Shown here: positions 1-64,000 of the stretch, in pieces
Position numbering within the stretch: the first letter of the stretch is position 1
How the letters are laid out: every line of letters begins with the position of its first letter
IMG/VR virus record: IMGVR_UViG_3300014205_000174
DNA length: 64,000 bases
Strand: one strand, 5' to 3'
From: a virus
Taxonomy: Duplodnaviria; Caudoviricetes
The notes under the pieces: generated by a model
The model's database searches: none
What the model was told of the DNA's origin: nothing
Seen by the model: the letters and a program-made list of their open reading frames with translations, nothing else
Position numbers and translations under genes: made by a program

Positions 1-204
1 AAGCGGTTCTGGCTCGATGACATAAAACCTACCTCTGAAGACATAGTGGTTTTGCTGGGAGCCATGGTGCATAATGACTGCCCTGATATAAAAGTCAGGG
101 ACTTGATTAAGATTGCCCATCCTGCCAGTAAACGGTCACACAAGGAGATGGACGAATATGTCGACAAGGCTATTTCTCTTATATGCAGAACTATTAAAGC
201 GTAA
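1..204 (+). CDS. partial (5' truncated) uracil-DNA glycosylase-like protein C-terminus
   Basis: Frame 1 is open from base 1 to TAA at 202-204: ...IVVLLGAMVH...IKIAHPASKR, resembling the UDG-superfamily C-terminal motifs (hhhLG ... HPA/S). Confidence 0.5.
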   Translation, partial: KRFWLDDIKPTSEDIVVLLGAMVHNDCPDIKVRDLIKIAHPASKRSHKEMDEYVDKAISLICRTIKA

Positions 205-214
205 GTGCAATATT

Positions 215-230
215 TGGCACGTAATTTGCT
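215..230 (+). promoter_or_regulatory. sigma-54-type -24/-12 promoter
   Basis: TGGCAC-GTAAT-TTGCT, exact TGGCAC-N5-TTGC, intergenic, 25 nt before ORF 255. Confidence 0.65.
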
Positions 231-254
231 GTAATTTAACAAATCAGTCTTTAA

Positions 255-683
255 ATGGGTGCTTCATCAAATAAAGGAAAGTCGGTTCATGAGGAGCGTG
301 ACGACTGGGGCAATAAGTTGATTGCGGAAAAAAATGGCAATACGATAACAATGTCCCTGCTTTTGGCCGGAGCGAAGAAGCGTAAGCAGTTAGGCTATAT
401 TGACGTAGCAAAAAGGCGTTTCCATGCATTTCGGGAGCGGGAGGAGCACTTATTTCGAAAAGCAAACGGTTACGGGTTCAACTATGATTTTTTGGCAAAA
501 GCCAGAGCGTTTGACGACATCTGCCTTTCTGATGAAACCCAGTCGTGGAAGATACCGGTAGCTTTTGTGCTTGAGAATAAGAAATTTCTGCACTTTAAAC
601 AAGTGGGATTTGAACGCCAGGTATTTGTGTCGCTTGAGCAAATAAAGCCTTTTGAAATGAGAAGAGGTGGGCCGTCGTTTTAA
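255..683 (+). CDS. hypothetical protein
   Basis: 142 aa ORF in the co-directional gene array. Confidence 0.75.
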   Translation: MGASSNKGKSVHEERDDWGNKLIAEKNGNTITMSLLLAGAKKRKQLGYIDVAKRRFHAFREREEHLFRKANGYGFNYDFLAKARAFDDICLSDETQSWKIPVAFVLENKKFLHFKQVGFERQVFVSLEQIKPFEMRRGGPSF

Positions 684-697
684 AAATTAAGGTAGAT

Positions 698-886
698 ATG
701 AATGTGAATGATGGCCAAAGCCGCAAGACGCCGCAGGACGTGGAAAAATTTGAGGGGAGTCTGATTGCGGAATGTAATTATGCTACCCAGCGGCTAAAGG
801 AATACGAACAGTTTATCAAGTGGTTGAATGATAAACCCGAGTATAGGCATGTTTACCAGCAGTATTTACAGCAAAAATACCCATAA
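698..886 (+). CDS. hypothetical protein
   Basis: 62 aa ORF packed between neighbours. Confidence 0.65.
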   Translation: MNVNDGQSRKTPQDVEKFEGSLIAECNYATQRLKEYEQFIKWLNDKPEYRHVYQQYLQQKYP

Positions 887-909
887 GAAAGTAAATTTTA
901 CAGTTACCT

Positions 910-1338
910 TTGAAGCAAACAATAAGTCGCATGGCACTAGAGAAATTCGAGCAGATTATACCGATGGGTAAGCAGGAGTTTGCCTACCAGTGCGAAGATG
1001 TCAGCTCCATATGTGTCATTTCCGGCAGAATGCCAAGGAATAATGGGGCGCTGCCATATCCATCAAAGGAGAAGGAAGATTTCGATGAATACGAGCTGCG
1101 GATATCCAAATTTACCAGTAATGCCCTGATGGTGGAACTAATCAAGTTCCCATCGCAGGCCAACAGAATGGCTAATCGTCGGGAAGGTAAGTTGGTGCGA
1201 AGTAAAATATATCAGGCCAATATGAGCTTTTCCGGTTTGGTCAACCAGATATTCAAAAACGTTGAGGTTGCTGAATACCAAGAAGAAATTCCTATACCCC
1301 AGTCAGTGGCTGACGAACTTAAACGGCAAACAAAATAA
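910..1338 (+). CDS. hypothetical protein
   Basis: 142 aa ORF; stop overlaps the next start (TAATG). Confidence 0.7.
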   Translation: MKQTISRMALEKFEQIIPMGKQEFAYQCEDVSSICVISGRMPRNNGALPYPSKEKEDFDEYELRISKFTSNALMVELIKFPSQANRMANRREGKLVRSKIYQANMSFSGLVNQIFKNVEVAEYQEEIPIPQSVADELKRQTK

Positions 1339-1589
1339 TGGAAACAAATATAAACATAACCACCGGTACTGTTAAGCGTGTGCTGCCAACAATATATGGT
1401 AGTCTTACCACCAAAAAAATAATTATCCTTATTGAGGCTGCCAACAAAATAGATGGCCAGGTGTTTTCTGGTGTAATTACCGAGGATGGCACATTATACG
1501 GCAATGGCGAGATGGGAATTATAAAATGGTCTGAATTTCTGGATATGAAGGTGCAAATAGGCGATTTGAGCATTACCCCAAACAGTTAG
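1338..1589 (+). CDS. hypothetical protein
   Basis: 83 aa, translationally coupled. Confidence 0.65.
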   Translation: METNINITTGTVKRVLPTIYGSLTTKKIIILIEAANKIDGQVFSGVITEDGTLYGNGEMGIIKWSEFLDMKVQIGDLSITPNS

Positions 1590-1594
1590 ATTAT

Positions 1595-1912
1595 ATGGTA
1601 AAGAAATCGGAGCTGCTGCAAATCAATATGAATATGTCCGTCTATGTAATAATGGATGATGAGGACTTTCGGCACTGGCATAAGCACGATAATGCAGGTC
1701 AACCCGCAACTTTAAAAATAAAGTACGACCCCAAGGTGTATGAAAATAGAATAAATAAAAAAACTGGACTTGTCTGCATGCAGCTATACGAGTTCATGAG
1801 GATATTTGGGAATTACACAAAAGAACCAACGGACTGGTTGCCATGCAGGGCCACAATGATGTTTGATGCAAAAGATTTCAATAATGTAAAAAAAAGTAAC
1901 TTTAAAAAATGA
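1595..1912 (+). CDS. hypothetical phage protein
   Basis: 105 aa with a MQLYEFMRIFG motif; ATGA overlap with the next gene. Confidence 0.7.
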   Translation: MVKKSELLQINMNMSVYVIMDDEDFRHWHKHDNAGQPATLKIKYDPKVYENRINKKTGLVCMQLYEFMRIFGNYTKEPTDWLPCRATMMFDAKDFNNVKKSNFKK

Positions 1913-2184
1913 GCAAGGGAAAGGAAATAGTAAAAAAACTTAAGCGGAAGACGCCCATTGAAATCGAATACGAGGTGATACAAAAAGAAGATTATTACTC
2001 TTGCTATATACCCAGTATAGATTCTTACTTTTCGGTTTCCGGTAAATCCAAGACGCGGGCTCAGATTACCGCCGCCATTAAAAAGAAGGTAACTGGGCTT
2101 ACTATGCTGTGGATAAAATTCTGGAATGAAGAAAATAAAAAAGGGACGGCACTAAAGCCTACTGATACAAAAAAGAAAAAATAA
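1909..2184 (+). CDS. HicB-like (partial RNase H fold) protein, tentative
   Basis: IEYEVIQKEDYYSCYIPSIDSYFSVSGKS resembles HicB N-terminal domains. Confidence 0.4.
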   Translation: MSKGKEIVKKLKRKTPIEIEYEVIQKEDYYSCYIPSIDSYFSVSGKSKTRAQITAAIKKKVTGLTMLWIKFWNEENKKGTALKPTDTKKKK

Positions 2185-2189
2185 GGCAA

Positions 2190-3434
2190 CGTCACAACTA
2201 TCGGTATAAATTTATAAGTTTGTAAACTATGTTGAAAGCATACAAATACCGCATATACCCTGACTGGAATCAGCGCAGCCTGATTAACCAGACGATGGGT
2301 TGTTGCCGATTAGTGTATAATTTGGCGCTGGAGACTAAGATACGTGCGTACAAGGAGCATGGGGTGAGTTTATCTGGCTTTGACCTTATCAACCAGTTTT
2401 CGGAAATGAAGAAGGACTACGACTGGATGAATATACCGTATAGTCACAGCATACAGTCGTCTATCCGCAACGTAGAGCGTGCATACAAGAACTTTTTTAA
2501 CGGAGCGGGGTATCCAAAATACAAAAAGAAAACCAGCCGACAGAGCTATGCCTGCCCTGACGGGAAAAGGCATATTGACTTCGATAAAAGTCTTCTAACA
2601 ATCCCCAAAATACCCGGCATTGCAATAAAGCTTGATAAGCGTGCTATAATGGGAGATATAAAGACCGTTACGGTTGCTAAAACACCAACCGACAAATACT
2701 ACGTCAGCATCCTGGTCGATACAAAGAAGGCGCTGCCGGAGAAGAAAACCATAGACCCGGACAAAACGGTAGGTATAGACCTTGGCCTTACGCACTTCAT
2801 CATACTGGATAACGGAGATAAGTTCGACAACCCGCGCTTTCTGCGAGAGCATCTTGATAGGTTGAAATACCTGCAAAGGAAAGCGTCAAGAAAACAAAAA
2901 GGCAGTAAGAACCGGAAGAAAGCAAATAAGCTGGTTGCTGCCCAACACGAGAAAATAGGCAACAAGCGTAATGATTATCTGCAAAAACTCAGTACTAAAT
3001 TAGTTGGCGATAACCAAGCTACTACATTCTGTATTGAGAACCTTGCAGTTGCAAACATGGTCAAGAACCATAAACTGGCCCTAAGCATAAGTGATGCAAG
3101 CTGGTCTGAGTTTATCCGCATGCTGAAGTATAAATCAGAGTGGGCGGGTAAGAACGTGATAGAAATAGGCCGGTTTGAGAAAAGCACGAAAACATGTTTC
3201 TGCTGTAAGCAGGTAAACGAGACGGTAGACCTCGCTGACCGGATATGGACATGCCAAGGCTGCAATACTACCCACGATAGGGACATAAATGCGGCAAAGA
3301 ATATAAAGGAAATGGGGCTGAGTGAAGCAGGGCGGGGTACGTCCAAAAAGTCTGTGGAGCCACGAAGATTACCTCGGGCGCGGAAGCAGGAAGTCAGTAA
3401 TTACAAAGGCATCTACCTTAAAGTATGACATTAC
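2190..3434 (+). mobile_element. tnpB-only IS200/IS605-like element, ends approximate
   Basis: tnpB plus a 3' GAAGCAGGAA-GTCA...TGAC stem ending in ATTAC (3430-3434), typical of an omegaRNA/right end; left end not resolved. Confidence 0.55.
2229..3428 (+). CDS. tnpB: TnpB RNA-guided endonuclease, IS200/IS605 family, no tnpA
   Basis: KAYKYRIYP N-terminal HTH, RuvC GIDLG / IENL / HDRDINAA, CxxC...CxxC zinc ribbon. Confidence 0.95.
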   Translation: MLKAYKYRIYPDWNQRSLINQTMGCCRLVYNLALETKIRAYKEHGVSLSGFDLINQFSEMKKDYDWMNIPYSHSIQSSIRNVERAYKNFFNGAGYPKYKKKTSRQSYACPDGKRHIDFDKSLLTIPKIPGIAIKLDKRAIMGDIKTVTVAKTPTDKYYVSILVDTKKALPEKKTIDPDKTVGIDLGLTHFIILDNGDKFDNPRFLREHLDRLKYLQRKASRKQKGSKNRKKANKLVAAQHEKIGNKRNDYLQKLSTKLVGDNQATTFCIENLAVANMVKNHKLALSISDASWSEFIRMLKYKSEWAGKNVIEIGRFEKSTKTCFCCKQVNETVDLADRIWTCQGCNTTHDRDINAAKNIKEMGLSEAGRGTSKKSVEPRRLPRARKQEVSNYKGIYLKV

Positions 3435-3435
3435 C

Positions 3436-3608
3436 ATATATGACTGGTGCAGGGCGCAGATGGCCCTGATTGAGGCGGAGCAGGCTGATATAGCCACAGT
3501 TTTTCTTCCTTATGTTATTATCAAGGAAAAAAAACGCTGTACGAGACTTTTATCATCAGTGTTTCAGGCAATAGCGAACCTTTTTTATTAAGTTCACCAA
3601 ATCCATAA
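3436..3608 (+). pseudogene. orphan 3' fragment of a phage gene (DWxxAQMALIE...VFLPY...TLYE family), with a frameshift in an A-run
   Basis: Reads IYDWCRAQMALIEAEQADIATVFLPYVIIKEK then, after a shift in the poly-A, TLYETF...; no matching 5' half upstream of tnpB. Confidence 0.5.
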
Positions 3609-3614
3609 AGCAAT

Positions 3615-4244
3615 ATGCGACCAAAAAACAACCAGGCGGCCATAATCAATCGATTAGGCAAAAAACTAAAAGCAGCTTCAGCGGCACCAGCTAAAAAACA
3701 GGCTAAGTCAAAGCTTAGTGGTTCTTCCGGTAAGAAAACTGCTTATAAGAAGGCAGTTATCCCGGCTCCGGCCCCAACCACACGCTCTTCCGGCAATAAT
3801 TATCCGTCAGTATCTGGGCCATTTACAACGAAGCCGGCAACTGATTCAGTAACAGCGAGGCGTAAGGCCCTTGCATCAAAAAAAGTAGTAAAAACTGCAA
3901 GGAAATCTTTTTTTGATGAGCTTGACCATATATTTCCTATACGGGTAACACCGGATACGGTAGCGGCGAAAAAGGGGAAGAAGGTCGGTAAGGCTTCCGC
4001 TTCGGGAAAGCCAGGTGCCGAGTGGATAAATGAAAAGCCTAAGACCAAGGCCGCCCCCGGTAAGAAGCAAAATCATAAGCAATCTACTGAGGAGTTGGCC
4101 AGGTCGCTAATGCCATTATTTGCAGTGGCTGGGTATCATTTGGTAAAAATGATGTGCGGAATTTCCGAAAGTAAAGCCAAGGCCCCTGTAGCCAGAAAGG
4201 CTGCGCCGAAGAAAGCGGCAGTGAAGAAAGCCGCGAATAAGTAA
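3615..4244 (+). CDS. Lys/Ala/Pro-rich, histone H1-like basic protein
   Basis: 209 aa, very basic, KAAPKKAAVKKAA tail. Confidence 0.65.
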   Translation: MRPKNNQAAIINRLGKKLKAASAAPAKKQAKSKLSGSSGKKTAYKKAVIPAPAPTTRSSGNNYPSVSGPFTTKPATDSVTARRKALASKKVVKTARKSFFDELDHIFPIRVTPDTVAAKKGKKVGKASASGKPGAEWINEKPKTKAAPGKKQNHKQSTEELARSLMPLFAVAGYHLVKMMCGISESKAKAPVARKAAPKKAAVKKAANK

Positions 4245-4401
4245 TATTGATTTAGTTGTTTTTTTAAACACACACACAACATGGGAATACTTCCGGAACA
4301 TGACTGGGCCATATTTGGCAAATTCGTTTTTGTTGTTTTATTGCTTGTAGTCCTAGAGGGTGTGATTGTAAATATTAAGAAAAAACGAAAGAAAGAAGTC
4401 G

Positions 4402-5208
4402 ATGAGTAATATCCTTGTACGCAAGTTTATAGCAACTAACCTACACAGCAATGATACTCATACCTGTGATGATGAGGTAGCCGCATGTGAATATATCCGC
4501 AGTCGGCCTGTAGGGGAAAAGTATATGATATTGCCTTGTTATGAGGTTGTGTCCGATGCGGATATATCCTACCGTGTAACTATTGTGCTGCCGGTATGGG
4601 CTCATCCGCAAAAAACTATCAGGGCCATTGAAAGTGTCCTTAATCAGGATACCAATGGATGGGAGCTGTTGATAATTGGGGATTGCTGCCCGAATCTCCA
4701 GCGCCTCATAGACACTCGCTACTTCGATGCCATTATTTCCGCGCAGCAGCTTAAGGGCAATAGCGTAGTGGTAATTAATTTGCCGGAGCATTCGGGCGGC
4801 TTTGGATATAAGCAGCGGAACAAAGCAAGGGAAATAGCCAAGGGTAAGTATACCATGTACCTTGATAACGATGATTTCCTGCTTCCTGAGCATGTTTCTG
4901 CGCGCATGCGGGCTGTAGAAGGAGAAAATGAGGGTTCTTTAGACCTTGTTGCGTTTGAGACGTGGAAGAACTGGCTTGGCTTTTACCGGGATACGATTTT
5001 TGAATCCGGGAAAATAGGGCATGCGGAGATATTGATAAAAACATCTTTGTTGCGGGAGCTGCCGGAGAGCGACGGGGTGTACGGCCACGACTGGACATTG
5101 GTAGAGCAGTGCATTGCCCGGAACGTCAATAAGGCAATTATACCAGGCAGGCCCTACTCATATATAATAATGAGCGATAAGGAGCACCCGGAGGAGGGTA
5201 TTGATTAA
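4402..5208 (+). CDS. glycosyltransferase family 2 (GT-A)
   Basis: VTIVLPVW, AIESVLNQ, WELLIIGD, RNKA..AKGKY, YLDNDD (DxD). Confidence 0.9.
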   Translation: MSNILVRKFIATNLHSNDTHTCDDEVAACEYIRSRPVGEKYMILPCYEVVSDADISYRVTIVLPVWAHPQKTIRAIESVLNQDTNGWELLIIGDCCPNLQRLIDTRYFDAIISAQQLKGNSVVVINLPEHSGGFGYKQRNKAREIAKGKYTMYLDNDDFLLPEHVSARMRAVEGENEGSLDLVAFETWKNWLGFYRDTIFESGKIGHAEILIKTSLLRELPESDGVYGHDWTLVEQCIARNVNKAIIPGRPYSYIIMSDKEHPEEGID

Positions 5209-5226
5209 GCAGTAAAAAAAGCAAAA

Positions 5227-6093
5227 ATGCGTATAAGAAATTTATTTAAGTGGCGCAAGCCGTACATCCTGGATAAGTCTGGGCTTGATGAAATCAAGCA
5301 GGGCGTAGTAGAAGAGATGAGGAAGCAAATTGCCGCCTTGCAAAGACCGGAGCCGCTAACAACAAATTACGCATTATTCAATCCGACCACGCCGGATGGC
5401 GCTGGCCTGGATAAAGCCGTATACCTGTACGATTTTCTGGGAGAGTGGGGAAGTAATGCCTTAAATGTTGTGGGTGGTACGGGAATTGTTATTGGCGGTA
5501 CGGCAATTGATGTTCCTGCTGATGAAAATTCACCGGTAGGCCCAATATCGATAGGCGGACAGGTTATCGGCGAAGCAAAACGGATAAAACCAATAGATGT
5601 GCTCAATGAACTGGAAACCTTTGCCGGGCCGGATATGCTTGATGGCATTGATGCCAAGATTGCTGTCATGAAAGCCAAAATAGACCTCATTCGCAATAAT
5701 AGCTATGCGGAAAAGGAAGTGATAGATATGGTCACCCGCTTGGAGAACAGGAAGAAATGGGAGGAATTTAAAGAGTTCTATTCGCAATTCAACAACACTA
5801 CCTCAGACAAGGTGCAGACGCTGGTGAATAAATATGAACTGGTTCTTAAGGGTTCTGATTTATTCATAGGCAATATGCCCGATGAGGCAATCAATATCAT
5901 GAAGGAGTATGTCGACCAGACCGTTAACCTTTGTGGTAAGAGGCCTGTGTTTTATGTGATTGCCGAACAGCAGGAGTTCAAAGACCAGTACAAGAAGAAA
6001 GACCCAATACTTCTGGTTCAGTCGCCATTTGGAGCGTACTGGCAGATATTGGGTGCCTGGGACAAAGAAATGATATTGCTTGAAGAACTTTAA
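5227..6093 (+). CDS. conserved hypothetical phage protein
   Basis: 288 aa, C-terminal DPILLVQ...WQILGAWD motif. Confidence 0.8.
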   Translation: MRIRNLFKWRKPYILDKSGLDEIKQGVVEEMRKQIAALQRPEPLTTNYALFNPTTPDGAGLDKAVYLYDFLGEWGSNALNVVGGTGIVIGGTAIDVPADENSPVGPISIGGQVIGEAKRIKPIDVLNELETFAGPDMLDGIDAKIAVMKAKIDLIRNNSYAEKEVIDMVTRLENRKKWEEFKEFYSQFNNTTSDKVQTLVNKYELVLKGSDLFIGNMPDEAINIMKEYVDQTVNLCGKRPVFYVIAEQQEFKDQYKKKDPILLVQSPFGAYWQILGAWDKEMILLEEL

Positions 6094-6102
6094 TAATAAC
6101 CA

Positions 6103-6549
6103 ATGCAACAAACTGAAGAAAACATAATAACCTGGCCGGATATTTCACAGTGCCCATACGACATGATAGCGGGTAAAATTACGGAAATGTGCAAAGAGCT
6201 AAGAGGCCGTGATTTGTCAGTTAGAGAAGATGCGCTTAGTGCCGCCAAGGTAATCTGGCCGACATTGCAGTCTGCATTACGCAGTAAAGGTAAAGTCGTA
6301 GGGTTAAACGATTTTGCCGAACCGGTAATGCCAGAGTGGGCTACGGAACCGATAGTTTGCTTGGGAACAATCCCAGTAAAGGTTAAAAACAAGACCCACG
6401 CCATGAATGTTGCAAAAAGTACAGGTCACGGCGGCTGGGCTACAATAGGCGAGTTGTGGCTGTGGGTGGCAGACGGCGGCCCTATCATTGAGAAAACCAT
6501 GAGGCATTACGGCTATTTAAAAGGGGGCGAAGATGGAAAAATCAGATAA
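6103..6549 (+). CDS. hypothetical protein
   Basis: 148 aa ORF in array. Confidence 0.7.
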   Translation: MQQTEENIITWPDISQCPYDMIAGKITEMCKELRGRDLSVREDALSAAKVIWPTLQSALRSKGKVVGLNDFAEPVMPEWATEPIVCLGTIPVKVKNKTHAMNVAKSTGHGGWATIGELWLWVADGGPIIEKTMRHYGYLKGGEDGKIR

Positions 6550-6754
6550 AGAGAAAGTTAAAGAGCAATTCCCCGATGCATATGCGACTTGGGGCGTAAA
6601 GCTTTTTAGTTCAGCGCGACAGTGGCGCATTGAAAAAGGGGACGGTACCACCATAGCCTCCCGCTGTAGAAGTGAAAAAGCAGCATGGAGCCAGGCGGTT
6701 AAGAATATTGAAAGTAAAAACAAATCACATAAAACACAAACCAATGAAATTTAA
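6533..6754 (+). CDS. hypothetical protein
   Basis: 73 aa; C-terminal AAWSQA resembles AWWDA in 8380-8586. Confidence 0.65.
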   Translation: MEKSDKEKVKEQFPDAYATWGVKLFSSARQWRIEKGDGTTIASRCRSEKAAWSQAVKNIESKNKSHKTQTNEI

Positions 6755-7247
6755 AATTCTTCCCGGCTCGAAATTGTTCGATACGTTAACTGACGTCAAC
6801 AACGGTATGATTGCGGCAAGGGCCGCAATAACTGACACGCTTAAAGCCATGGGGTATACCGGGCAATATGCGTCATCAATGAATGATTATTATTTAGTTC
6901 ACTGCAATGCGGTACGAATAGAATTTGGTAAGCCGGATGGCTGGAAGTGCCTTGACTCCGGTCTGGAGTATTACTGGCCAAAGGCTAAAAATAAGGCTGC
7001 GCTTGCCCAGTTAGAAGCTTTACCGGCTATAAAGGTTGAGGCGATTAATAATCCGCTAAAATTCTCTTTTGGCCTTGGAGAAGACAACTGTATTTATCAT
7101 AGGCCGGCAATAGCGTGGCATAAAAAATACATCCTTATAGATACTGGCAGTATGGACTACAAGCCGGTAAAAGGGATGACCGAGATATTGGAGTCGGAGT
7201 ACAAAAAATTGCTAAAGGCTATAAAAGAACCAATTGAGGCTCGATAA
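6744..7247 (+). CDS. hypothetical protein, paralog of 11059-11571
   Basis: Start moved to ATG 6744 (MKFKILPGSKLFD), matching the paralog N-terminus; shared C-terminal YKPV..M.EI..SEY.KL. Confidence 0.8.
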   Translation: MKFKILPGSKLFDTLTDVNNGMIAARAAITDTLKAMGYTGQYASSMNDYYLVHCNAVRIEFGKPDGWKCLDSGLEYYWPKAKNKAALAQLEALPAIKVEAINNPLKFSFGLGEDNCIYHRPAIAWHKKYILIDTGSMDYKPVKGMTEILESEYKKLLKAIKEPIEAR

Positions 7248-7494
7248 CGAAAAAGAGGTGCTTCTTGGTAAGCCGCTATCCAAGCAACAGGAATTTTTTA
7301 TAGCGCTTTGCTGCGAAGATATCACCTATGCGCAAATTGCAATAAAGATGGGCCACAAGTCAGTCAGAACTATTGAGGGGTACCGGGATGAGGTATATGC
7401 CAAATTGGGACTGCATTCGAGAATTGGACTTATGAGGTACGCTATCAGAAGCGGAATAATTTCGTTTGATGACATTGTAAATGAGAAAGTATGA
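7234..7494 (+). CDS. LuxR/NarL-type HTH transcription regulator (stand-alone)
   Basis: LSKQQ..F..LCCEDITYAQIA..MG.SVRTIEGYR..VYAKLGLHSRIGL..YAIR. Confidence 0.85.
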   Translation: MRLDNEKEVLLGKPLSKQQEFFIALCCEDITYAQIAIKMGHKSVRTIEGYRDEVYAKLGLHSRIGLMRYAIRSGIISFDDIVNEKV

Positions 7495-7928
7495 TTATTA
7501 ATAGAAAAATAAAGTTCCGGTTCTTCATTCATTCCAAAAAGCGGATGATAGACGCCATCGGTTTTTGCATGGAGAGCGACACGCAGATTCGCATCTGGTA
7601 CATGGGTGTGCATAGCGATGGAGACGCAATGATTATGAATGAAAGCTTTGCTTTCCATGATGTGGCCCAGATGCAGTTGGTGGGGACTACTGATGTAAAG
7701 GGCAAGTATGTTTACGAGGGCGATGTAATAACATCAAAGTCCCATAGCCCTTCCCGGTACCTGGTGCAGTTTATTGAAGGTGGATTTTGCGCAACTCACC
7801 CATCTATTTCTGGGTATCCAATTGACATCAATCATTTTTACCCGAGCGTAGGTACGGACATTGAAATCATTGGGAACATTTTCCAAAATCATGAGTTTTA
7901 TCATGAACTGGGTAAGCTGCGAACATAA
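7491..7928 (+). CDS. YopX-family phage protein
   Basis: RKIKFR...MQ..G..DVKGK.VYEGDVI...IEIIGNIFQN. Confidence 0.85.
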   Translation: MIINRKIKFRFFIHSKKRMIDAIGFCMESDTQIRIWYMGVHSDGDAMIMNESFAFHDVAQMQLVGTTDVKGKYVYEGDVITSKSHSPSRYLVQFIEGGFCATHPSISGYPIDINHFYPSVGTDIEIIGNIFQNHEFYHELGKLRT

Positions 7929-8130
7929 ATTGCCAGATATCCCGTATTGTAAACAGGATGGAACAAGATTGATATCTGGCTGGGTAAAGGTGTTGACGGA
8001 AGATGGGAATGAGGTTACTGCCTATTATCATGCTTTATTAGGGTGGATGGTCAGAGGCGAGCCAGTTGGAACATATAAATACGGCTATGTGCCTTTAAAT
8101 AGTAAAGTTACTCACTGGAAGGTTTTGTAG
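7903..8130 (+). CDS. small phage protein (DUF551-like)
   Basis: MNWVSCEHKLP...VTHW pattern; start ATG approximate. Confidence 0.55.
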   Translation: MNWVSCEHKLPDIPYCKQDGTRLISGWVKVLTEDGNEVTAYYHALLGWMVRGEPVGTYKYGYVPLNSKVTHWKVL

Positions 8131-8379
8131 ATATTAAATATATTTTATGAGCAATAATCGTTTTTTTTGATGTAGATAAAGCCAAGACCGAAACTATTCA
8201 TATGGCTAATGCCCGCCGTCAGTACAAAGAAAGGGAAGAGGGCAACGACAATATCCATGACCCTGGCGTTGGTCTTTATTGGCAGACGTTTGAACAATGG
8301 TACGATGCCGGCAACTATGACCCAACTGAATGGGGCGATGAAGCATATGATATACCAATAACGCGAGAAGCATAACATT

Positions 8380-8586
8380 ATGTCACGACCAATATCAGAA
8401 AAATTTGTAAAAAGCAGGAAGCCCGGCGCATGGTGCGTTAAGGTGAAAGGAGTATATGTTATCCGCACCTGGCCGGACAAGCCTGGACAGGCAATAAAGC
8501 TTGGTGAAGGAGCTTCACAAGGTAAAGCGTGGTGGGATGCAAAACGTTTTCTTGAAAAAGAGGGTGTGGAGGAGTTTAAACTGTAA
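8380..8586 (+). CDS. hypothetical protein
   Basis: 68 aa ORF in array. Confidence 0.65.
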   Translation: MSRPISEKFVKSRKPGAWCVKVKGVYVIRTWPDKPGQAIKLGEGASQGKAWWDAKRFLEKEGVEEFKL

Positions 8587-8589
8587 ACT

Positions 8590-8775
8590 ATGCCTACAGT
8601 AAAAAACAGAACAAAAAAAGGTAAAACTACCTCTGTCTATATCCCAGAGCTGAAAATGACGGTTCAGGTTAAGCCCGGTAGTACTGTGGAGGAGACAAGG
8701 AGGAAATATTTGTCTGCTAGGGAATTTGAGAACAAACGGCACGTGTACTTTATTGAGAATGAAAATATAGATTAA
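8590..8775 (+). CDS. hypothetical protein
   Basis: 61 aa basic ORF. Confidence 0.6.
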   Translation: MPTVKNRTKKGKTTSVYIPELKMTVQVKPGSTVEETRRKYLSAREFENKRHVYFIENENID

Positions 8776-8781
8776 ATCACC

Positions 8782-9033
8782 ATGACGACAATTACAATAC
8801 CCATAGGGTGCGAAGGGGGTGCGTCAGAACAACAGTTCCGGACATTCTGCGAACACTTTTCCTGTACGTTAGAAAAAAGAAAACTCGGTGCGGTAGAGTG
8901 GGTTATCCATGCCGAAGATGCAAATGATATCTTCTGGCTTGGAGCAAACATGAACTTCCGTCATAAGGATGGCGTCTCTATTAGTGTGGCTAGCAAACTT
9001 TTGAATAATGAGCAAGGGCGGTGTTATAGTTGA
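8782..9033 (+). CDS. hypothetical protein
   Basis: 83 aa ORF. Confidence 0.6.
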   Translation: MTTITIPIGCEGGASEQQFRTFCEHFSCTLEKRKLGAVEWVIHAEDANDIFWLGANMNFRHKDGVSISVASKLLNNEQGRCYS

Positions 9034-9232
9034 AGTTGTTTCCGGAAAAAGGGCTGGTAAGTTTGGTCAGGTTCCAATTGCAAAACAGCAGTTGAAGTTT
9101 GCAAAATTACTTAAGGTGTGGGTGGAGTACTTTGAAGACTGCAATTGTCAGGTGCCGGTACTTGAGAACGGACGCAAGGTTGATGGTCTTACTTCCGCAA
9201 TAAATATTAGACGCATTGGATTCTACGATTAA
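9008..9232 (+). CDS. hypothetical protein (KOW/SH3-like)
   Basis: GVIVEVVSGKRAGKFG resembles a KOW motif. Confidence 0.55.
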   Translation: MSKGGVIVEVVSGKRAGKFGQVPIAKQQLKFAKLLKVWVEYFEDCNCQVPVLENGRKVDGLTSAINIRRIGFYD

Positions 9233-9254
9233 AAAACGTATAAATTAGGTTGAA

Positions 9255-10094
9255 ATGAAATTTGAAAATCACATAGTACGTAAAGCGCTGGAGAATCCTA
9301 CAGATTTCACCATTGAGGTAATAGAGGCAATAAAGGGCAGCCAAGTGACCGCAGAAGATATTGAGGGAGAAAAGTACAATGACGTGGTACACGCCATGAG
9401 CCTTAAGGGTAATAAAACCTACTACGTTACAAAGTCCGTTGTAGACAGGTTGGAATTACTTGATACAAAGAAGTGCATGGATATAGAGGGATGGAAGTTA
9501 TTCTCCGGTTTGCCGGACTTCAAAAAAACGTACATCCTGCCGGAAATGCCAAAGGATTATTCAAAATACGGCGGCAGCGGATATGTGCGCGTGGCTAAAT
9601 ACGGGGATGTAATTATCTTCATACACGTAACCAGTAAGTTTCTGCCACCAGAAGAGCGTACCAAGACTACAGATGCTAGTATGTACATAGTCATGCTTTA
9701 TATTGACATGCGGGAAAACGGGGATGGTATGTGCGCGCATTGGAATAGTGCAGACGGCAAATCCTTAGCACCATTCCTATTTTCGCTTATGTGCTTTGTG
9801 GAGCTTTGTGATAATGAGGTAATTGTGGTTGAGCCAAAAGCTAAGTACGGCACGCAGAAATCCGGTAAGATAATAAATACCACACCATTCCCGATAACCA
9901 TTATCAACAACACATGGAACATAACGAAGGTGCTGCAAGGTACTATATGGGTTTGCGGCCATGCTCAGATATATTGGACGGGTTCCGGCAGGACAGTACC
10001 TAAGTTGCTATACAAAGAGCCCTTTACGAAGGAAGGGTATACGCTACCGTCTGGGAAGGAAAGGCAGCAGAAAAAACTAACTTTATCTTCATAA
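9255..10094 (+). CDS. hypothetical phage protein
   Basis: 279 aa; C-terminal WVCGHAQIYWTG resembles the VxGHxR motif of phage proteins. Confidence 0.75.
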   Translation: MKFENHIVRKALENPTDFTIEVIEAIKGSQVTAEDIEGEKYNDVVHAMSLKGNKTYYVTKSVVDRLELLDTKKCMDIEGWKLFSGLPDFKKTYILPEMPKDYSKYGGSGYVRVAKYGDVIIFIHVTSKFLPPEERTKTTDASMYIVMLYIDMRENGDGMCAHWNSADGKSLAPFLFSLMCFVELCDNEVIVVEPKAKYGTQKSGKIINTTPFPITIINNTWNITKVLQGTIWVCGHAQIYWTGSGRTVPKLLYKEPFTKEGYTLPSGKERQQKKLTLSS

Positions 10095-10119
10095 ATTCAA
10101 CCAATAAAAACAACATATT

Positions 10120-10488
10120 ATGGATACTCAAAACAAAAACACACCCGCTACAGGGGATATTTCAGAGTTTATACCAACCGCCAGCAATGATGGGGCTATT
10201 TATTCCGTTCCTTGTGAGCCGACTTGTGGCCCTGCCAGTCGGTGGGAAGAAGGTGAGAAGGCCTACATCGGCACCAAGGTTGTTCGCGGCATCGCTATGA
10301 CCGAAAGCGACTTTCTCAAAAAGCATAAAGGAATAACCGAGGATGAGCTCAGTAAGCGCGAAACATACGGGGAGGGTTACAAGGTCACCTATGAGGACGG
10401 CTATGTGTCCTGGGCCCCGAAAGACATATTCGAGCGGTGCTACCGCGAGGTGTCCAATAAGGAATTTGGCATTTTATCAGCATTTTAA
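10120..10488 (+). CDS. conserved phage protein (YIGTK...GYxVxYxDGYxSWxPK.FE family)
   Basis: AYIGTKVV...EGYKVTYEDGYVSWAPKDIFERCY. Confidence 0.75.
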   Translation: MDTQNKNTPATGDISEFIPTASNDGAIYSVPCEPTCGPASRWEEGEKAYIGTKVVRGIAMTESDFLKKHKGITEDELSKRETYGEGYKVTYEDGYVSWAPKDIFERCYREVSNKEFGILSAF

Positions 10489-10499
10489 TAACCTGCATT

Positions 10500-11018
10500 T
10501 TGGCTAAGAAGAAAGATAATACGGGATTCCGGAACGGAGATTTGTTCTGCTTTAATTGCGGGGGTAGTAAAAAGCTTGTGCTCCCAATGGAGATGGGGAA
10601 GGCTGGGAATATGATGATTGCCTTTGCCGATGAGCACAGCGAATGCAAAAAAACCTGGGAGGAGCCACATTGGTCTGAGACGGAGCATCTTCCGATAGAG
10701 GGGAAAATTTTTTGGTGGTTTACAAAAGCCAGCCGTGGTTCAAGTAGCATGGCTATATATGATTTCATGACCGTTGGTTTGCTTCCGAACAAACGATACG
10801 AAACGCCATCAGACCCATCAGATTTACACCGCTGCTATGTTTTGCTAAAGGCTATACCCGAATGGCGGGAGCGACTTCCTGAAATGAAAGTAGTTGGCGA
10901 GGTGTGGGCCAGGATTATAGATGAATGGGATAAGTTATCGGGCCTACTGGAAGAGCATATGGAGGGTAAGAAAGGCGGCGGTATCCTGTACAATTTTATG
11001 AAGACGCTTGGGTGTTAA
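10500..11018 (+). CDS. hypothetical phage protein with CxxC
   Basis: CFNCGG...RGSSS...PSDPSDLHRC..LL..IPEW. Confidence 0.75.
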   Translation: MAKKKDNTGFRNGDLFCFNCGGSKKLVLPMEMGKAGNMMIAFADEHSECKKTWEEPHWSETEHLPIEGKIFWWFTKASRGSSSMAIYDFMTVGLLPNKRYETPSDPSDLHRCYVLLKAIPEWRERLPEMKVVGEVWARIIDEWDKLSGLLEEHMEGKKGGGILYNFMKTLGC

Positions 11019-11058
11019 ATCAAAAAAAGGAGATACTTAAAAAACAAACCAAAATATT

Positions 11059-11571
11059 ATGAAATACAAAATCTTAAAAGGAACGAAATTGTTCGACCAG
11101 TTCATTGAGCTGAAGAAAAAGATGGTAACGGCCAAGAAGGCTGCAAAAGAGCTGGTAAAGGAAGTTGCGCCAGTTGACACCGAATGGTATGCCCCGCATG
11201 AATCCATAGCCGGAGGTGTTGACGCCTTTATAATACCTGGCGGCAAGCCAGATGGGTGGGTAAATGCTTACATCCCGCATGAAAAGGATGTATATAGGCC
11301 CAAAAAGACCTTAGCCAATAAGGAGCTGCTGGACAAAATAGCCAATTTGCCGGTTGTTAGTACTTCGGACTTTAATAGCATTATAAAGTACGATTGGAGA
11401 AAGACCGGCGCTAAGAAGCAACTGGGCCGGCGCATTACATCCTATAGTCCCGGATTCGATATTCGCGCGAACTACGTGCTCATTGATGTCAGCGAACATG
11501 CGCCAAACTATAAGCCGGTACCGGACATGATAGAAATTACTGTTTCTGAATATAACAAGCTATCTAAATAA
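11059..11571 (+). CDS. hypothetical protein, paralog of 6744-7247
   Basis: MKYKILKGTKLFD...GKPDGW...YKPVPDMIEITVSEYNKL. Confidence 0.8.
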   Translation: MKYKILKGTKLFDQFIELKKKMVTAKKAAKELVKEVAPVDTEWYAPHESIAGGVDAFIIPGGKPDGWVNAYIPHEKDVYRPKKTLANKELLDKIANLPVVSTSDFNSIIKYDWRKTGAKKQLGRRITSYSPGFDIRANYVLIDVSEHAPNYKPVPDMIEITVSEYNKLSK

Positions 11572-11577
11572 TATATT

Positions 11578-12354
11578 ATGTTGTACTTCATAGATTCCGA
11601 GTTTATCGAAAGCTTCCATAAGCCGTTTTTCGGCAAGCGCCGACACTTTATTGACCTGATTAGTATTTCACTAATTGCTGAGGATGGCCGGAAATACAAT
11701 GCTATCAGCAGCGAATACCGGTTCCGGGACGCAAGCGACTGGGTAAAAGAGAATGTCATAAGGCCGCTGTACAGCAATAAAGTTTCTGGCCTTGGCCGCC
11801 AATTCATTCATCCAGACAATTTCCATAAGCAGCCCGGTATCGGTAAGTCCAATGCCCAGATAGCAAAGGAGATAGTGGCGTTTGTTAATCCGGGCCTGAA
11901 TTATCCCGAGTCTGCGCATGCTGTTTCGGAAGTAGGGAAAGGCGAGAATCTTTACGACCACTTTGAAAAACATGATGTGGCGGTCATAAACGGCCACTAT
12001 GTAGCCCGTCCACAGTTTTATGCGGATTACGCCGACTACGACTGGGTGTTATTCTGTTCTCTTTTTGGCACCATGATGGATTTGCCGGCAGGGTTCCCCA
12101 TGTTCTGCAATGACATTCAGCAGATGTTCAATGATACGGTGAGAATGGAAATGCGTCATAACAGAGTGCCCATGTCTCGATTTGATGAGTACTCGAAATT
12201 GTTTAAGGAAAGGCCGGAGTATCCCAAGGAAGAAAATTGCCATCTGTCCGAGTACGATGTACGGTATTGCAAAGACCAGTACGATTATTTCACCTTAACG
12301 CAGAATGTGCTATTGATGCGGTTGCGTGAACAAAATCCGAACGACAATGGCTAA
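11578..12354 (+). CDS. DEDDh 3'-5' exonuclease (Rv2179c-like exoribonuclease family)
   Basis: YFIDSEF, LISISLIAEDG, FYADYADYDWVLFCSLFG.MMDLP.GFPMFC.D, H...D. Confidence 0.85.
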   Translation: MLYFIDSEFIESFHKPFFGKRRHFIDLISISLIAEDGRKYNAISSEYRFRDASDWVKENVIRPLYSNKVSGLGRQFIHPDNFHKQPGIGKSNAQIAKEIVAFVNPGLNYPESAHAVSEVGKGENLYDHFEKHDVAVINGHYVARPQFYADYADYDWVLFCSLFGTMMDLPAGFPMFCNDIQQMFNDTVRMEMRHNRVPMSRFDEYSKLFKERPEYPKEENCHLSEYDVRYCKDQYDYFTLTQNVLLMRLREQNPNDNG

Positions 12355-13006
12355 CCAGTGGGGGGATACCAAGCCGGTATACCAGAAGTGCGCAGAGCCA
12401 ACCTGTGACAACCAGGTACGGCGCGTACCTCATGAAGTGAAAAGCGGACAACATACATACTGCTCTCCGGGCTGCGCATATAAAAAGGCATCGAGGCCTA
12501 GAAAGTATAATGATGACGCAGTGCTTTGGATATCCCAAAATATACTGACCATGGATATAGCGACCATGGCAAAAAAGATGAAGGTGACCGAAAATGCCCT
12601 GAAGCGCTCCATATCAGCCCTAAGACGTAACGGACACGCAATACCAAGGAAAAAGAAGCGCCGCGTCTTTACCGGTGAAGAAATAAAGTACATCAAGGGA
12701 AATATCCGTAAGTTTACTTTAGAGGAGCTGGCCAAGAAACTAAACACATCCGCCAGTAAGTTAGGCCGTGATATTACAAACTTACGCAAAAGCGGACACG
12801 ATATCCCTACCGGTCACAAGGGGATTGTAAATGCCAGCGGTCGTAAAGCAAAGGCCGGTACTGTAAAGCGTAAGGCCGAAACAAAAGTTAGCTACCGCTT
12901 GCCAAAGAAGGAGGTTATTCCAATACCCACTAAGGTTGTTCCGGTAGACAACAGGCAGTTTGTGTTGATTCGTAAAGGTACCTATGCATTGAGGGCTGTG
13001 TCTTGA
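12326..13006 (+). CDS. Zn-finger plus tandem HTH DNA-binding protein
   Basis: CxxPxC...YCSxxC followed by two similar HTH units, each ending LR.xGHxIP; true start probably the Met near 12347. Confidence 0.7.
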   Translation: MNKIRTTMANQWGDTKPVYQKCAEPTCDNQVRRVPHEVKSGQHTYCSPGCAYKKASRPRKYNDDAVLWISQNILTMDIATMAKKMKVTENALKRSISALRRNGHAIPRKKKRRVFTGEEIKYIKGNIRKFTLEELAKKLNTSASKLGRDITNLRKSGHDIPTGHKGIVNASGRKAKAGTVKRKAETKVSYRLPKKEVIPIPTKVVPVDNRQFVLIRKGTYALRAVS

Positions 13007-13070
13007 TGGGTGATAAAAAATGAAACAAAAATAAATATTACAAAAAATTAGGGTTTGCTTAAAAACAAAC

Positions 13071-13078
13071 TATTTTTG
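13071..13078 (+). promoter_or_regulatory. Bacteroidota-type -7 promoter element (TAnnTTTG)
   Basis: TATTTTTG in an AT-rich intergenic region. Confidence 0.5.
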
Positions 13079-13106
13079 TGATGTAAAGAGTAAAGAACAA
13101 ACCAGC

Positions 13107-13154
13107 CCTGCGGCTGTAGGCAGATTAAAATGCAGGCAGCCGCAGGTTTTTTTT
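13107..13154 (+). terminator. intrinsic terminator
   Basis: CCTGCGGCTG...CAGCCGCAGG stem followed by T8. Confidence 0.75.
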
Positions 13155-13173
13155 AATGCTTCAATAGTTTCTT

Positions 13174-13557
13174 ATGTCTGAAACAAATAATAAAACCTAT
13201 AGGACATTGTTTATCTTCTTCTTATCCCTGATAGGTGTATCTGGATTTGTTGTAATCTTCTACAGTAATATTTTAAAGAAGCAAGCCACCACAGAAAGCC
13301 TGTACAAGTCATGGGCAGACTCCGTCAAGAAATCATACGACATTGTAATACAGCTTAAGGAAGACTCCATTGATATATCCAGGGAGAAGGTGGAACTATA
13401 TGCCGACTCTATCGTTCTATTGAACAGGAAGGTGGAATTGAATAACGAAAAAATATTAGTCATTAAAAAGGAGTATCATGAAAAAATACATCATCTTAAT
13501 AGCTTGTCTACTGATGAGCTTGCCGAGTTTTTCAAAAAGCGATACGGCGAAGAATAA
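13174..13557 (+). CDS. membrane-anchored coiled-coil protein (spanin-like?)
   Basis: N-terminal TM helix then coiled coil; overlaps the next gene by 80 nt. Confidence 0.65.
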   Translation: MSETNNKTYRTLFIFFLSLIGVSGFVVIFYSNILKKQATTESLYKSWADSVKKSYDIVIQLKEDSIDISREKVELYADSIVLLNRKVELNNEKILVIKKEYHEKIHHLNSLSTDELAEFFKKRYGEE

Positions 13558-13912
13558 AATTGATGGAAGTAAGCCGGTTTGTTTGCCAGATAGTATTTTG
13601 CGTAAGGCCGCGCAGGATATCCTTAAGTACGAGGAGCTGAAAGCTATAATGGTACACAATGACGACAACCTGAATATCCTTAATGAGGAGATTGGGTTCA
13701 AGGATAAAATCATCATTGAGAAAGACCTTCAGTTGAACAAAAAGGACGACATTATTGGTACGTGGAAGAAGAAATTTACCTTATGCGAATCCGAGACCGC
13801 GCAGGTAAGCAAGGACTTTTTGCAATTTAAGAAGAAGGACAAAAGAAAAATGATAGGGGCCGGTGTTATTATAGTTGCACTTATAGCTGGCTGGGGTGCA
13901 ACGGCGAAATGA
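13478..13912 (+). CDS. exported coiled-coil protein with C-terminal TM (spanin-like?)
   Basis: MKKYIILIACLLMSLPSFS signal peptide; C-terminal hydrophobic IGAGVIIVALIAGWG. Confidence 0.65.
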   Translation: MKKYIILIACLLMSLPSFSKSDTAKNKIDGSKPVCLPDSILRKAAQDILKYEELKAIMVHNDDNLNILNEEIGFKDKIIIEKDLQLNKKDDIIGTWKKKFTLCESETAQVSKDFLQFKKKDKRKMIGAGVIIVALIAGWGATAK

Positions 13913-14736
13913 TGATAGAAACTATGAAAGACATAATTAATTATTTTGAGACACTGGGCCTGTATTGCAGGGTATTCACGCAGCAGGAAGTTGAGGATAT
14001 TACCGGTTTTATATGCCCTGTACTTGAGCCATATGCCGCAGGGCGTACAATCCTTGTAGATAGGGAAACGAAAAAAGTTGTAGAGCAGCCCAATGTATAC
14101 CTGGAGAGCAGGCCCCCTGTGTTTTTGAACAACATTACTGTATTCATTGACGCCAAAGTAGCCAAGGACTTGGGTTACGAGGTAAAGAAATGTTTTTCTT
14201 TTTGTAAGGAAGATTTGCAGGAGGTGTCGCTTGTTTTTATTGGGAACAGTATTCCCCAAACAGAAGGCGTTATTGTAAACGGTGATAGGCATTGGGGCAA
14301 TCGCATCTATCCACTGTTTCAGCGTATGGTATCCACCCTGCTTACAAAAGAGGTATGGGATGTTGAGCCAGTTGTTGCCGATGTAATGCCTAAAGGCGAT
14401 GCCGTTTTCTTATCTGGCCCGGACAAAGAGCTTGGTCTTTATGCTGTTTTCTATTCAGGAAACAGGCGCGTACACCCAACTAAGCCAGGGCATCTACCTG
14501 TAGTAATAAATCCATACGCTCTTTTCTACCTTGATTTAGTCCAGGACGATATTTCTAACCTGTTTAAAACTAACTGGCTAGGTGGTCTGAAAATGGACAA
14601 TGATACTACAAGAGCTGAAATTCAGGAGATAGTTAGTAAATATGTTGCAGAACATCCCGAAGCCACTGTAGTCATGTTCTGTTTTAGGCGTGACAGCCCT
14701 AATTTAATTTCTTTGCCTGATTTACCAACTACCTAA
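13909..14736 (+). CDS. hypothetical protein
   Basis: 275 aa, coupled to the upstream gene. Confidence 0.75.
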   Translation: MMIETMKDIINYFETLGLYCRVFTQQEVEDITGFICPVLEPYAAGRTILVDRETKKVVEQPNVYLESRPPVFLNNITVFIDAKVAKDLGYEVKKCFSFCKEDLQEVSLVFIGNSIPQTEGVIVNGDRHWGNRIYPLFQRMVSTLLTKEVWDVEPVVADVMPKGDAVFLSGPDKELGLYAVFYSGNRRVHPTKPGHLPVVINPYALFYLDLVQDDISNLFKTNWLGGLKMDNDTTRAEIQEIVSKYVAEHPEATVVMFCFRRDSPNLISLPDLPTT

Positions 14737-14763
14737 TAAAAACCACAAAAATCACACCCATAT

Positions 14764-15015
14764 ATGAACTACCCGATTTTCGAAAAAGTACAGGATATCC
14801 TCTGTGACACATTTGGCATCAAGAGGGAGAAAGTCACTCTCGGTGCTGAGTTATCCCAGACACTGGACTTGGATTCCCTGGAGATAATTGAATTTGTTGT
14901 CGCGCTGGAAACGGAGTATAGCATCTCTATTCTTGCCGACACCTTTTCTGCCGACACGACCATAGAACAGGTGGTGGATTATTTAGAACAAAGAATAGCA
15001 GCTCACAAAAATTAA
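14764..15015 (+). CDS. acpP: acyl carrier protein
   Basis: 83 aa acidic protein; LDLDSLE phosphopantetheine Ser motif, LETEYSISI, TIEQVVDYL. Confidence 0.85.
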   Translation: MNYPIFEKVQDILCDTFGIKREKVTLGAELSQTLDLDSLEIIEFVVALETEYSISILADTFSADTTIEQVVDYLEQRIAAHKN

Positions 15016-15022
15016 GTAAAAC

Positions 15023-15985
15023 ATGAAACCAAGAGATATAGTAAATAAATACATCAACATTTATTCCGGTACCCCGGCTTATGCCGTACAGACGCTGGAA
15101 CAAAGACGGGAGACTGCTCACGGGTTAATAGTCGGTTATGGCCAAAAATGCTTTGAAACGGCAAGGAAAAGAACCGACGGCCTATACGACTATGCCGAGT
15201 CGTATGAGTACTTCAATGTAAATGACGAAAATGATATTATAGCTGACAATGCCATCGTAGAATACGAGACGCTTGTTCCCGGTGCTAAAGCCCGTATAGA
15301 GCAAGACCGGGAGGCAATGGCCGGTGATATATTGCAATACGGCATGGAGTGCTTTGCTGACGCACGCAAAAAACACGAAGCTGGATACTTAATGTATGAT
15401 AACTTCGATAATTATTTGGCCGAAACCACCTGGCCAAAACCAGATGCTGAGCCCACGGAAGGGGATAAACCAAAATTTCCAAGCCACGGACAGTATACGA
15501 TACATAGAATCTGTGACTACCAAGGCAGTGACTATCTGTCGATATATGCGCGTATGCATACCGGTGGCCATCAACTGCAAACACCTCAAGGGTTTGTTTA
15601 TTCCGAATGGTCTATGTTTTTAGACCCATATGCAATTGAGTATTACGACTGTATATCCCAAAAACCAGTTGATGCGTTTAAGGAAGACTGGGCCAAAGTT
15701 TATAATCAAACCTTGGAGGCGCTTATTGCATTTAAGGAGAATACCAGCCTGGCTCATTCCGAGGCAACGAGGAAATCATTACTAAACGTTACCAAGCACA
15801 AATGCGTAGCATATGAGTTACGTAAGCCGGAAATTAAAACTTTTGTCGAAAAATACATTTCTGCGAATAGCGATGTTTCATTTATCGAGATATACATCGG
15901 TGATGATACCGGCAAGGCTGTTACTGGCGTAGACAGCAATACCTGTGTCGACGAGCAAGTAATTCCCGCTGAAGCAAACCCATAA
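15023..15985 (+). CDS. hypothetical protein with an internal duplication
   Basis: Two similar units: YGQKCFETARK / YGMECFADARK. Confidence 0.75.
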   Translation: MKPRDIVNKYINIYSGTPAYAVQTLEQRRETAHGLIVGYGQKCFETARKRTDGLYDYAESYEYFNVNDENDIIADNAIVEYETLVPGAKARIEQDREAMAGDILQYGMECFADARKKHEAGYLMYDNFDNYLAETTWPKPDAEPTEGDKPKFPSHGQYTIHRICDYQGSDYLSIYARMHTGGHQLQTPQGFVYSEWSMFLDPYAIEYYDCISQKPVDAFKEDWAKVYNQTLEALIAFKENTSLAHSEATRKSLLNVTKHKCVAYELRKPEIKTFVEKYISANSDVSFIEIYIGDDTGKAVTGVDSNTCVDEQVIPAEANP

Positions 15986-16014
15986 TTTTTACACTAAACA
16001 AACCATTAAATATT

Positions 16015-16302
16015 ATGCAAAAAGAAAAGAAATTCTCAGCGTTGCCATTCGGCGAAAATAAAGTGCTGACCGTAAAAAATAACGCCGGCGTAGATTTACT
16101 CTGCAATTGCCATAAGACACCGCCGTACCCGGTACAAAGCCCGTCGTCTAATATTGTAGGCGCTATGTCTGTGACTATGAAGGAGCGCTCCTGCAATACA
16201 GGCTGCCTGCGTGCGACAATAATAGAAAAAGACGGAAAACCGTTCTGGCAGCAGGACTGCGAGGCCAACATTCTTCAGCTTGAACTAACAGAAGTGAAAT
16301 AG
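16015..16302 (+). CDS. Cys-rich hypothetical protein
   Basis: 95 aa with 5 Cys. Confidence 0.65.
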   Translation: MQKEKKFSALPFGENKVLTVKNNAGVDLLCNCHKTPPYPVQSPSSNIVGAMSVTMKERSCNTGCLRATIIEKDGKPFWQQDCEANILQLELTEVK

Positions 16303-16303
16303 C

Positions 16304-17617
16304 ATGAACAAACCAATAACTGTAAAAAAAGTAAAGCGCATGCTTATCCTTGCCGACTGGCATGGAGCGTCCACTGGTTTCGGTACCGTAACCAACAACA
16401 TCCTTCCATATATCCAGGCTCATTACGGCAAAGACCTGCTTATTGTAATGGTTGCCATTAATTATTTTGGCGAGGAATATACGGTTGGCAATCTTACCGT
16501 GGTGTCGGCAAAGAATTACTTTGTCCCGGAGCCGCAAGCGGCGGGAGAGGGCCAGCCAATGAAAGTAATTGAGCCCGACCCATTTGGCCGACACTCCTTC
16601 CTGCGGATACTGGCAATAGATGAGGTTGGGTTCGACCTTTGCTTCATCATACAGGACTTGTCCATCGTAAGCGACCTTGCGGTTACTATGAAGGAAATGA
16701 AGAAATACAAACAGGCCCAGAATAAGCGCAACTTTAAGTCTTTGGTGTATATGCCGGTAGATGCAAAGTTGACAAAAGCGGAACTGTATAACATTGATTT
16801 CTTCGACACCATTGTCACATACAATGAATTCTCCCGTAATGAAATTGTCAGGAACAGGCCGGAACTGCTGAAGAAGGTAAAAAAGATACCGCACGGTAAT
16901 TCCAGCAAGGACTTCTTCCCCATGCCGGAGCAGGAGGTTGCGGAATTCAGAAAAGCATACTTTGGCGACAATGCCGACAAAATAATATTTGCCAACATTA
17001 ACCGCAACCAGCCGAGAAAGGCAATCGGTGAAACCATTCTTGCGTTCATTGAGGCAAAAAAAGAATGGGCTCTTGAGCGCCAGCCGTTCCTGTACCTGCA
17101 CATGATGGAGAAAGACCCGCTGATGTGGGGTTATGACTTAAAGAAAATATTTGCGCAGACCGACCTGGTAGAGAACGTAGATTATATGATTGCACCACAG
17201 GAATTCTTTACCAAGAGCAATGGAGCGCCAATAAGCTTACTACGTAGTATCTACAATGCTGTAGACATCTGCATCACCACTACTACGGGCGAAGGCTGGG
17301 GCTTATCGGTCACCGAGGCTTTTGCCTGTCGCAAGCCGGTAATACTCCCGCTGAATACTTCGCTCATTGAAATCAGCAACAATGGGCAAAGGGCTTATGG
17401 CATGACCAATATGGTTCCCTTCATCAATGAGTTTGACCATGTTATCCGGGAGCAGACGGACATATATGAATGCGCTGATACAATGAAGGGGGCGGCAAAA
17501 AACTTGCTTTCCGGAATAGACAAGCCGATTATAGATGCTGCACAGCGGTATGTCGGCACCCTTACCTGGAAGTCGGTGTCCGATAAATTTATTGCATATT
17601 TCGATGAGTTGTTTTAG
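16304..17617 (+). CDS. glycosyltransferase, GT-B fold (family 4-like)
   Basis: TGFGTV, IPHG, NRNQPRK, YNAVDI...GEGWGLSVTEAFAC (EX7E). Confidence 0.9.
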   Translation: MNKPITVKKVKRMLILADWHGASTGFGTVTNNILPYIQAHYGKDLLIVMVAINYFGEEYTVGNLTVVSAKNYFVPEPQAAGEGQPMKVIEPDPFGRHSFLRILAIDEVGFDLCFIIQDLSIVSDLAVTMKEMKKYKQAQNKRNFKSLVYMPVDAKLTKAELYNIDFFDTIVTYNEFSRNEIVRNRPELLKKVKKIPHGNSSKDFFPMPEQEVAEFRKAYFGDNADKIIFANINRNQPRKAIGETILAFIEAKKEWALERQPFLYLHMMEKDPLMWGYDLKKIFAQTDLVENVDYMIAPQEFFTKSNGAPISLLRSIYNAVDICITTTTGEGWGLSVTEAFACRKPVILPLNTSLIEISNNGQRAYGMTNMVPFINEFDHVIREQTDIYECADTMKGAAKNLLSGIDKPIIDAAQRYVGTLTWKSVSDKFIAYFDELF

Positions 17618-17686
17618 TTTTATGGCGAAAAGCAGACTAAGCGACCGTGCTAATTTAGTTTCACCACTAAAACTAAACTAACGCCT

Positions 17687-18025
17687 ATGAATGATTTTTT
17701 CAGGTACTTATATTACGCACTGTGGCTGCACCTGGCGTTTTCGGTCATAAATGCCGGACTGACTGTTTACTCCATTGAATCGGATGAAGTTGAGTCCGAT
17801 GATGATATAGACGAGCAGCACAGGCGTGCGGAGCTTAAGAGGGTGTCCCAAGATGTCCTGAAAGCAATTTCTAACATTGTAGGCAGACGCTGGGCATTGC
17901 TGTTTGCGTATCTCGGGATGATAATAGCAAATTTCATTCATTTCATCTATGTCTTTAAGTTTAAAAACTACATTAAGAAGAGGCTTAGGAAGGTATTCAA
18001 AAAAAAGAAGAAGGCGGGAATATAA
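17687..18025 (+). CDS. two-TM membrane protein (holin-like topology)
   Basis: Two hydrophobic helices and a very basic C-terminal tail. Confidence 0.6.
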   Translation: MNDFFRYLYYALWLHLAFSVINAGLTVYSIESDEVESDDDIDEQHRRAELKRVSQDVLKAISNIVGRRWALLFAYLGMIIANFIHFIYVFKFKNYIKKRLRKVFKKKKKAGI

Positions 18026-18117
18026 ATTTATCGGAAATTATATTTAGCTTTAATGATGGTTACGCTGGCTATAATATTTCTTATTGTCACAAAGTACTTA
18101 AAAAGAAAAACAACATT

Positions 18118-18444
18118 ATGACCTTTCACCAATTAGCGGACGAACTCAGAAATGTATTTGCAGAGGAGAATCGCGTCTCCAGAAAGAAAATGAATATGTT
18201 TACTGACAAGGAGGTTGTTAACATTTTCAATACCTGCGGATGCTGTAACAACGACATTTTGGATAAGGATGAACTTGCGACTGTGTTATCTGATGTTTCT
18301 AGCGCAGATGAGTTCTTTGTCGCGATGGATATTGTTATAAGTAACAGGGGAGATGCGGAACATATATCCGATATAGAGGGAGAGCAACCGCGCAGTGCAG
18401 ACGGCTTAGGAATGATGCGCATCGACCAGGCCCGTTTAAACTAA
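18118..18444 (+). CDS. hypothetical protein
   Basis: 108 aa. Confidence 0.65.
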   Translation: MTFHQLADELRNVFAEENRVSRKKMNMFTDKEVVNIFNTCGCCNNDILDKDELATVLSDVSSADEFFVAMDIVISNRGDAEHISDIEGEQPRSADGLGMMRIDQARLN

Positions 18445-18449
18445 GTTTT

Positions 18450-18689
18450 ATGTCACAGAAAAAGCAATCTTTCGGACAAAAAATAATTTGCGACAAGCAT
18501 ACCGGCATACCTGACCTGGATGCGGTAAAGAAGGCATCGGCGGCCTACCTGGATATGCTCGATGAACTTCGCGGTAAGGCTGAGGCGGAAGGCGACCTGG
18601 ACAAGATAGCGAACTACGATACGGCCATAAATCTGGTCATTCACGCAAATTACAAGGCCTGTAATGCGGTTATAGGGAATTTTAAATAA
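18450..18689 (+). CDS. small helical hypothetical protein
   Basis: 79 aa; weak resemblance to the Acb2/Tad1-like helical hairpin pattern. Confidence 0.6.
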   Translation: MSQKKQSFGQKIICDKHTGIPDLDAVKKASAAYLDMLDELRGKAEAEGDLDKIANYDTAINLVIHANYKACNAVIGNFK

Positions 18690-18733
18690 TGCGTGATGTG
18701 GATTGGGTAATCTGACAATAATAAAAAAAGACT

Positions 18734-18934
18734 ATGGAATGTCCGAATTGCAGTGGTTCTAAAATAGAACCTAAACTAAAAACATCTACTTTTAAGCACA
18801 TAAACCCCTTTTCTGTACCATGCGAAAGATGCAAGGGGACTGGGCAAATTGGGGATGATTCTCCTTTTGAAGTTAAAAGAGAAAGATTTCATGCTTTAGT
18901 AGAATATAATTCTAGTAGAATTCGTAATACATGA
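18734..18934 (+). CDS. small DnaJ-type Zn-finger protein
   Basis: CPNCSGS...CERCKGTG. Confidence 0.65.
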   Translation: MECPNCSGSKIEPKLKTSTFKHINPFSVPCERCKGTGQIGDDSPFEVKRERFHALVEYNSSRIRNT

Positions 18935-28760: not shown

Positions 28761-28785
28761 AAAATAAACGTTGATACTTAGGTAA

Positions 28786-28801
28786 TGCAATTGGCGTGCC
28801 A
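28786..28801 (-). promoter_or_regulatory. sigma-54-type promoter
   Basis: Minus strand TGGCAC-GCCAA-TTGCA. Confidence 0.7.
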
Positions 28802-28845
28802 AACTTTGGCAATCCCGTAATATTATTGCCAAACTTTTAAAACAC

Positions 28846-28874
28846 AAAAGCCCCCCGGAATCCGTTGGGCTTTT
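28846..28874. terminator. bidirectional-type intrinsic terminator
   Basis: AAAAGCCC-CCCGGAATCCGTT-GGGCTTTT. Confidence 0.6.
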
Positions 28875-29030
28875 GCTTTGATTTAGAACTTGTACGCTTG
28901 CGGCCATTTCCTGCCATTTCCGCCCGAGCTTGTCCAGTATGCTCGGTTCGTTTCTTGAAAGCTGCGGTATGTGGCCACCTTCCCGTCGCTTTCCTTTTAA
29001 TCTTTCTCTTAAATCAGTACTACAAAATAT
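28846..29030 (-). ncRNA. candidate small structured RNA
   Basis: Lies between a degenerate sigma-54 site (29042-29057) and a terminator; nested stems GTGGCCA/TGGCCGC, CCGC/GCGG, CCGAGC/GCTCGG. Confidence 0.35.
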
Positions 29031-29128
29031 AAATCAAATATAACAAATTTCATGCCAAAATATATTATTGTTATAATCCGATTTGTCTCGGTTCCACTTT
29101 TTTAATAAATTTACAGGAAAGATTCAAA

Positions 29129-29671
29129 ATGACACCAGATAAAGTAAAGAAAAGAATTTCCCCATACCTTGAAACCATTACAGAAGCATGTATATTTTAT
29201 CCTTTATTGGATACTAAAGGATATGGCAGCATTCAATATAGGGTGCCAGGGAAGAAAGTGCATTACAGAGCGCATAGGGTCTCTTTTGAATTAGCAAATA
29301 ACTGCGAATTACTGCAAGCAGATGTAATATTACACTCCTGCGATAATCCAGCATGCATTAACCCGCGCCATCTTACTAAGGGTACTCACGAAGATAATCA
29401 GCGGGATAAGATGGCTAAGGGCAGGCAGGCCAAGGGTAAAACCAATGGCAGATACGTGCATGGTTATTATTCAAAGTTTGAGCCTGTGGCAAAACCTGTT
29501 CCGGATTTTCAGACTTTATGTAACAGAAGTATTTCTCTTGAAACTGCAAAAGCGATTAAAAGCAGAATTAAAGTCGGCGGCTGCAAGTTAATAGACCTAT
29601 CTAAGGAGTTCGGCATACCGTACCAAACTATAAAAGATATTAGTGCAGGAAGGGCATATAAAAACGTATAG
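29129..29671 (+). CDS. HNH homing endonuclease (free-standing)
   Basis: GYG...AHRVS...LHSCDNPACINPRHL..GTHEDN..D, C-terminal HTH. Confidence 0.9.
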   Translation: MTPDKVKKRISPYLETITEACIFYPLLDTKGYGSIQYRVPGKKVHYRAHRVSFELANNCELLQADVILHSCDNPACINPRHLTKGTHEDNQRDKMAKGRQAKGKTNGRYVHGYYSKFEPVAKPVPDFQTLCNRSISLETAKAIKSRIKVGGCKLIDLSKEFGIPYQTIKDISAGRAYKNV

Positions 29672-29691
29672 CTGTCCAAAATTTTGATTTT

Positions 29692-29707
29692 TGGCACGAG
29701 TTTTGCT
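29692..29707 (+). promoter_or_regulatory. sigma-54-type promoter of the tmRNA, overlapped by a TAnnTTTG element at 29707-29714
   Basis: TGGCAC-GAGTT-TTGCT; predicted start about 29718, coinciding with the first tmRNA helix. Confidence 0.7.
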
Positions 29708-29714
29708 ATATTTG

Positions 29715-30120
29715 TGTTGCACGTTTGTTGAGGCTTTTTGAGAATCTGTAAGACCCGAGTTCGACTCTCGGCGACTCCTCAAAATTGCGGTTAGTAATAT
29801 ATGTTGGTGTACAACAATTTATATGAAAGGGTGTATCCATTATTGCAGCTCCTGGAATTCAAACGGTTGAGCGCGAAAAAAATACACGGCGGCAGCCCGC
29901 AATGATATTATTAGTCATGAGTAAGTACATGACTCGCCACCCTATCAACACGGGGTCGACTGGCTATCGATTGCAGAGGATGGAAAGTGGAGAATGTGTA
30001 ACATTGAACGGCAACACAATTGCTTTTACTCCGGTTTACTCTATGAGAAAAACTGCGTAGTACGAAATTAAGCTCCAGCGAAAACGGGGCCAGAAGGAGC
30101 AGGCGTAAGTCTGCTCCTTT
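29715..30120 (+). ncRNA. ssrA: circularly permuted (two-piece) tmRNA
   Basis: T-arm CCGAG-TTCGACT-CTCGG plus acceptor 3' strand CGACTCC (29755-29778) lies UPSTREAM of 5' strand GGGGTCG (29952-29958); 7/7 pairing with G3.U70; three further inter-piece helices; tag ORF 30010-30060. Confidence 0.88.
30094..30120 (+). terminator. terminator hairpin closing the tmRNA coding piece
   Basis: AAGGAGCAGGC-GTAA-GTCTGCTCCTT followed by TGCTTTT. Confidence 0.75.
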
Positions 30121-30133
30121 GCTTTTGCGAATT

Positions 30134-30149
30134 TGGCCCGATATTTGCG
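30134..30149 (+). promoter_or_regulatory. sigma-54-type promoter
   Basis: TGGCCC-GATAT-TTGCG upstream of ATG 30184. Confidence 0.55.
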
Positions 30150-30183
30150 AATAAATAAAATACAAAATACAAATAGCACAATC

Positions 30184-30351
30184 ATGACAGCAGAAGATAT
30201 ATCTACAAGCATTGAATCCATCCTGAACGGCGCTTCCAAAGAGTTAGGCCCTATGGATTATAAGCGTCTCTTGCGCGACATCCGTTCTGAAATTGATATT
30301 AGGATTGATTGTTTGGAATTGGATGAGCAGAATGCCCAGGCTGAGGGCTAA
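30184..30351 (+). CDS. small hypothetical protein
   Basis: 55 aa from ATG 30184, helical/acidic. Confidence 0.6.
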   Translation: MTAEDISTSIESILNGASKELGPMDYKRLLRDIRSEIDIRIDCLELDEQNAQAEG

Positions 30352-30584
30352 GCGGTCATTTTTATTTCCATCGTAATGGCTAATTTAGCTTTTTGCCTTT
30401 CTGTTTTAGGGCTAATTACTTTATTTGGCTGGCAAAATATGCACGAACATGGCTTTCCATGAGACCGGAATGCGTGGAGGTTACTGGTATCGGATTCCTT
30501 CAGACCATAATTTTTAAGACGCTTTTTGTACTTAAGCATCTTCTTTTCATGTCGTAGGGCTTTGTTTGCGTTTTTCATTACCAT
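30348..30584 (-). CDS. small basic protein with PCSCxxC motif
   Basis: HGKPCSCIFC. Confidence 0.6.
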   Translation of the reverse strand: MVMKNANKALRHEKKMLKYKKRLKNYGLKESDTSNLHAFRSHGKPCSCIFCQPNKVISPKTERQKAKLAITMEIKMTA

Positions 30585-30765
30585 CGTTTTTGATATCCAG
30601 CATGATAGATGCCGCTGTTAAAGATACACCAATAGTCATGGCTGTATTCCACCTGTATGCATCCGGATTGGTTGCCTGTGATATCGCATAAACAAACGCG
30701 CCAAGAGCTATAATGGATAAGCACTGCGACAATTCACTTTTTTTACCACCCTCAATCGTGTACAT
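30547..30765 (-). CDS. small two-TM membrane protein
   Basis: Two hydrophobic segments. Confidence 0.5.
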   Translation of the reverse strand: MYTIEGGKKSELSQCLSIIALGAFVYAISQATNPDAYRWNTAMTIGVSLTAASIMLDIKNDGNEKRKQSPTT

Positions 30766-30885
30766 AGTAATCTGGCTGCTTAATAAAGAGAAATATTTGT
30801 AAATATATGAAATCTACTTTAAAATAGGTCGGCAATAGTTTTTTTTATCGAATTAAACAACTATTTTTGTAAATATTTTAATTTT

Positions 30886-31365
30886 ATGCTGTTTACTAAT
30901 AGCCAGATAATCAAGAGTGGAAAGGATTATATGATAGGCGCTGCTAATACTAAAAGCGAGGTATCGTATAACAACTATATACTTGCGGTGGAAAATCGCA
31001 TACTAACGCTTGTGGTGCATTCTGTGAAAGAGAATATGTCACATGGCGCTACTAAAGAAAAGGCTATTTCGGACATTGTTACGTTTATTTATTCCAAAAT
31101 ATCCATACGTAATAAAACATACCCTGATACAGAAGAGGGGATTGTGGATGAAATCATGGAGTCTGAGGAATTTCGGAACTGGAGTTATGATATCTGGTAT
31201 AAGTTCAAAAATACACATCTGGGCGTAGTTGGTAAGGATACGCCAATATCGGCACACGGGAAATTGCATCCCGATATTGATGCCGATACTGTGGAGCTGG
31301 TAGAAAAGGAAGATTCATTGCAATTGGTTATTGACGGGCTTGCAGGATTAAATTTTACTGACTAA
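30886..31365 (+). CDS. hypothetical protein
   Basis: 159 aa, preceded by TATTTTTG (30862-30869). Confidence 0.7.
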   Translation: MLFTNSQIIKSGKDYMIGAANTKSEVSYNNYILAVENRILTLVVHSVKENMSHGATKEKAISDIVTFIYSKISIRNKTYPDTEEGIVDEIMESEEFRNWSYDIWYKFKNTHLGVVGKDTPISAHGKLHPDIDADTVELVEKEDSLQLVIDGLAGLNFTD

Positions 31366-31380
31366 ATAATTAGTTTTCTC

Positions 31381-34300
31381 ATGGCGGATACAACCCTTAA
31401 GGAATTAACGGAGATTGTAGAAAATGATGGTAAAAGATTAGAAAAAAATCTTTCCATTGTAAGTGATGTTATTGTAAAGGAGGAGACTATCTATGACGGC
31501 ACCGATGCCGGAGAAGATGAATTTAAAGTGATACCCACGCCGAATTTTAGCGATGCAAAATCTGTAGGTACCGTGCTCCCTATCAACATGGTGAGCGAAA
31601 CGGTAAATAATCTTTCCCAGTTAGCCAACCAGTTTGACCTGGTAGACCATGTAAAGGAAAAACTAAATTACGCAAGCAGGATTGAGGTGATACGTATATT
31701 CTCCAGTGAGCAGGTGGACGCCATTGTGTTGGCTATCCGCCAGTTTGAGAAAGGGAATGCCTTTATCCTTGGTGATTCTGCCGGTATAGGTAAGGGCCGC
31801 GTTGTTGCGGGCATGCTTCGTTACGCATACCAGAACAAGCATATCCCTATATTCGTTACACATAAGCCATTCCTGTTTTCGGATATCTATCGCGACATTA
31901 AAAAAATAGGTGGTTTTGGCGCTGAGAAAGCTGGCAAAATCATTGAGCCGGTACCATTTATTTTAAATTCAGGCAATAAAGAAGAATGCATCATCAAGGA
32001 CTTTGATGGGCGGATAGTGGCGTCGCCACTAAGTAGCGGCATGACGCTTAAGGTGTGCGAAAGTCTCGAACTGCCGAAAAAAGGGAACCGTAAGTTTGAT
32101 TTCTGGTTTAACTGCGTGTTCATGACTTATTCGCAGTTGTCCAATATTCGCACAGATACAAAGCAGCGTTTCTTAGAAGCAATTATTTCTAATTCGGTAA
32201 TAACTTTCGATGAAAGCCATAATGCCGCAAGCACAAATGCCGCTTCGAAAGTGCTTTTGCGCTCACTCCCATTGATAGAACAGGCAAAGGGCGTATTATT
32301 CTCATCGGCCACCTATGCCAAGAACCCGGACGTTTTCCCGCTGTATGTTGCGCGCACATCACTGCGCTCTGCGGTGCCAGACCTCGCGGTTGTTTCTGAT
32401 GCCTTGAAGGTTGGCGGGGAGAATGTTTCTGAGTATATAGCTAGTGGTCTTGTGAAAGAAGGGCAGATGATACGCCGTGAGCGCAGTTTTGGCGACTGCG
32501 AAAAAGTTACTTTATACGTTGATGATGCAAACCAGCGTCCTTTTTACGATGAGGCCATAAGCTATTTTAAAGAGCTCCGTGACTTTTCGAAAAGCCAGTT
32601 TGCGCAGAGCGCTATACGGGCGGCTATTTACAGAAAATGCGACAGCATTGACAGGGAGATAGCCGACATGGAAGCATATAGGGCCTGTTTTGGTGGTAGC
32701 CAGGAAGAGCGTGACATTGCTCGCAGGAACTTCATTGGTGAAAATCGCGGCAAATACGTTCTGAAATACACTACAGACTCTATTACCCGGTATAAAATGT
32801 TCTTCAAGGAGAATTTATTTTATGCCATTAAGGCGAAATTTGCCGCAGATAAAATAATAGAGACGCTGAATAGCCCGGTACAATACACCAATGTGGACGG
32901 ACGTTCCTATACAGCCCCTAAAAAGCCAATTATTGCCATCCGCAATACGAATGAGAGCATATTCAACATGCTTGATTTCGAAGAGGGGTCAACAACCAAT
33001 AATGACTTTTCGGAGTATCTGCGTGCGATATTCAAAAAAATATTCGCAGGTGCATTTACGCTCAGAAAGGTTGATAATTACGTATTCGAGTCGAGGCCGG
33101 CATTGATTGAGCGCGGCATTGATATTGAGGAGTTGTTTGAAAAGTACGACTATGAAGTGCAGATGTCCGACTTTTCGGATAATGGCACAAGGGTACAGGC
33201 TATTCAAAGTCGCCTGAATGCCTATACGTCGCAGCTCCCCATGTCGTTTATTGATTACTTTAAGGACAGGATTAATACTGCCGAAAGGTCTTCTGTGTAT
33301 TTCAATGATGACGGTACCGCTAAATATGGCAACGCCAGCCCGTATTACCGGTTCAATGAGGCGACGGGCCGCAAGTCGATGCTGAAGCGGGAGGGGGATT
33401 CGTTCGTGTATACACGAAATGATAAAATGGCAAGCACTACCGATGCCTTCAGGGCCTATAATAACGGCACCACGGACGTGCTCATGATTAATGTGAGCGC
33501 ATCTACCGGTGGTTCGGCCCAGTCGAGCCCGGATGAGGGCGCTGACACAAGGCCAAGGGATATGTTTATTGTCCAGTTCGAACTGGATATCAATGTGGAG
33601 GTGCAGAAACGCGGTCGTATTAATAGGACGGGGCAATTAAATAACCCTACCTACACCTATGTAATCTCCAAAATACCGGTAGAATTAAGGACATACCTGA
33701 TGTTCCGCAGGAAACTGCGTAAGCTTGACGCCAATACCAGCGCTAACCAGTCCGCATCATCCGAACTGTCAGAAATACCTGACGCATATGGTAACCCGAT
33801 ACAGGACTTGTTTAATGTGTATGGGTTTGAGGTGTTCAAGAATGAATTCATCAATGAGCCTGGGTATGCGGATTATAAAGTAATATTCGACGAACTTATA
33901 GGCGAAGGCGCTATTGGTTCAGATAAAGAGGCCGAGGATTATATCGCCGAGGAAGTAGAGTTCAATATTGAGACATTCAATAAGTTTATCAGGGAACTGG
34001 AGTTATATCCTGCGGACTTCCAGGAAACATTCTTTGACGTAATGAATGTAAAGTACATTGATTACGTAGAGAAGCTAAAGCAGACCGGCGACTACCAACT
34101 GGAATTAGTAGCAAAAAACTACAAGGCCTCTCCGAAACAGCGGGTAGTAATCCGCCTTAACAGCGGCAGCACTATCTTCTCTATGCCTTTATTTCTCGAA
34201 GATGATTATACGCTGGAGGATACAAGGGCGTGGACTAAGGAGCGCGTGGAAACAAAAGTAAATGAGCTCGCCGGCGGAAAGCCATTTATGGAATTCCATA

Positions 34301-36048
34301 CGGAACTGCTAAGGGATTATAATGCGCGTTTCCAGCAATATAAAGCAGATACGATAGCCAATATACGCTCCGGCGCTCCGGTAAGAAGTGAATACGAGTC
34401 GCAGATTGAATACGATGAGGCTGTGGTGAAATTAGACCGCAGGGTGGCAATGACCATACAAGCCCTTGACACCCAGAAGGCGGACATGCTCAGCATGATG
34501 ATATACTTCACGCCTAAGCGTAAGGTGAGCTATGGCGGTAACCTCGGCATGTTTGTGGGGTATAAGATAAAAGAGGGTACCAATAAGTTTAAGTATTCCG
34601 CTGGCAGCATACAGTTTATATTCTGCTTCCTGAACAAGTACCCGGTACTGCACCTTAAACTATCTTCCGACCTGGAAGCGTTGACTGAAATACAAAATCA
34701 GTCCAACCAGGTATTTGCTGCGGGGGCTCCGAGAGAAACATGGGATGCTATTACAAGGTGGCGTCCGAATCCCGACAAGCGAACTGTACGTCGTTTCCTC
34801 AGCGGCAATGTGCTCAGTGCGATTGTAGAGGCCAATAAAAGAAAGCAGAAAAAAACAATCAAGAATTTTTCTCTTGTACGTTATACAAATATAGACAGTA
34901 GCATCTCTACGGCTATAGAGCTCAAGTATACGGTTGACCTAAGAGAGTCTGACCGTATACCGGAAAGCGCCACGCCTTTATCTGTGGCCTGTACGAACGA
35001 AAAGTTTATCGACTACATAAAATTAATGCCGATAACCTACGAGAATATGGCGGTTATTCCTGTTTGGGATGAAAATTTACGGGTTGTTCTTGTAAAGAAA
35101 ATGGAGAACGATACCTCCATGCTGTATATCAATGTTATCGGGTACATTTATAAGAATGAGCTGGTGAACTCAGCATCAAAAAATTACAACCCGGTATATG
35201 TAGACGCTACCCTTGAACGCACATACGCCAGTCATTTTGTGGATAGTGAGGGTAAGATAAAGGTAAACTACTTTCCCAAGGGGAAGATGGAGGCAATTGA
35301 AGGGCAGGGTCTGCAATGGGTTGAGAATACGGAGGGCAATAAGGGCGTGTACGTGAAGTCCTATGTTTTTGATTTGGAGAACGAAAGACATCTGGAGCGC
35401 CTGAAGAACTTCTTTACGGACGTGTATACCCGACACGAAATGACCTTTAACTTCCGTTCGAGCATCGACGACTATTATTTCATTGAATTGCAGTCTGATA
35501 CGTATAATCCTAATGACCAGGGCGCTGTAGCGGAGCGTTTTGAGGTGGGAGAGTATGAGTATAAATTCAGTAAAATGACTCCGGAAAGTGTTGTCAGGAG
35601 TATCCCCGGATTTGTACGCTCGGTGTCAAACGGGTTTAATGGCGGGGTAATCTTAAATAAACCATTGCCGCCTACTATGCTGCCATCATACAATCTTAAG
35701 CCATATGGCTTAACTAATGAAATGATGATTAACATGTTTTTGTCCGAGCTGAATATTACGGACAAGACAGAGTTCAGGCAGAATCTTAGGGAAATTGCTG
35801 GAAGGGGTAATGATTTCGAAACGGGGCAATATGCGGAAAGGTTTATCCGCACAAAATCGGTACCCATCGTATATTTCTTTGGCGACTTGCGCTCTTCCGA
35901 TTACGGCAAAATACTAAGTAATTATATCCTTGACCAGGATTATTCGACATTAGCTTTTGAGTCATCTGAGCAAAGAGGGGAGCTAAAGCCATTAAAAACA
36001 GCGCCGACATTTGAAGATGCTGAAAACTTTTTGATATATTTGCTGTAA
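31381..36048 (+). CDS. strawberry-notch family SF2 helicase (large polyvalent-type protein)
   Basis: FILGDSAGIGKGR, FMTYSQL, FDESHNA, FSSATYAK, MIRRERSF, EVQKRGRINRTGQ. Confidence 0.9.
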   Translation: MADTTLKELTEIVENDGKRLEKNLSIVSDVIVKEETIYDGTDAGEDEFKVIPTPNFSDAKSVGTVLPINMVSETVNNLSQLANQFDLVDHVKEKLNYASRIEVIRIFSSEQVDAIVLAIRQFEKGNAFILGDSAGIGKGRVVAGMLRYAYQNKHIPIFVTHKPFLFSDIYRDIKKIGGFGAEKAGKIIEPVPFILNSGNKEECIIKDFDGRIVASPLSSGMTLKVCESLELPKKGNRKFDFWFNCVFMTYSQLSNIRTDTKQRFLEAIISNSVITFDESHNAASTNAASKVLLRSLPLIEQAKGVLFSSATYAKNPDVFPLYVARTSLRSAVPDLAVVSDALKVGGENVSEYIASGLVKEGQMIRRERSFGDCEKVTLYVDDANQRPFYDEAISYFKELRDFSKSQFAQSAIRAAIYRKCDSIDREIADMEAYRACFGGSQEERDIARRNFIGENRGKYVLKYTTDSITRYKMFFKENLFYAIKAKFAADKIIETLNSPVQYTNVDGRSYTAPKKPIIAIRNTNESIFNMLDFEEGSTTNNDFSEYLRAIFKKIFAGAFTLRKVDNYVFESRPALIERGIDIEELFEKYDYEVQMSDFSDNGTRVQAIQSRLNAYTSQLPMSFIDYFKDRINTAERSSVYFNDDGTAKYGNASPYYRFNEATGRKSMLKREGDSFVYTRNDKMASTTDAFRAYNNGTTDVLMINVSASTGGSAQSSPDEGADTRPRDMFIVQFELDINVEVQKRGRINRTGQLNNPTYTYVISKIPVELRTYLMFRRKLRKLDANTSANQSASSELSEIPDAYGNPIQDLFNVYGFEVFKNEFINEPGYADYKVIFDELIGEGAIGSDKEAEDYIAEEVEFNIETFNKFIRELELYPADFQETFFDVMNVKYIDYVEKLKQTGDYQLELVAKNYKASPKQRVVIRLNSGSTIFSMPLFLEDDYTLEDTRAWTKERVETKVNELAGGKPFMEFHTELLRDYNARFQQYKADTIANIRSGAPVRSEYESQIEYDEAVVKLDRRVAMTIQALDTQKADMLSMMIYFTPKRKVSYGGNLGMFVGYKIKEGTNKFKYSAGSIQFIFCFLNKYPVLHLKLSSDLEALTEIQNQSNQVFAAGAPRETWDAITRWRPNPDKRTVRRFLSGNVLSAIVEANKRKQKKTIKNFSLVRYTNIDSSISTAIELKYTVDLRESDRIPESATPLSVACTNEKFIDYIKLMPITYENMAVIPVWDENLRVVLVKKMENDTSMLYINVIGYIYKNELVNSASKNYNPVYVDATLERTYASHFVDSEGKIKVNYFPKGKMEAIEGQGLQWVENTEGNKGVYVKSYVFDLENERHLERLKNFFTDVYTRHEMTFNFRSSIDDYYFIELQSDTYNPNDQGAVAERFEVGEYEYKFSKMTPESVVRSIPGFVRSVSNGFNGGVILNKPLPPTMLPSYNLKPYGLTNEMMINMFLSELNITDKTEFRQNLREIAGRGNDFETGQYAERFIRTKSVPIVYFFGDLRSSDYGKILSNYILDQDYSTLAFESSEQRGELKPLKTAPTFEDAENFLIYLL

Positions 36049-36089
36049 GTAATAATAGTAGTTAAAACTAAGTTTTTTATCACTGTCTT

Positions 36090-36602
36090 ATGGAGAACAG
36101 CACGAGATTTCTTATTGGTGTAGTTGGCGTAGGGACGCTCGGGTTCTTTATACACCCTTGGCTATTTCCCCGTACCGGTACTGCTACAAAGGATACGAAG
36201 ACTAGGCCGAGCGTAAAAAATCTTGTAAATAACATAAAGCAGGGCATCGGCCCCGACCAGGCGTACATCGATAGCGTAAAAGCGGAAAAACTTCAAATAA
36301 AAAAAGAATCCCAGCCGCCAATTACGAATGCCTACCAGTGGGACGCGCCTGAGAATGTCAAGGACTTGCCTTATTGGGGAGATGTTGCAAGTAAGGCGCT
36401 GGACAAAGAAAAAAAAACAGGTGAATTTTTGGCGTCTATTGGAGGGTTTAGCGGTAGTCAATACTATTACCCAAATGCAGAGCGAATACTCATGATAAAA
36501 TATGCTATCGAAAATGGGCTAATGGACAAACCAACAACACCTCCGACAGTGCAATACGCTTCGTTTACCGAAGATGAGCGCAGGTGGCAGGAATTTAGGT
36601 AA
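36090..36602 (+). CDS. N-terminally membrane-anchored protein
   Basis: FLIGVVGVGTLGFFIHPWLF TM segment. Confidence 0.7.
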   Translation: MENSTRFLIGVVGVGTLGFFIHPWLFPRTGTATKDTKTRPSVKNLVNNIKQGIGPDQAYIDSVKAEKLQIKKESQPPITNAYQWDAPENVKDLPYWGDVASKALDKEKKTGEFLASIGGFSGSQYYYPNAERILMIKYAIENGLMDKPTTPPTVQYASFTEDERRWQEFR

Positions 36603-36636
36603 TGCAGAACGATAAATAACGTAAAACTTTTTCAAT

Positions 36637-38901
36637 ATGCCTAACGAAAACGAAATCATACAGCAAGCAATAGACCAGGTAAGACGCGATATTCTTGCGA
36701 ACAAGGATTTTGTGCGCGGTATACTGAAGGATATTAAGCTCACAAAAGACAACATTGACCCCAATTTAATCTACGCGCTCATGACACAATTTGCTTCAAA
36801 TCAGCAGCCAAGAAGGCCGCAATCGAATGCGCCAAAAGAAATTGCAGACGGCGACAAGGCCGTAGCAAAGCCAATTGCCATTTCCGTGGACAGCCTTGAA
36901 TCAAAGGTTGTGGCGGACTTGCTGTCCGGTAATAACGTGTATTTATACGGCAAGGCCGGTAGCGGTAAGGCTCAGCCGTTGTATTCGAAGATAGCCACAC
37001 CCGATGGCTGGAAGGCCATGGGTGACTTGTCAAAAGGGGATACTGTTTATTCTTCTGACGGTAAGCCAACTAAGGTGACTGGCGTATTTGACAGGGGCGT
37101 GAGGGATATTTATCGCATTACCTTTTCTGATGGGTCGTATACTGATTGTTGCGACGAGCATTTATGGGCTGTGTATAATTATAATTACATGGCTGGTAAA
37201 GAAACAAAGGTGATGGCGCTGAGTGCTTTTAAGGATAATATTATTAAGAAGCACGGAGGTGGTAAGTATAGAATACCTATAAGCCAGGCTGTTCAATACA
37301 AGGCTAAGAAGCATGTAATACACCCATATGTATTGGGCGTAATATTGGGTGATGGCGGCATGACAAATGAGAATATTACTATCACCACGCCGGATACTTT
37401 TATTGTAAAAAAAGTATCCGCATTACTACCGGATACTTTGGAGCTGAGGCTGTTTAAGCAAGAAGAAGGCAAGTGCCCAACATACGGTATCCGGCTAAAA
37501 GATAAAAAGACTAAAATAAATGTTTATCGGCATGAATTAATAAGGCTGGGCCTGATGTATAAGAAGTCAATAGATAAATCAATACCGGCAGAATATCTGT
37601 TTGATTCTATTGAAAACAGGCAGCAATTATTACTGGGTCTTAATGATACGGATGGTTCTGCTAGCGTATCAATGGAGTTTAGCACTTCATCTGAGAAATT
37701 ATCACAGGATTACGTGGAGCTGATTCAGTCCCTTGGCGGTACATGCAGGGTGAAATCAAGGATACCGAAATTCAAAAACAGTAAAGGGGAAGTTGCTTAT
37801 GGCCATGTAAGCTTCCGGCTTTATCCAAAAGTGATGAATGAGCTGGAGCTGTTTTCGTTGCCGTCTAAAAAGAGTAAAGTTCCCAAGCGTACAAAGTATT
37901 TCCCGTCAAGGGTGATTTATAGTGTTGAATTTATAGGTAAGCTGCCAGCAAGATGTATATCTGTTGCGAATGAAAGTCATTTATATCTTACCGATAGCTA
38001 CATCGTAACGCATAATACCTACCTCGCCGAAGCCATAGCAACAACTATCATGGGCCAGAAGAAGTTCCTGATAAATTGTTCGCAATGGACGTCCCCTGTG
38101 CAGCTTATTGGCGGCCAGACCATTAAGGGCTACCAGGAAGGGGAATTGATTAAGGCGTGGGCTCAGGGTGGGATACTTATACTTGATGAGTTGCCCAAGC
38201 TTGACCCGAATACGGCCAGTCTGCTTAATGCTGCACTGGCAGAGACAGCCGCTCAGCCGAAATACGATGATGCGGGAAATGTAATACCCAGCACTATTCC
38301 TTCTATCACCAATGGTCGTGGTGATGTTATTTATAAGGGACAAGACCAGGCCGACCCGGCATTGAAATTCAGGTTTGGGGTAATTGGTACCGGTAACACG
38401 GATATGAAGACCGTGGGTAATAAATACGGCGGTAACCAAAAGCAGGACTATTCACTTGTGGACAGGTTTGCCGGCTCTTATTACCTGCTTGATTATTCAC
38501 GTGATACGGAGATGCGCCTCACCTACCCTTATGTGTACGGTGTATGTGCTGCCATACGTAAATTCCTTGACGCACGTGATTCCGTGGAAAGCATATCGCT
38601 TCGTACCATGCTCAACATGAACAGGACATATGAGCAGGAGATGCTGTATAAGCTGGAGAACAGCCCGTTTGCCGATGAGATTTTCGACAACAACGGGAAT
38701 GAAATCCCTCCAAAAACTATTGATAATTCCATCGATAGCTTTTTGTCTATGCTGGACAAGCAAAAGATGAATGACCTGCTCGACGATACCGACTTTAAGA
38801 ACGCGCGTAACAGCACGGATAATAATGTCGAGACATTCATCCGGCACTTTAAAGCCAAGTATCATCTTGACCCGATTACCGGAGAAAGAGTCAAGAAGTA
38901 G
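36637..38901 (+). CDS. MoxR/CobS-like AAA+ ATPase containing an intein
   Basis: NVYLYGKAGSGK^T Walker A split by the intein; GGILILDE Walker B; GTGNT sensor; DRF arginine finger. Confidence 0.9.
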   Translation: MPNENEIIQQAIDQVRRDILANKDFVRGILKDIKLTKDNIDPNLIYALMTQFASNQQPRRPQSNAPKEIADGDKAVAKPIAISVDSLESKVVADLLSGNNVYLYGKAGSGKAQPLYSKIATPDGWKAMGDLSKGDTVYSSDGKPTKVTGVFDRGVRDIYRITFSDGSYTDCCDEHLWAVYNYNYMAGKETKVMALSAFKDNIIKKHGGGKYRIPISQAVQYKAKKHVIHPYVLGVILGDGGMTNENITITTPDTFIVKKVSALLPDTLELRLFKQEEGKCPTYGIRLKDKKTKINVYRHELIRLGLMYKKSIDKSIPAEYLFDSIENRQQLLLGLNDTDGSASVSMEFSTSSEKLSQDYVELIQSLGGTCRVKSRIPKFKNSKGEVAYGHVSFRLYPKVMNELELFSLPSKKSKVPKRTKYFPSRVIYSVEFIGKLPARCISVANESHLYLTDSYIVTHNTYLAEAIATTIMGQKKFLINCSQWTSPVQLIGGQTIKGYQEGELIKAWAQGGILILDELPKLDPNTASLLNAALAETAAQPKYDDAGNVIPSTIPSITNGRGDVIYKGQDQADPALKFRFGVIGTGNTDMKTVGNKYGGNQKQDYSLVDRFAGSYYLLDYSRDTEMRLTYPYVYGVCAAIRKFLDARDSVESISLRTMLNMNRTYEQEMLYKLENSPFADEIFDNNGNEIPPKTIDNSIDSFLSMLDKQKMNDLLDDTDFKNARNSTDNNVETFIRHFKAKYHLDPITGERVKK
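36970..38016 (+). mobile_element. class 3 intein (349 aa) with LAGLIDADG endonuclease
   Basis: Starts AQPL (Ala1), ends VTHN/T; HLW in block B, RCISV in block F, Thr in block G; LGVILGDG and LLGLNDTDG. Confidence 0.9.
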
Positions 38902-38930
38902 TTTCATTACCCATTACTAAACAACGATGA

Positions 38931-40253
38931 ATGGCCGCAGAATTAATTGGCTTTAGAGATAGTCCAAGGGCATATACGGATTATACAATACAGACCTTTC
39001 CTGACTGGCGGGCCTTGGATGCGTTTGCAAAGAAGATTGATGCGGTATATCCTGATTCTGTTGCCAAAGAAGCGAATGAGAATTATAAAAAAGCAGTAGA
39101 TAATTTGCTAATTAATGGCCAGAGCGGCACGAGCCGATTAAGTCGCGCGAATTTCGGTCTGTTTGGTAAAGCGCCCAATAGCTTTGATGATGGCATGAAG
39201 CGAGACCATTTCGTGTATTACGAGGAGTATAAAAAAATAAAAGAAGCGGTAGACAAGAAAATACGCGAAGAATTAGCAAAGTCGTCAGTAGCCGAGGCTA
39301 TGAAGCCAAGATTGGTTTTTAACGACCGTGAACTGGGTGAGTTTGTTTATGAGCGTGCGGCAATGTCACTGGTGCCCGAACTGTATTATTACTCTCCGTC
39401 TCAAAAAAGAGAGATAAACGCCAACGAGGAAAAGGTAATTCCCGTCGGTGACAAATACAAGCTGGAGGCCGACGGCAGCGAGGTGGTTTTTGTATTCAAA
39501 GTAGATTTGCCGGACGGTGGGATAGAATACGTGGAAGCTGATGGCGAAGAAAGTTTGCTGAGAGCCAATAGCCTTGGTATTATTAATGTCTCCAGCAATA
39601 ATAAAAAAGTGTACCTCTATAAGGAAAAGAAACCAAAGGTACACAATGCGATAAAAATCATAGTGGGCCTTACGGCAGGAGGATTTACCAACTGGGACAA
39701 TGATTTTTATACCGGTGTGGCCGCTGGGTGTGCACTTGAAATTTTAGAGAGCCTTGGTTATACAGTCCATATAGAAGTGGTGCTTGGTGGCGGAAGATGC
39801 CAGGGTTGCAGGGTAGGCAGTAGCCCAGGGCTTAATTTTCCAACTAAGTATGGCCGCAGGTTCTTTTCATTTGCCGCTAAAACATTTGACGACCCGGTAG
39901 ATATGGATGGCCTACTGTATACTATGTGCGACCCATCCTTTCACCGGATAAAATTTATACCGTATTTAAACTATTTCTATAGCTTGTACGGGGATGCGAT
40001 AGACACTGCCGCAAATCCAGCCATGACGTGGCACGGAATTGCGCAGGAAGACATGACCAACCCTATAGGTATGTATATCAAGCATCGTGACCATAAGGCC
40101 GGTAACGATAACCTGATACACTTTTACATACACCAGGTAAAAACAGAAGCTGACGTTATTGCTCAGATACTCGACCTTGTGCTGACGGCGGAAAATATTA
40201 ACATGACAGTACTTAAAAAAGCAGGTTCCCATGAGTTTGAAGAAGATGAATGA
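38931..40253 (+). CDS. probable vWA-like partner of the AAA+ ATPase
   Basis: Directly follows the AAA+ gene; IKIIVGLTAGG...GVAAGCALEILESLGYTVHIEV alpha/beta pattern. Confidence 0.55.
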   Translation: MAAELIGFRDSPRAYTDYTIQTFPDWRALDAFAKKIDAVYPDSVAKEANENYKKAVDNLLINGQSGTSRLSRANFGLFGKAPNSFDDGMKRDHFVYYEEYKKIKEAVDKKIREELAKSSVAEAMKPRLVFNDRELGEFVYERAAMSLVPELYYYSPSQKREINANEEKVIPVGDKYKLEADGSEVVFVFKVDLPDGGIEYVEADGEESLLRANSLGIINVSSNNKKVYLYKEKKPKVHNAIKIIVGLTAGGFTNWDNDFYTGVAAGCALEILESLGYTVHIEVVLGGGRCQGCRVGSSPGLNFPTKYGRRFFSFAAKTFDDPVDMDGLLYTMCDPSFHRIKFIPYLNYFYSLYGDAIDTAANPAMTWHGIAQEDMTNPIGMYIKHRDHKAGNDNLIHFYIHQVKTEADVIAQILDLVLTAENINMTVLKKAGSHEFEEDE

Positions 40254-40560
40254 AATTTTAGACAGCATAGAGCATAAGGCAAATATGTTCAGGCTGCAAT
40301 CGTCATTATCCTATAAAGGAAATGCCGAGGATATGGTGCCATACAAAGAAAAGATTGTGACCAATGACAAGTACCCGGATTTTTATTTCCTGGTCACGGA
40401 GAATATGATTTTTTCCGGCAGCGGTTCGCTAAAAGACAGTTCCTACAATGTGTTGTCCTTTAATAAGGATGGCATATTCATCAGGCAGGAAGATGTTGCA
40501 GAACTTGGGAAAGAATTTTTCAGAAGTATGAAAATATTGAAGGAACTGGAACAAACATAA
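40231..40560 (+). CDS. hypothetical protein
   Basis: 109 aa coupled ORF. Confidence 0.65.
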   Translation: MSLKKMNEILDSIEHKANMFRLQSSLSYKGNAEDMVPYKEKIVTNDKYPDFYFLVTENMIFSGSGSLKDSSYNVLSFNKDGIFIRQEDVAELGKEFFRSMKILKELEQT

Positions 40561-40572
40561 CAGAACACAAAC

Positions 40573-42708
40573 ATGCGCATAGCAAAAGATGTTTTACAAT
40601 CTTACAATCTATTCGACAGCTTGCCGCCGGAATTCAAGTCCCTGTCCGGTGGTGATTACTTTGTTATGTACTATACTACCAATGAAAAAGAACTTAAGCT
40701 TAATGTCTTCGACTATGATGTAGTTAAGCAGGTGAATGTTTCATTGTACAGGGGGTTGTCCGCCAAGGAAGATAAGAACAATGTGATATCATTAAACATT
40801 GCTTACTTTTCGGGAGATACATACGAGACAAGGGACGGTATTTTCTTCCTGTTCTTAAGGACATATAATTCCGCCGAATCCGTTGAAGCTTTCTACAGGG
40901 ATATAATGCAGCAGGATACGGCCAGCGATATAAATATTTCCATTAACGCAGTAACGGATATATACTCTCCGGATGACTTCCGTAAGTCACTTTCTTATTT
41001 CTCGCCAAACAGGATTCAGTCCATCATGTTCGTATATGACATGGTAGCTGACGCCTTTAAGCGCCGGCTGTCTACTGATTTATACGGTGGGATGATAAAG
41101 AAGGTGGTGAATCTCATTAAGTACGATGGCGGGGTTCTAAATGAGTTAGGGGGTGAGCTGAGGTACATGGTAATTGGTGAGCACAGCAGGTTGAATAAAA
41201 ATCAAGCTGTAAAGCTGAATGCTGCAAAAATCCTGCTTCGCTCCATGCAGTCCCCGGAGGAAATATATAAGAGTACCGGCTGGTACTTCAGTGATAAAGA
41301 CGGAAAGTGGAGAACGAATATTTCCGACGATGAGGCTGCAATATCGGAAATATATCTTTCGGACGTGCAGGGCCGGAAATTATACAGGCCCTCTGCCGGT
41401 AATTCAACCAACGAGGATGTTTTATCCCTTGTGGGCAAACCAGAAAGGATATATGCATACAACTACCAGGGTAAATTGTCGGAAGTATTAAAGCACCCGA
41501 CGCTGTATGAATATTACCCGCAACTAGCAAACCTGCCAATACTTTATTTTGTATCAGACGACACTACAAGGGATTTCCCGCAGGAATTCTATTATGCGCC
41601 TAACGACCGTGGCGGATACATAGTGATAAACGGTTCGAACCTGTACGGCCCTATACTATCTACGTTGCTGCATGAGACACAGCATGCGGTGCAGCGCATA
41701 GAAGATTTTGCTACAGGTGGTAATGAGTTTGTTGCGCGGTTTGTAGCTTCTATTGGCGGTAAATCAGTGAGAAAAGTATTCTCATCAGTAAACAGACTGG
41801 AAAGATTTTTTAAAGAAAACTTACTTTCTGATAGTAGTCGCATAGAATTACTAGCCAAACTAAATAAAGAAAGACCAAGAAATGATTCTGCGGCATCGGC
41901 ATTGAATCAGTTGCTGCCATTAATGCAGGACTTTGAGACCTACAGCCTTTCGTACAAGAACATAAACTTTCTTCTGGCGATATACATTGCGGAAAATAAA
42001 GATTTCGCCAATAATGGAATAGTGATATACCTGAATAATATAATTGGGGATATCATTTTTGACCTGATAGGGAATATTTCGTCCGGGTATAATGAAGCGA
42101 TGGTAGTAATGACCAAGCTGTCCGGCGATGGGTTTAAGAAGGATGATATACAAACGATACTATTTGCCAGCTATCAGAACCTGTACGGGGAAATGGAAAG
42201 CCGCTCGGTACAGGCGTCGAGGTATGTGACCAGTGAGTATAAGAATTATTTTTGGCTGACGGAATGGGAGCGCTCTCCTATAAAGCAATTGGTAGTCATT
42301 GATGGTATAGAGACTGTTATAGATACCAAGAGCATAAAGGCCGCAGTAGAAAAGAAGGGCGATGAATACGTAATGCACTTTTCTAAGTCAGCCTCCTGTG
42401 TTCCCTTCCTGCATGAATTGGGGCACATGGTTCATGACGGCATGATTCAGGCGGGGTTTGGGCCAGATATTGAAAAGTGCTACGAGAATAATTATTCATT
42501 TGAAGACATTGGGGAGTATTTCGTTAGTCGCTTCCTTGGGTACATAGGCAAAAACATTGACGACGATAATATTGCCAATGATATGAAAGTGGATTTCTCC
42601 ATTGACTCGGAGCCCTGCATGAATGAATTGTTTGATTCTTTTTTTACGGAGTCTGGTTACGATGAGCGACTGGAGTATTTACAAACGTTGTTAGTTTCTA
42701 TTATATAA
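40573..42708 (+). CDS. polyvalent protein: LPD23-like domain + zincin metallopeptidase (MPTase-like)
   Basis: IYKSTGWY...DGKWR.NISD; HPTLYEYYPQL; LLHETQHAVQ..E.F..GG; YQNLYGEMESR; second HELGH. Confidence 0.8.
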   Translation: MRIAKDVLQSYNLFDSLPPEFKSLSGGDYFVMYYTTNEKELKLNVFDYDVVKQVNVSLYRGLSAKEDKNNVISLNIAYFSGDTYETRDGIFFLFLRTYNSAESVEAFYRDIMQQDTASDINISINAVTDIYSPDDFRKSLSYFSPNRIQSIMFVYDMVADAFKRRLSTDLYGGMIKKVVNLIKYDGGVLNELGGELRYMVIGEHSRLNKNQAVKLNAAKILLRSMQSPEEIYKSTGWYFSDKDGKWRTNISDDEAAISEIYLSDVQGRKLYRPSAGNSTNEDVLSLVGKPERIYAYNYQGKLSEVLKHPTLYEYYPQLANLPILYFVSDDTTRDFPQEFYYAPNDRGGYIVINGSNLYGPILSTLLHETQHAVQRIEDFATGGNEFVARFVASIGGKSVRKVFSSVNRLERFFKENLLSDSSRIELLAKLNKERPRNDSAASALNQLLPLMQDFETYSLSYKNINFLLAIYIAENKDFANNGIVIYLNNIIGDIIFDLIGNISSGYNEAMVVMTKLSGDGFKKDDIQTILFASYQNLYGEMESRSVQASRYVTSEYKNYFWLTEWERSPIKQLVVIDGIETVIDTKSIKAAVEKKGDEYVMHFSKSASCVPFLHELGHMVHDGMIQAGFGPDIEKCYENNYSFEDIGEYFVSRFLGYIGKNIDDDNIANDMKVDFSIDSEPCMNELFDSFFTESGYDERLEYLQTLLVSII

Positions 42709-44570
42709 TGGCCAAAAACGCGACATTAAATAAAAAAAATGCAGACATCTCTGCCAGCATCCAGAATGAACTGGGCCTGGAGGAGTTGCCGGTAATCAGG
42801 TTATATCATTCCGGCGATGAGCTTATAGATAATTTATACCTCACCACGGATAATAAGGGCATTGCCGCGTCATCTACAGGCGAAATTCGCGACCCGAATA
42901 AGCCGGCCGGCCCAGCGCGTGGCGGAGGTTCCGGTAAAGGCAAACAAGGGCAAGGGCAGGGCCAAGGTGGACAGCAGGGCGGAGATAGTGAGGGTGAGGG
43001 CGATAATGGTGCAGATGAGCCGGATACTGACGGCATTAAGCTGCCTGGTGAAGGTGAAGGTGGCGAACCTGGAGATGAAGAAGGCGAGGGTGAGGGTAGT
43101 TCTGGGGATGACAATGAAAATGACGATAATGCCGGAGGTGAAGATGATAACGAAAATAATGATGGAGATTCCGGCGATAGCAATAAAATAAAAGTAGGTG
43201 ATAAGGTAAGAATCAAAAGTACTAACCAGGAAGGTGTCGTTACTTTCATGAATGAGGACGGAACATTTGTTGTGTCGCCAGTGCCAGAAGTATCAACCCC
43301 AACCGCCGCCGCAGGCATGTTGGTTCCAGAAGGGGTAGAGGTGCTGGGTGATTTCCCGGCAGACGACCTTGAAAAAATCACCCCCGAGTCTAAGGGTGGC
43401 GGTAAAGGGAATTCTAAGCCAGGTAATAAGGGTGGTGGTAAAGGCGAAGGTCAGGGTAAGGGTAAGCCTGGAGCGGGGGAGAAAGGGCAGGGCGGCGAGC
43501 AAGGCGAAGGTCAGGGCGAGGGTGAACAAGGCGAACAGGGTGAATCTGAGGGTGGCCAGCAGGGCCAGTCCGGGCAGGGCCAGGGGCCGCAGCAAAATCA
43601 GCCTGTTCTTGACAGGGAAAGTTTAATTGCCCGCATGAATGAATTGCGCACAATTACCTTTAAGCTTCCTGCATTTGCATATGCGTTTTACGGAGAGCGC
43701 ATGGACATTACCCGTAATGAAATGTTCAGCACTAAAGGCCGTTTGGCCCTGTTGCAGCGCTATGCAAAAAGTGTGTTCAGTAAAAAGACGCCATTCACGA
43801 CTAAGCAGGCTACTGATTATACGCAAATGATAGGGCGTTATGATAATCTCATCAGTTTCTACAAGGGTAATGCGGTATTTAGGGACGGTAGTTTTTATTA
43901 CAATACAGAGAGCGCTTCCTTCCAGCAAATGGAGGAAATTCTTAGCGATGAACTGGCGGATACCGGCTTGGGTATTGTATTCGACTGGTTAAAGCCCATA
44001 GATGAACTGATTATCCGCGATGAGGAGTTCTACCGGTTTATGTCTTTGACTGCGTTTCTGAAACCAGCTTTATTTGGCAGCGACTTTTTGCAGGAGCACA
44101 TAGATTACATGTTCCGTTATTTAAAGATAAGGCAGATACCGTTTACTAACGCCCCTTCTATATCTGTAGTGCACGAAGCGCTTACGTATGAGAAGATATA
44201 TACCATGATTACCGGCGGGTCATTGAATGTGTATACGTTATTCAGAACACAAGACCGTAATGATTTTGCGTTCCTGGAAATAAAAAATGCGATAGATGCC
44301 ACAAGTGGGAATGGCGGGACACCGGCACCAGTTACATACAGGAACTTACTGCTTAGTGACCTGAAGAATGATGCTTTTGATGACAGCGGCAGTATAAGGG
44401 TGTATTTTGCTACGGAAATAAGACATTTCTATTATTCCGCCTTGAATTTAAGGGATAATTCCGGTTATAAAGATACCATTATGAAAAATATAGAATTTGT
44501 GTTAGATTTGCAAAACAGTAAAATGAAAGTGCCTTTATCCGAATTTGCCTTAGAGGTGGCGATTTCGTAG
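42708..44570 (+). CDS. protein with Gly/Glu/Gln-rich disordered linkers and a KOW/SH3-like module
   Basis: GQGQG/EGEG low-complexity tracts flanking IKVGDKVRIKSTNQEGVV. Confidence 0.8.
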   Translation: MAKNATLNKKNADISASIQNELGLEELPVIRLYHSGDELIDNLYLTTDNKGIAASSTGEIRDPNKPAGPARGGGSGKGKQGQGQGQGGQQGGDSEGEGDNGADEPDTDGIKLPGEGEGGEPGDEEGEGEGSSGDDNENDDNAGGEDDNENNDGDSGDSNKIKVGDKVRIKSTNQEGVVTFMNEDGTFVVSPVPEVSTPTAAAGMLVPEGVEVLGDFPADDLEKITPESKGGGKGNSKPGNKGGGKGEGQGKGKPGAGEKGQGGEQGEGQGEGEQGEQGESEGGQQGQSGQGQGPQQNQPVLDRESLIARMNELRTITFKLPAFAYAFYGERMDITRNEMFSTKGRLALLQRYAKSVFSKKTPFTTKQATDYTQMIGRYDNLISFYKGNAVFRDGSFYYNTESASFQQMEEILSDELADTGLGIVFDWLKPIDELIIRDEEFYRFMSLTAFLKPALFGSDFLQEHIDYMFRYLKIRQIPFTNAPSISVVHEALTYEKIYTMITGGSLNVYTLFRTQDRNDFAFLEIKNAIDATSGNGGTPAPVTYRNLLLSDLKNDAFDDSGSIRVYFATEIRHFYYSALNLRDNSGYKDTIMKNIEFVLDLQNSKMKVPLSEFALEVAIS

Positions 44571-44599
44571 TTTGTTATAAATATAAATTATCAAAAAAC

Positions 44600-45277
44600 A
44601 TGGCATATAAATTCTTTACTAAGCGACTTTTGCAGGATGGGTCTGTAGACCTTGCTTCCGTATTCCCGGAAAAGCAATTGATAGCCAAGCAACAAAATAA
44701 TACGGCCTATGGCTTTCCGGAAATAGTAGACTATCTGCGCCGGGCTACTGAAGAATTTAAATTTTCCGACCAGAAGTACATCGATATGGATAATGCCATA
44801 CGTGCTATTATGGCGAAGTACTATACAAGCCGCAATGAGCCAAATCCATTTGAAGATAGTGAGGTGATTGTCGAAGAGGGTGATTTCGAAAGGGGCCGTA
44901 TACCAAGAACGCCCGCTATTGTCGAAGAGGGGCACATAAGGGGTAAAGGGAAAGACAAAATAAAGCCTGGTGCACCAGATAATGTGAAGCAGGAGTTCGT
45001 TAATCCGGATGTTTCCGCGCCAGTATCCACCGGTACAGAAAAAGTGCTCGATGATGTAGTCCCGGATTCAATACCGCAGGTAGCGCCTGTTGACGACGCT
45101 ATATCTGAACCAGCATTACCTCCTGTTGAGCCTGTTGCTGCGCCAACGGCCACTACGGAAGAAGAGCCGTCAGCTCAGGAAATATTGGATGCCATTGAAG
45201 TGCTGCAATTTCTTGTAGATGATGGTGATGAGAGCGCAAGAGAAGCGCAGGATGCACTGAAGTTATTGTTACCATAG
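44600..45277 (+). CDS. acidic Pro-rich hypothetical protein
   Basis: 225 aa. Confidence 0.75.
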   Translation: MAYKFFTKRLLQDGSVDLASVFPEKQLIAKQQNNTAYGFPEIVDYLRRATEEFKFSDQKYIDMDNAIRAIMAKYYTSRNEPNPFEDSEVIVEEGDFERGRIPRTPAIVEEGHIRGKGKDKIKPGAPDNVKQEFVNPDVSAPVSTGTEKVLDDVVPDSIPQVAPVDDAISEPALPPVEPVAAPTATTEEEPSAQEILDAIEVLQFLVDDGDESAREAQDALKLLLP

Positions 45278-45328
45278 TAATCACTGCAATTAACTAACTA
45301 ACTTTTATCCAATATTAAAATCACACTT

Positions 45329-47356
45329 ATGGATATCGCAAAAATAAATCAAGACATTGCTACGATAGAAAAAGCGCTAGGCAACCCAGCTCTTAATGAG
45401 GCTATGAAAAAAGCCCTTGGCAATAAGCTTGCGGCTTTGAAATCGCAGATTACCACGGCTGCTGAGGCTTCTGAAAAGAAAGAGGAAGCTGTACAGGATA
45501 AATCCGATGATGAGGAAAAAAAGCTGAGAGATGTAATAATGAAGATATGGAAGGGCCTGGAAAACAAACAGGTTCCGGAAGCTGCCAAGGGCGCACTTCG
45601 TAAGAAACTAAAAGACGCGGAGGCTCGTGTAATTGAAATTGAAAAAGAAAAGGAAGCTGCGGCTAAAGCTAAGGAGGACGCGGCCAAAGAAGTAAAAGAG
45701 GTAGTTAAAACAGTGGATGCCGCAATAGCTGATGTAAAAAAGGGTAAAACCGTAAAGAAGGGCTCGATAAAAAAAGCAGGGGAAAAGCTAAAGAAAGTAG
45801 CTGCCGGTAAAAAGGAAAGGACGCAAGCTGCTACTACGCATGAGAAAAAGTACAAAAAAGAAATCGATGAGCTACTAGCTTTCGTGAAGAATAATCCGAA
45901 GCTTAAGGTTGCGTATAAGGGCTATAGCAAAGATAGCCTGGAGCGTGACGCCAAGCGCCATGCTCTTCCTCCGGGCAAGCGCATATCTGAGTCTGGCAAT
46001 GTGTACTACGAGCGTCGTAGGAACCGTGTTGACCTGACTAAGCGTAAAAGATATCCTTTCTTTGAGGATGGTGGGGAGTTGAAGGAGCATACTGCTACTA
46101 TTCCAAATAACTATGTATTTGCAACTCCGGAAGAGGTGTGGGACGGGTGGAATCTGAAACAGCGCAAACACTTCATGGATGACCATAATTTAATCTTCGA
46201 GATACAAAAATTAGCAAATAAGTCATTTGCTAAAATATCAGCAACGGAATTAGCTGAAGGGGAAGGTTTTGTTGATAAGCTTACAGAGCATATAAAAAGA
46301 GGCCAGTACAAATCCGGCGGCAAGCTTAAGCAGGGCAACCCGCAGGGTGAGCATTACAGCCAGATGGCGGACAAAAAGAAAGACGCAAAGCCCGTTGGTT
46401 GGAGGTTTACCGAAGAGTTTATCAATAGCCGTGCAGGAAAACGCCTGAATCTTACTTCTTCCAGTAAGCCAACTGATGAGCAGATAGAAAAATACAAGGA
46501 TAAGGCCTGTGGCGATGGTCGTTGTGTTTACCAGGAAAAGAGGGCCGACCATAGCGATAAGAATGCGAAGCGTTATTTAGCAGATGGTGGTGTTGTTGGC
46601 GACGGGAAATGCACGTACAAAGCATTTTATAAGGGGAAAGAGATTGATGTAAAAGCAGATACCCAGTACGCTGCTCAGAAAACTGCTGCCACTCACTTTA
46701 AGGCTAAAAAAAGTTACGATGTGAATGTTGTAATAATGCACGATGGTGATAAAGAGGTGGTGCACTCTACTGCCGGGTTTAAAAAAGGCGGCAAGCTTAA
46801 GCAGGGCAACCCCCAGGGCGAGCACTACAGTCAACAGGCGGACAAAAAGAAAGACGCCAAGCCAGTTGGCTGGAGATTTACCGAAGAGTTTATCAATAGC
46901 CGTGCAGGAAAACGCCTGAATCTTACTTCTTCCAGTAAGCCCACCGAAGAACAGGTAGATAAATACAAGGATAAAGCTTGCGGTGACGGGCGTTGCGTTT
47001 ACCAGGAAGCAAGAGCTGACCATAGTGACAAAAATGCGAAGCGTCATTTAGCAGATGGTGGCGATATAGAACATGGTTATAAAAAAGGCGGTAAAATCAA
47101 GCAGGGTAGCCCGCAGGGTGAGCATTACACAGAAGGAGCTGATGCCGTTAAGCATTCAAAGCCTGTGGGCTGGCGCTTTACAAATAAGTTCCTGAAGACA
47201 CCTGCCGCAAAGCTAAGAAACCTTACTGCCCGCAGTGCGCCAACGAAGGCGGATATTGCAAAGTACAAGGACAGGACGTTTAAGGATGGGGCGCGTTATC
47301 TTTACCAGGAAGCACGTGCCGACCATAGTGACAAACAAAAGAAGTCTGGGTTATAA
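45329..47356 (+). CDS. basic modular GG-motif protein with three repeated modules (putative DNA-binding core protein)
   Basis: FEDGG, YKSGG, LADGG, FKKGG, LADGG, YKKGG; module KQGxPQGEHY...PVGWRF...YQExRADHSDK x3. Confidence 0.85.
   Translation: MDIAKINQDIATIEKALGNPALNEAMKKALGNKLAALKSQITTAAEASEKKEEAVQDKSDDEEKKLRDVIMKIWKGLENKQVPEAAKGALRKKLKDAEARVIEIEKEKEAAAKAKEDAAKEVKEVVKTVDAAIADVKKGKTVKKGSIKKAGEKLKKVAAGKKERTQAATTHEKKYKKEIDELLAFVKNNPKLKVAYKGYSKDSLERDAKRHALPPGKRISESGNVYYERRRNRVDLTKRKRYPFFEDGGELKEHTATIPNNYVFATPEEVWDGWNLKQRKHFMDDHNLIFEIQKLANKSFAKISATELAEGEGFVDKLTEHIKRGQYKSGGKLKQGNPQGEHYSQMADKKKDAKPVGWRFTEEFINSRAGKRLNLTSSSKPTDEQIEKYKDKACGDGRCVYQEKRADHSDKNAKRYLADGGVVGDGKCTYKAFYKGKEIDVKADTQYAAQKTAATHFKAKKSYDVNVVIMHDGDKEVVHSTAGFKKGGKLKQGNPQGEHYSQQADKKKDAKPVGWRFTEEFINSRAGKRLNLTSSSKPTEEQVDKYKDKACGDGRCVYQEARADHSDKNAKRHLADGGDIEHGYKKGGKIKQGSPQGEHYTEGADAVKHSKPVGWRFTNKFLKTPAAKLRNLTARSAPTKADIAKYKDRTFKDGARYLYQEARADHSDKQKKSGL
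46307..47356 (+). repeat. three intragenic ~280-bp module repeats
   Basis: Copies start at 46307, 46778 and 47078; the first two are nearly identical in DNA. Confidence 0.9.
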
Positions 47357-47398
47357 TTGTAGTTTCTGAGTTTAAGAATAAAAACAAACCAAAAAAAT

Positions 47399-47824
47399 AT
47401 GAAAAAGATTGAAGCGATTTTCAAAAAATACAGCGCAAAGCCATCTGACTTATCCGATGGCTTGTTGGCTGAATTTAATGAGCTCCAGGAGGTCATTAAG
47501 AAGTACAATAATGCCGTGGATACTTATGAGGCCTCTGGGGAGAAAGATGCCGATACTGACGATAGCCTTGATGCAATGGAAGATTTGATTGAGGCAAATG
47601 AAACCAGTATCGCTGAAAAAATAACCGCAGAGCTGGAGGCGAAAAAAATCGCAGCAGCAACTCCGGAACCAACCCCAACTCCGGAACCAACCCCAACCCC
47701 GGAGCCAGTAGTAACCCCCGAACCGGTTGCCGGCGCAGAAGAAAGTAAAGATGGGTGGGGATGGTTGATTGCCGGTGCCTTGGGCCTTGTTGGCTTAGGA
47801 TGGCTGTATAAAAAAAGCAGGTAG
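47399..47824 (+). CDS. C-terminally anchored membrane protein with PEPTPT linker
   Basis: Helical N-terminus, 18-bp tandem repeat, GWGWLIAGALGLVGLGWLYKK. Confidence 0.8.
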   Translation: MKKIEAIFKKYSAKPSDLSDGLLAEFNELQEVIKKYNNAVDTYEASGEKDADTDDSLDAMEDLIEANETSIAEKITAELEAKKIAAATPEPTPTPEPTPTPEPVVTPEPVAGAEESKDGWGWLIAGALGLVGLGWLYKKSR

Positions 47825-47845
47825 AAATTTTAAATTATCTATAAC

Positions 47846-50800
47846 ATGACCACAACTATACGTACATATACCATAGCGGATTATCATAGCAACAACAGCG
47901 GACAACATTATGGTTGTTTTGATGTTGAATTGTCGTGGGATAAGAACGAGAAGTGGTGTGTGCGTGCCGGTGGGGACTTGGATAAGTATGCTCCTCTTTA
48001 TAAAAATACCCATAATAGGTCTATCAAAGACGCTCTGGCGATATATAAGCGCCAGGTGGCAAAGGCAAAAAAAGATTCGGGTAAAGAAGGTGAAGAGTGG
48101 ATGACGTCTCGCTATGATGAGTATGTCGAAGCTGATGCAAAAGATAATGCATCGTTAGCTGAAGGTGGTCAGGTAGGGCCTGCACCAGAGATGACCGAAG
48201 ACCAGCGCATAGCATCTATTATTATTCAGCAATTGGGTGGTCGCAACAGGCTGAATATAATGACAGGTGCATATAATTTCTATGCAGTAAAAAAAGGCGT
48301 TGCTTTCAGGATTAAAAACCAGAAGGCCAACTATATAAAAATAGTATTGGAGCCCACCGACCTATATGCCATTGAGATTGGCCGCATCAGGGGCAATACA
48401 TACAAGATAGTGTATGAACATAGCGGTATTTACAATGACCAGTTAAAAGGCATCATTGAGAAGTATACCGGTATGTACCTTTCTTTGAAGGATGGGGGCA
48501 GGATAGATGTAAATGACGATGACCATAATCAGGACTTGGAGCATTTGAAAAAAGAGGCTATTGCCAATGCAAAAAGGTACGGTCGCAATAAGGCATTTGC
48601 ATATCTTGTTCTTGTAGAAAAAGAATACGATGGGGTAAAGCCAACCCGTGTGGATATACAGTTAAAATCCGGGTTTGAATTAATGCCGCAATCTTATCGT
48701 GATGCTTTTGATATAATTTACGATACATCGGCTGAAAATGAAGAAAAAAAATCGGCACCAGCGGCACCATCTTCGTCAGAATCATTTAAGCCAACGGTTG
48801 GCCAGGTATTCCACAGTAATTCAAGTGGCAAGGATTTTGAAATTACCGACATTGATGAAGATGGCTGGATAACTACTTACCAGGTAGGGAAACCACACCA
48901 GATTCAGTACATGGATAAATCAAATACACCATCCTTCCTTATGTACATGAGAAGGGGCGCGTTTGAGTTGATTAATAAAGATGCAACCCCTATCAGCGAC
49001 AGTGACTACATTTGCCGCATAGGCAGTGAGATAGTAATTAAAAAGTTAGAATACGACAGGAATGTGAAAATGAAGCTTATGCAAATAATTCCTTTGAAAG
49101 AGGGGGGCATTGAGGCTGGCATGGGTAAATACACGTATAAATTTGTTGGTAGTAAGGACAGGGTGAAATACATTACTGAATCTGCATTGAGAGGGATGAT
49201 ATATGCTAATCAAATTGTTTTTATTAAACAATTAGAAGATGGCGGCCCTGTTGATATGACGGAGCGGGAGTTCCTTGATAAATATTTTGGGGTTAACGTT
49301 TTCCCCAAGGAGATTACCGACATGTTTGAAATTGAAAATAAATCCTCATCAAATAAAGATAAAGTAGCAGCGTACATTGATGACCTAAAGCAAAGGGGTT
49401 TTACGGTAAAAAAGAAATCGTACAGTGATTTTGTTTCTATCATGGGCGCAAAAAAGAAGATGGCTGCCGGCGGCCCTGTGTCTTCCATGGACGATGAGAT
49501 TTTAGATTACATCTTCCGTAATTACCCTGACAAGGAGTTTAATGACAAGGAATTCATTTCCATGATTCACGCTATATTCTCAACTAAAATAGAGAACAGC
49601 ACTATTTCTGATAAAGACATTCAGGCTGCAATGAACAGGTCTCTGGTTAGTAAGGCTAAGCAATATAAAACTGAGTTCGGGAAAACCGTGCTCGGGTTTG
49701 AGTCTATTAGCGCCAAGGGCTTTGAACAATACCAAGGCTGTCCGATTATTTATTTCTCTGAGCTGGTAGATATTTCAGATAGCTTTATGACCTGCTCAGG
49801 TATCTTATTTGAAGGCGAAATCGTAAATGGCAGCGAATGCTTTGATGATTGGTTTGCAAATGAAGAGGACGCATTAGATGTAGCCTATAAGATGGCCAAT
49901 GATGTACCGGTGTACGAGGGAGGCAATGAGCCGTATGCTGATGGCGGAGAATTGGAAAGGAAAGCTGCCGCTGTAAGAAAAGCAGTAGAAATTGCAGGAA
50001 TTGCTAATAGCAACAATATCCGCGCATCTAATCTGACATTGAAGCAGTATTCAGAAAAAATATTTGATGCGACTAAGATTGCATACCCCGTATCTGACCT
50101 TGCGCTTGCTTACGAGGCTATGAAGAGTACTGGCTATGCGGACGGCGGCCAGGTAACTGGTGCGGCTAAGGTTTTAGTGCAGGGGTATCCGTATTTCCTT
50201 AAAAAAATAGACAGCACGCATCTGTACGTGACCAACACGGAAAATGCTCCGGGTATGGCCTCTCATGTTGGCCAGTTCAAAGATGCAAAGGGTGACCAGG
50301 CTTTCTACAATGATATCAAGGATTGGCTTCAAGGTAAAATTGATATAGAGGGCCGGGAGTATGCGGATTTCTATGCTGATGGCGGCCAGGTTGATGGTGC
50401 CATTAAGGTTAGTATAGAAGGATATCCCTACTACCTTAAGAAAATAGACGTTACGCACCTGTTTGTATCTAATAACGAGCGCATGGAAGGCACTTGTTAT
50501 CATATAGGTCAGTTCAGGACGCAAAATGGTGACCAGACTTTCTATAATGATATCAAGGACTGGCTTAAAGGTAAAATCGATATAGCAGGAAGGGTATATG
50601 AGAAATTTTATGCTGATGGCGGTGAATTAGAAAGAAAGGCCGCCGCTATAAAAACTGCAATAGAAATAGCTGAAATTGCCAACAAAAATAATATCCGTGC
50701 ATCGCACCTTACATTGAAACAGTATTCGGAGAAAATATTTGATGCGACTAAGATTGCATACCCCATAGCAGACCTTGCGCTTGCTTATGAGGCTATGAAG

Positions 50801-53800
50801 AGTACGGGGTATAAGAATGGCGGAGAGCTTCCTGCCGGGGAATTTAAGAAAGCAGAAAAGGAGACGTTTGAAATATATGACGAAGAAAGTAAATTCGTAA
50901 GGGGCGAGAGTTTTTGGTTCGCATATAAAGAGCTTAATGACGGGAAAGATATTCTTTGTGTTAGTTACGGTAAGAATCTACCGGATGATTCACTTCCTCC
51001 ATATAGCTGTTCGGTTGATATTTGCCCACTACAGAATATCCTTAGTTACCAGAATGACGAAATTAAGACATTAGCTGACGCAGTTCGCCAGTTCTGGATA
51101 GAAATGATACCAACCGACAGGTTTACTATTTCTTATTTTAAAACACTGCAAGAAGCAAAGGAGTTTGCTGAAGACAAGATAAATATTAGCGAGGCGGTGG
51201 TATTAAGTAAGGAAGTAAAATGGATGAAGCCCGACAGCCTCGATTATATACTGTTTATACTCAATAATGGCTGGCTTATCAAAGGGGATTGCCAGGGTGG
51301 CGATAGTTTGTTGTTTAAGGTATACGAGCCGACTACCGGGCTTGACCAGCACGAGTCTGTTTCTGAGTTTATAATAGACGAAAAGAATACAATGATGGGC
51401 CTGGTTATCTCAAGAAAGAGTATGACAAGGCTTGAATCTATTCCGGAAGCCTATAAGTGCATATACTCTGCTCTTCCTGAATTGAAAGAAGTGGGCAATC
51501 AAACGCCATTTGGATTATTTGTTGAGCTGAAAGATATGTCGCCAGCTATGTTTGATGAGGCGGTAATTAATCAATACATGCTTGGCACAAAAGAGTCGTT
51601 AGACGCGAACTTCTGGTCTGATTTGGCTCATTTGTGGAAGACTAATAATCTTCGTTTTGAAAATAATAAATGGGTAAATACCGGCTTGTGGAGGACGGGT
51701 GCTTTTAAGGAAAGTAACACTAATCCTAAGACCGGTCATGAGTTAACCGATGTTGATGTAACTGTGATATGTAGTTTAGCAAATAGCTATAACGTCACAG
51801 TGGCTGATATCAAAACAAATAATCCTGATTTCACCACCTTTGAAATATATAACCAGAGAGGGAATAATTTCAAGGCGGGCGGGCAGATACCGGGACACTT
51901 TGCTTCCGGTAAAAATATGGAGGTGTTTGGGTATCAGACGCAAAATTTCGATATCAGCAAGGCGCTTTGTAATCTGTTTACAGATATAATAAACAACAGC
52001 TCTCATACTGAGCAGTGGTGTATTAAGCATGCTGCCATTGAATTTGATGATGTGCTGAGTATGGAGAAATATGTGGTTCGTACCGGTGAGGCTATACCTG
52101 GGGGCTTTAAGGAGGCTACAAAAGCTGCGCTTCTCGGCTGTAAATTATTACAAAAAGGAGGGTATGATGAAGTAGCTTCCACGACCATCATGTCCGACCA
52201 TCTGCTTGAAATTGCCCGTCGCCTTCCTAAACAATACCGTGACGGTGGGGTGGTAAAACAACATATTCTACAGATAGGCAATGATGCCGTTGCCCTTGAT
52301 GCCCTGATACATGGCGATAGCCAATTGGAAGACTGGGTACAGTCAAGGATAGCCCGCGCTGCTACAGATATGGGTGATGTGGTTAACTACCTCAACTATG
52401 AGCTTGACGGTGACGGCATCGGTGGTGATGGGAAAGAACCACATGTGGTCAAGTATATCGACCTTGATGGCTCCGATGACCAGGAGCCGAAAGAAATTAT
52501 CGTTGAGGCCGTAACGCCGCATGAGGCAAGGGAGATTGTGCAGGAAGAGCTTGGCGATGACGGTATTGTTACGGGGGCGGTTCTTATCGATGATGATTAC
52601 AAGGCCCCGGAAGCCGATATCCCGGCGGTAGCGGTATCGGAGCCTGCGCCACAGGAAATGATGGCCCGTGGTGGCCTGATTGAAAAGGAAACCGACTATG
52701 CACCGTATGTCATAGCAGAAGGCGTTGCCTTTACGCTGATGGATAAGCATTTTCCAGAAAGCAGAGACCAGCAGGCTGCGGAGTATGCGGAAGAAATGGC
52801 TGATTACCTGTATAAAACGGCCCAGAAGCAGTACAAAGATTCTAATGCAACGTTAAAGCATAGTATAGGCAAGGGGTCAAACATAGGCCGTGACCGTTTT
52901 TACGGTATAATGGAGGGCTGGGGTGAGCTGTATATGCTCAAGCACCCATTCACTCCCGTTAAGGCATCTGCATCCATGGCCCGTGGCGGAATGATTGAGA
53001 AGGAGACCGGATATTTCCCGGACGCATTGGCGTCATTAGTTGCCGATGAAATTGTTGACGATAAATTCCCGGATAGCGACCCAGGGGATGCGACTGCTTA
53101 TGCCGATGAAATGGCCGAACATCTTGTGACCACTGCGGAACTAATGTATAAAAACTCTAATTCTTCATTACGCAAGGCTATAGGTAGCGGTTCTGAAGAA
53201 GGCAGGGATAAGTTTGCCGCACTCATGAAGGTGTGGGCGGAGCTTTGGATGGTTGACCACCCGTTCGAGGAAACGGCGCTGGCGTATGCAAAGGGTGGCG
53301 AAGTACGCAATCTTAAGTTTGGCCGCGTGATGCATGAGTTTAAAGAAGGGAAACTAACTGACCGCTGGGGCAACAAGGTTACTGACCGTGGACAGGCCCT
53401 GGCTATTGCATATAGCTCTTCGTCTCCCAAGATGAAAGATGGCGGTGAAGTTAATGGTTGGGTCAAACAAAAGGAATGGCACGGCAATCCTTCATTAGGG
53501 TATGAAAGCTGGAAGAAGAATTTCAAAACGCCAGGCGGAAGAGCAGTGCCTGTTTATCTGTTTGGCAAAGAGGGTAAAGGCAAGAATACTATAATATATA
53601 CTCAAGATGAGCAAGGTAAAACAATTCCTAGCGGGAATACGTTTGATGCGCCCGACTGGAGTTATTGCGTATCTGCTGGGCCTAATAGCGACTATACTCA
53701 TTCCGGTGGGTTTTATCCTGAGACGCCTTCATTGCAGGAGGCTATGGATAAAATAGATGCGCTGGATAAAATAAAAAGGTTAATATACGAAAGCGGCGGC

Positions 53801-54661
53801 ACAATCGAGTTGGTGGAAAACACTTACGCTGACGGCACAAGGTCATACAAGCTTGGTGACAAATACAGCGAAGACTTCGATTATGATGGGCTTATGGCCA
53901 CTGGTTTATCCGCAGATGCAACATGGAGTATTGAAGATTTAAAACTCCTGCAAAATAGTTTTACCGATGTAAATTATCATAAGGAGGCAGCATTGGTTGG
54001 TTCGGTTATAAAGGCATTGGGAAGAGGAGGGAAGCCTGCGGCAAAAGCACATATTAAATATCTTCACGAAAAGCTGATAGATAATATTACTGACGGCGCT
54101 GACGACCAATTACAGGATGGTGATGAGGTTTACGAAGTGTCATTGGAAGCTGTCCCAAATCACGACTTTGGCCCGGAAGCTCACGAGAGTTCTGTGCGTA
54201 TTGCTAAGCATATGGTACCTGCAAAGAGCATAGATGACGCTGTGCGCATAGTTCATGCGTTTTGCGTGGACAATGACCTGGGCGGCGGCAATTTTATCAA
54301 TGCTAAGCTATATGTTGCTGGTGTTGAAATCGGACATATTTCATACAATGGGCGCGTGTGTGGCCTGAATGGTAAGCCTATGGTTTATGAAAAAGGTGGC
54401 GTATTGTCAGTAAGCAGTCTTCGTAGTAAAACAAAGGAGGAGCTTGCCCAGATGTACCAGGATAAGTTTGGACTTCCGGCTCTTCACCAAGATATAGGGA
54501 CGCTGATTGCGGCATTGCACTTTGAAAAGCGCATAAAGAACCTGACTGACGCGGAGCGTGAATTTGCTGCCGATATTGAAGAAAAAATTCAGGATGCGGA
54601 GGATGCTATTGTGAAAGAGAATGGCGGGACAGTTGGCAAAACAGACAGCATCGCTACATAA
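47846..54661 (+). CDS. giant modular GG-motif polyprotein (2271 aa)
   Basis: About 17 [FYML]xxGG motifs separating mostly 50-150 aa modules; duplicated modules bounded exactly by the motif. Confidence 0.85.
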   Translation: MTTTIRTYTIADYHSNNSGQHYGCFDVELSWDKNEKWCVRAGGDLDKYAPLYKNTHNRSIKDALAIYKRQVAKAKKDSGKEGEEWMTSRYDEYVEADAKDNASLAEGGQVGPAPEMTEDQRIASIIIQQLGGRNRLNIMTGAYNFYAVKKGVAFRIKNQKANYIKIVLEPTDLYAIEIGRIRGNTYKIVYEHSGIYNDQLKGIIEKYTGMYLSLKDGGRIDVNDDDHNQDLEHLKKEAIANAKRYGRNKAFAYLVLVEKEYDGVKPTRVDIQLKSGFELMPQSYRDAFDIIYDTSAENEEKKSAPAAPSSSESFKPTVGQVFHSNSSGKDFEITDIDEDGWITTYQVGKPHQIQYMDKSNTPSFLMYMRRGAFELINKDATPISDSDYICRIGSEIVIKKLEYDRNVKMKLMQIIPLKEGGIEAGMGKYTYKFVGSKDRVKYITESALRGMIYANQIVFIKQLEDGGPVDMTEREFLDKYFGVNVFPKEITDMFEIENKSSSNKDKVAAYIDDLKQRGFTVKKKSYSDFVSIMGAKKKMAAGGPVSSMDDEILDYIFRNYPDKEFNDKEFISMIHAIFSTKIENSTISDKDIQAAMNRSLVSKAKQYKTEFGKTVLGFESISAKGFEQYQGCPIIYFSELVDISDSFMTCSGILFEGEIVNGSECFDDWFANEEDALDVAYKMANDVPVYEGGNEPYADGGELERKAAAVRKAVEIAGIANSNNIRASNLTLKQYSEKIFDATKIAYPVSDLALAYEAMKSTGYADGGQVTGAAKVLVQGYPYFLKKIDSTHLYVTNTENAPGMASHVGQFKDAKGDQAFYNDIKDWLQGKIDIEGREYADFYADGGQVDGAIKVSIEGYPYYLKKIDVTHLFVSNNERMEGTCYHIGQFRTQNGDQTFYNDIKDWLKGKIDIAGRVYEKFYADGGELERKAAAIKTAIEIAEIANKNNIRASHLTLKQYSEKIFDATKIAYPIADLALAYEAMKSTGYKNGGELPAGEFKKAEKETFEIYDEESKFVRGESFWFAYKELNDGKDILCVSYGKNLPDDSLPPYSCSVDICPLQNILSYQNDEIKTLADAVRQFWIEMIPTDRFTISYFKTLQEAKEFAEDKINISEAVVLSKEVKWMKPDSLDYILFILNNGWLIKGDCQGGDSLLFKVYEPTTGLDQHESVSEFIIDEKNTMMGLVISRKSMTRLESIPEAYKCIYSALPELKEVGNQTPFGLFVELKDMSPAMFDEAVINQYMLGTKESLDANFWSDLAHLWKTNNLRFENNKWVNTGLWRTGAFKESNTNPKTGHELTDVDVTVICSLANSYNVTVADIKTNNPDFTTFEIYNQRGNNFKAGGQIPGHFASGKNMEVFGYQTQNFDISKALCNLFTDIINNSSHTEQWCIKHAAIEFDDVLSMEKYVVRTGEAIPGGFKEATKAALLGCKLLQKGGYDEVASTTIMSDHLLEIARRLPKQYRDGGVVKQHILQIGNDAVALDALIHGDSQLEDWVQSRIARAATDMGDVVNYLNYELDGDGIGGDGKEPHVVKYIDLDGSDDQEPKEIIVEAVTPHEAREIVQEELGDDGIVTGAVLIDDDYKAPEADIPAVAVSEPAPQEMMARGGLIEKETDYAPYVIAEGVAFTLMDKHFPESRDQQAAEYAEEMADYLYKTAQKQYKDSNATLKHSIGKGSNIGRDRFYGIMEGWGELYMLKHPFTPVKASASMARGGMIEKETGYFPDALASLVADEIVDDKFPDSDPGDATAYADEMAEHLVTTAELMYKNSNSSLRKAIGSGSEEGRDKFAALMKVWAELWMVDHPFEETALAYAKGGEVRNLKFGRVMHEFKEGKLTDRWGNKVTDRGQALAIAYSSSSPKMKDGGEVNGWVKQKEWHGNPSLGYESWKKNFKTPGGRAVPVYLFGKEGKGKNTIIYTQDEQGKTIPSGNTFDAPDWSYCVSAGPNSDYTHSGGFYPETPSLQEAMDKIDALDKIKRLIYESGGTIELVENTYADGTRSYKLGDKYSEDFDYDGLMATGLSADATWSIEDLKLLQNSFTDVNYHKEAALVGSVIKALGRGGKPAAKAHIKYLHEKLIDNITDGADDQLQDGDEVYEVSLEAVPNHDFGPEAHESSVRIAKHMVPAKSIDDAVRIVHAFCVDNDLGGGNFINAKLYVAGVEIGHISYNGRVCGLNGKPMVYEKGGVLSVSSLRSKTKEELAQMYQDKFGLPALHQDIGTLIAALHFEKRIKNLTDAEREFAADIEEKIQDAEDAIVKENGGTVGKTDSIAT
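49934..50809 (+). repeat. A-B-B'-A' module duplication (67, 79, 79, 67 aa)
   Basis: Units start at YADGG codons 49934, 50135, 50372 and 50609; next motif YKNGG at 50810. Confidence 0.9.
52661..53284 (+). repeat. tandem module duplication (105 and 103 aa)
   Basis: MARGGLIEKETDY (52661) and MARGGMIEKETGY (52976), ending at YAKGG 53285. Confidence 0.85.
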
Positions 54662-56096
54662 AACCTAACTAAATGTATTTATCTTTACTCAAACAATTGT
54701 ATTTTTAATTCAAATAGATAAGATTCACAGAATGCCACTTTATAAGTCCAGAAAAATACGATTAGAGCCGAACAACAAGCAGCTTACGCTACTCCGTAAG
54801 CATGCAGGTTGTGCGCGGTATGCGTATAACTGGGCCATTGCAATAAGCGAGCGGATATACGAAGAATATAAAATAACCATCACAGCCATAGACCTAAACA
54901 AAATGTTTGTGAAGATGGAGAAGTCGCAGCATAACTGGCTGTATGAAGTCAGCAAGTGCGCTACACAGCAGGCCATACGCAACTACGAGACAGCGAGAAA
55001 GAACTTCCACAGGATACAGAAAGACAGTGGGTACACTAAGAAGCGTCTGCTAAATAAACGCTCCGAAGACGGAAAGAAAGTATACATCCTTGAGGGTCTG
55101 CCGCAGAAAAAGAAAAAAAACAAGAGCCGCGATAGTTTTTACCTTGAGAATGATGGCGTAAAACCAATACAAACAAAAAAGGGGTATATTAAACTGCCAA
55201 AGATAGGTTGGGTGAGAACGTCCGAGGATATTTCACCGGAAGTGTCATTCCTTAGCTGCACCATAAGTAGGCGTGCTGATGACTGGTACGTAAGCTACAA
55301 GTACGAGTTTGAGCCTACGGAGCACAGAAACATAAGAACTGTTGGCGTAGACCTTGGCATAAAGACACTAGCTACACTGAGCACCGGTATAACCTTTGAT
55401 ACCCCCAAAAGGTACAAAGAGCTTAATCGCAGACTGCGCCGCGAGCAGAAAAGCCTGTCTCGTAAGTATGAATCTTGGAAGCTGCACAAAAACGACCAGC
55501 GTCCACAGAGCCAAAATTACAAGAAGCAAAAAACCAAAATAGCAAAGTTGCATAAACGCATTGTAGACCATCGCTTAGATGGCCTGCATAAGCTCACTAC
55601 CCACCTCACCAAAAACCACAGTGAGATAGTTATTGAGGATTTGAATATAAAGGGCATGTTGAGCAACCACAATCTGGCCAGAAGTATTGCCAATGGGAGT
55701 TTCCGTGAGCTGCGCCGCCAGTTGAAATACAAAGGCGACTGGTATGGCTGTAGAATTACCGTAGCTAACAGGTTCTTCCCGAGCAGTAAGATGTGCAGTG
55801 TCTGCGAAGCAATCAACAAGACCCTTAAGTTAAAAGACCGGGAGTGGGACTGCGAGGGTTGCGGCACCCATCACGACCGTGATAATAATGCATGCCAGAC
55901 ACTGGAGCAGTACCCAACTATGCATGCATATAAATATTTGCCGGTTAGCCAAACCGGATATGCGGAGAGTTCCACCGTGAAAGCCTGTGGAGCCGGGAGT
56001 TCTGCGAGAGTTTCGCATAGCCTGGCTATTAGTACGAAGCAGGAAGTAAACACTAAAAACCCGCGTGAGTAGGTTTAGGTAAGTTTTACAGAACGG
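54662..56096 (+). mobile_element. tnpB-only IS607-like element
   Basis: Right end GTAGGTTTAGGTAAGTTTTACAGAACGG ends in the GG typical of IS607 ends; left end approximate. Confidence 0.6.
54732..56072 (+). CDS. tnpB: TnpB RNA-guided endonuclease, IS607-type, no tnpA
   Basis: KIRLEPNNKQ...HAGCARYAYNWA; RuvC GVDLG / VIEDL / HDRD; zinc ribbon. Confidence 0.95.
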   Translation: MPLYKSRKIRLEPNNKQLTLLRKHAGCARYAYNWAIAISERIYEEYKITITAIDLNKMFVKMEKSQHNWLYEVSKCATQQAIRNYETARKNFHRIQKDSGYTKKRLLNKRSEDGKKVYILEGLPQKKKKNKSRDSFYLENDGVKPIQTKKGYIKLPKIGWVRTSEDISPEVSFLSCTISRRADDWYVSYKYEFEPTEHRNIRTVGVDLGIKTLATLSTGITFDTPKRYKELNRRLRREQKSLSRKYESWKLHKNDQRPQSQNYKKQKTKIAKLHKRIVDHRLDGLHKLTTHLTKNHSEIVIEDLNIKGMLSNHNLARSIANGSFRELRRQLKYKGDWYGCRITVANRFFPSSKMCSVCEAINKTLKLKDREWDCEGCGTHHDRDNNACQTLEQYPTMHAYKYLPVSQTGYAESSTVKACGAGSSARVSHSLAISTKQEVNTKNPRE

Positions 56097-56157
56097 CAAG
56101 AAAGCAATACTTGTTGCTTCAGGCTTATTGTTCGGGGCCATAGGCCTTGTGCTATTA
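56095..56157 (+). repeat. diverged copy of 56323-56385 (downstream gene) in the TnpB guide position
   Basis: Encodes GKKAILVASGLLFGAIGLVLL versus GKKAILVVSGLLFGAIGLVLL. Confidence 0.9.
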
Positions 56158-56234
56158 CTGATGTGGAGCGTGAATTAGCGGAGCATGTTGAAGGTGAGAT
56201 TCAGAAATCTGAAGATGCGTGTATAGGCAGTTGA
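56154..56234 (+). pseudogene. diverged copy of the 3' end of the upstream polyprotein gene (54542-54613)
   Basis: ITDVERELAEHVEGEIQKSEDACIGS* versus LTDAEREFAADIEEKIQDAEDAIV. Confidence 0.75.
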
Positions 56235-56271
56235 TAAAAAATATTAGTTACGCAAAACTGAAAAATAATTT

Positions 56272-56460
56272 ATGCAACCAGAACTAATCGAAAAGATAAA
56301 AGACATAGACCTTAGTAAGGTAGGCAAAAAAGCAATACTTGTCGTTTCTGGGCTGCTCTTTGGCGCGATAGGCCTTGTGCTGCTGAATAAATTCGTAGAG
56401 GATAACTTTGATTTCCGAGTGGACAGAATTTCCAACAAGCCACCAAACGATAAGAAATAA
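56272..56460 (+). CDS. small single-TM protein
   Basis: AILVVSGLLFGAIGLVLL. Confidence 0.75.
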   Translation: MQPELIEKIKDIDLSKVGKKAILVVSGLLFGAIGLVLLNKFVEDNFDFRVDRISNKPPNDKK

Positions 56461-56502
56461 AACTTAGTTTTTAATTTTATAAACAAACCAAAAACAAACC
56501 AC

Positions 56503-57123
56503 ATGTACAAGTACGAACTAAAATTACAAGAAGTGGGCATGCAGGTTACAGACCTTAGTAAGGGCATGCAGGATAAGATAAAGAAATTCCTTAAGGGGGT
56601 TGCCGCCGCTGATAAGATGAGGGAAAGGCTGAAAGGAAATATTACCCAGGCGACCAGGGAAAGTATTGAAGCGGAGTTGGCTGATATGGACATTGATGCT
56701 GGCGATATGAAGCTGGTAAAGGGCATTGAAGACGGTATAAAAAATAAAGACAAGTACGATGCCCTTGCTGCTAATTTGCAGAAGAAAAGGCTAGAGAAAG
56801 GGATGTCTGGCTCAAAGCCGCCGGCAGCGACACCAATACCTATTCCGCCAGCAACAAATCCAGCACCACAACCAATACCTATTCCGCCAGCAACGAGTCC
56901 AGCACCACAACCAACGCCAGCCTCGGTTGCTCCGGCTCCCGTTGCTCAAGTACCAACCACGCCACCCGCCTCAACTCCTTCTCCTGCTCCGGCAGATAAA
57001 GGCAAGGAAGAAGAGGTAGCTAAAGATGGGAGTAGTAATGTCAGTGGCTGGGCCTTTGCAGGAATAGTGGTATTGTCGCTACTTGGGCTTGGGGCCTGGG
57101 CAAAAAAAACGGGCAGGATATAG
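56503..57123 (+). CDS. C-terminally anchored Pro-rich membrane protein
   Basis: Same architecture as 47399; GWAFAGIVVLSLLGLGAWAKK. Confidence 0.8.
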   Translation: MYKYELKLQEVGMQVTDLSKGMQDKIKKFLKGVAAADKMRERLKGNITQATRESIEAELADMDIDAGDMKLVKGIEDGIKNKDKYDALAANLQKKRLEKGMSGSKPPAATPIPIPPATNPAPQPIPIPPATSPAPQPTPASVAPAPVAQVPTTPPASTPSPAPADKGKEEEVAKDGSSNVSGWAFAGIVVLSLLGLGAWAKKTGRI

Positions 57124-57160
57124 GGCATTGTATTTTTTAAATCGTAAATTTGATTAAGCA

Positions 57161-57373
57161 ATGAGTTACTTGAAGTATAAAAAAGAAAAGCAGCAGAAAG
57201 AGAGTAAAAAACTCGCTACCGTCGGGTTTGTAGTAGGAGCTGCCTTGGCGCTCGATGATAGCGACAGTAATTACGAAGATGTTGTAGCTGGCGGTGTGGT
57301 CGGGGTTTTGGTAGTGGGACTATTCGAATACTTATTCCCGAAAGCAAGCAGTAAAATTGCGCAAATGATATAA
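57161..57373 (+). CDS. small membrane protein (glycine-zipper-like)
   Basis: GFVVGAALA...AGGVVGVLVVG. Confidence 0.7.
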   Translation: MSYLKYKKEKQQKESKKLATVGFVVGAALALDDSDSNYEDVVAGGVVGVLVVGLFEYLFPKASSKIAQMI

Positions 57374-57375
57374 AC

Positions 57376-57963
57376 ATGGCTAGTAAATACACAGAATCTC
57401 TGATAAGAACGTTTGTAAACCAGTACGGTGTGTCTATAGCAAGGGCTATAGCACAGACCAACTTGTTTTTTCCTGCGGTTGTAGCCCAACTATCTGTGGA
57501 AAGCGCAAATGGTACATCTGGTCTCTCTGTGCGTGCAAATAATTTCGGTGGGATTAAGGGCAACCAGGATAATGGTATACTTATGGATACCACTGAGACG
57601 GATAAGCATATTGCGTCAAGGGCCTATTTTAGGAAATATGCAAACTTCGATGAGTTTATAGACCATTACGTGAGTATTCTGCGAACACCAAGGTATATAA
57701 ATGGGGGAGTATTTGAAGCCACTTCCCCTGAAGACCAGATTAAGGCTATGGTTAAAGCTGGATACTCTACCATGACCCCGAACGCATATTTAAAGCAAGG
57801 AGTAAAAGACAGAATAGATGCAACCAGGGATATATATAAAATCGGAAAAATAGGCAACATATCATCCGCCTATGCTGCTCTAGGGTTCGCCCCGCAACAG
57901 GAGGCAAATCCCGGAGCTGCCGCAGTGCCGAACTTTTTGTGGGATAATATTTTGCGTTTGTAA
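57376..57963 (+). CDS. GH73 glucosaminidase/FlgJ-like peptidoglycan hydrolase
   Basis: AQLSVES, NNFGGIKG, FRKY, RY, AGYST. Confidence 0.9.
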   Translation: MASKYTESLIRTFVNQYGVSIARAIAQTNLFFPAVVAQLSVESANGTSGLSVRANNFGGIKGNQDNGILMDTTETDKHIASRAYFRKYANFDEFIDHYVSILRTPRYINGGVFEATSPEDQIKAMVKAGYSTMTPNAYLKQGVKDRIDATRDIYKIGKIGNISSAYAALGFAPQQEANPGAAAVPNFLWDNILRL

Positions 57964-57975
57964 AACTATCATCAA

Positions 57976-58152
57976 ATGAGCGACAACAGAACGAGGAATT
58001 TGCATATATTGTTATTTTGTGTAACTTTGGCTGGTGTAGGCACTGGTATTTACACTATTTATGAGTACCAGCGCGTTAAGAAAATAAATGAAACAGTGGT
58101 TACATTGCAGGATGCGGAGCAAATCATCAGGATGAACGCTGCTGCAAATTAA
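57976..58152 (+). CDS. small single-TM protein (58 aa, absent from ORF track)
   Basis: MSDNRTRNLHILLFCVTLAGVGTGIYTIYEYQRVKK... Confidence 0.65.
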   Translation: MSDNRTRNLHILLFCVTLAGVGTGIYTIYEYQRVKKINETVVTLQDAEQIIRMNAAAN

Positions 58153-58197
58153 GTTTACGACATTACAAAGCTTTATTCATTTTTAATTTCATAAACC

Positions 58198-58932
58198 ATG
58201 CAGACCCGGATAATCATAAATAATATAGAAAAAAATTTCCAGGATAATTTCAGGCCCAGGGTTCTTCGTGGGCGGAAAGACGCTTTTGTAAATTCGGGAG
58301 GCGGCCTTGAGGGCGCGCCTACTGGCGGTATGATTGGTACCGGAGGCCCAACCCCGCCAGCGCCGAAGCCAAAGTACGATAAGTACGCAGCAAGGGTAAT
58401 ACCAAAACCCGGAATCGAAAGCCTTCCGCCTGTAATAAATGCTACGCCAACAACTGTTTTACCACCACCACCACCTACGCCACCACCAGTAGTGCATCCT
58501 GCTGCCGGTACGATACTGGAGACTTATTGTGCCGGTACGAATAGAATGCGTGCATATGCGGATGGTCGTGGCGGAGCAACTACATCTGTATTGGAGACAA
58601 ACAGCACTAGTTGCGGGTATACTCCTGCGCCACCACCACCGCCGGATACAACGACAACTACTACAGTTGTAACCCAGCCTGCGCCTATACCGGATTACGG
58701 CAGTAGTGGGCCAGTTAGCGGTGGAAGTATAGGTGGTGGAGGCGGTGGCGGAAGTGAAGCGCCAATGTCTCCGGGTGGCGGTGCCGGTATGGGCATGCCG
58801 GAACCAGAGGCCCCTGTATTGCCGGAAAGCATTCTGAAAAAAGAAGTAATCAACTGGCCGTTAATTATAGGTGTAGTTGGTTGTTTTGGTGGAGTGTATT
58901 GGTACTTAGGCAGGAAGCAGGCAGCAGCGTAG
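58198..58932 (+). CDS. Pro/Gly-rich C-terminally anchored membrane protein
   Basis: WPLIIGVVGCFGGVYWYLGRK; PKYDKYA motif shared with the next gene. Confidence 0.8.
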   Translation: MQTRIIINNIEKNFQDNFRPRVLRGRKDAFVNSGGGLEGAPTGGMIGTGGPTPPAPKPKYDKYAARVIPKPGIESLPPVINATPTTVLPPPPPTPPPVVHPAAGTILETYCAGTNRMRAYADGRGGATTSVLETNSTSCGYTPAPPPPPDTTTTTTVVTQPAPIPDYGSSGPVSGGSIGGGGGGGSEAPMSPGGGAGMGMPEPEAPVLPESILKKEVINWPLIIGVVGCFGGVYWYLGRKQAAA

Positions 58933-58956
58933 TCACCAGCAAAATCAGAAACCGAA

Positions 58957-59436
58957 ATGCGAAAAATCATAAATGACATAGACGCTAAATTTAGCAATGC
59001 CAATGGAGGTAGTGCTAAGGTGTTATACAATGGAGGTGGTGCTCAGACATTAGCTCCATTGGAGCCGTCATTTATCGGGATAGGAAATGTTACGCCATCC
59101 CAAAGACCGAAGTATGATAAGTATGCACCAAGGGATGTTGGCAATCCCAATTCAATCGAGTCTGTAGTTCCGGGTATGGGTGGCCCTCCGCCTCCGTCAG
59201 ATAATCCGGTAGACAATGACATCGATACTGGCGACAATACTGGCGACAACTATCCTGGCGGCAATAACAACCAGGGAGACCCGGAATACAACAACAACGA
59301 CGTTATAACAAATAAGGATGTTAGTTCTTCGGTAGAAGAAAGCAAGGATAATAAGTCTCTGTTCATTTTTGCAGGGGTTGGCGTAGTTGGTTTATTGGCC
59401 GGCATATATTTTTACTTAAAAGGCAAAGAACAATGA
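58957..59436 (+). CDS. C-terminally anchored membrane protein, partial paralog of 58198
   Basis: IINDID.KF, PKYDKYAPR, IES; C-terminal TM. Confidence 0.8.
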   Translation: MRKIINDIDAKFSNANGGSAKVLYNGGGAQTLAPLEPSFIGIGNVTPSQRPKYDKYAPRDVGNPNSIESVVPGMGGPPPPSDNPVDNDIDTGDNTGDNYPGGNNNQGDPEYNNNDVITNKDVSSSVEESKDNKSLFIFAGVGVVGLLAGIYFYLKGKEQ

Positions 59437-59906
59437 ATGAACAACAAAAGAAATTAGCGGGACAAATTCTTCTTGGGCTTACTGTAGTTGGCGGTATATA
59501 CCTTTTATATCGCAACAACAGGAAGAATAAGGCAGCCGTCAGCAATACGGTTATGGATATGCCTCAGCCGCCTGTGATGCCGGTTGTGAATCCAATTAGC
59601 CAGGTAGAGAACACTACGCCTATAGATAACTTTGACGTGGTGAAAGATGTGGTGCCGCCAGTGCCAGATATCCCTATAGTGCCAGTTAATACTGTGGTGC
59701 CGCCAGTCACTACACCGGTTAAGCGCGAAGATGTGTTAATCGGTAATCTCATGAAGGCAATAAATATTCTACCAGGTGGTACTAATCTTGATAAAGCAAA
59801 AAGATTCCTTGACGCAAACGGCGTAGACATAAGTACGCTGGCGGATTCAACCGACCAGGGTATTGTTAATTTTGCAGTAGCTAATGGGTGGAACCCAGCG
59901 GCATAA
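59433..59906 (+). CDS. N-terminally anchored Pro/Val-rich protein
   Basis: ILLGLTVVGGIYLLYR. Confidence 0.75.
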   Translation: MNEQQKKLAGQILLGLTVVGGIYLLYRNNRKNKAAVSNTVMDMPQPPVMPVVNPISQVENTTPIDNFDVVKDVVPPVPDIPIVPVNTVVPPVTTPVKREDVLIGNLMKAINILPGGTNLDKAKRFLDANGVDISTLADSTDQGIVNFAVANGWNPAA

Positions 59907-59917
59907 ATACAGGAACA

Positions 59918-60298
59918 ATGGATAACATACAACTAGGAAATAATCCGGCTCCAGCGTTGGAAATGCCAAGTCCGGCATTAAGCGCGCCTATGGCCCCACC
60001 CGCACCAACCCCAACACCAGCTCCGGTATTGGCCCCAACTCCGCCAATGCCTATGCAGTCGCCTGCTATGGGAATTGGGGGTAGTGGGAAGTTTGATTGG
60101 CTGCGCGATATCAACTGGATGGAAACAATCATTTGCGGCTTAGCAGTTGGTGCGCTTAGCTATGTTATTGCCTACTACCGGTTTAAGCTGAAAGAGGATA
60201 AGCTCATTGGTGCAGATACACAGCGCCAGTTGGATAATCTTGGGTTGAGGCTAGGAAAGACCGAGTCCTCTTTGATACAGGCCGGCATTGCTGTTTAA
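59918..60298 (+). CDS. Pro-rich single-TM protein
   Basis: Likely ATG at 59918; TIICGLAVGALSYVIAYY. Confidence 0.75.
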   Translation: MDNIQLGNNPAPALEMPSPALSAPMAPPAPTPTPAPVLAPTPPMPMQSPAMGIGGSGKFDWLRDINWMETIICGLAVGALSYVIAYYRFKLKEDKLIGADTQRQLDNLGLRLGKTESSLIQAGIAV

Positions 60299-60327
60299 AT
60301 CATTAATCACACATAGTTTATAAAAGA

Positions 60328-60354
60328 CGAAAGCCCCCAAATTGGGGGCTTTCG
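60328..60354. terminator. hairpin / probable terminator
   Basis: CGAAAGCCCCCAA-A-TTGGGGGCTTTCG inverted repeat. Confidence 0.65.
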
Positions 60355-60508
60355 CTTACGTGGCAATAGTAAAGAAAAAAACAAACCGAAGTAAAGATAA
60401 TCAAAATAATTTATTTTTAAAATCAAGGCATTGCGTTTTTATTTTTCATATTCCTTTATTATCTTTGAAAATCTTTCCAAGTTAGTTTCAAAGCAAACCA
60501 ATTTAATT

Positions 60509-60952
60509 GTGGCAAATAGGCAACGCACTGACACACATAAGCTATTGCATGAGGTTACGCGAACGGTCGAGGAGATAGGAGCAAAGGAGACTTGTGATAT
60601 ACTCATTGAGGCAAGAGCAAAGAATAAGGCCATTGATTTTATGGACTTTGTTATTAAGGTGGTCTGTGAAAAATACAATGTTTCTCCCGACGATGTGATT
60701 AAAAGTCATAGTGCAGAAAACAAACGGGTTTCTGCACTGCGCTTTATTTGTTTTTATTGCTATAATCACGGCATTAAGGGATTGAAAATTAACCAGGAAG
60801 AAATTGGTAGTAAACTGAATCGGCGTCAACCACTGATTAATAGGTATTCTCAGGAAATGAAGGCGAAAAGGCTGGAGAAGAATACGCAACTGCAAAAGTA
60901 TTTTACATACTTCGATGTTCAGATAAAGTCATACGGTAAGAAAACTAAATAA
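60509..60952 (+). CDS. DnaA C-terminal (domain IV)-like HTH protein
   Basis: VIKVVCEKYNVSPDDVI...RVSALRFICFY...QEEIGSKLNR; GTG 60509 follows TATCTTTG (60460-60467). Confidence 0.65.
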   Translation: MANRQRTDTHKLLHEVTRTVEEIGAKETCDILIEARAKNKAIDFMDFVIKVVCEKYNVSPDDVIKSHSAENKRVSALRFICFYCYNHGIKGLKINQEEIGSKLNRRQPLINRYSQEMKAKRLEKNTQLQKYFTYFDVQIKSYGKKTK

Positions 60953-60983
60953 TTAAATCGTTTTATTTAAAATCACACACATC

Positions 60984-62099
60984 ATGCGTAGAGCAAGAAA
61001 CAACCAGGACGAATTTGAGAATGAAATAACAGAAGGTGGAGAAAGTAGCTCACAGGTTATAAATGCGGAATCTGTTGAGATAAAGGACGAAAAGAAAAGC
61101 GAGTCCATTGCACAAGAGCCATCTAATCCTTACATGACTGGTGTGCTCGATGAAAAGACGTATACGCAGGGCGCTCCCATAGACCCTAATTTGGCAAATA
61201 TGCCGATAGAGGAGCCTGTGTTTATTCCACCCCCTCCGCCTCCACCGGTATCGGAGCCGGCAGGGCCACCCCCTCCGCCAGTTAACCCGGCACTTAAAGA
61301 CCTGAATCCCAAGGATAAAAATGTTGCTGCAAAAAGAGCCGCTGAAATGGCTTTGCAGATGTATGAATACATTCATGAGCTCGGCAATAAGGCGATAACT
61401 ATCCCCGAGAGCAAATTAAATAAACTTCAGAAGCAGGCGCTGATAGATTTGGAGACGCCTATGATGTTTAATGGTCAGCAAATAACTATGAAGCAATTCA
61501 TAGAAGTTTTCAACCAGCAGGCCGAAGGTACGTTTAAGGTAAGCCAGAAGTTCAAGGATGAAGTGATGCCGCTTCTTATTGAGATATTTGAGAAGAAGGG
61601 TATTGGCATGACTACTGAGCAGCAGTTAATGTTCCTTGTTGGTAAAGACATTGCTGGCAAACTTTCCCTTGCATGGGTTGCTATTCAGCAGCGTAAGGAG
61701 ATGATTGAAGTAATGAAGGAGCAGACGGAAGCATTCAAGGCTCAGGCGGAACAGTATAAAGCATGGATGCATGCTCAGCAATCTACCCCGCCGCCACCAC
61801 CGCCACCACCACCTGCGGCGGAGCAGCCAGTCCCAGTTCCACCACCACCGCCACCACCTACTCCTAATTTCCCTGGTTCTTACCAGGATTCACAACCTGT
61901 TGTTCATTTTAATCAGGACGATGTAATGCTCCCTGACCCTGAAGAGCATCGTGGAGTGCCTGGGGAGTTGAATGCACAAGGGTTTGTTGAGAATATGATT
62001 AATCCCGGTAAGGCTAAAAGGAATACGGTTAAGCTGCCGGATAACTCAACTGTGCTAACTGGAAAATCAAGAGGTAAAAATAAATTAAAAGTAAAATAA
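60984..62099 (+). CDS. Pro-rich hypothetical protein upstream of the packaging ATPase
   Basis: 371 aa, poly-Pro tracts flanking a helical core. Confidence 0.8.
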   Translation: MRRARNNQDEFENEITEGGESSSQVINAESVEIKDEKKSESIAQEPSNPYMTGVLDEKTYTQGAPIDPNLANMPIEEPVFIPPPPPPPVSEPAGPPPPPVNPALKDLNPKDKNVAAKRAAEMALQMYEYIHELGNKAITIPESKLNKLQKQALIDLETPMMFNGQQITMKQFIEVFNQQAEGTFKVSQKFKDEVMPLLIEIFEKKGIGMTTEQQLMFLVGKDIAGKLSLAWVAIQQRKEMIEVMKEQTEAFKAQAEQYKAWMHAQQSTPPPPPPPPPAAEQPVPVPPPPPPPTPNFPGSYQDSQPVVHFNQDDVMLPDPEEHRGVPGELNAQGFVENMINPGKAKRNTVKLPDNSTVLTGKSRGKNKLKVK

Positions 62100-62101
62100 T
62101 C

Positions 62102-62989
62102 ATGCCTGGTACAAGGGATTGTTTAGTTACGTTAGTGGTTGGTAAAAAAAAGGTAGGTAAAACACACACTACAATTCAGATGCTTGATGATATCGTCCGT
62201 GGCGATATTGCCAATGGCATTAAGCCAAGGAAGGCGCTGATATTTGATGTGAACAATGAGTTTTCCGACTTTAAGTTTAAGGGCCAGCAGCGAGCTATAA
62301 AAGCGTTGTACATAAGGGATATCGCAAGGTTTAGCTCCAGCAATATTATCGAGATAAGGCGAATACGGCCCTACTTTGACGATGGAAGCCGCATGTCTAC
62401 TGAGGATATGTCGAAGGTGCTGGCCATCATTATGGATAATTACCGGCGCGGGGTGCTACTCGTAGAGGATATAAATAAATATGTTACCGACTCAATCAAT
62501 GGAGATTTGATAGGCAACCTCGCCACTGCTCGACATATAGGATTAGATGTTATATGCCACTATCAGCAGATTTCTCGTGCCGGAAATCCTAAATTATTCG
62601 GTAACGCTAACTTTATTCGTTTTCATAAAACCAATGATACGGTAGCGCGTCATGAACTGAAGTTCCAGGAGAAGACGGAGCTGTTGCAGTTGGCCGAGAA
62701 TATAGTTAACTACTACTATAACGTCAAGGGGTATGAGGAAGACGAAAAGTATAAGTACTTCTTTCTTTGGGTTGATGTAGATGAATCTAAAATAAAGGCT
62801 GGCAATTTCAAAATAACGGACGAGGATATTGAGCGTAGCATTAATGAATATGTATCAGGCAATACCACCAGGCTATTAAAGCCACTCATGCAGCGTCTGG
62901 ATTTAACAACAAACAAGAAAGTGTTTGCTTCAGAGTCAGAAGGTATCCGGTATATTATTAAGCAACTCAAGAGAACATACTTTGAATAA
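62102..62989 (+). CDS. FtsK/HerA-superfamily (A32/P9-like) genome-packaging ATPase
   Basis: Walker A GKKKVGKT, LIFD, Walker B VLLVED, ARH arginine-finger motif, hhhHYQ sensor. Confidence 0.75.
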   Translation: MPGTRDCLVTLVVGKKKVGKTHTTIQMLDDIVRGDIANGIKPRKALIFDVNNEFSDFKFKGQQRAIKALYIRDIARFSSSNIIEIRRIRPYFDDGSRMSTEDMSKVLAIIMDNYRRGVLLVEDINKYVTDSINGDLIGNLATARHIGLDVICHYQQISRAGNPKLFGNANFIRFHKTNDTVARHELKFQEKTELLQLAENIVNYYYNVKGYEEDEKYKYFFLWVDVDESKIKAGNFKITDEDIERSINEYVSGNTTRLLKPLMQRLDLTTNKKVFASESEGIRYIIKQLKRTYFE

Positions 62990-63008
62990 TAGTAAGCACT
63001 AAGAAACC

Positions 63009-63200
63009 ATGCAAAAAATACTCTCCGACTCTACGCTGAAAAGATACATCCGCGAAGACAGCAAACTTTCCGACCTACAAAAGACCGCACTCCAGCGCCA
63101 TAACCACGAAGCACCCGAGTCGTTCGATGCTTGGTTCTACAATATTCTGGATGACGATGAGCGCGAGGACGTTCGCGAGTTCTTGAATATCAAACACTAA
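63009..63200 (+). CDS. hypothetical protein
   Basis: 63 aa. Confidence 0.6.
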   Translation: MQKILSDSTLKRYIREDSKLSDLQKTALQRHNHEAPESFDAWFYNILDDDEREDVREFLNIKH

Positions 63201-63284
63201 AAAAGTATTCAAATAATTTTGTTATTCTGGAAACTATATTTACATTTATGCTTTATATATTTTTCAACTAAAATTTTAATTACA

Positions 63285-63476
63285 ATGCAAGAGGGCACAG
63301 TTAAGTTTTTTAATGACTCCAAAGGATTTGGATTCATTACGCCATCCACAGGTGGCAAAGATATTTTCGTTCATGTATCCGGCACAAAGGATGAAATCCG
63401 GGAGAACGACAGGGTATCCTACGAAGTAGAAAATGGTAAGAAGGGCTTAAATGCCATAAACGTAAGAGTAATCTAG
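63285..63476 (+). CDS. cspA: cold-shock domain protein
   Basis: MQEGTVKFFNDSKGFGFI...DIFVHVS (RNP1/RNP2); start moved to ATG 63285. Confidence 0.95.
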   Translation: MQEGTVKFFNDSKGFGFITPSTGGKDIFVHVSGTKDEIRENDRVSYEVENGKKGLNAINVRVI

Positions 63477-63500
63477 CGCACACACACCACTTTCATTCAG

Positions 63501-63530
63501 AAAAAACCACGCCACCAGCGTGGTTTTTTT
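63501..63530 (+). terminator. intrinsic terminator
   Basis: AAAAAACCACGC-CACCA-GCGTGGTTTTTTT. Confidence 0.85.
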
Positions 63531-63846
63531 ATTTTTAAATATTCCCACAATCTTCATGTCGCTGAAATCCGCTCTACAAGCCACACACAGGCTATTCCAC
63601 TTTGATAATTATTGTTAATAAAAGGTAAGTGTATTTATAAAAAAAGTACAATATTGATAGTATTTCAATAACAGCAAATTACGTAAAAATTAGATTTGTT
63701 TACTATTGTTTGTAGATTTGTTTTCCGAAAGGCTATTTGCATAGCTGATTAAACAAAAAGCATACCAGTACTAATATTCGCTATTTGTATAGCAAAACAA
63801 TAAATCATTTTTAACTCATTAATCAAACAACTTAAAACTAACTTTT

Positions 63847-63975
63847 ATGATGGAGCAAGTTAAGAAACACCTCGGTTTAGGCATTACAGTTGTTGTTGCG
63901 GTATTGGTAACAACTAATCTGATTCAGCCAATGATTAACAAAGCGAAAATAAGTTCTCCTTCAGTTTCCCAGTAA
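63847..63975 (+). CDS. small single-TM protein (42 aa), likely first gene of the next operon
   Basis: MMEQVKKHLGLGITVVVAVLVTTNLIQP... Confidence 0.55.
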   Translation: MMEQVKKHLGLGITVVVAVLVTTNLIQPMINKAKISSPSVSQ

Positions 63976-64000
63976 TTCTGGTCTGATGAGTTCAAGGCAT

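Follow-up and report, generated by a model that had tools for sequence, protein, structure and literature searches.

A transposase-less IS607-type TnpB cassette in a large phage carries a synonymously diverged piece of the neighbouring gene as its predicted guide

Why should an RNA-guided nuclease gene carry, at the very position from which its guide is predicted to be read, a silently re-spelled piece of the intact gene next door? The question is raised by a tnpB locus of a large uncultured phage (roughly 211 kb), of which one stretch of 64 kb, here called the window, was analysed. The first-pass annotation had proposed a domesticated TnpB that homes against competing viruses and was retargeted when a new fragment was placed ahead of an old one. 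The locus consists of the following parts, all on the forward (+) strand:

47846..54661, +, gene U: 2271 aa, no Pfam family, intact ORF
54545-54661, +, 'tail A': the last 39 codons of U, the working copy of a duplicated end
54662..54731, +, U-tnpB spacer: 70 nt from the U stop to the tnpB ATG, lacking both an IS607 left end and any remnant of the 5' part of X
54732..56072, +, tnpB: 446 aa, full length and intact by Pfam, alignment with ISDra2 TnpB and homologues
55955..56096, +, guide-RNA (omegaRNA) scaffold: overlaps the tnpB 3' end and finishes ...GAACGG (right end)
56095..56159, +, X' fragment: from an X allele of a diverged lineage (codons 18-38), non-coding here
56097..56116, +, predicted guide: CAAGAAAGCAATACTTGTTG, directly 3' of the scaffold, 18/20 against X
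56157..56234, +, U' tail: a displaced or foreign version of the U end (final 25 codons) with its own stop, in a frame different from that of X'
56235..56271, +, spacer before X: with U' and X it makes up the ancestral order of U stop, spacer and X
56272..56460, +, gene X: 62 aa, small membrane protein, intact, with the near-cognate target TAGG + CAAAAAAGCAATACTTGTCG at 56321-56344

The tnpB product combines the Pfam domains HTH_OrfB_IS605, OrfB_IS605 and Cas12f1-like_TNB and aligns with ISDra2 TnpB (E = 4e-54), including the catalytic D, E and D and the zinc finger. The RuvC triad (D207, E302 and D384) and the zinc finger are invariant in 11 homologues, so that the earlier statement of intact RuvC residues holds, as does that of a missing transposase, tnpA being found nowhere in the 64 kb window. 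Relatives of the locus have an IS607-type left-end motif in common, two of them (L003 and L052) carry a MerR-resolvase (serine-recombinase) tnpA directly upstream of tnpB, and the right end finishes in GG, all of which agrees with the proposed IS607 type. As the tnpA of L003 and L052 is absent here, the locus is an IS607 derivative and not an intact IS607. Its sequence is best read as a solo IS607-derived tnpB plus guide-RNA cassette, from which transposase and left end have gone. For the epithet 'domesticated' we found no support. The base composition of tnpB does not depart from that of its flanks, and a search for a flank duplication around the second tnpB of the window (2229-3428) found none.

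The guide of a TnpB is the sequence immediately 3' of its scaffold (PMC8612924, PMC10690162). In alignments with L001, L002, L003 and L006-L009, similarity vanishes directly after ...AAGTTTTnnnGAACGG, and because the homologous loci lose all similarity directly past this point, the right end at 56096 is real and the guide start at 56097 stands as first annotated. The right-end motif occurs a single time in the window. The consensus fold of the scaffold (8 sequences) has 28 pairs, 17 of them with compensatory changes; an Rfam search returned nothing at E <= 1, RAGATH-18 included, so the scaffold is not of the RAGATH-18 type. On the other side of the gene, comparison with L001 and L002 disclosed no conserved sequence upstream of the tnpB ATG, the window does not contain the left-end motif GGCTGWCARCAGTTAAAA, and the similarity of the upstream spacer to the 5' part of X is not significant (p = 0.73). 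A scan for sigma-70 promoters and terminators was uninformative.

Between the guide (56097-56116) and X (56325-56344), 18 of the 20 positions are identical, the mismatches being positions 4 and 19, exactly as had been reported; shuffled sequence gives 0.01 guide matches of such quality per window. The likeness extends past the guide, 56095-56153 matching 56323-56381 with 80% identity (local BLAST, E = 9e-9), which reproduces the approximately 60 nt noticed before. Over 21 codons X' and X differ in one amino acid (Ala/Val), and by the Nei-Gojobori method 13 differences are synonymous and 2 non-synonymous (pS 0.70, pN 0.045; binomial p = 7e-6), so the first description of the differences as mostly synonymous was correct. 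This excess of synonymous differences marks X' as derived from a working gene of another lineage, and the codon comparison shows that it diverged from the resident X under purifying selection. The near-cognate site lies 50 nt inside the X coding region and 228 nt from the cassette; it is preceded by GGTAGG and mismatched at guide position 4, in keeping with the earlier proposal of a GG-ending motif and a seed mismatch in the self allele. Both resident genes had been called intact and are: U is a 2271-aa ORF, and the 68-aa homologues in L004 and L005 can be aligned with X along its whole length (52-55% identity).

Directly behind X' lies the second copied piece. 56157-56218 matches 54545-54606, in the tail of U, with 73% identity (local BLAST, E = 2e-4), translates as TDVERELAEH...IGS* and differs from the U tail with pS 0.53 and pN 0.33. 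The diverged copy of the U 3' end annotated at 56154-56234 is thus present, with its start at 56157 instead of 56154, and X' (to ~56159) and U' (from 56157) overlap by 1-3 nt. The U homologues P0123-P0126 have a C-terminal domain in common up to ...KRIKNLTD-E-R/K. In L004 and L005, which are distant from the phage (about 50% amino-acid identity) and have no tnpB at this place, a U homologue is followed by a spacer of 25-27 nt and an X homologue.

The reading that we favour, with a probability of roughly 55%, is that the guide was fixed in the X gene of a diverged lineage, that the cassette then moved here, and that foreign X, but not the resident copy, should be cut by the nuclease. A complete IS607 element would have inserted after the GG of ...GTAGG (followed by CAAG...) in X of a related phage lineage and thereby fixed the guide. 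Insertion by a serine recombinase would be expected to leave GG ahead of the cognate X' site (PMC10690162, PMC13565253); GG stands both at the element end (...GAACGG) and before the cognate X site (...GTAGG), and the left-end flanks of seven relatives are all xRGG (GAGGG, AAGGG, AAAGG in three cases, TAGGG and TTGGG). The block of tnpB, right end and X' would subsequently have been transferred to the backbone seen today, again at the U-X junction, by one crossover within U and one microhomology junction at which codon 38 of X meets the beginning of the resident U tail. Through this crossover and this junction U would keep a working end (tail A), and the untouched block of U', spacer and X would keep X whole. 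We commit ourselves to one homologous crossover and one microhomology junction only, as tandem duplication followed by insertion, Campbell-type circle integration and template switching in repair are histories that the data cannot separate.

Once in place, the TnpB-RNA complex would be expected to cut X alleles with TAGG + CAAGAAAGCAATACTT..., namely those of donor-lineage phages without the insertion, while the resident X (mismatches 4 and 19) and the scaffold-guide junction (ACGG) would escape cutting. In ISFba1, an IS607 TnpB, one mismatch anywhere in positions 1-13 is enough to abolish cleavage or impair it strongly, and some IS607 TnpBs are strict for all five motif bases (PMC11061315). 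When both phages infect one cell, either the broken DNA would be mended with the cassette genome as template, so that tnpB and its flanking markers are carried across, or the rival genome would disappear. A homing or anti-competitor role directed at foreign X alleles is plausible. Against the favoured reading, TAGG agrees with the inferred motif in its xRGG part only, the distance of 228 nt between target and cassette means that transfer of tnpB would need long co-conversion, and the assumed donor arrangement, with tnpB abutting a headless X, was not seen.

Searches for relatives covered INPHARED (by DNA and U protein), IMG/VR (by TnpB, U end, X alignment and guide pattern), JGI metagenome contigs (by X alignment and degenerate codon pattern) and GTDB genomes, and returned no close relative of the phage. 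Nor was a guide-matching X allele found in IMG/VR, the JGI metagenomes, GTDB or INPHARED, where close relatives of any kind are also missing. A protein search with X recovered X alone and missed the known 68-aa homologues, and is thus insensitive for so short a protein. Parallels to the layout do exist. In L051, of the same TnpB clade, the final 165 nt of an intact 106-aa gene recur exactly at the right end (73% identity; pS 0.86, pN 0.12), with four guide mismatches and a Gly codon change that destroys the GG; equivalent searches for relatives of this gene found none. L023 and L015, of another TnpB clade, have an equivalent layout with the gene 1 kb downstream. Within the present clade, only two of about 14 loci have a neighbour-gene copy at the guide position, most relatives being intergenic, so that the layout may be no more than a scar that recombination leaves now and then; the guides of L001, L002, L003 and L007-L009 have no near match in their own flanks.

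Could the two copied pieces record successive guides? According to the history first proposed, the cassette would have sat in the 3' end of U with U' as its guide, directly at the right end in the manner of L051 and with tail A as the replacement end, and an X fragment later placed between right end and U' would have retargeted it. L051 displays exactly such a first stage for another gene, so a recurrent cassette type would explain the duplication of the U tail, and the guide could be exchanged if tnpB recombined internally with a sister element that had inserted in X. However, AACCTG precedes the place in U that corresponds to the start of U', and no GG is possible there, since the base at -2 falls in the middle of a Leu codon that all U homologues share, whereas all seven left-end flanks are xRGG. 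Moreover, two events would each have to import a diverged gene piece where one suffices, and the succession of U', spacer and X is merely the ancestral order seen in L004 and L005. We consider this history unlikely, and the proposal of retargeting by a new fragment ahead of an old one weak, since the ancestral order together with one crossover and one microhomology junction explains both fragments.

Alternatively, the locus might be inert: an IS607 insertion in X of one phage would have been rescued by recombination with a second phage, leaving TnpB as a passenger devoid of target and role, and the 18/20 match as a by-product of homology. This would sit well with the failure to find the guide-matching allele in IMG/VR, JGI metagenomes or GTDB genomes, with the intergenic position of most clade relatives, which have no such copies, and with the fact that solo tnpB genes are very common in phages, homologues being present in 311 GenBank phage records. 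Yet ORF, catalytic residues and RNA structure are all intact, the layout recurs independently (L051, L023/L015), and the resident target carries a seed mismatch, being neither a perfect nor a random match. An inert scar seems improbable to us. An assembly chimera of two co-occurring strains, as a metagenome contig with two diverged versions of short segments 0.2-1.6 kb apart might suggest, is very hard to uphold, because the X'/U' junction shares at most 1-3 nt, far under any assembler k-mer, the junction of right end and X' falls at the cognate GG, and analogous structures occur in L051 and L023 from other samples. Least credible is a TldR-like RNA-guided repressor of X, for although a near match to the guide does lie in the adjacent gene, TnpB retains its full RuvC triad and the matching site is in the coding region, not in a promoter.

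The favoured reading, a cassette with a guide from a foreign X, can be set beside known systems. Like the IS607 TnpBs of the C. botulinum IStron (PMC10690162) and of ISFba1 (PMC11061315), the locus has the same domain set and an intact RuvC, a scaffold that overlaps the 3' end of the gene and finishes ...CGG, flanking DNA as the guide, a target motif ending in GG from which the scaffold's own ...ACGG differs at -3, and a serine-recombinase tnpA in close homologues. Unlike those systems it has no tnpA, left end, group I intron or RAGATH-18 RNA, and a near-cognate target with its motif lies 228 nt off in an intact gene, which ordinary insertions never leave. The 'intronless homing' nucleases SegF, SegG and MobE of T4-like phages (PMC13565253) likewise lie between conserved genes, are absent from relatives and have their target in a neighbouring conserved gene, with few substitutions separating self from non-self and co-conversion of flanking markers expected; here, in contrast, recognition would be by a 20-nt RNA guide instead of a protein, and the discriminating sequence is written in the element, as a relic of a foreign allele. 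Synthetic cleave-and-rescue and toxin-antidote CRISPR drives (PMC7046741, PMC7951863) also direct an RNA-guided nuclease against a needed gene of which a linked, silently differing copy escapes, whereas the present locus is natural and viral, its 'rescue' would be the resident allele, and its drive is putative. A further comparison is with the 'gene-patch' cassettes of L051 and L023/L015, which share a transposase-less tnpB, a synonymously diverged segment of a neighbour at the guide position and the neighbouring gene whole. L051 has its displaced gene end joined straight to the right end, with the replacement end upstream; in the present locus the displaced U end and the right end are kept apart by part of another gene, X, from which the guide comes.

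TnpB restores its own transposon after excision and drives insertion sequences through plasmid populations. That it may also spread from phage to phage during co-infection figures to date only as theory, in a 2026 review (PMC13565253), and a literature search for a layout like the present one found no description. It is possible, if doubtful, that transposase-less TnpB cassettes of phages are natural RNA-guided drives, which cut a rival allele and keep a silently re-spelled copy, and that at this locus the target has changed, with a cassette that settled in the U end now policing X via a captured piece of foreign X. If the favoured reading is true, with a guide that reads a foreign allele of an intact neighbour and a resident allele silently altered in the seed, the locus would match T4-type intronless homing and engineered cleave-and-rescue drives as their natural, RNA-guided counterpart. 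The locus offers a directly testable system, with one nuclease and three short targets, and suggests a route by which nucleases with a fixed guide may gain new targets, which bears on the passage from TnpB to programmable CRISPR effectors.

The cassette lies on a ~211-kb contig of an uncultured phage, and its resident genes are arranged as follows:

47846–54661, + strand: gene U (2271 aa), whose last 39 codons (54545–54661) form tail A
70-nt spacer between U and tnpB
54732–56072, + strand: tnpB (446 aa)
~200 nt of non-coding DNA between tnpB and X
56272–56460, + strand: gene X (62 aa)

All three Pfam domains of the family were detected in the TnpB, which aligns over its full length with ISDra2 TnpB (E = 4e-54). 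As the first-pass annotation had stated for the RuvC residues, the nuclease site is intact: the catalytic Asp, Glu and Asp as well as the CxxC...CxxC finger are retained in this alignment and are invariant among 11 aligned homologues. The window also encodes a second TnpB paralogue (2229–3428, + strand, 399 aa, 32% identical to the first); no flank duplication was seen around its gene within 1500–5300.

To locate the right end, the 3′ region was aligned with L001, L002 and L003 (the closest loci fetched; L001 TnpB shares 69% protein identity) and with the IMG/VR loci L006–L009. Nucleotide conservation is strong through ...AAGTTTTnnnGAACGG and ends abruptly, in every aligned locus, at the base equivalent to 56096. 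The right-end motif occurs once in the window, and the 140 nt preceding 56096 share a fold of 28 pairs, 17 of them with compensatory changes across eight sequences; no Rfam family matched this scaffold. The conservation stop together with the shared fold places the guide start at 56097, in agreement with the original proposal.

Against X (56325–56344), the predicted guide (56097–56116) differs only at positions 4 and 19, an 18/20 match with a chance expectation of 0.01 per window, and the X site is preceded by GGTAGG; both the match and the adjacent GG were thus reproduced. The X-like fragment after the right end (X′) extends over 21 codons (56095–56157) with one amino-acid difference, its divergence from X being, as first noticed, mostly synonymous (pS 0.70 versus pN 0.045, p = 7e-6). 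Such an excess cannot arise in a dead fragment: X′ once belonged to a working X gene, of a lineage ~20% diverged, and became a relic only recently. Around the target, an exact 14-nt repeat, AGACCTTAGTAAGG (peptide DLSK; 56307–56320 and 56550–56563), occurs close to the 5′ ends of both X and the next gene, its X copy just upstream of the TnpB target, and the 206-aa gene downstream of X contains two tandem 39-nt units (56821–56898, 82% identical) encoding a Pro-rich PxPIPIPPAT repeat.

X′ overlaps by at most 1–3 nt with a copy of the last 25 U codons that has its own stop (U′, 56157–56234), which is in a different frame and 73% identical to the U end (pS 0.53, pN 0.33). Close relatives of the phage were not found in INPHARED, IMG/VR, JGI metagenome contigs or GTDB genomes; the sole relatives found are the distant loci L004 (174-kb contig) and L005, whose U homologues are ~51% identical in the C-terminal domain. 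Both carry a U homologue, a 25–27-nt spacer and a 68-aa X homologue (52–55% identical to X, full length) without tnpB, followed by the same genes as in the window. U and X are adjacent there, so U′–spacer–X in the window is the ancestral arrangement. The inserted block comprises tail A, spacer, tnpB, right end and X′.

At the junction of right end and X′, the cognate sequence breaks precisely behind a GG, which chance would produce at ~1 site in 20. As a serine-recombinase insertion leaves this junction, the guide is taken to be the normal flanking DNA of an IS607 element inserted into X of a related phage. The remaining structure would follow from one transfer into the backbone seen here, with one homologous crossover in U and one microhomology junction linking codon 38 of X to where the resident U tail begins; tail A and X′ would be donor-derived, U′ and X recipient-derived. 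One donor–recipient pair could have given both pS values (0.53 and 0.70), and alternative step orders could give the same data.

Features of related loci affiliate this TnpB with the IS607 family. A MerR-resolvase gene lies directly upstream of tnpB in L003 and L052, and the left-end motif GGCTGWCARCAGTTAAAA, with variants, is common to L003, L052, L002, L007, L009 and L049. The flanks before seven left ends (GAGGG, AAGGG, AAAGG three times, TAGGG and TTGGG) read xRGG. Neither a left end nor, as already reported, tnpA was found in the 64-kb window. Its right end reads ACGG against the xRGG before relatives' left ends, resembling the C. botulinum element, in which the TAM is TGGG, the scaffold ends in UCGG and discrimination occurs at position −3 (PMC10690162). 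The TAGG beside the X site agrees with the inferred motif at the last three positions only. Three of the loci (L006, L007, L009) sit on one IMG/VR contig of 184,534 bp as ~90% identical copies of a tnpA-less element, 1.39 kb long, that has both ends and in each case follows AAAGG; they also have long arrays of ~70-nt-register repeats (L006 6285–7860). Elsewhere, the right end lies 12–25 nt ahead of the next start codon (L049:4341, L052:4302, L054:4832, L056:2880) and the GG-rich insertion motif resembles a ribosome-binding site; insertions may favour the gap between such a site and the start codon.

A comparable structure recurs independently in L051 (2673–4500; TnpB 59% identical to that of the window), where an intact 106-aa gene is followed 7 nt past its stop by tnpB, with neither tnpA nor left end. 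Beginning at the right end's last G (4312), the final 165 nt of this gene are repeated at 73% identity (pS 0.86, pN 0.12, p = 2e-10). The guide has four mismatches to the working copy (positions 2, 5, 11 and 17), which carries a GGA Gly codon where GG would be needed. Among ~14 loci of the clade, the window and L051 are the only two in which a copy of a neighbouring gene occupies the guide position. In L023 and L015, which belong to a second TnpB clade, the right end is directly followed by a copy (75% and 68%, respectively) covering the C-terminal two-thirds of a 108-aa gene, whose intact version is 1.07 kb downstream (L023:5239–5410 versus 6307–6478; L015 likewise). The L023 clade includes many related IMG/VR contigs from sample 3300045988, and in L034 two diverged members of the 108-aa-gene family flank tnpB (2958–3147 versus 5361–5550). 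A generic scan returned further matches to post-tnpB flanks (L048:5229–5414 versus 8858–9043; L010, L021, L024, L041, L044), some of which probably represent additional copies of a right end or gene paralogues.

The first-pass annotation had read U′ as an older guide ahead of which the X fragment was later placed. Its diverged U-end copy is borne out, and L051 shows exactly the single-layer version of such stacking, but this retargeting is unlikely: AACCTG precedes the U site matching U′, the Leu codon there is kept in all U homologues, so GG cannot occur, and one event is enough for both fragments. An inert recombination scar is also less likely than the transfer reading, but is a serious rival to it. 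The locus is unlikely to be an assembly artefact: its junctions lack shared sequence of k-mer length, and other samples contain analogous structures.

On established TnpB biology, the TnpB–guide complex would cut DNA reading xRGG followed by the guide. Since single mismatches at positions 1–13 abolish or strongly impair cleavage by one IS607 TnpB (PMC11061315), the mismatch at position 4 should spare resident X; the scaffold–guide junction (ACGG) should be spared as well. Our literature search found no published description of a tnpB cassette with a re-spelled neighbour gene; transfer to co-infecting phages figures in a 2026 review solely as a theoretical mode (PMC13565253), and the experimental case concerns plasmids (PMC11870625). 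An uninterrupted donor-type X would be cut, at a predicted ~190–230 nt from the cassette, much as free-standing phage homing endonucleases cut at a distance from their own gene. Either repair from the genome of the cassette phage would then transfer tnpB together with its flanking DNA, or the rival would not survive.

What the first reader, a model, noticed from the sequence alone, without database searches (positions are those of the whole stretch)
56272..63975. Structural block of a very large tailless, membrane-containing bacterial virus
Seen: an A32/FtsK-like ATPase (Walker A/B, RH, Q motifs), about ten small TM-anchored and often Pro-rich proteins, an embedded GH73 hydrolase, and no terminase, portal or tail genes in 64 kb. 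Known: this combination typifies PRD1/PM2-like Varidnaviria, whose characterised bacterial members have much smaller genomes. Inference: a giant member of that lineage infecting Bacteroidota, with the capsid gene possibly just beyond 64000.
Basis: partly seen in the sequence, partly recalled or inferred. Interest (0 to 1): 0.8.

Follow-up and report, generated by a model that had tools for sequence, protein, structure and literature searches.

The report
Jumbo tailless membrane-type phage assembly block
This stretch is the front half of the particle-building gene block of a 211-kb uncultured bacterial virus that has the DNA-packaging motor, small membrane proteins and (in all relatives) jelly-roll coat-like gene of tailless membrane-containing viruses, which would make it more than ten times larger than described bacterial viruses of that build.

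Summary
Window 56272-63975 carries ten small membrane-anchored proteins (six proline-rich), a GH73 enzyme and a P-loop ATPase. No real terminase, portal or tail gene was found in the 64 kb; the PHROG "terminase" hits at 36637-38901 come from an intein.

The ATPase model is closest to the STIV2 packaging NTPase B204 (Z 16.9), ahead of HerA, VirB4 and Zot. In every relative, the gene after the ATPase and a tiny membrane protein (family F2) folds as a jelly-roll and is modelled to self-associate. By synteny with a 76%-identical relative, this gene should start about 65 nt past base 64000.

Relatives include:
- about 21-kb proviruses in Flavobacteriales chromosomes, one in a cultured Fluviicola;
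- a 74-kb genome with 653-bp inverted terminal repeats;
- contigs of 174-272 kb.

None of those examined shows TerL, portal or an HK97 capsid.

The build is tailless-virus-like, but the coat candidate is a single jelly-roll, closer to P23-77/SH1 than to PRD1/PM2. It has no sequence link to any known family, and the other 147 kb of this contig could not be read.

This scan has flagged similar large tailless Bacteroidota viruses on other DNA. This contig is larger than any size those notes give.

The parts
56272..56460 (+). 62-aa protein with one central membrane helix
   Evidence: KD 2.38 helix at res 21. 55% identical orthologue at the same place in L004.
56503..57123 (+). 206-aa protein with a proline-rich (12%) linker and a C-terminal membrane anchor (family F18)
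   Evidence: TM at res 180. Homologues in G001, L001 and L004.
57161..57373 (+). 70-aa holin-like membrane protein directly ahead of the GH73 gene
   Evidence: TM at res 41. Weak Phage_holin_5_1 hit, E 0.036. Conserved with GH73 in L004 and L003.
57376..57963 (+). GH73 N-acetylglucosaminidase (endolysin or virion-borne wall enzyme)
   Evidence: Pfam Glucosaminidase 6.4e-16; PHROG endolysin 2e-19.
57976..58152 (+). 58-aa protein with an N-terminal membrane helix, after GH73
   Evidence: TM at res 11. Orthologues in L004 and L003.
58198..58932 (+). 244-aa protein, 16% proline, with a C-terminal hydrophobic anchor; paralogue of the next gene
   Evidence: Sequence. The motif P[KR]YDKYA is shared with 58957-59436. 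34% identical to L004 5790-6545.
58957..59436 (+). 159-aa paralogue with a C-terminal membrane anchor
   Evidence: TM at res 134, 9% proline.
59433..59906 (+). 157-aa protein with an N-terminal membrane anchor, proline-rich
   Evidence: TM at res 8, 10% proline. 44% identical to L004 6581-7060.
59888..60298 (+). 136-aa protein with a proline-rich N-terminus and a membrane helix (family F13)
   Evidence: TM at res 77. Conserved in G001, G003, L001 and L004.
60431..60952 (+). 173-aa soluble protein (family F11), possibly a DnaA-C-like DNA-binding protein
   Evidence: Conserved just upstream of F1 and the ATPase in G001, L001, L003 and L004. The gene at the same position in the Fluviicola provirus has a weak Bac_DnaA_C hit, E 0.0013. 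The link between the two is positional only.
60984..62099 (+). 371-aa conserved partner of the ATPase (family F1): a helical core between proline-rich arms
   Evidence: Present directly upstream of the ATPase in all 9 genomes or loci compared and in the chromosomal proviruses. No Pfam or PHROG hit.
62102..62989 (+). FtsK-HerA-superfamily ATPase of the small A32/B204 type; putative genome-packaging motor
   Evidence: AF2 pLDDT 88.9. VIA: STIV2 B204 Z 16.9, rmsd 2.8, 188 of 204 residues aligned. Foldseek top hits are B204, a Corticoviridae NTPase, A32-like ATPases and PH1.
63009..63200 (+). 63-aa conserved small protein after the ATPase
   Evidence: 58% identical to L004 10918-11118.
63847..63975 (+). 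42-aa membrane protein that precedes the jelly-roll gene in relatives
   Evidence: Near-identical orthologue at L004 11475-11600, which ends 64 nt before the F2 gene.

Best explanation
The stretch is the upstream half of the virion-assembly module of a very large (contig 211 kb) member of an undescribed lineage of tailless, probably internal-membrane-containing dsDNA viruses of Bacteroidota.

Shown:
- a conserved gene string of membrane-anchored proteins, F11, F1, ATPase, a tiny membrane protein, a jelly-roll protein (F2), more membrane proteins, a Zn-protease (F3), beta-sandwich proteins, fibres and lysis enzymes;
- an ATPase with the fold of the packaging NTPases of membrane-containing tailless viruses;
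- F2 with a viral-type jelly-roll fold.

Inferred by analogy with PRD1 (P9-P20-P3) and P23-77 (ATPase-VP15-VP16/17):
- F2 builds the outer shell over a lipid vesicle studded with the small proline-rich membrane proteins.
- The ATPase, with F1 and small membrane proteins, sits at one vertex and pumps the linear genome into the preformed particle.
- The GH73 enzyme with its holin-like neighbour opens the cell wall at exit or entry.
- The giant multi-enzyme proteins upstream are cargo delivered with the DNA.
For: ATPase:
- VIA best match is STIV2 B204, Z 16.9 (rmsd 2.8, 188 aligned of 204, 20% identity). Next come HerA 15.4, DndH 15.2, VirB4 14.7, Zot 10.8 and FtsK 10.7.
- Foldseek gives B204 at E 5e-8 and BFVD gives a Corticoviridae NTPase at 5e-8, then A32-like ATPases and PH1.

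F2, the gene after the ATPase:
- It lies near the ATPase wherever enough flanking DNA was read: within about 1-9 kb in most, and at least about 17 kb away (beyond locus L034) in the Crocinitomicaceae MAG contig (G009).
- It has 360 clusters at 50% identity in the library.
- Its AF2 core has pLDDT above 90.
- Viral jelly-rolls dominate its matches: GFLV Z 6.7 (rmsd 3.7, 111 aligned), PR772 chain O 5.9, PBCV-1 and FLiP MCP 5.4, PM2 5.1, CPMV 5.8.
- Three copies of the core model as an oligomer. The score is 0.67 against a best control of 0.00. The mark was reached by 20 of 30 proteins solved as pairs of one chain and by 1 of 23 solved as single chains. These counts hold only roughly, because my own alignment and three copies were used. 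The runs agree in at least 0% of contacts and partner pLDDT is at least 66.
- Paralogues occur in most genomes, and tandem two-domain forms exist.

Gene order: it mirrors PRD1 and P23-77.

Relatives without tailed-phage genes:
- G001 is 74,101 bp with exact 653-bp ITRs and is collinear with the window over about 47 kb.
- G005 is 102 kb and rated complete by CheckV.
- Neither shows a hit to TerL, portal or HK97 models.
- A roughly 21-kb provirus with a serine integrase in CP034120 (891,954-913,152) holds the same core, and no structural protein there exceeds 264 aa.

Membrane proteins: dozens of single-helix proteins surround the ATPase in G001 and G005.

This contig: it encodes the F3 protease, P0123.
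Against: - No virion has been seen.
- F2's fold matches are below Z 8, which can reflect only a common beta-sandwich. BFVD's best rows are C1q/TNF-like fibre heads.
- There is no sequence signal to any capsid protein.
- The ATPase's lead over HerA and VirB4 is only about 1.5-2 Z.
- Relatives carry long fibre proteins with the endosialidase-chaperone domain, which PHROG labels tail fibre.
- About 147 kb of this contig, including the expected F2 gene, was not readable.
- HMM negatives cannot exclude very divergent TerL, portal or HK97 proteins.
Confidence: 0.6

Rival explanations
1. A virus of a different, undescribed particle type (for example enveloped or pleomorphic), or one whose shell is built from a protein not yet recognised. 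In this reading F2 is a trimeric spike or receptor-binding head rather than the coat.
For: BFVD's best F2 matches are C1q/TNF-like heads of collagen-like fibre proteins. F2 has several paralogues per genome, five in G005, as receptor-binding proteins often do. The trimer model fits a TNF-like head as well as a capsomer. All fold Z values are below 8.
Against: F2 has no collagen or coiled-coil stalk, only a short helix and a disordered linker. It sits right after the ATPase, as coat genes do in PRD1 and P23-77, and far from the fibre genes. In the 21-kb provirus the other soluble proteins of the structural block were not folded, so F2 is the only one known to have a capsid-type fold.
Confidence: 0.17
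2. A tailed jumbo phage whose terminase, portal, HK97 capsid and tail genes lie in the unread 147 kb. The ATPase and membrane-protein block would then be an accessory or a captured tailless element.
For: Features typical of jumbo tailed phages: a 211-kb genome, giant polyvalent proteins and, per unchecked first-reader notes, tRNA operons and a tmRNA-like gene. Fibre proteins labelled tail fibre occur in relatives. The rest of the contig was unreadable.
Against: 47 kb of the window is collinear with a 74-kb ITR genome that shows no tailed-phage hallmark. The block is not an island: it continues the single + strand transcription direction and the steady GC skew of the whole window. About 35 kb downstream of the ATPase in the 174-kb relative and its sister contig has no structural Pfam hit. 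First-reader notes on other windows mention no such genes (weak).
Confidence: 0.1
3. Not a virus: a large mobile element that moves DNA through a membrane apparatus (conjugation-like or vesicle-mediated). The ATPase would then be a VirB4/HerA-type translocase.
For: VirB4 scores Z 14.7 and HerA 15.4, not far below B204. Polyvalent proteins are also typical of conjugative elements (Iyer et al. 2017, from memory). There are many membrane proteins.
Against: No Pfam hit to VirB4, TraG or relaxase families on the ATPase or its neighbours. The ATPase is a small single-domain protein like B204. The module holds a jelly-roll protein, fibres with a chaperone domain, endolysins and a holin-like gene. One genome has ITR ends.
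Confidence: 0.07

Closest known systems
Halopanivirales (Helvetiavirae): Thermus phage P23-77/IN93, haloarchaeal SH1, PH1, HHIV-2
   Same: A small FtsK-HerA packaging ATPase is followed by small proteins and then single jelly-roll coat gene(s). There are many small structural and membrane proteins. Some members have ITR-ended linear genomes (PMC12643093 abstract; G001). The PH1 ATPase is among the best BFVD matches. Two or more jelly-roll paralogues occur per genome in most relatives.
   Different: No sequence similarity: hhalign probability is below 1% to VP16/VP17 and about 50% to the ATPase over the P-loop only. Genomes are 21-272 kb against 16-31 kb. The host is Bacteroidota. These genomes also carry giant polyvalent proteins, a Zn-protease and long fibres. 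The vertical orientation of the jelly-roll is untested.
Tectiviridae / Corticoviridae (PRD1, PM2; Bamfordvirae)
   Same: The order ATPase, tiny membrane protein, coat gene matches PRD1 P9-P20-P3. There are about ten small membrane proteins, virion-type wall hydrolases and ITRs (PRD1). A Corticoviridae NTPase is the best BFVD match for the ATPase. PR772 chain O and PM2 P1 jelly-rolls are among the F2 matches.
   Different: The defining double jelly-roll coat was not found. F2 is a single barrel in most genomes. No protein-primed polymerase was seen in the displayed Pfam/PHROG family lists for G001, each capped at the best 25. Prokaryotic double jelly-roll (DJR) viruses are roughly 7-18 kb (PMC5894146), against 211 kb here.
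STIV/STIV2 (Turriviridae) packaging NTPase B204
   Same: Best structural match of the ATPase: Z 16.9, 188 of 204 residues aligned, 20% identity.
   Different: It is from an archaeal virus with a double jelly-roll coat. The ATPase here has an extra C-terminal helical domain (res 240-295).
Caudoviricetes jumbo phages
   Same: Genome size, tRNA genes (first-reader notes; not checked here), homing endonucleases, inteins and polyvalent proteins.
   Different: No TerL, portal, HK97 capsid or tail tube/sheath was detected in the window or in the relatives that were read in full.

Membership tests
Bamfordvirae (PRD1/PM2-type, double jelly-roll viruses) | [quoted passage not shown] | tested here: inconclusive
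   None in the window. The coat candidate F2 in relatives is a single barrel. Rare tandem two-domain forms exist (G005 L018:17225-18418; seven of the 150 listed representatives show two matched stretches) but were not folded. hhalign to PRD1 P3 gives probability 0.1%.
Bamfordvirae / Helvetiavirae (shared) | A32/FtsK-HerA-type genome-packaging ATPase | tested here: met
   By fold only: B204 Z 16.9, rmsd 2.8, 188 aligned; Foldseek E 5e-8. There is no Pfam hit and no PDB sequence hit.
Helvetiavirae / Halopanivirales | Coat built from single jelly-roll proteins (usually two paralogues) encoded next to the ATPase | tested here: inconclusive
   The F2 jelly-roll lies next to the ATPase in relatives, with 2-5 paralogues in G001, G002, G003 and G005. 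Fold Z is only 5-6.7. There is no sequence link to VP16/VP17. The F2 gene of this contig lies outside the window.
Membrane-containing tailless viruses in general | Lipid membrane in the virion | not testable with these tools
   Indirect only: 10 membrane-anchored small proteins here, dozens in G001 and G005, and a patatin-like phospholipase in the provirus.
Caudoviricetes | Large terminase subunit | tested here: not met
   PF03237 and PF03354 are absent from G001-G005. PHROG TerL families hit only the intein of the AAA_5 gene. None in the window scans. The rest of this contig is untested.
Caudoviricetes | Portal protein and HK97-fold capsid protein | tested here: not met
   PF04860 and PF05065 are absent from G001-G005. 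No head or portal PHROG turned up among the 20 G001 proteins scanned one by one or in the top-25 lists. Divergent forms are not excluded.
Conjugative type IV secretion (VirB4/TraG) or Zot | ATPase belonging to VirB4, T4CP or Zot families, with relaxase and mating-pore genes | tested here: not met
   No Pfam hit on the ATPase. VirB4 Z 14.7 and Zot Z 10.8 fall below B204's 16.9. No relaxase or T4SS family appears in the window or the displayed G001 lists.
GH73 (Pfam Glucosaminidase) | Match above the curated cut-off | tested here: met
   59.6 bits against a cut-off of 30.2.

The most novel reading that the evidence does not exclude
A lineage of tailless, internal-membrane phages of Bacteroidota with a single jelly-roll coat has grown from ~21-kb proviruses to 74-102-kb linear genomes and 174-272-kb 'jumbo' genomes with tRNAs and giant cargo proteins. 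This would be a bacterial parallel to the rise of giant eukaryotic viruses from small tailless ancestors. Some members carry the coat domain as a tandem duplicate, a possible single-to-double jelly-roll transition.
Probability: 0.5. Interest if true: 0.9.

Novelty: new variant of a known kind. Interest (0 to 1): 0.8.

Why it matters
Described tailless membrane-containing viruses of bacteria are small. Prokaryotic double jelly-roll viruses are roughly 7-18 kb (PMC5894146), and sphaerolipoviruses about 30 kb (PMC12643093). Every known jumbo phage is tailed.

A 211-kb genome built on the tailless plan would show that large size in bacterial viruses does not require the head-tail design. It would also give a graded series (21, 74, 102, 174-272 kb) for studying how such genomes grow. 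Finally, it would add a common aquatic virus group that PHROGs and Pfam recognised poorly in these searches and that has no close relative among cultured phage records.

One relative is a provirus in a cultured strain, Fluviicola chungangensis MAH-3, so the central claims can be tested at the bench.

Tried and rejected
- Family F3 (about 261 aa, single-copy) was my first coat candidate. Its invariant HExxH...E motif shows it is a Zn-metalloprotease.
- 'Terminase large subunit' PHROG hits in the window and in G001 were rejected as intein matches. The DnaC, primase and helicase PHROGs hit the same residues. The matched span (residues 92-467) covers the intein, which runs from about residue 112 to the ...HN|T splice junction at about 480 (start inferred by eye from GKAGSGK|AQPLY; no conserved Cys/Ser/Thr at position 1). 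The intein-free homologues in G004 and G005 have no hit.
- tblastn of the ATPase against phage and plasmid collections found nothing.
- PDB sequence-profile searches with the ATPase, F2 and F3 found nothing meaningful.
- hhalign of F2 against P23-77 VP15/16/17/VP11 and PRD1 P3/P31/P5 gave probability below 1%. The ATPase against P9 and ORF13 aligned over the P-loop only.
- ESM Atlas searches by shape and by features gave nothing usable.
- Reading this contig beyond the window failed: no genome is held, the exact-protein look-ups failed, and the metagenome pattern and relative scans did not return it. Records behind L001, L003 and L004 are not held whole.
- Three literature searches found no description of this lineage. 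This is not proof that none exists.
- Look-ups of the ATPase sequence and of window 54772-64000 in earlier notes found no look-alike.

Full report
**1. What is in the window**

The window is almost entirely + strand coding, with a steadily rising GC skew. It belongs to a contig of 211,455 bp. No whole genome is held for it.

In 56272-63975 I find fifteen + strand ORFs:
- Nine have one clear membrane helix, and a tenth (58198-58932) has a weaker C-terminal one. Six of these ten are 9-16% proline.
- 58198-58932 and 58957-59436 are tandem paralogues.
- 57376-57963 is a GH73 glucosaminidase (Pfam 6e-16, endolysin PHROGs to 2e-19). A 70-aa holin-like membrane protein sits directly before it and a 58-aa membrane protein after it.
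- 62102-62989 is a 295-aa P-loop protein with no Pfam or PHROG hit.
- In an alignment of 30 homologues, Walker A, Walker B (LLVED), R144-H145 and Q155 are invariant.

**2. The ATPase**

The AF2 model is confident (pLDDT 88.9). Foldseek against the PDB puts the STIV2 packaging NTPase B204 in the first ten places (E 5e-8), with Zot at rank 13. Against viral models, the top hits are a Corticoviridae NTPase, A32-like ATPases of giant viruses and the PH1 ATPase.

An independent all-against-representatives alignment gives:

| Match | Z |
|---|---|
| STIV2 B204 | 16.9 (rmsd 2.8, 188 of 204 residues, 20% identity) |
| HerA | 15.4 |
| DndH | 15.2 |
| VirB4 | 14.7 |
| Zot | 10.8 |
| FtsK | 10.7 |

The protein is a small single-domain member of the FtsK-HerA superfamily, nearest to the packaging enzymes of tailless membrane viruses. 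The margin over cellular HerA and VirB4 is modest.

**3. Relatives and the conserved module**

The ATPase has 241 metagenomic homologues. Most are on contigs of up to about 70 kb, and some are on contigs of 174 and 272 kb. I read these relatives:
- five IMG/VR records in full;
- a JGI locus from a 174-kb contig with a 76% identical ATPase (L004);
- an NCBI MAG locus (L003);
- a locus from a 72-kb JGI contig (L001).

G001 (74,101 bp) has exact 653-bp inverted terminal repeats. It is collinear with the window from the glycosyltransferase at 16304 to the ATPase.

BLAST clustering and HMM searches define this core order:
- membrane proteins F18 and F13;
- F11, F1 and the ATPase;
- a tiny membrane protein;
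- F2;
- membrane proteins F4, F29, F8, F16 and F7;
- F3;
- more membrane proteins;
- F6 and F5;
- long fibres.

In the 174-kb relative's sister contig, a PG-binding protein and an M15 peptidase follow. Dozens of single-helix proteins surround the ATPase in G001 and G005.

F3 is a Zn-metalloprotease with an invariant HExxH motif. This contig encodes a copy, P0123.

**4. The coat candidate**

F2 is the first sizeable gene after the ATPase in the viral contigs (within about 1-3 kb). In the chromosomal proviruses it lies about 8-11 kb from the ATPase, and in the G009 Crocinitomicaceae MAG contig at least about 17 kb away, beyond the fetched locus.

- It has 360 clusters at 50% identity in a 1.8-billion-protein library.
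- Its model has a short N-terminal helix, a disordered linker and a beta-sandwich core with pLDDT mostly above 90.
- Fold searches are dominated by viral jelly-rolls: GFLV coat Z 6.7, PR772 chain O 5.9, CPMV 5.8, PBCV-1 and FLiP capsid proteins 5.4, phiCjT23 5.2, PM2 P1 5.1, picornavirus VP3 and STMV about 5.
- All of these are below Z 8, so they show the fold type and not kinship.
- BFVD's best rows are C1q/TNF-like heads and SPV1 VP4.

Three copies of the core model as an oligomer:
- The score is 0.67 against a best control of 0.00.
- The mark was reached by 20 of 30 proteins solved as pairs of one chain and by 1 of 23 solved as single chains.
- These counts hold only roughly here, because my own alignment and three copies were used.
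- The runs agree in at least 0% of contacts, and partner pLDDT is at least 66.

Most genomes carry extra short paralogues, and G005 has a tandem two-domain form.

The window's last ORF (63847-63975) is the orthologue of the 41-aa membrane protein that ends 64 nt before F2 in L004.

**5. Are these tailed phages?**

Pfam Terminase_6N, TerL_ATPase, Phage_portal and Phage_capsid find nothing in G001-G005. Controls were positive in 3 to 5 of the 14 known genomes.

PHROG and Pfam scans of 79 G001 proteins, and of 20 of them one by one, give these hits:
- RecT and RusA-like nucleases;
- sugar and sulfate enzymes;
- endolysins and homing endonucleases;
- one fibre with an endosialidase-chaperone domain.

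They give no head, portal or tail-tube protein.

The 'terminase' PHROGs hit only residues 92-467 of the AAA_5 protein. These residues form an intein in the P-loop (GKAGSGK|AQPLY...THN|TYLAE). The intein-free homologues in G004 and G005 give no hit.

**6. Proviruses and host**

Homologues of the ATPase (31-36% identity; one at 52%) lie in genome assemblies of:
- Fluviicola chungangensis MAH-3;
- a record labelled Glaciecola amylolytica THG-3.7;
- Parvicellaceae and Crocinitomicaceae MAGs;
- other MAG contigs labelled Flavobacteriales or Crocinitomix, and a few labelled Chlamydiales, Saccharibacteria or Pacearchaeota (likely binning artefacts).

F2 and F3 HMM hits lie in the same neighbourhood, roughly 8-23 kb from the ATPase.

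In CP034120 the element spans about 891,954-913,152. It holds the following:
- a large serine recombinase;
- a patatin-like phospholipase;
- eleven small membrane proteins;
- F3, F29 and F2;
- cargo genes (AbiC-like, PLD-like);
- a 648-aa protein whose Fluviicola orthologue carries DUF6908;
- a protein whose Fluviicola orthologue has a weak DnaA-C-like hit;
- F1 and the ATPase.

No structural protein there exceeds 264 aa, so there is no room for a head-tail apparatus. This supports a Bacteroidota host range for the lineage. It also gives a small form of about the size of classical tailless phages.

**7. Comparison with known viruses**

PRD1 has P9 ATPase, gpi, P20 and then the P3 coat. P23-77 has the ATPase, ORF14, VP15 and then the VP16/VP17 coats. 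The order here is the same.

By sequence there is no link. The single-barrel coat candidate, its paralogues and the ITR genome resemble Halopanivirales more than PRD1/PM2. Membership of either group is not shown.

Prokaryotic double jelly-roll viruses are roughly 7-18 kb (PMC5894146). I found no paper describing this lineage.

Earlier notes of this scan describe similar large tailless Bacteroidota viruses on other DNA, at about 63 kb, about 80 kb and 100 kb or more. These are unchecked AI notes and not independent evidence. No sequence look-alike of this window is among them.

**8. Limits**

- About 147 kb of this contig is unread.
- F2's role as the coat is inferred from fold type, position, ubiquity and modelled self-association.
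- The membrane is inferred from gene content only.

I put the tailless membrane-virus reading at 0.6.

Noticed in passing
window 36637-38901: An AAA_5 (MoxR/CobS-like) ATPase is interrupted in its P-loop by an intein of roughly 370 aa with a LAGLIDADG/Hom_end endonuclease. The intein makes PHROG report terminase, DnaC, primase and helicase families. The G001 homologue also has the intein; the G004 and G005 homologues (470 aa) do not.
   Followed up: yes
window 54732-56072: A TnpB/IS605 OrfB gene (OrfB_IS605 1e-25, Cas12f1-like TNB) sits between the 2271-aa giant protein and the first membrane-protein gene. The 174-kb relative L004 has no gene there, so it is a recent insertion.
   Followed up: partly
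window 19782-54661: A run of giant proteins precedes the assembly block. They include a 1489-aa protein with Topo IB, ART-PolyVal, a polyA-polymerase head and an HD domain; a 1555-aa Strawberry-notch-like helicase; a protein with LPD23; and a 2271-aa protein with internal repeats. Giant proteins precede the block in G001 and G005 too, so they may be virion cargo. The conserved F3 Zn-protease could process them; this was not tested.
   Followed up: no
window 63219-63476: A cold-shock protein gene (the only plausible member behind the PHROG cold-shock hit of 3.6e-15 in the pooled scan) is inserted between the ATPase-associated small gene and the 42-aa membrane gene. It is absent at this place in L004.
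   Followed up: partly
window 58198-59436: Two adjacent genes are paralogues. They share an N-terminal region and a P[KR]YDKYA motif, followed by a proline-rich linker and a C-terminal anchor.
   Followed up: no
G005, L018:17225-18418: A 397-aa protein holds two tandem copies of the F2 jelly-roll domain. Similar two-stretch proteins of 245-411 aa are in the representative library. This may be a single-to-double jelly-roll fusion.
   Followed up: partly
L038 / G007 (CP034120, 891,954-913,152) and L037: The record titled Glaciecola amylolytica (a gammaproteobacterial name) carries a provirus and flanks that are gene-for-gene collinear with those of Fluviicola chungangensis. The organism label may deserve a check. 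The provirus carries patatin-like, AbiC-like and PLD-like cargo genes.
   Followed up: partly
L037 6260-10846, L038, L031, L034: In all the chromosomal copies, a large protein of about 580-830 aa, a ~110-aa protein, a ~160-aa protein, F1 and the ATPase form one co-oriented string. DUF6908 (large protein) and a weak DnaA-C-like hit (~160-aa protein) were shown only for the Fluviicola copy (L037).
   Followed up: partly
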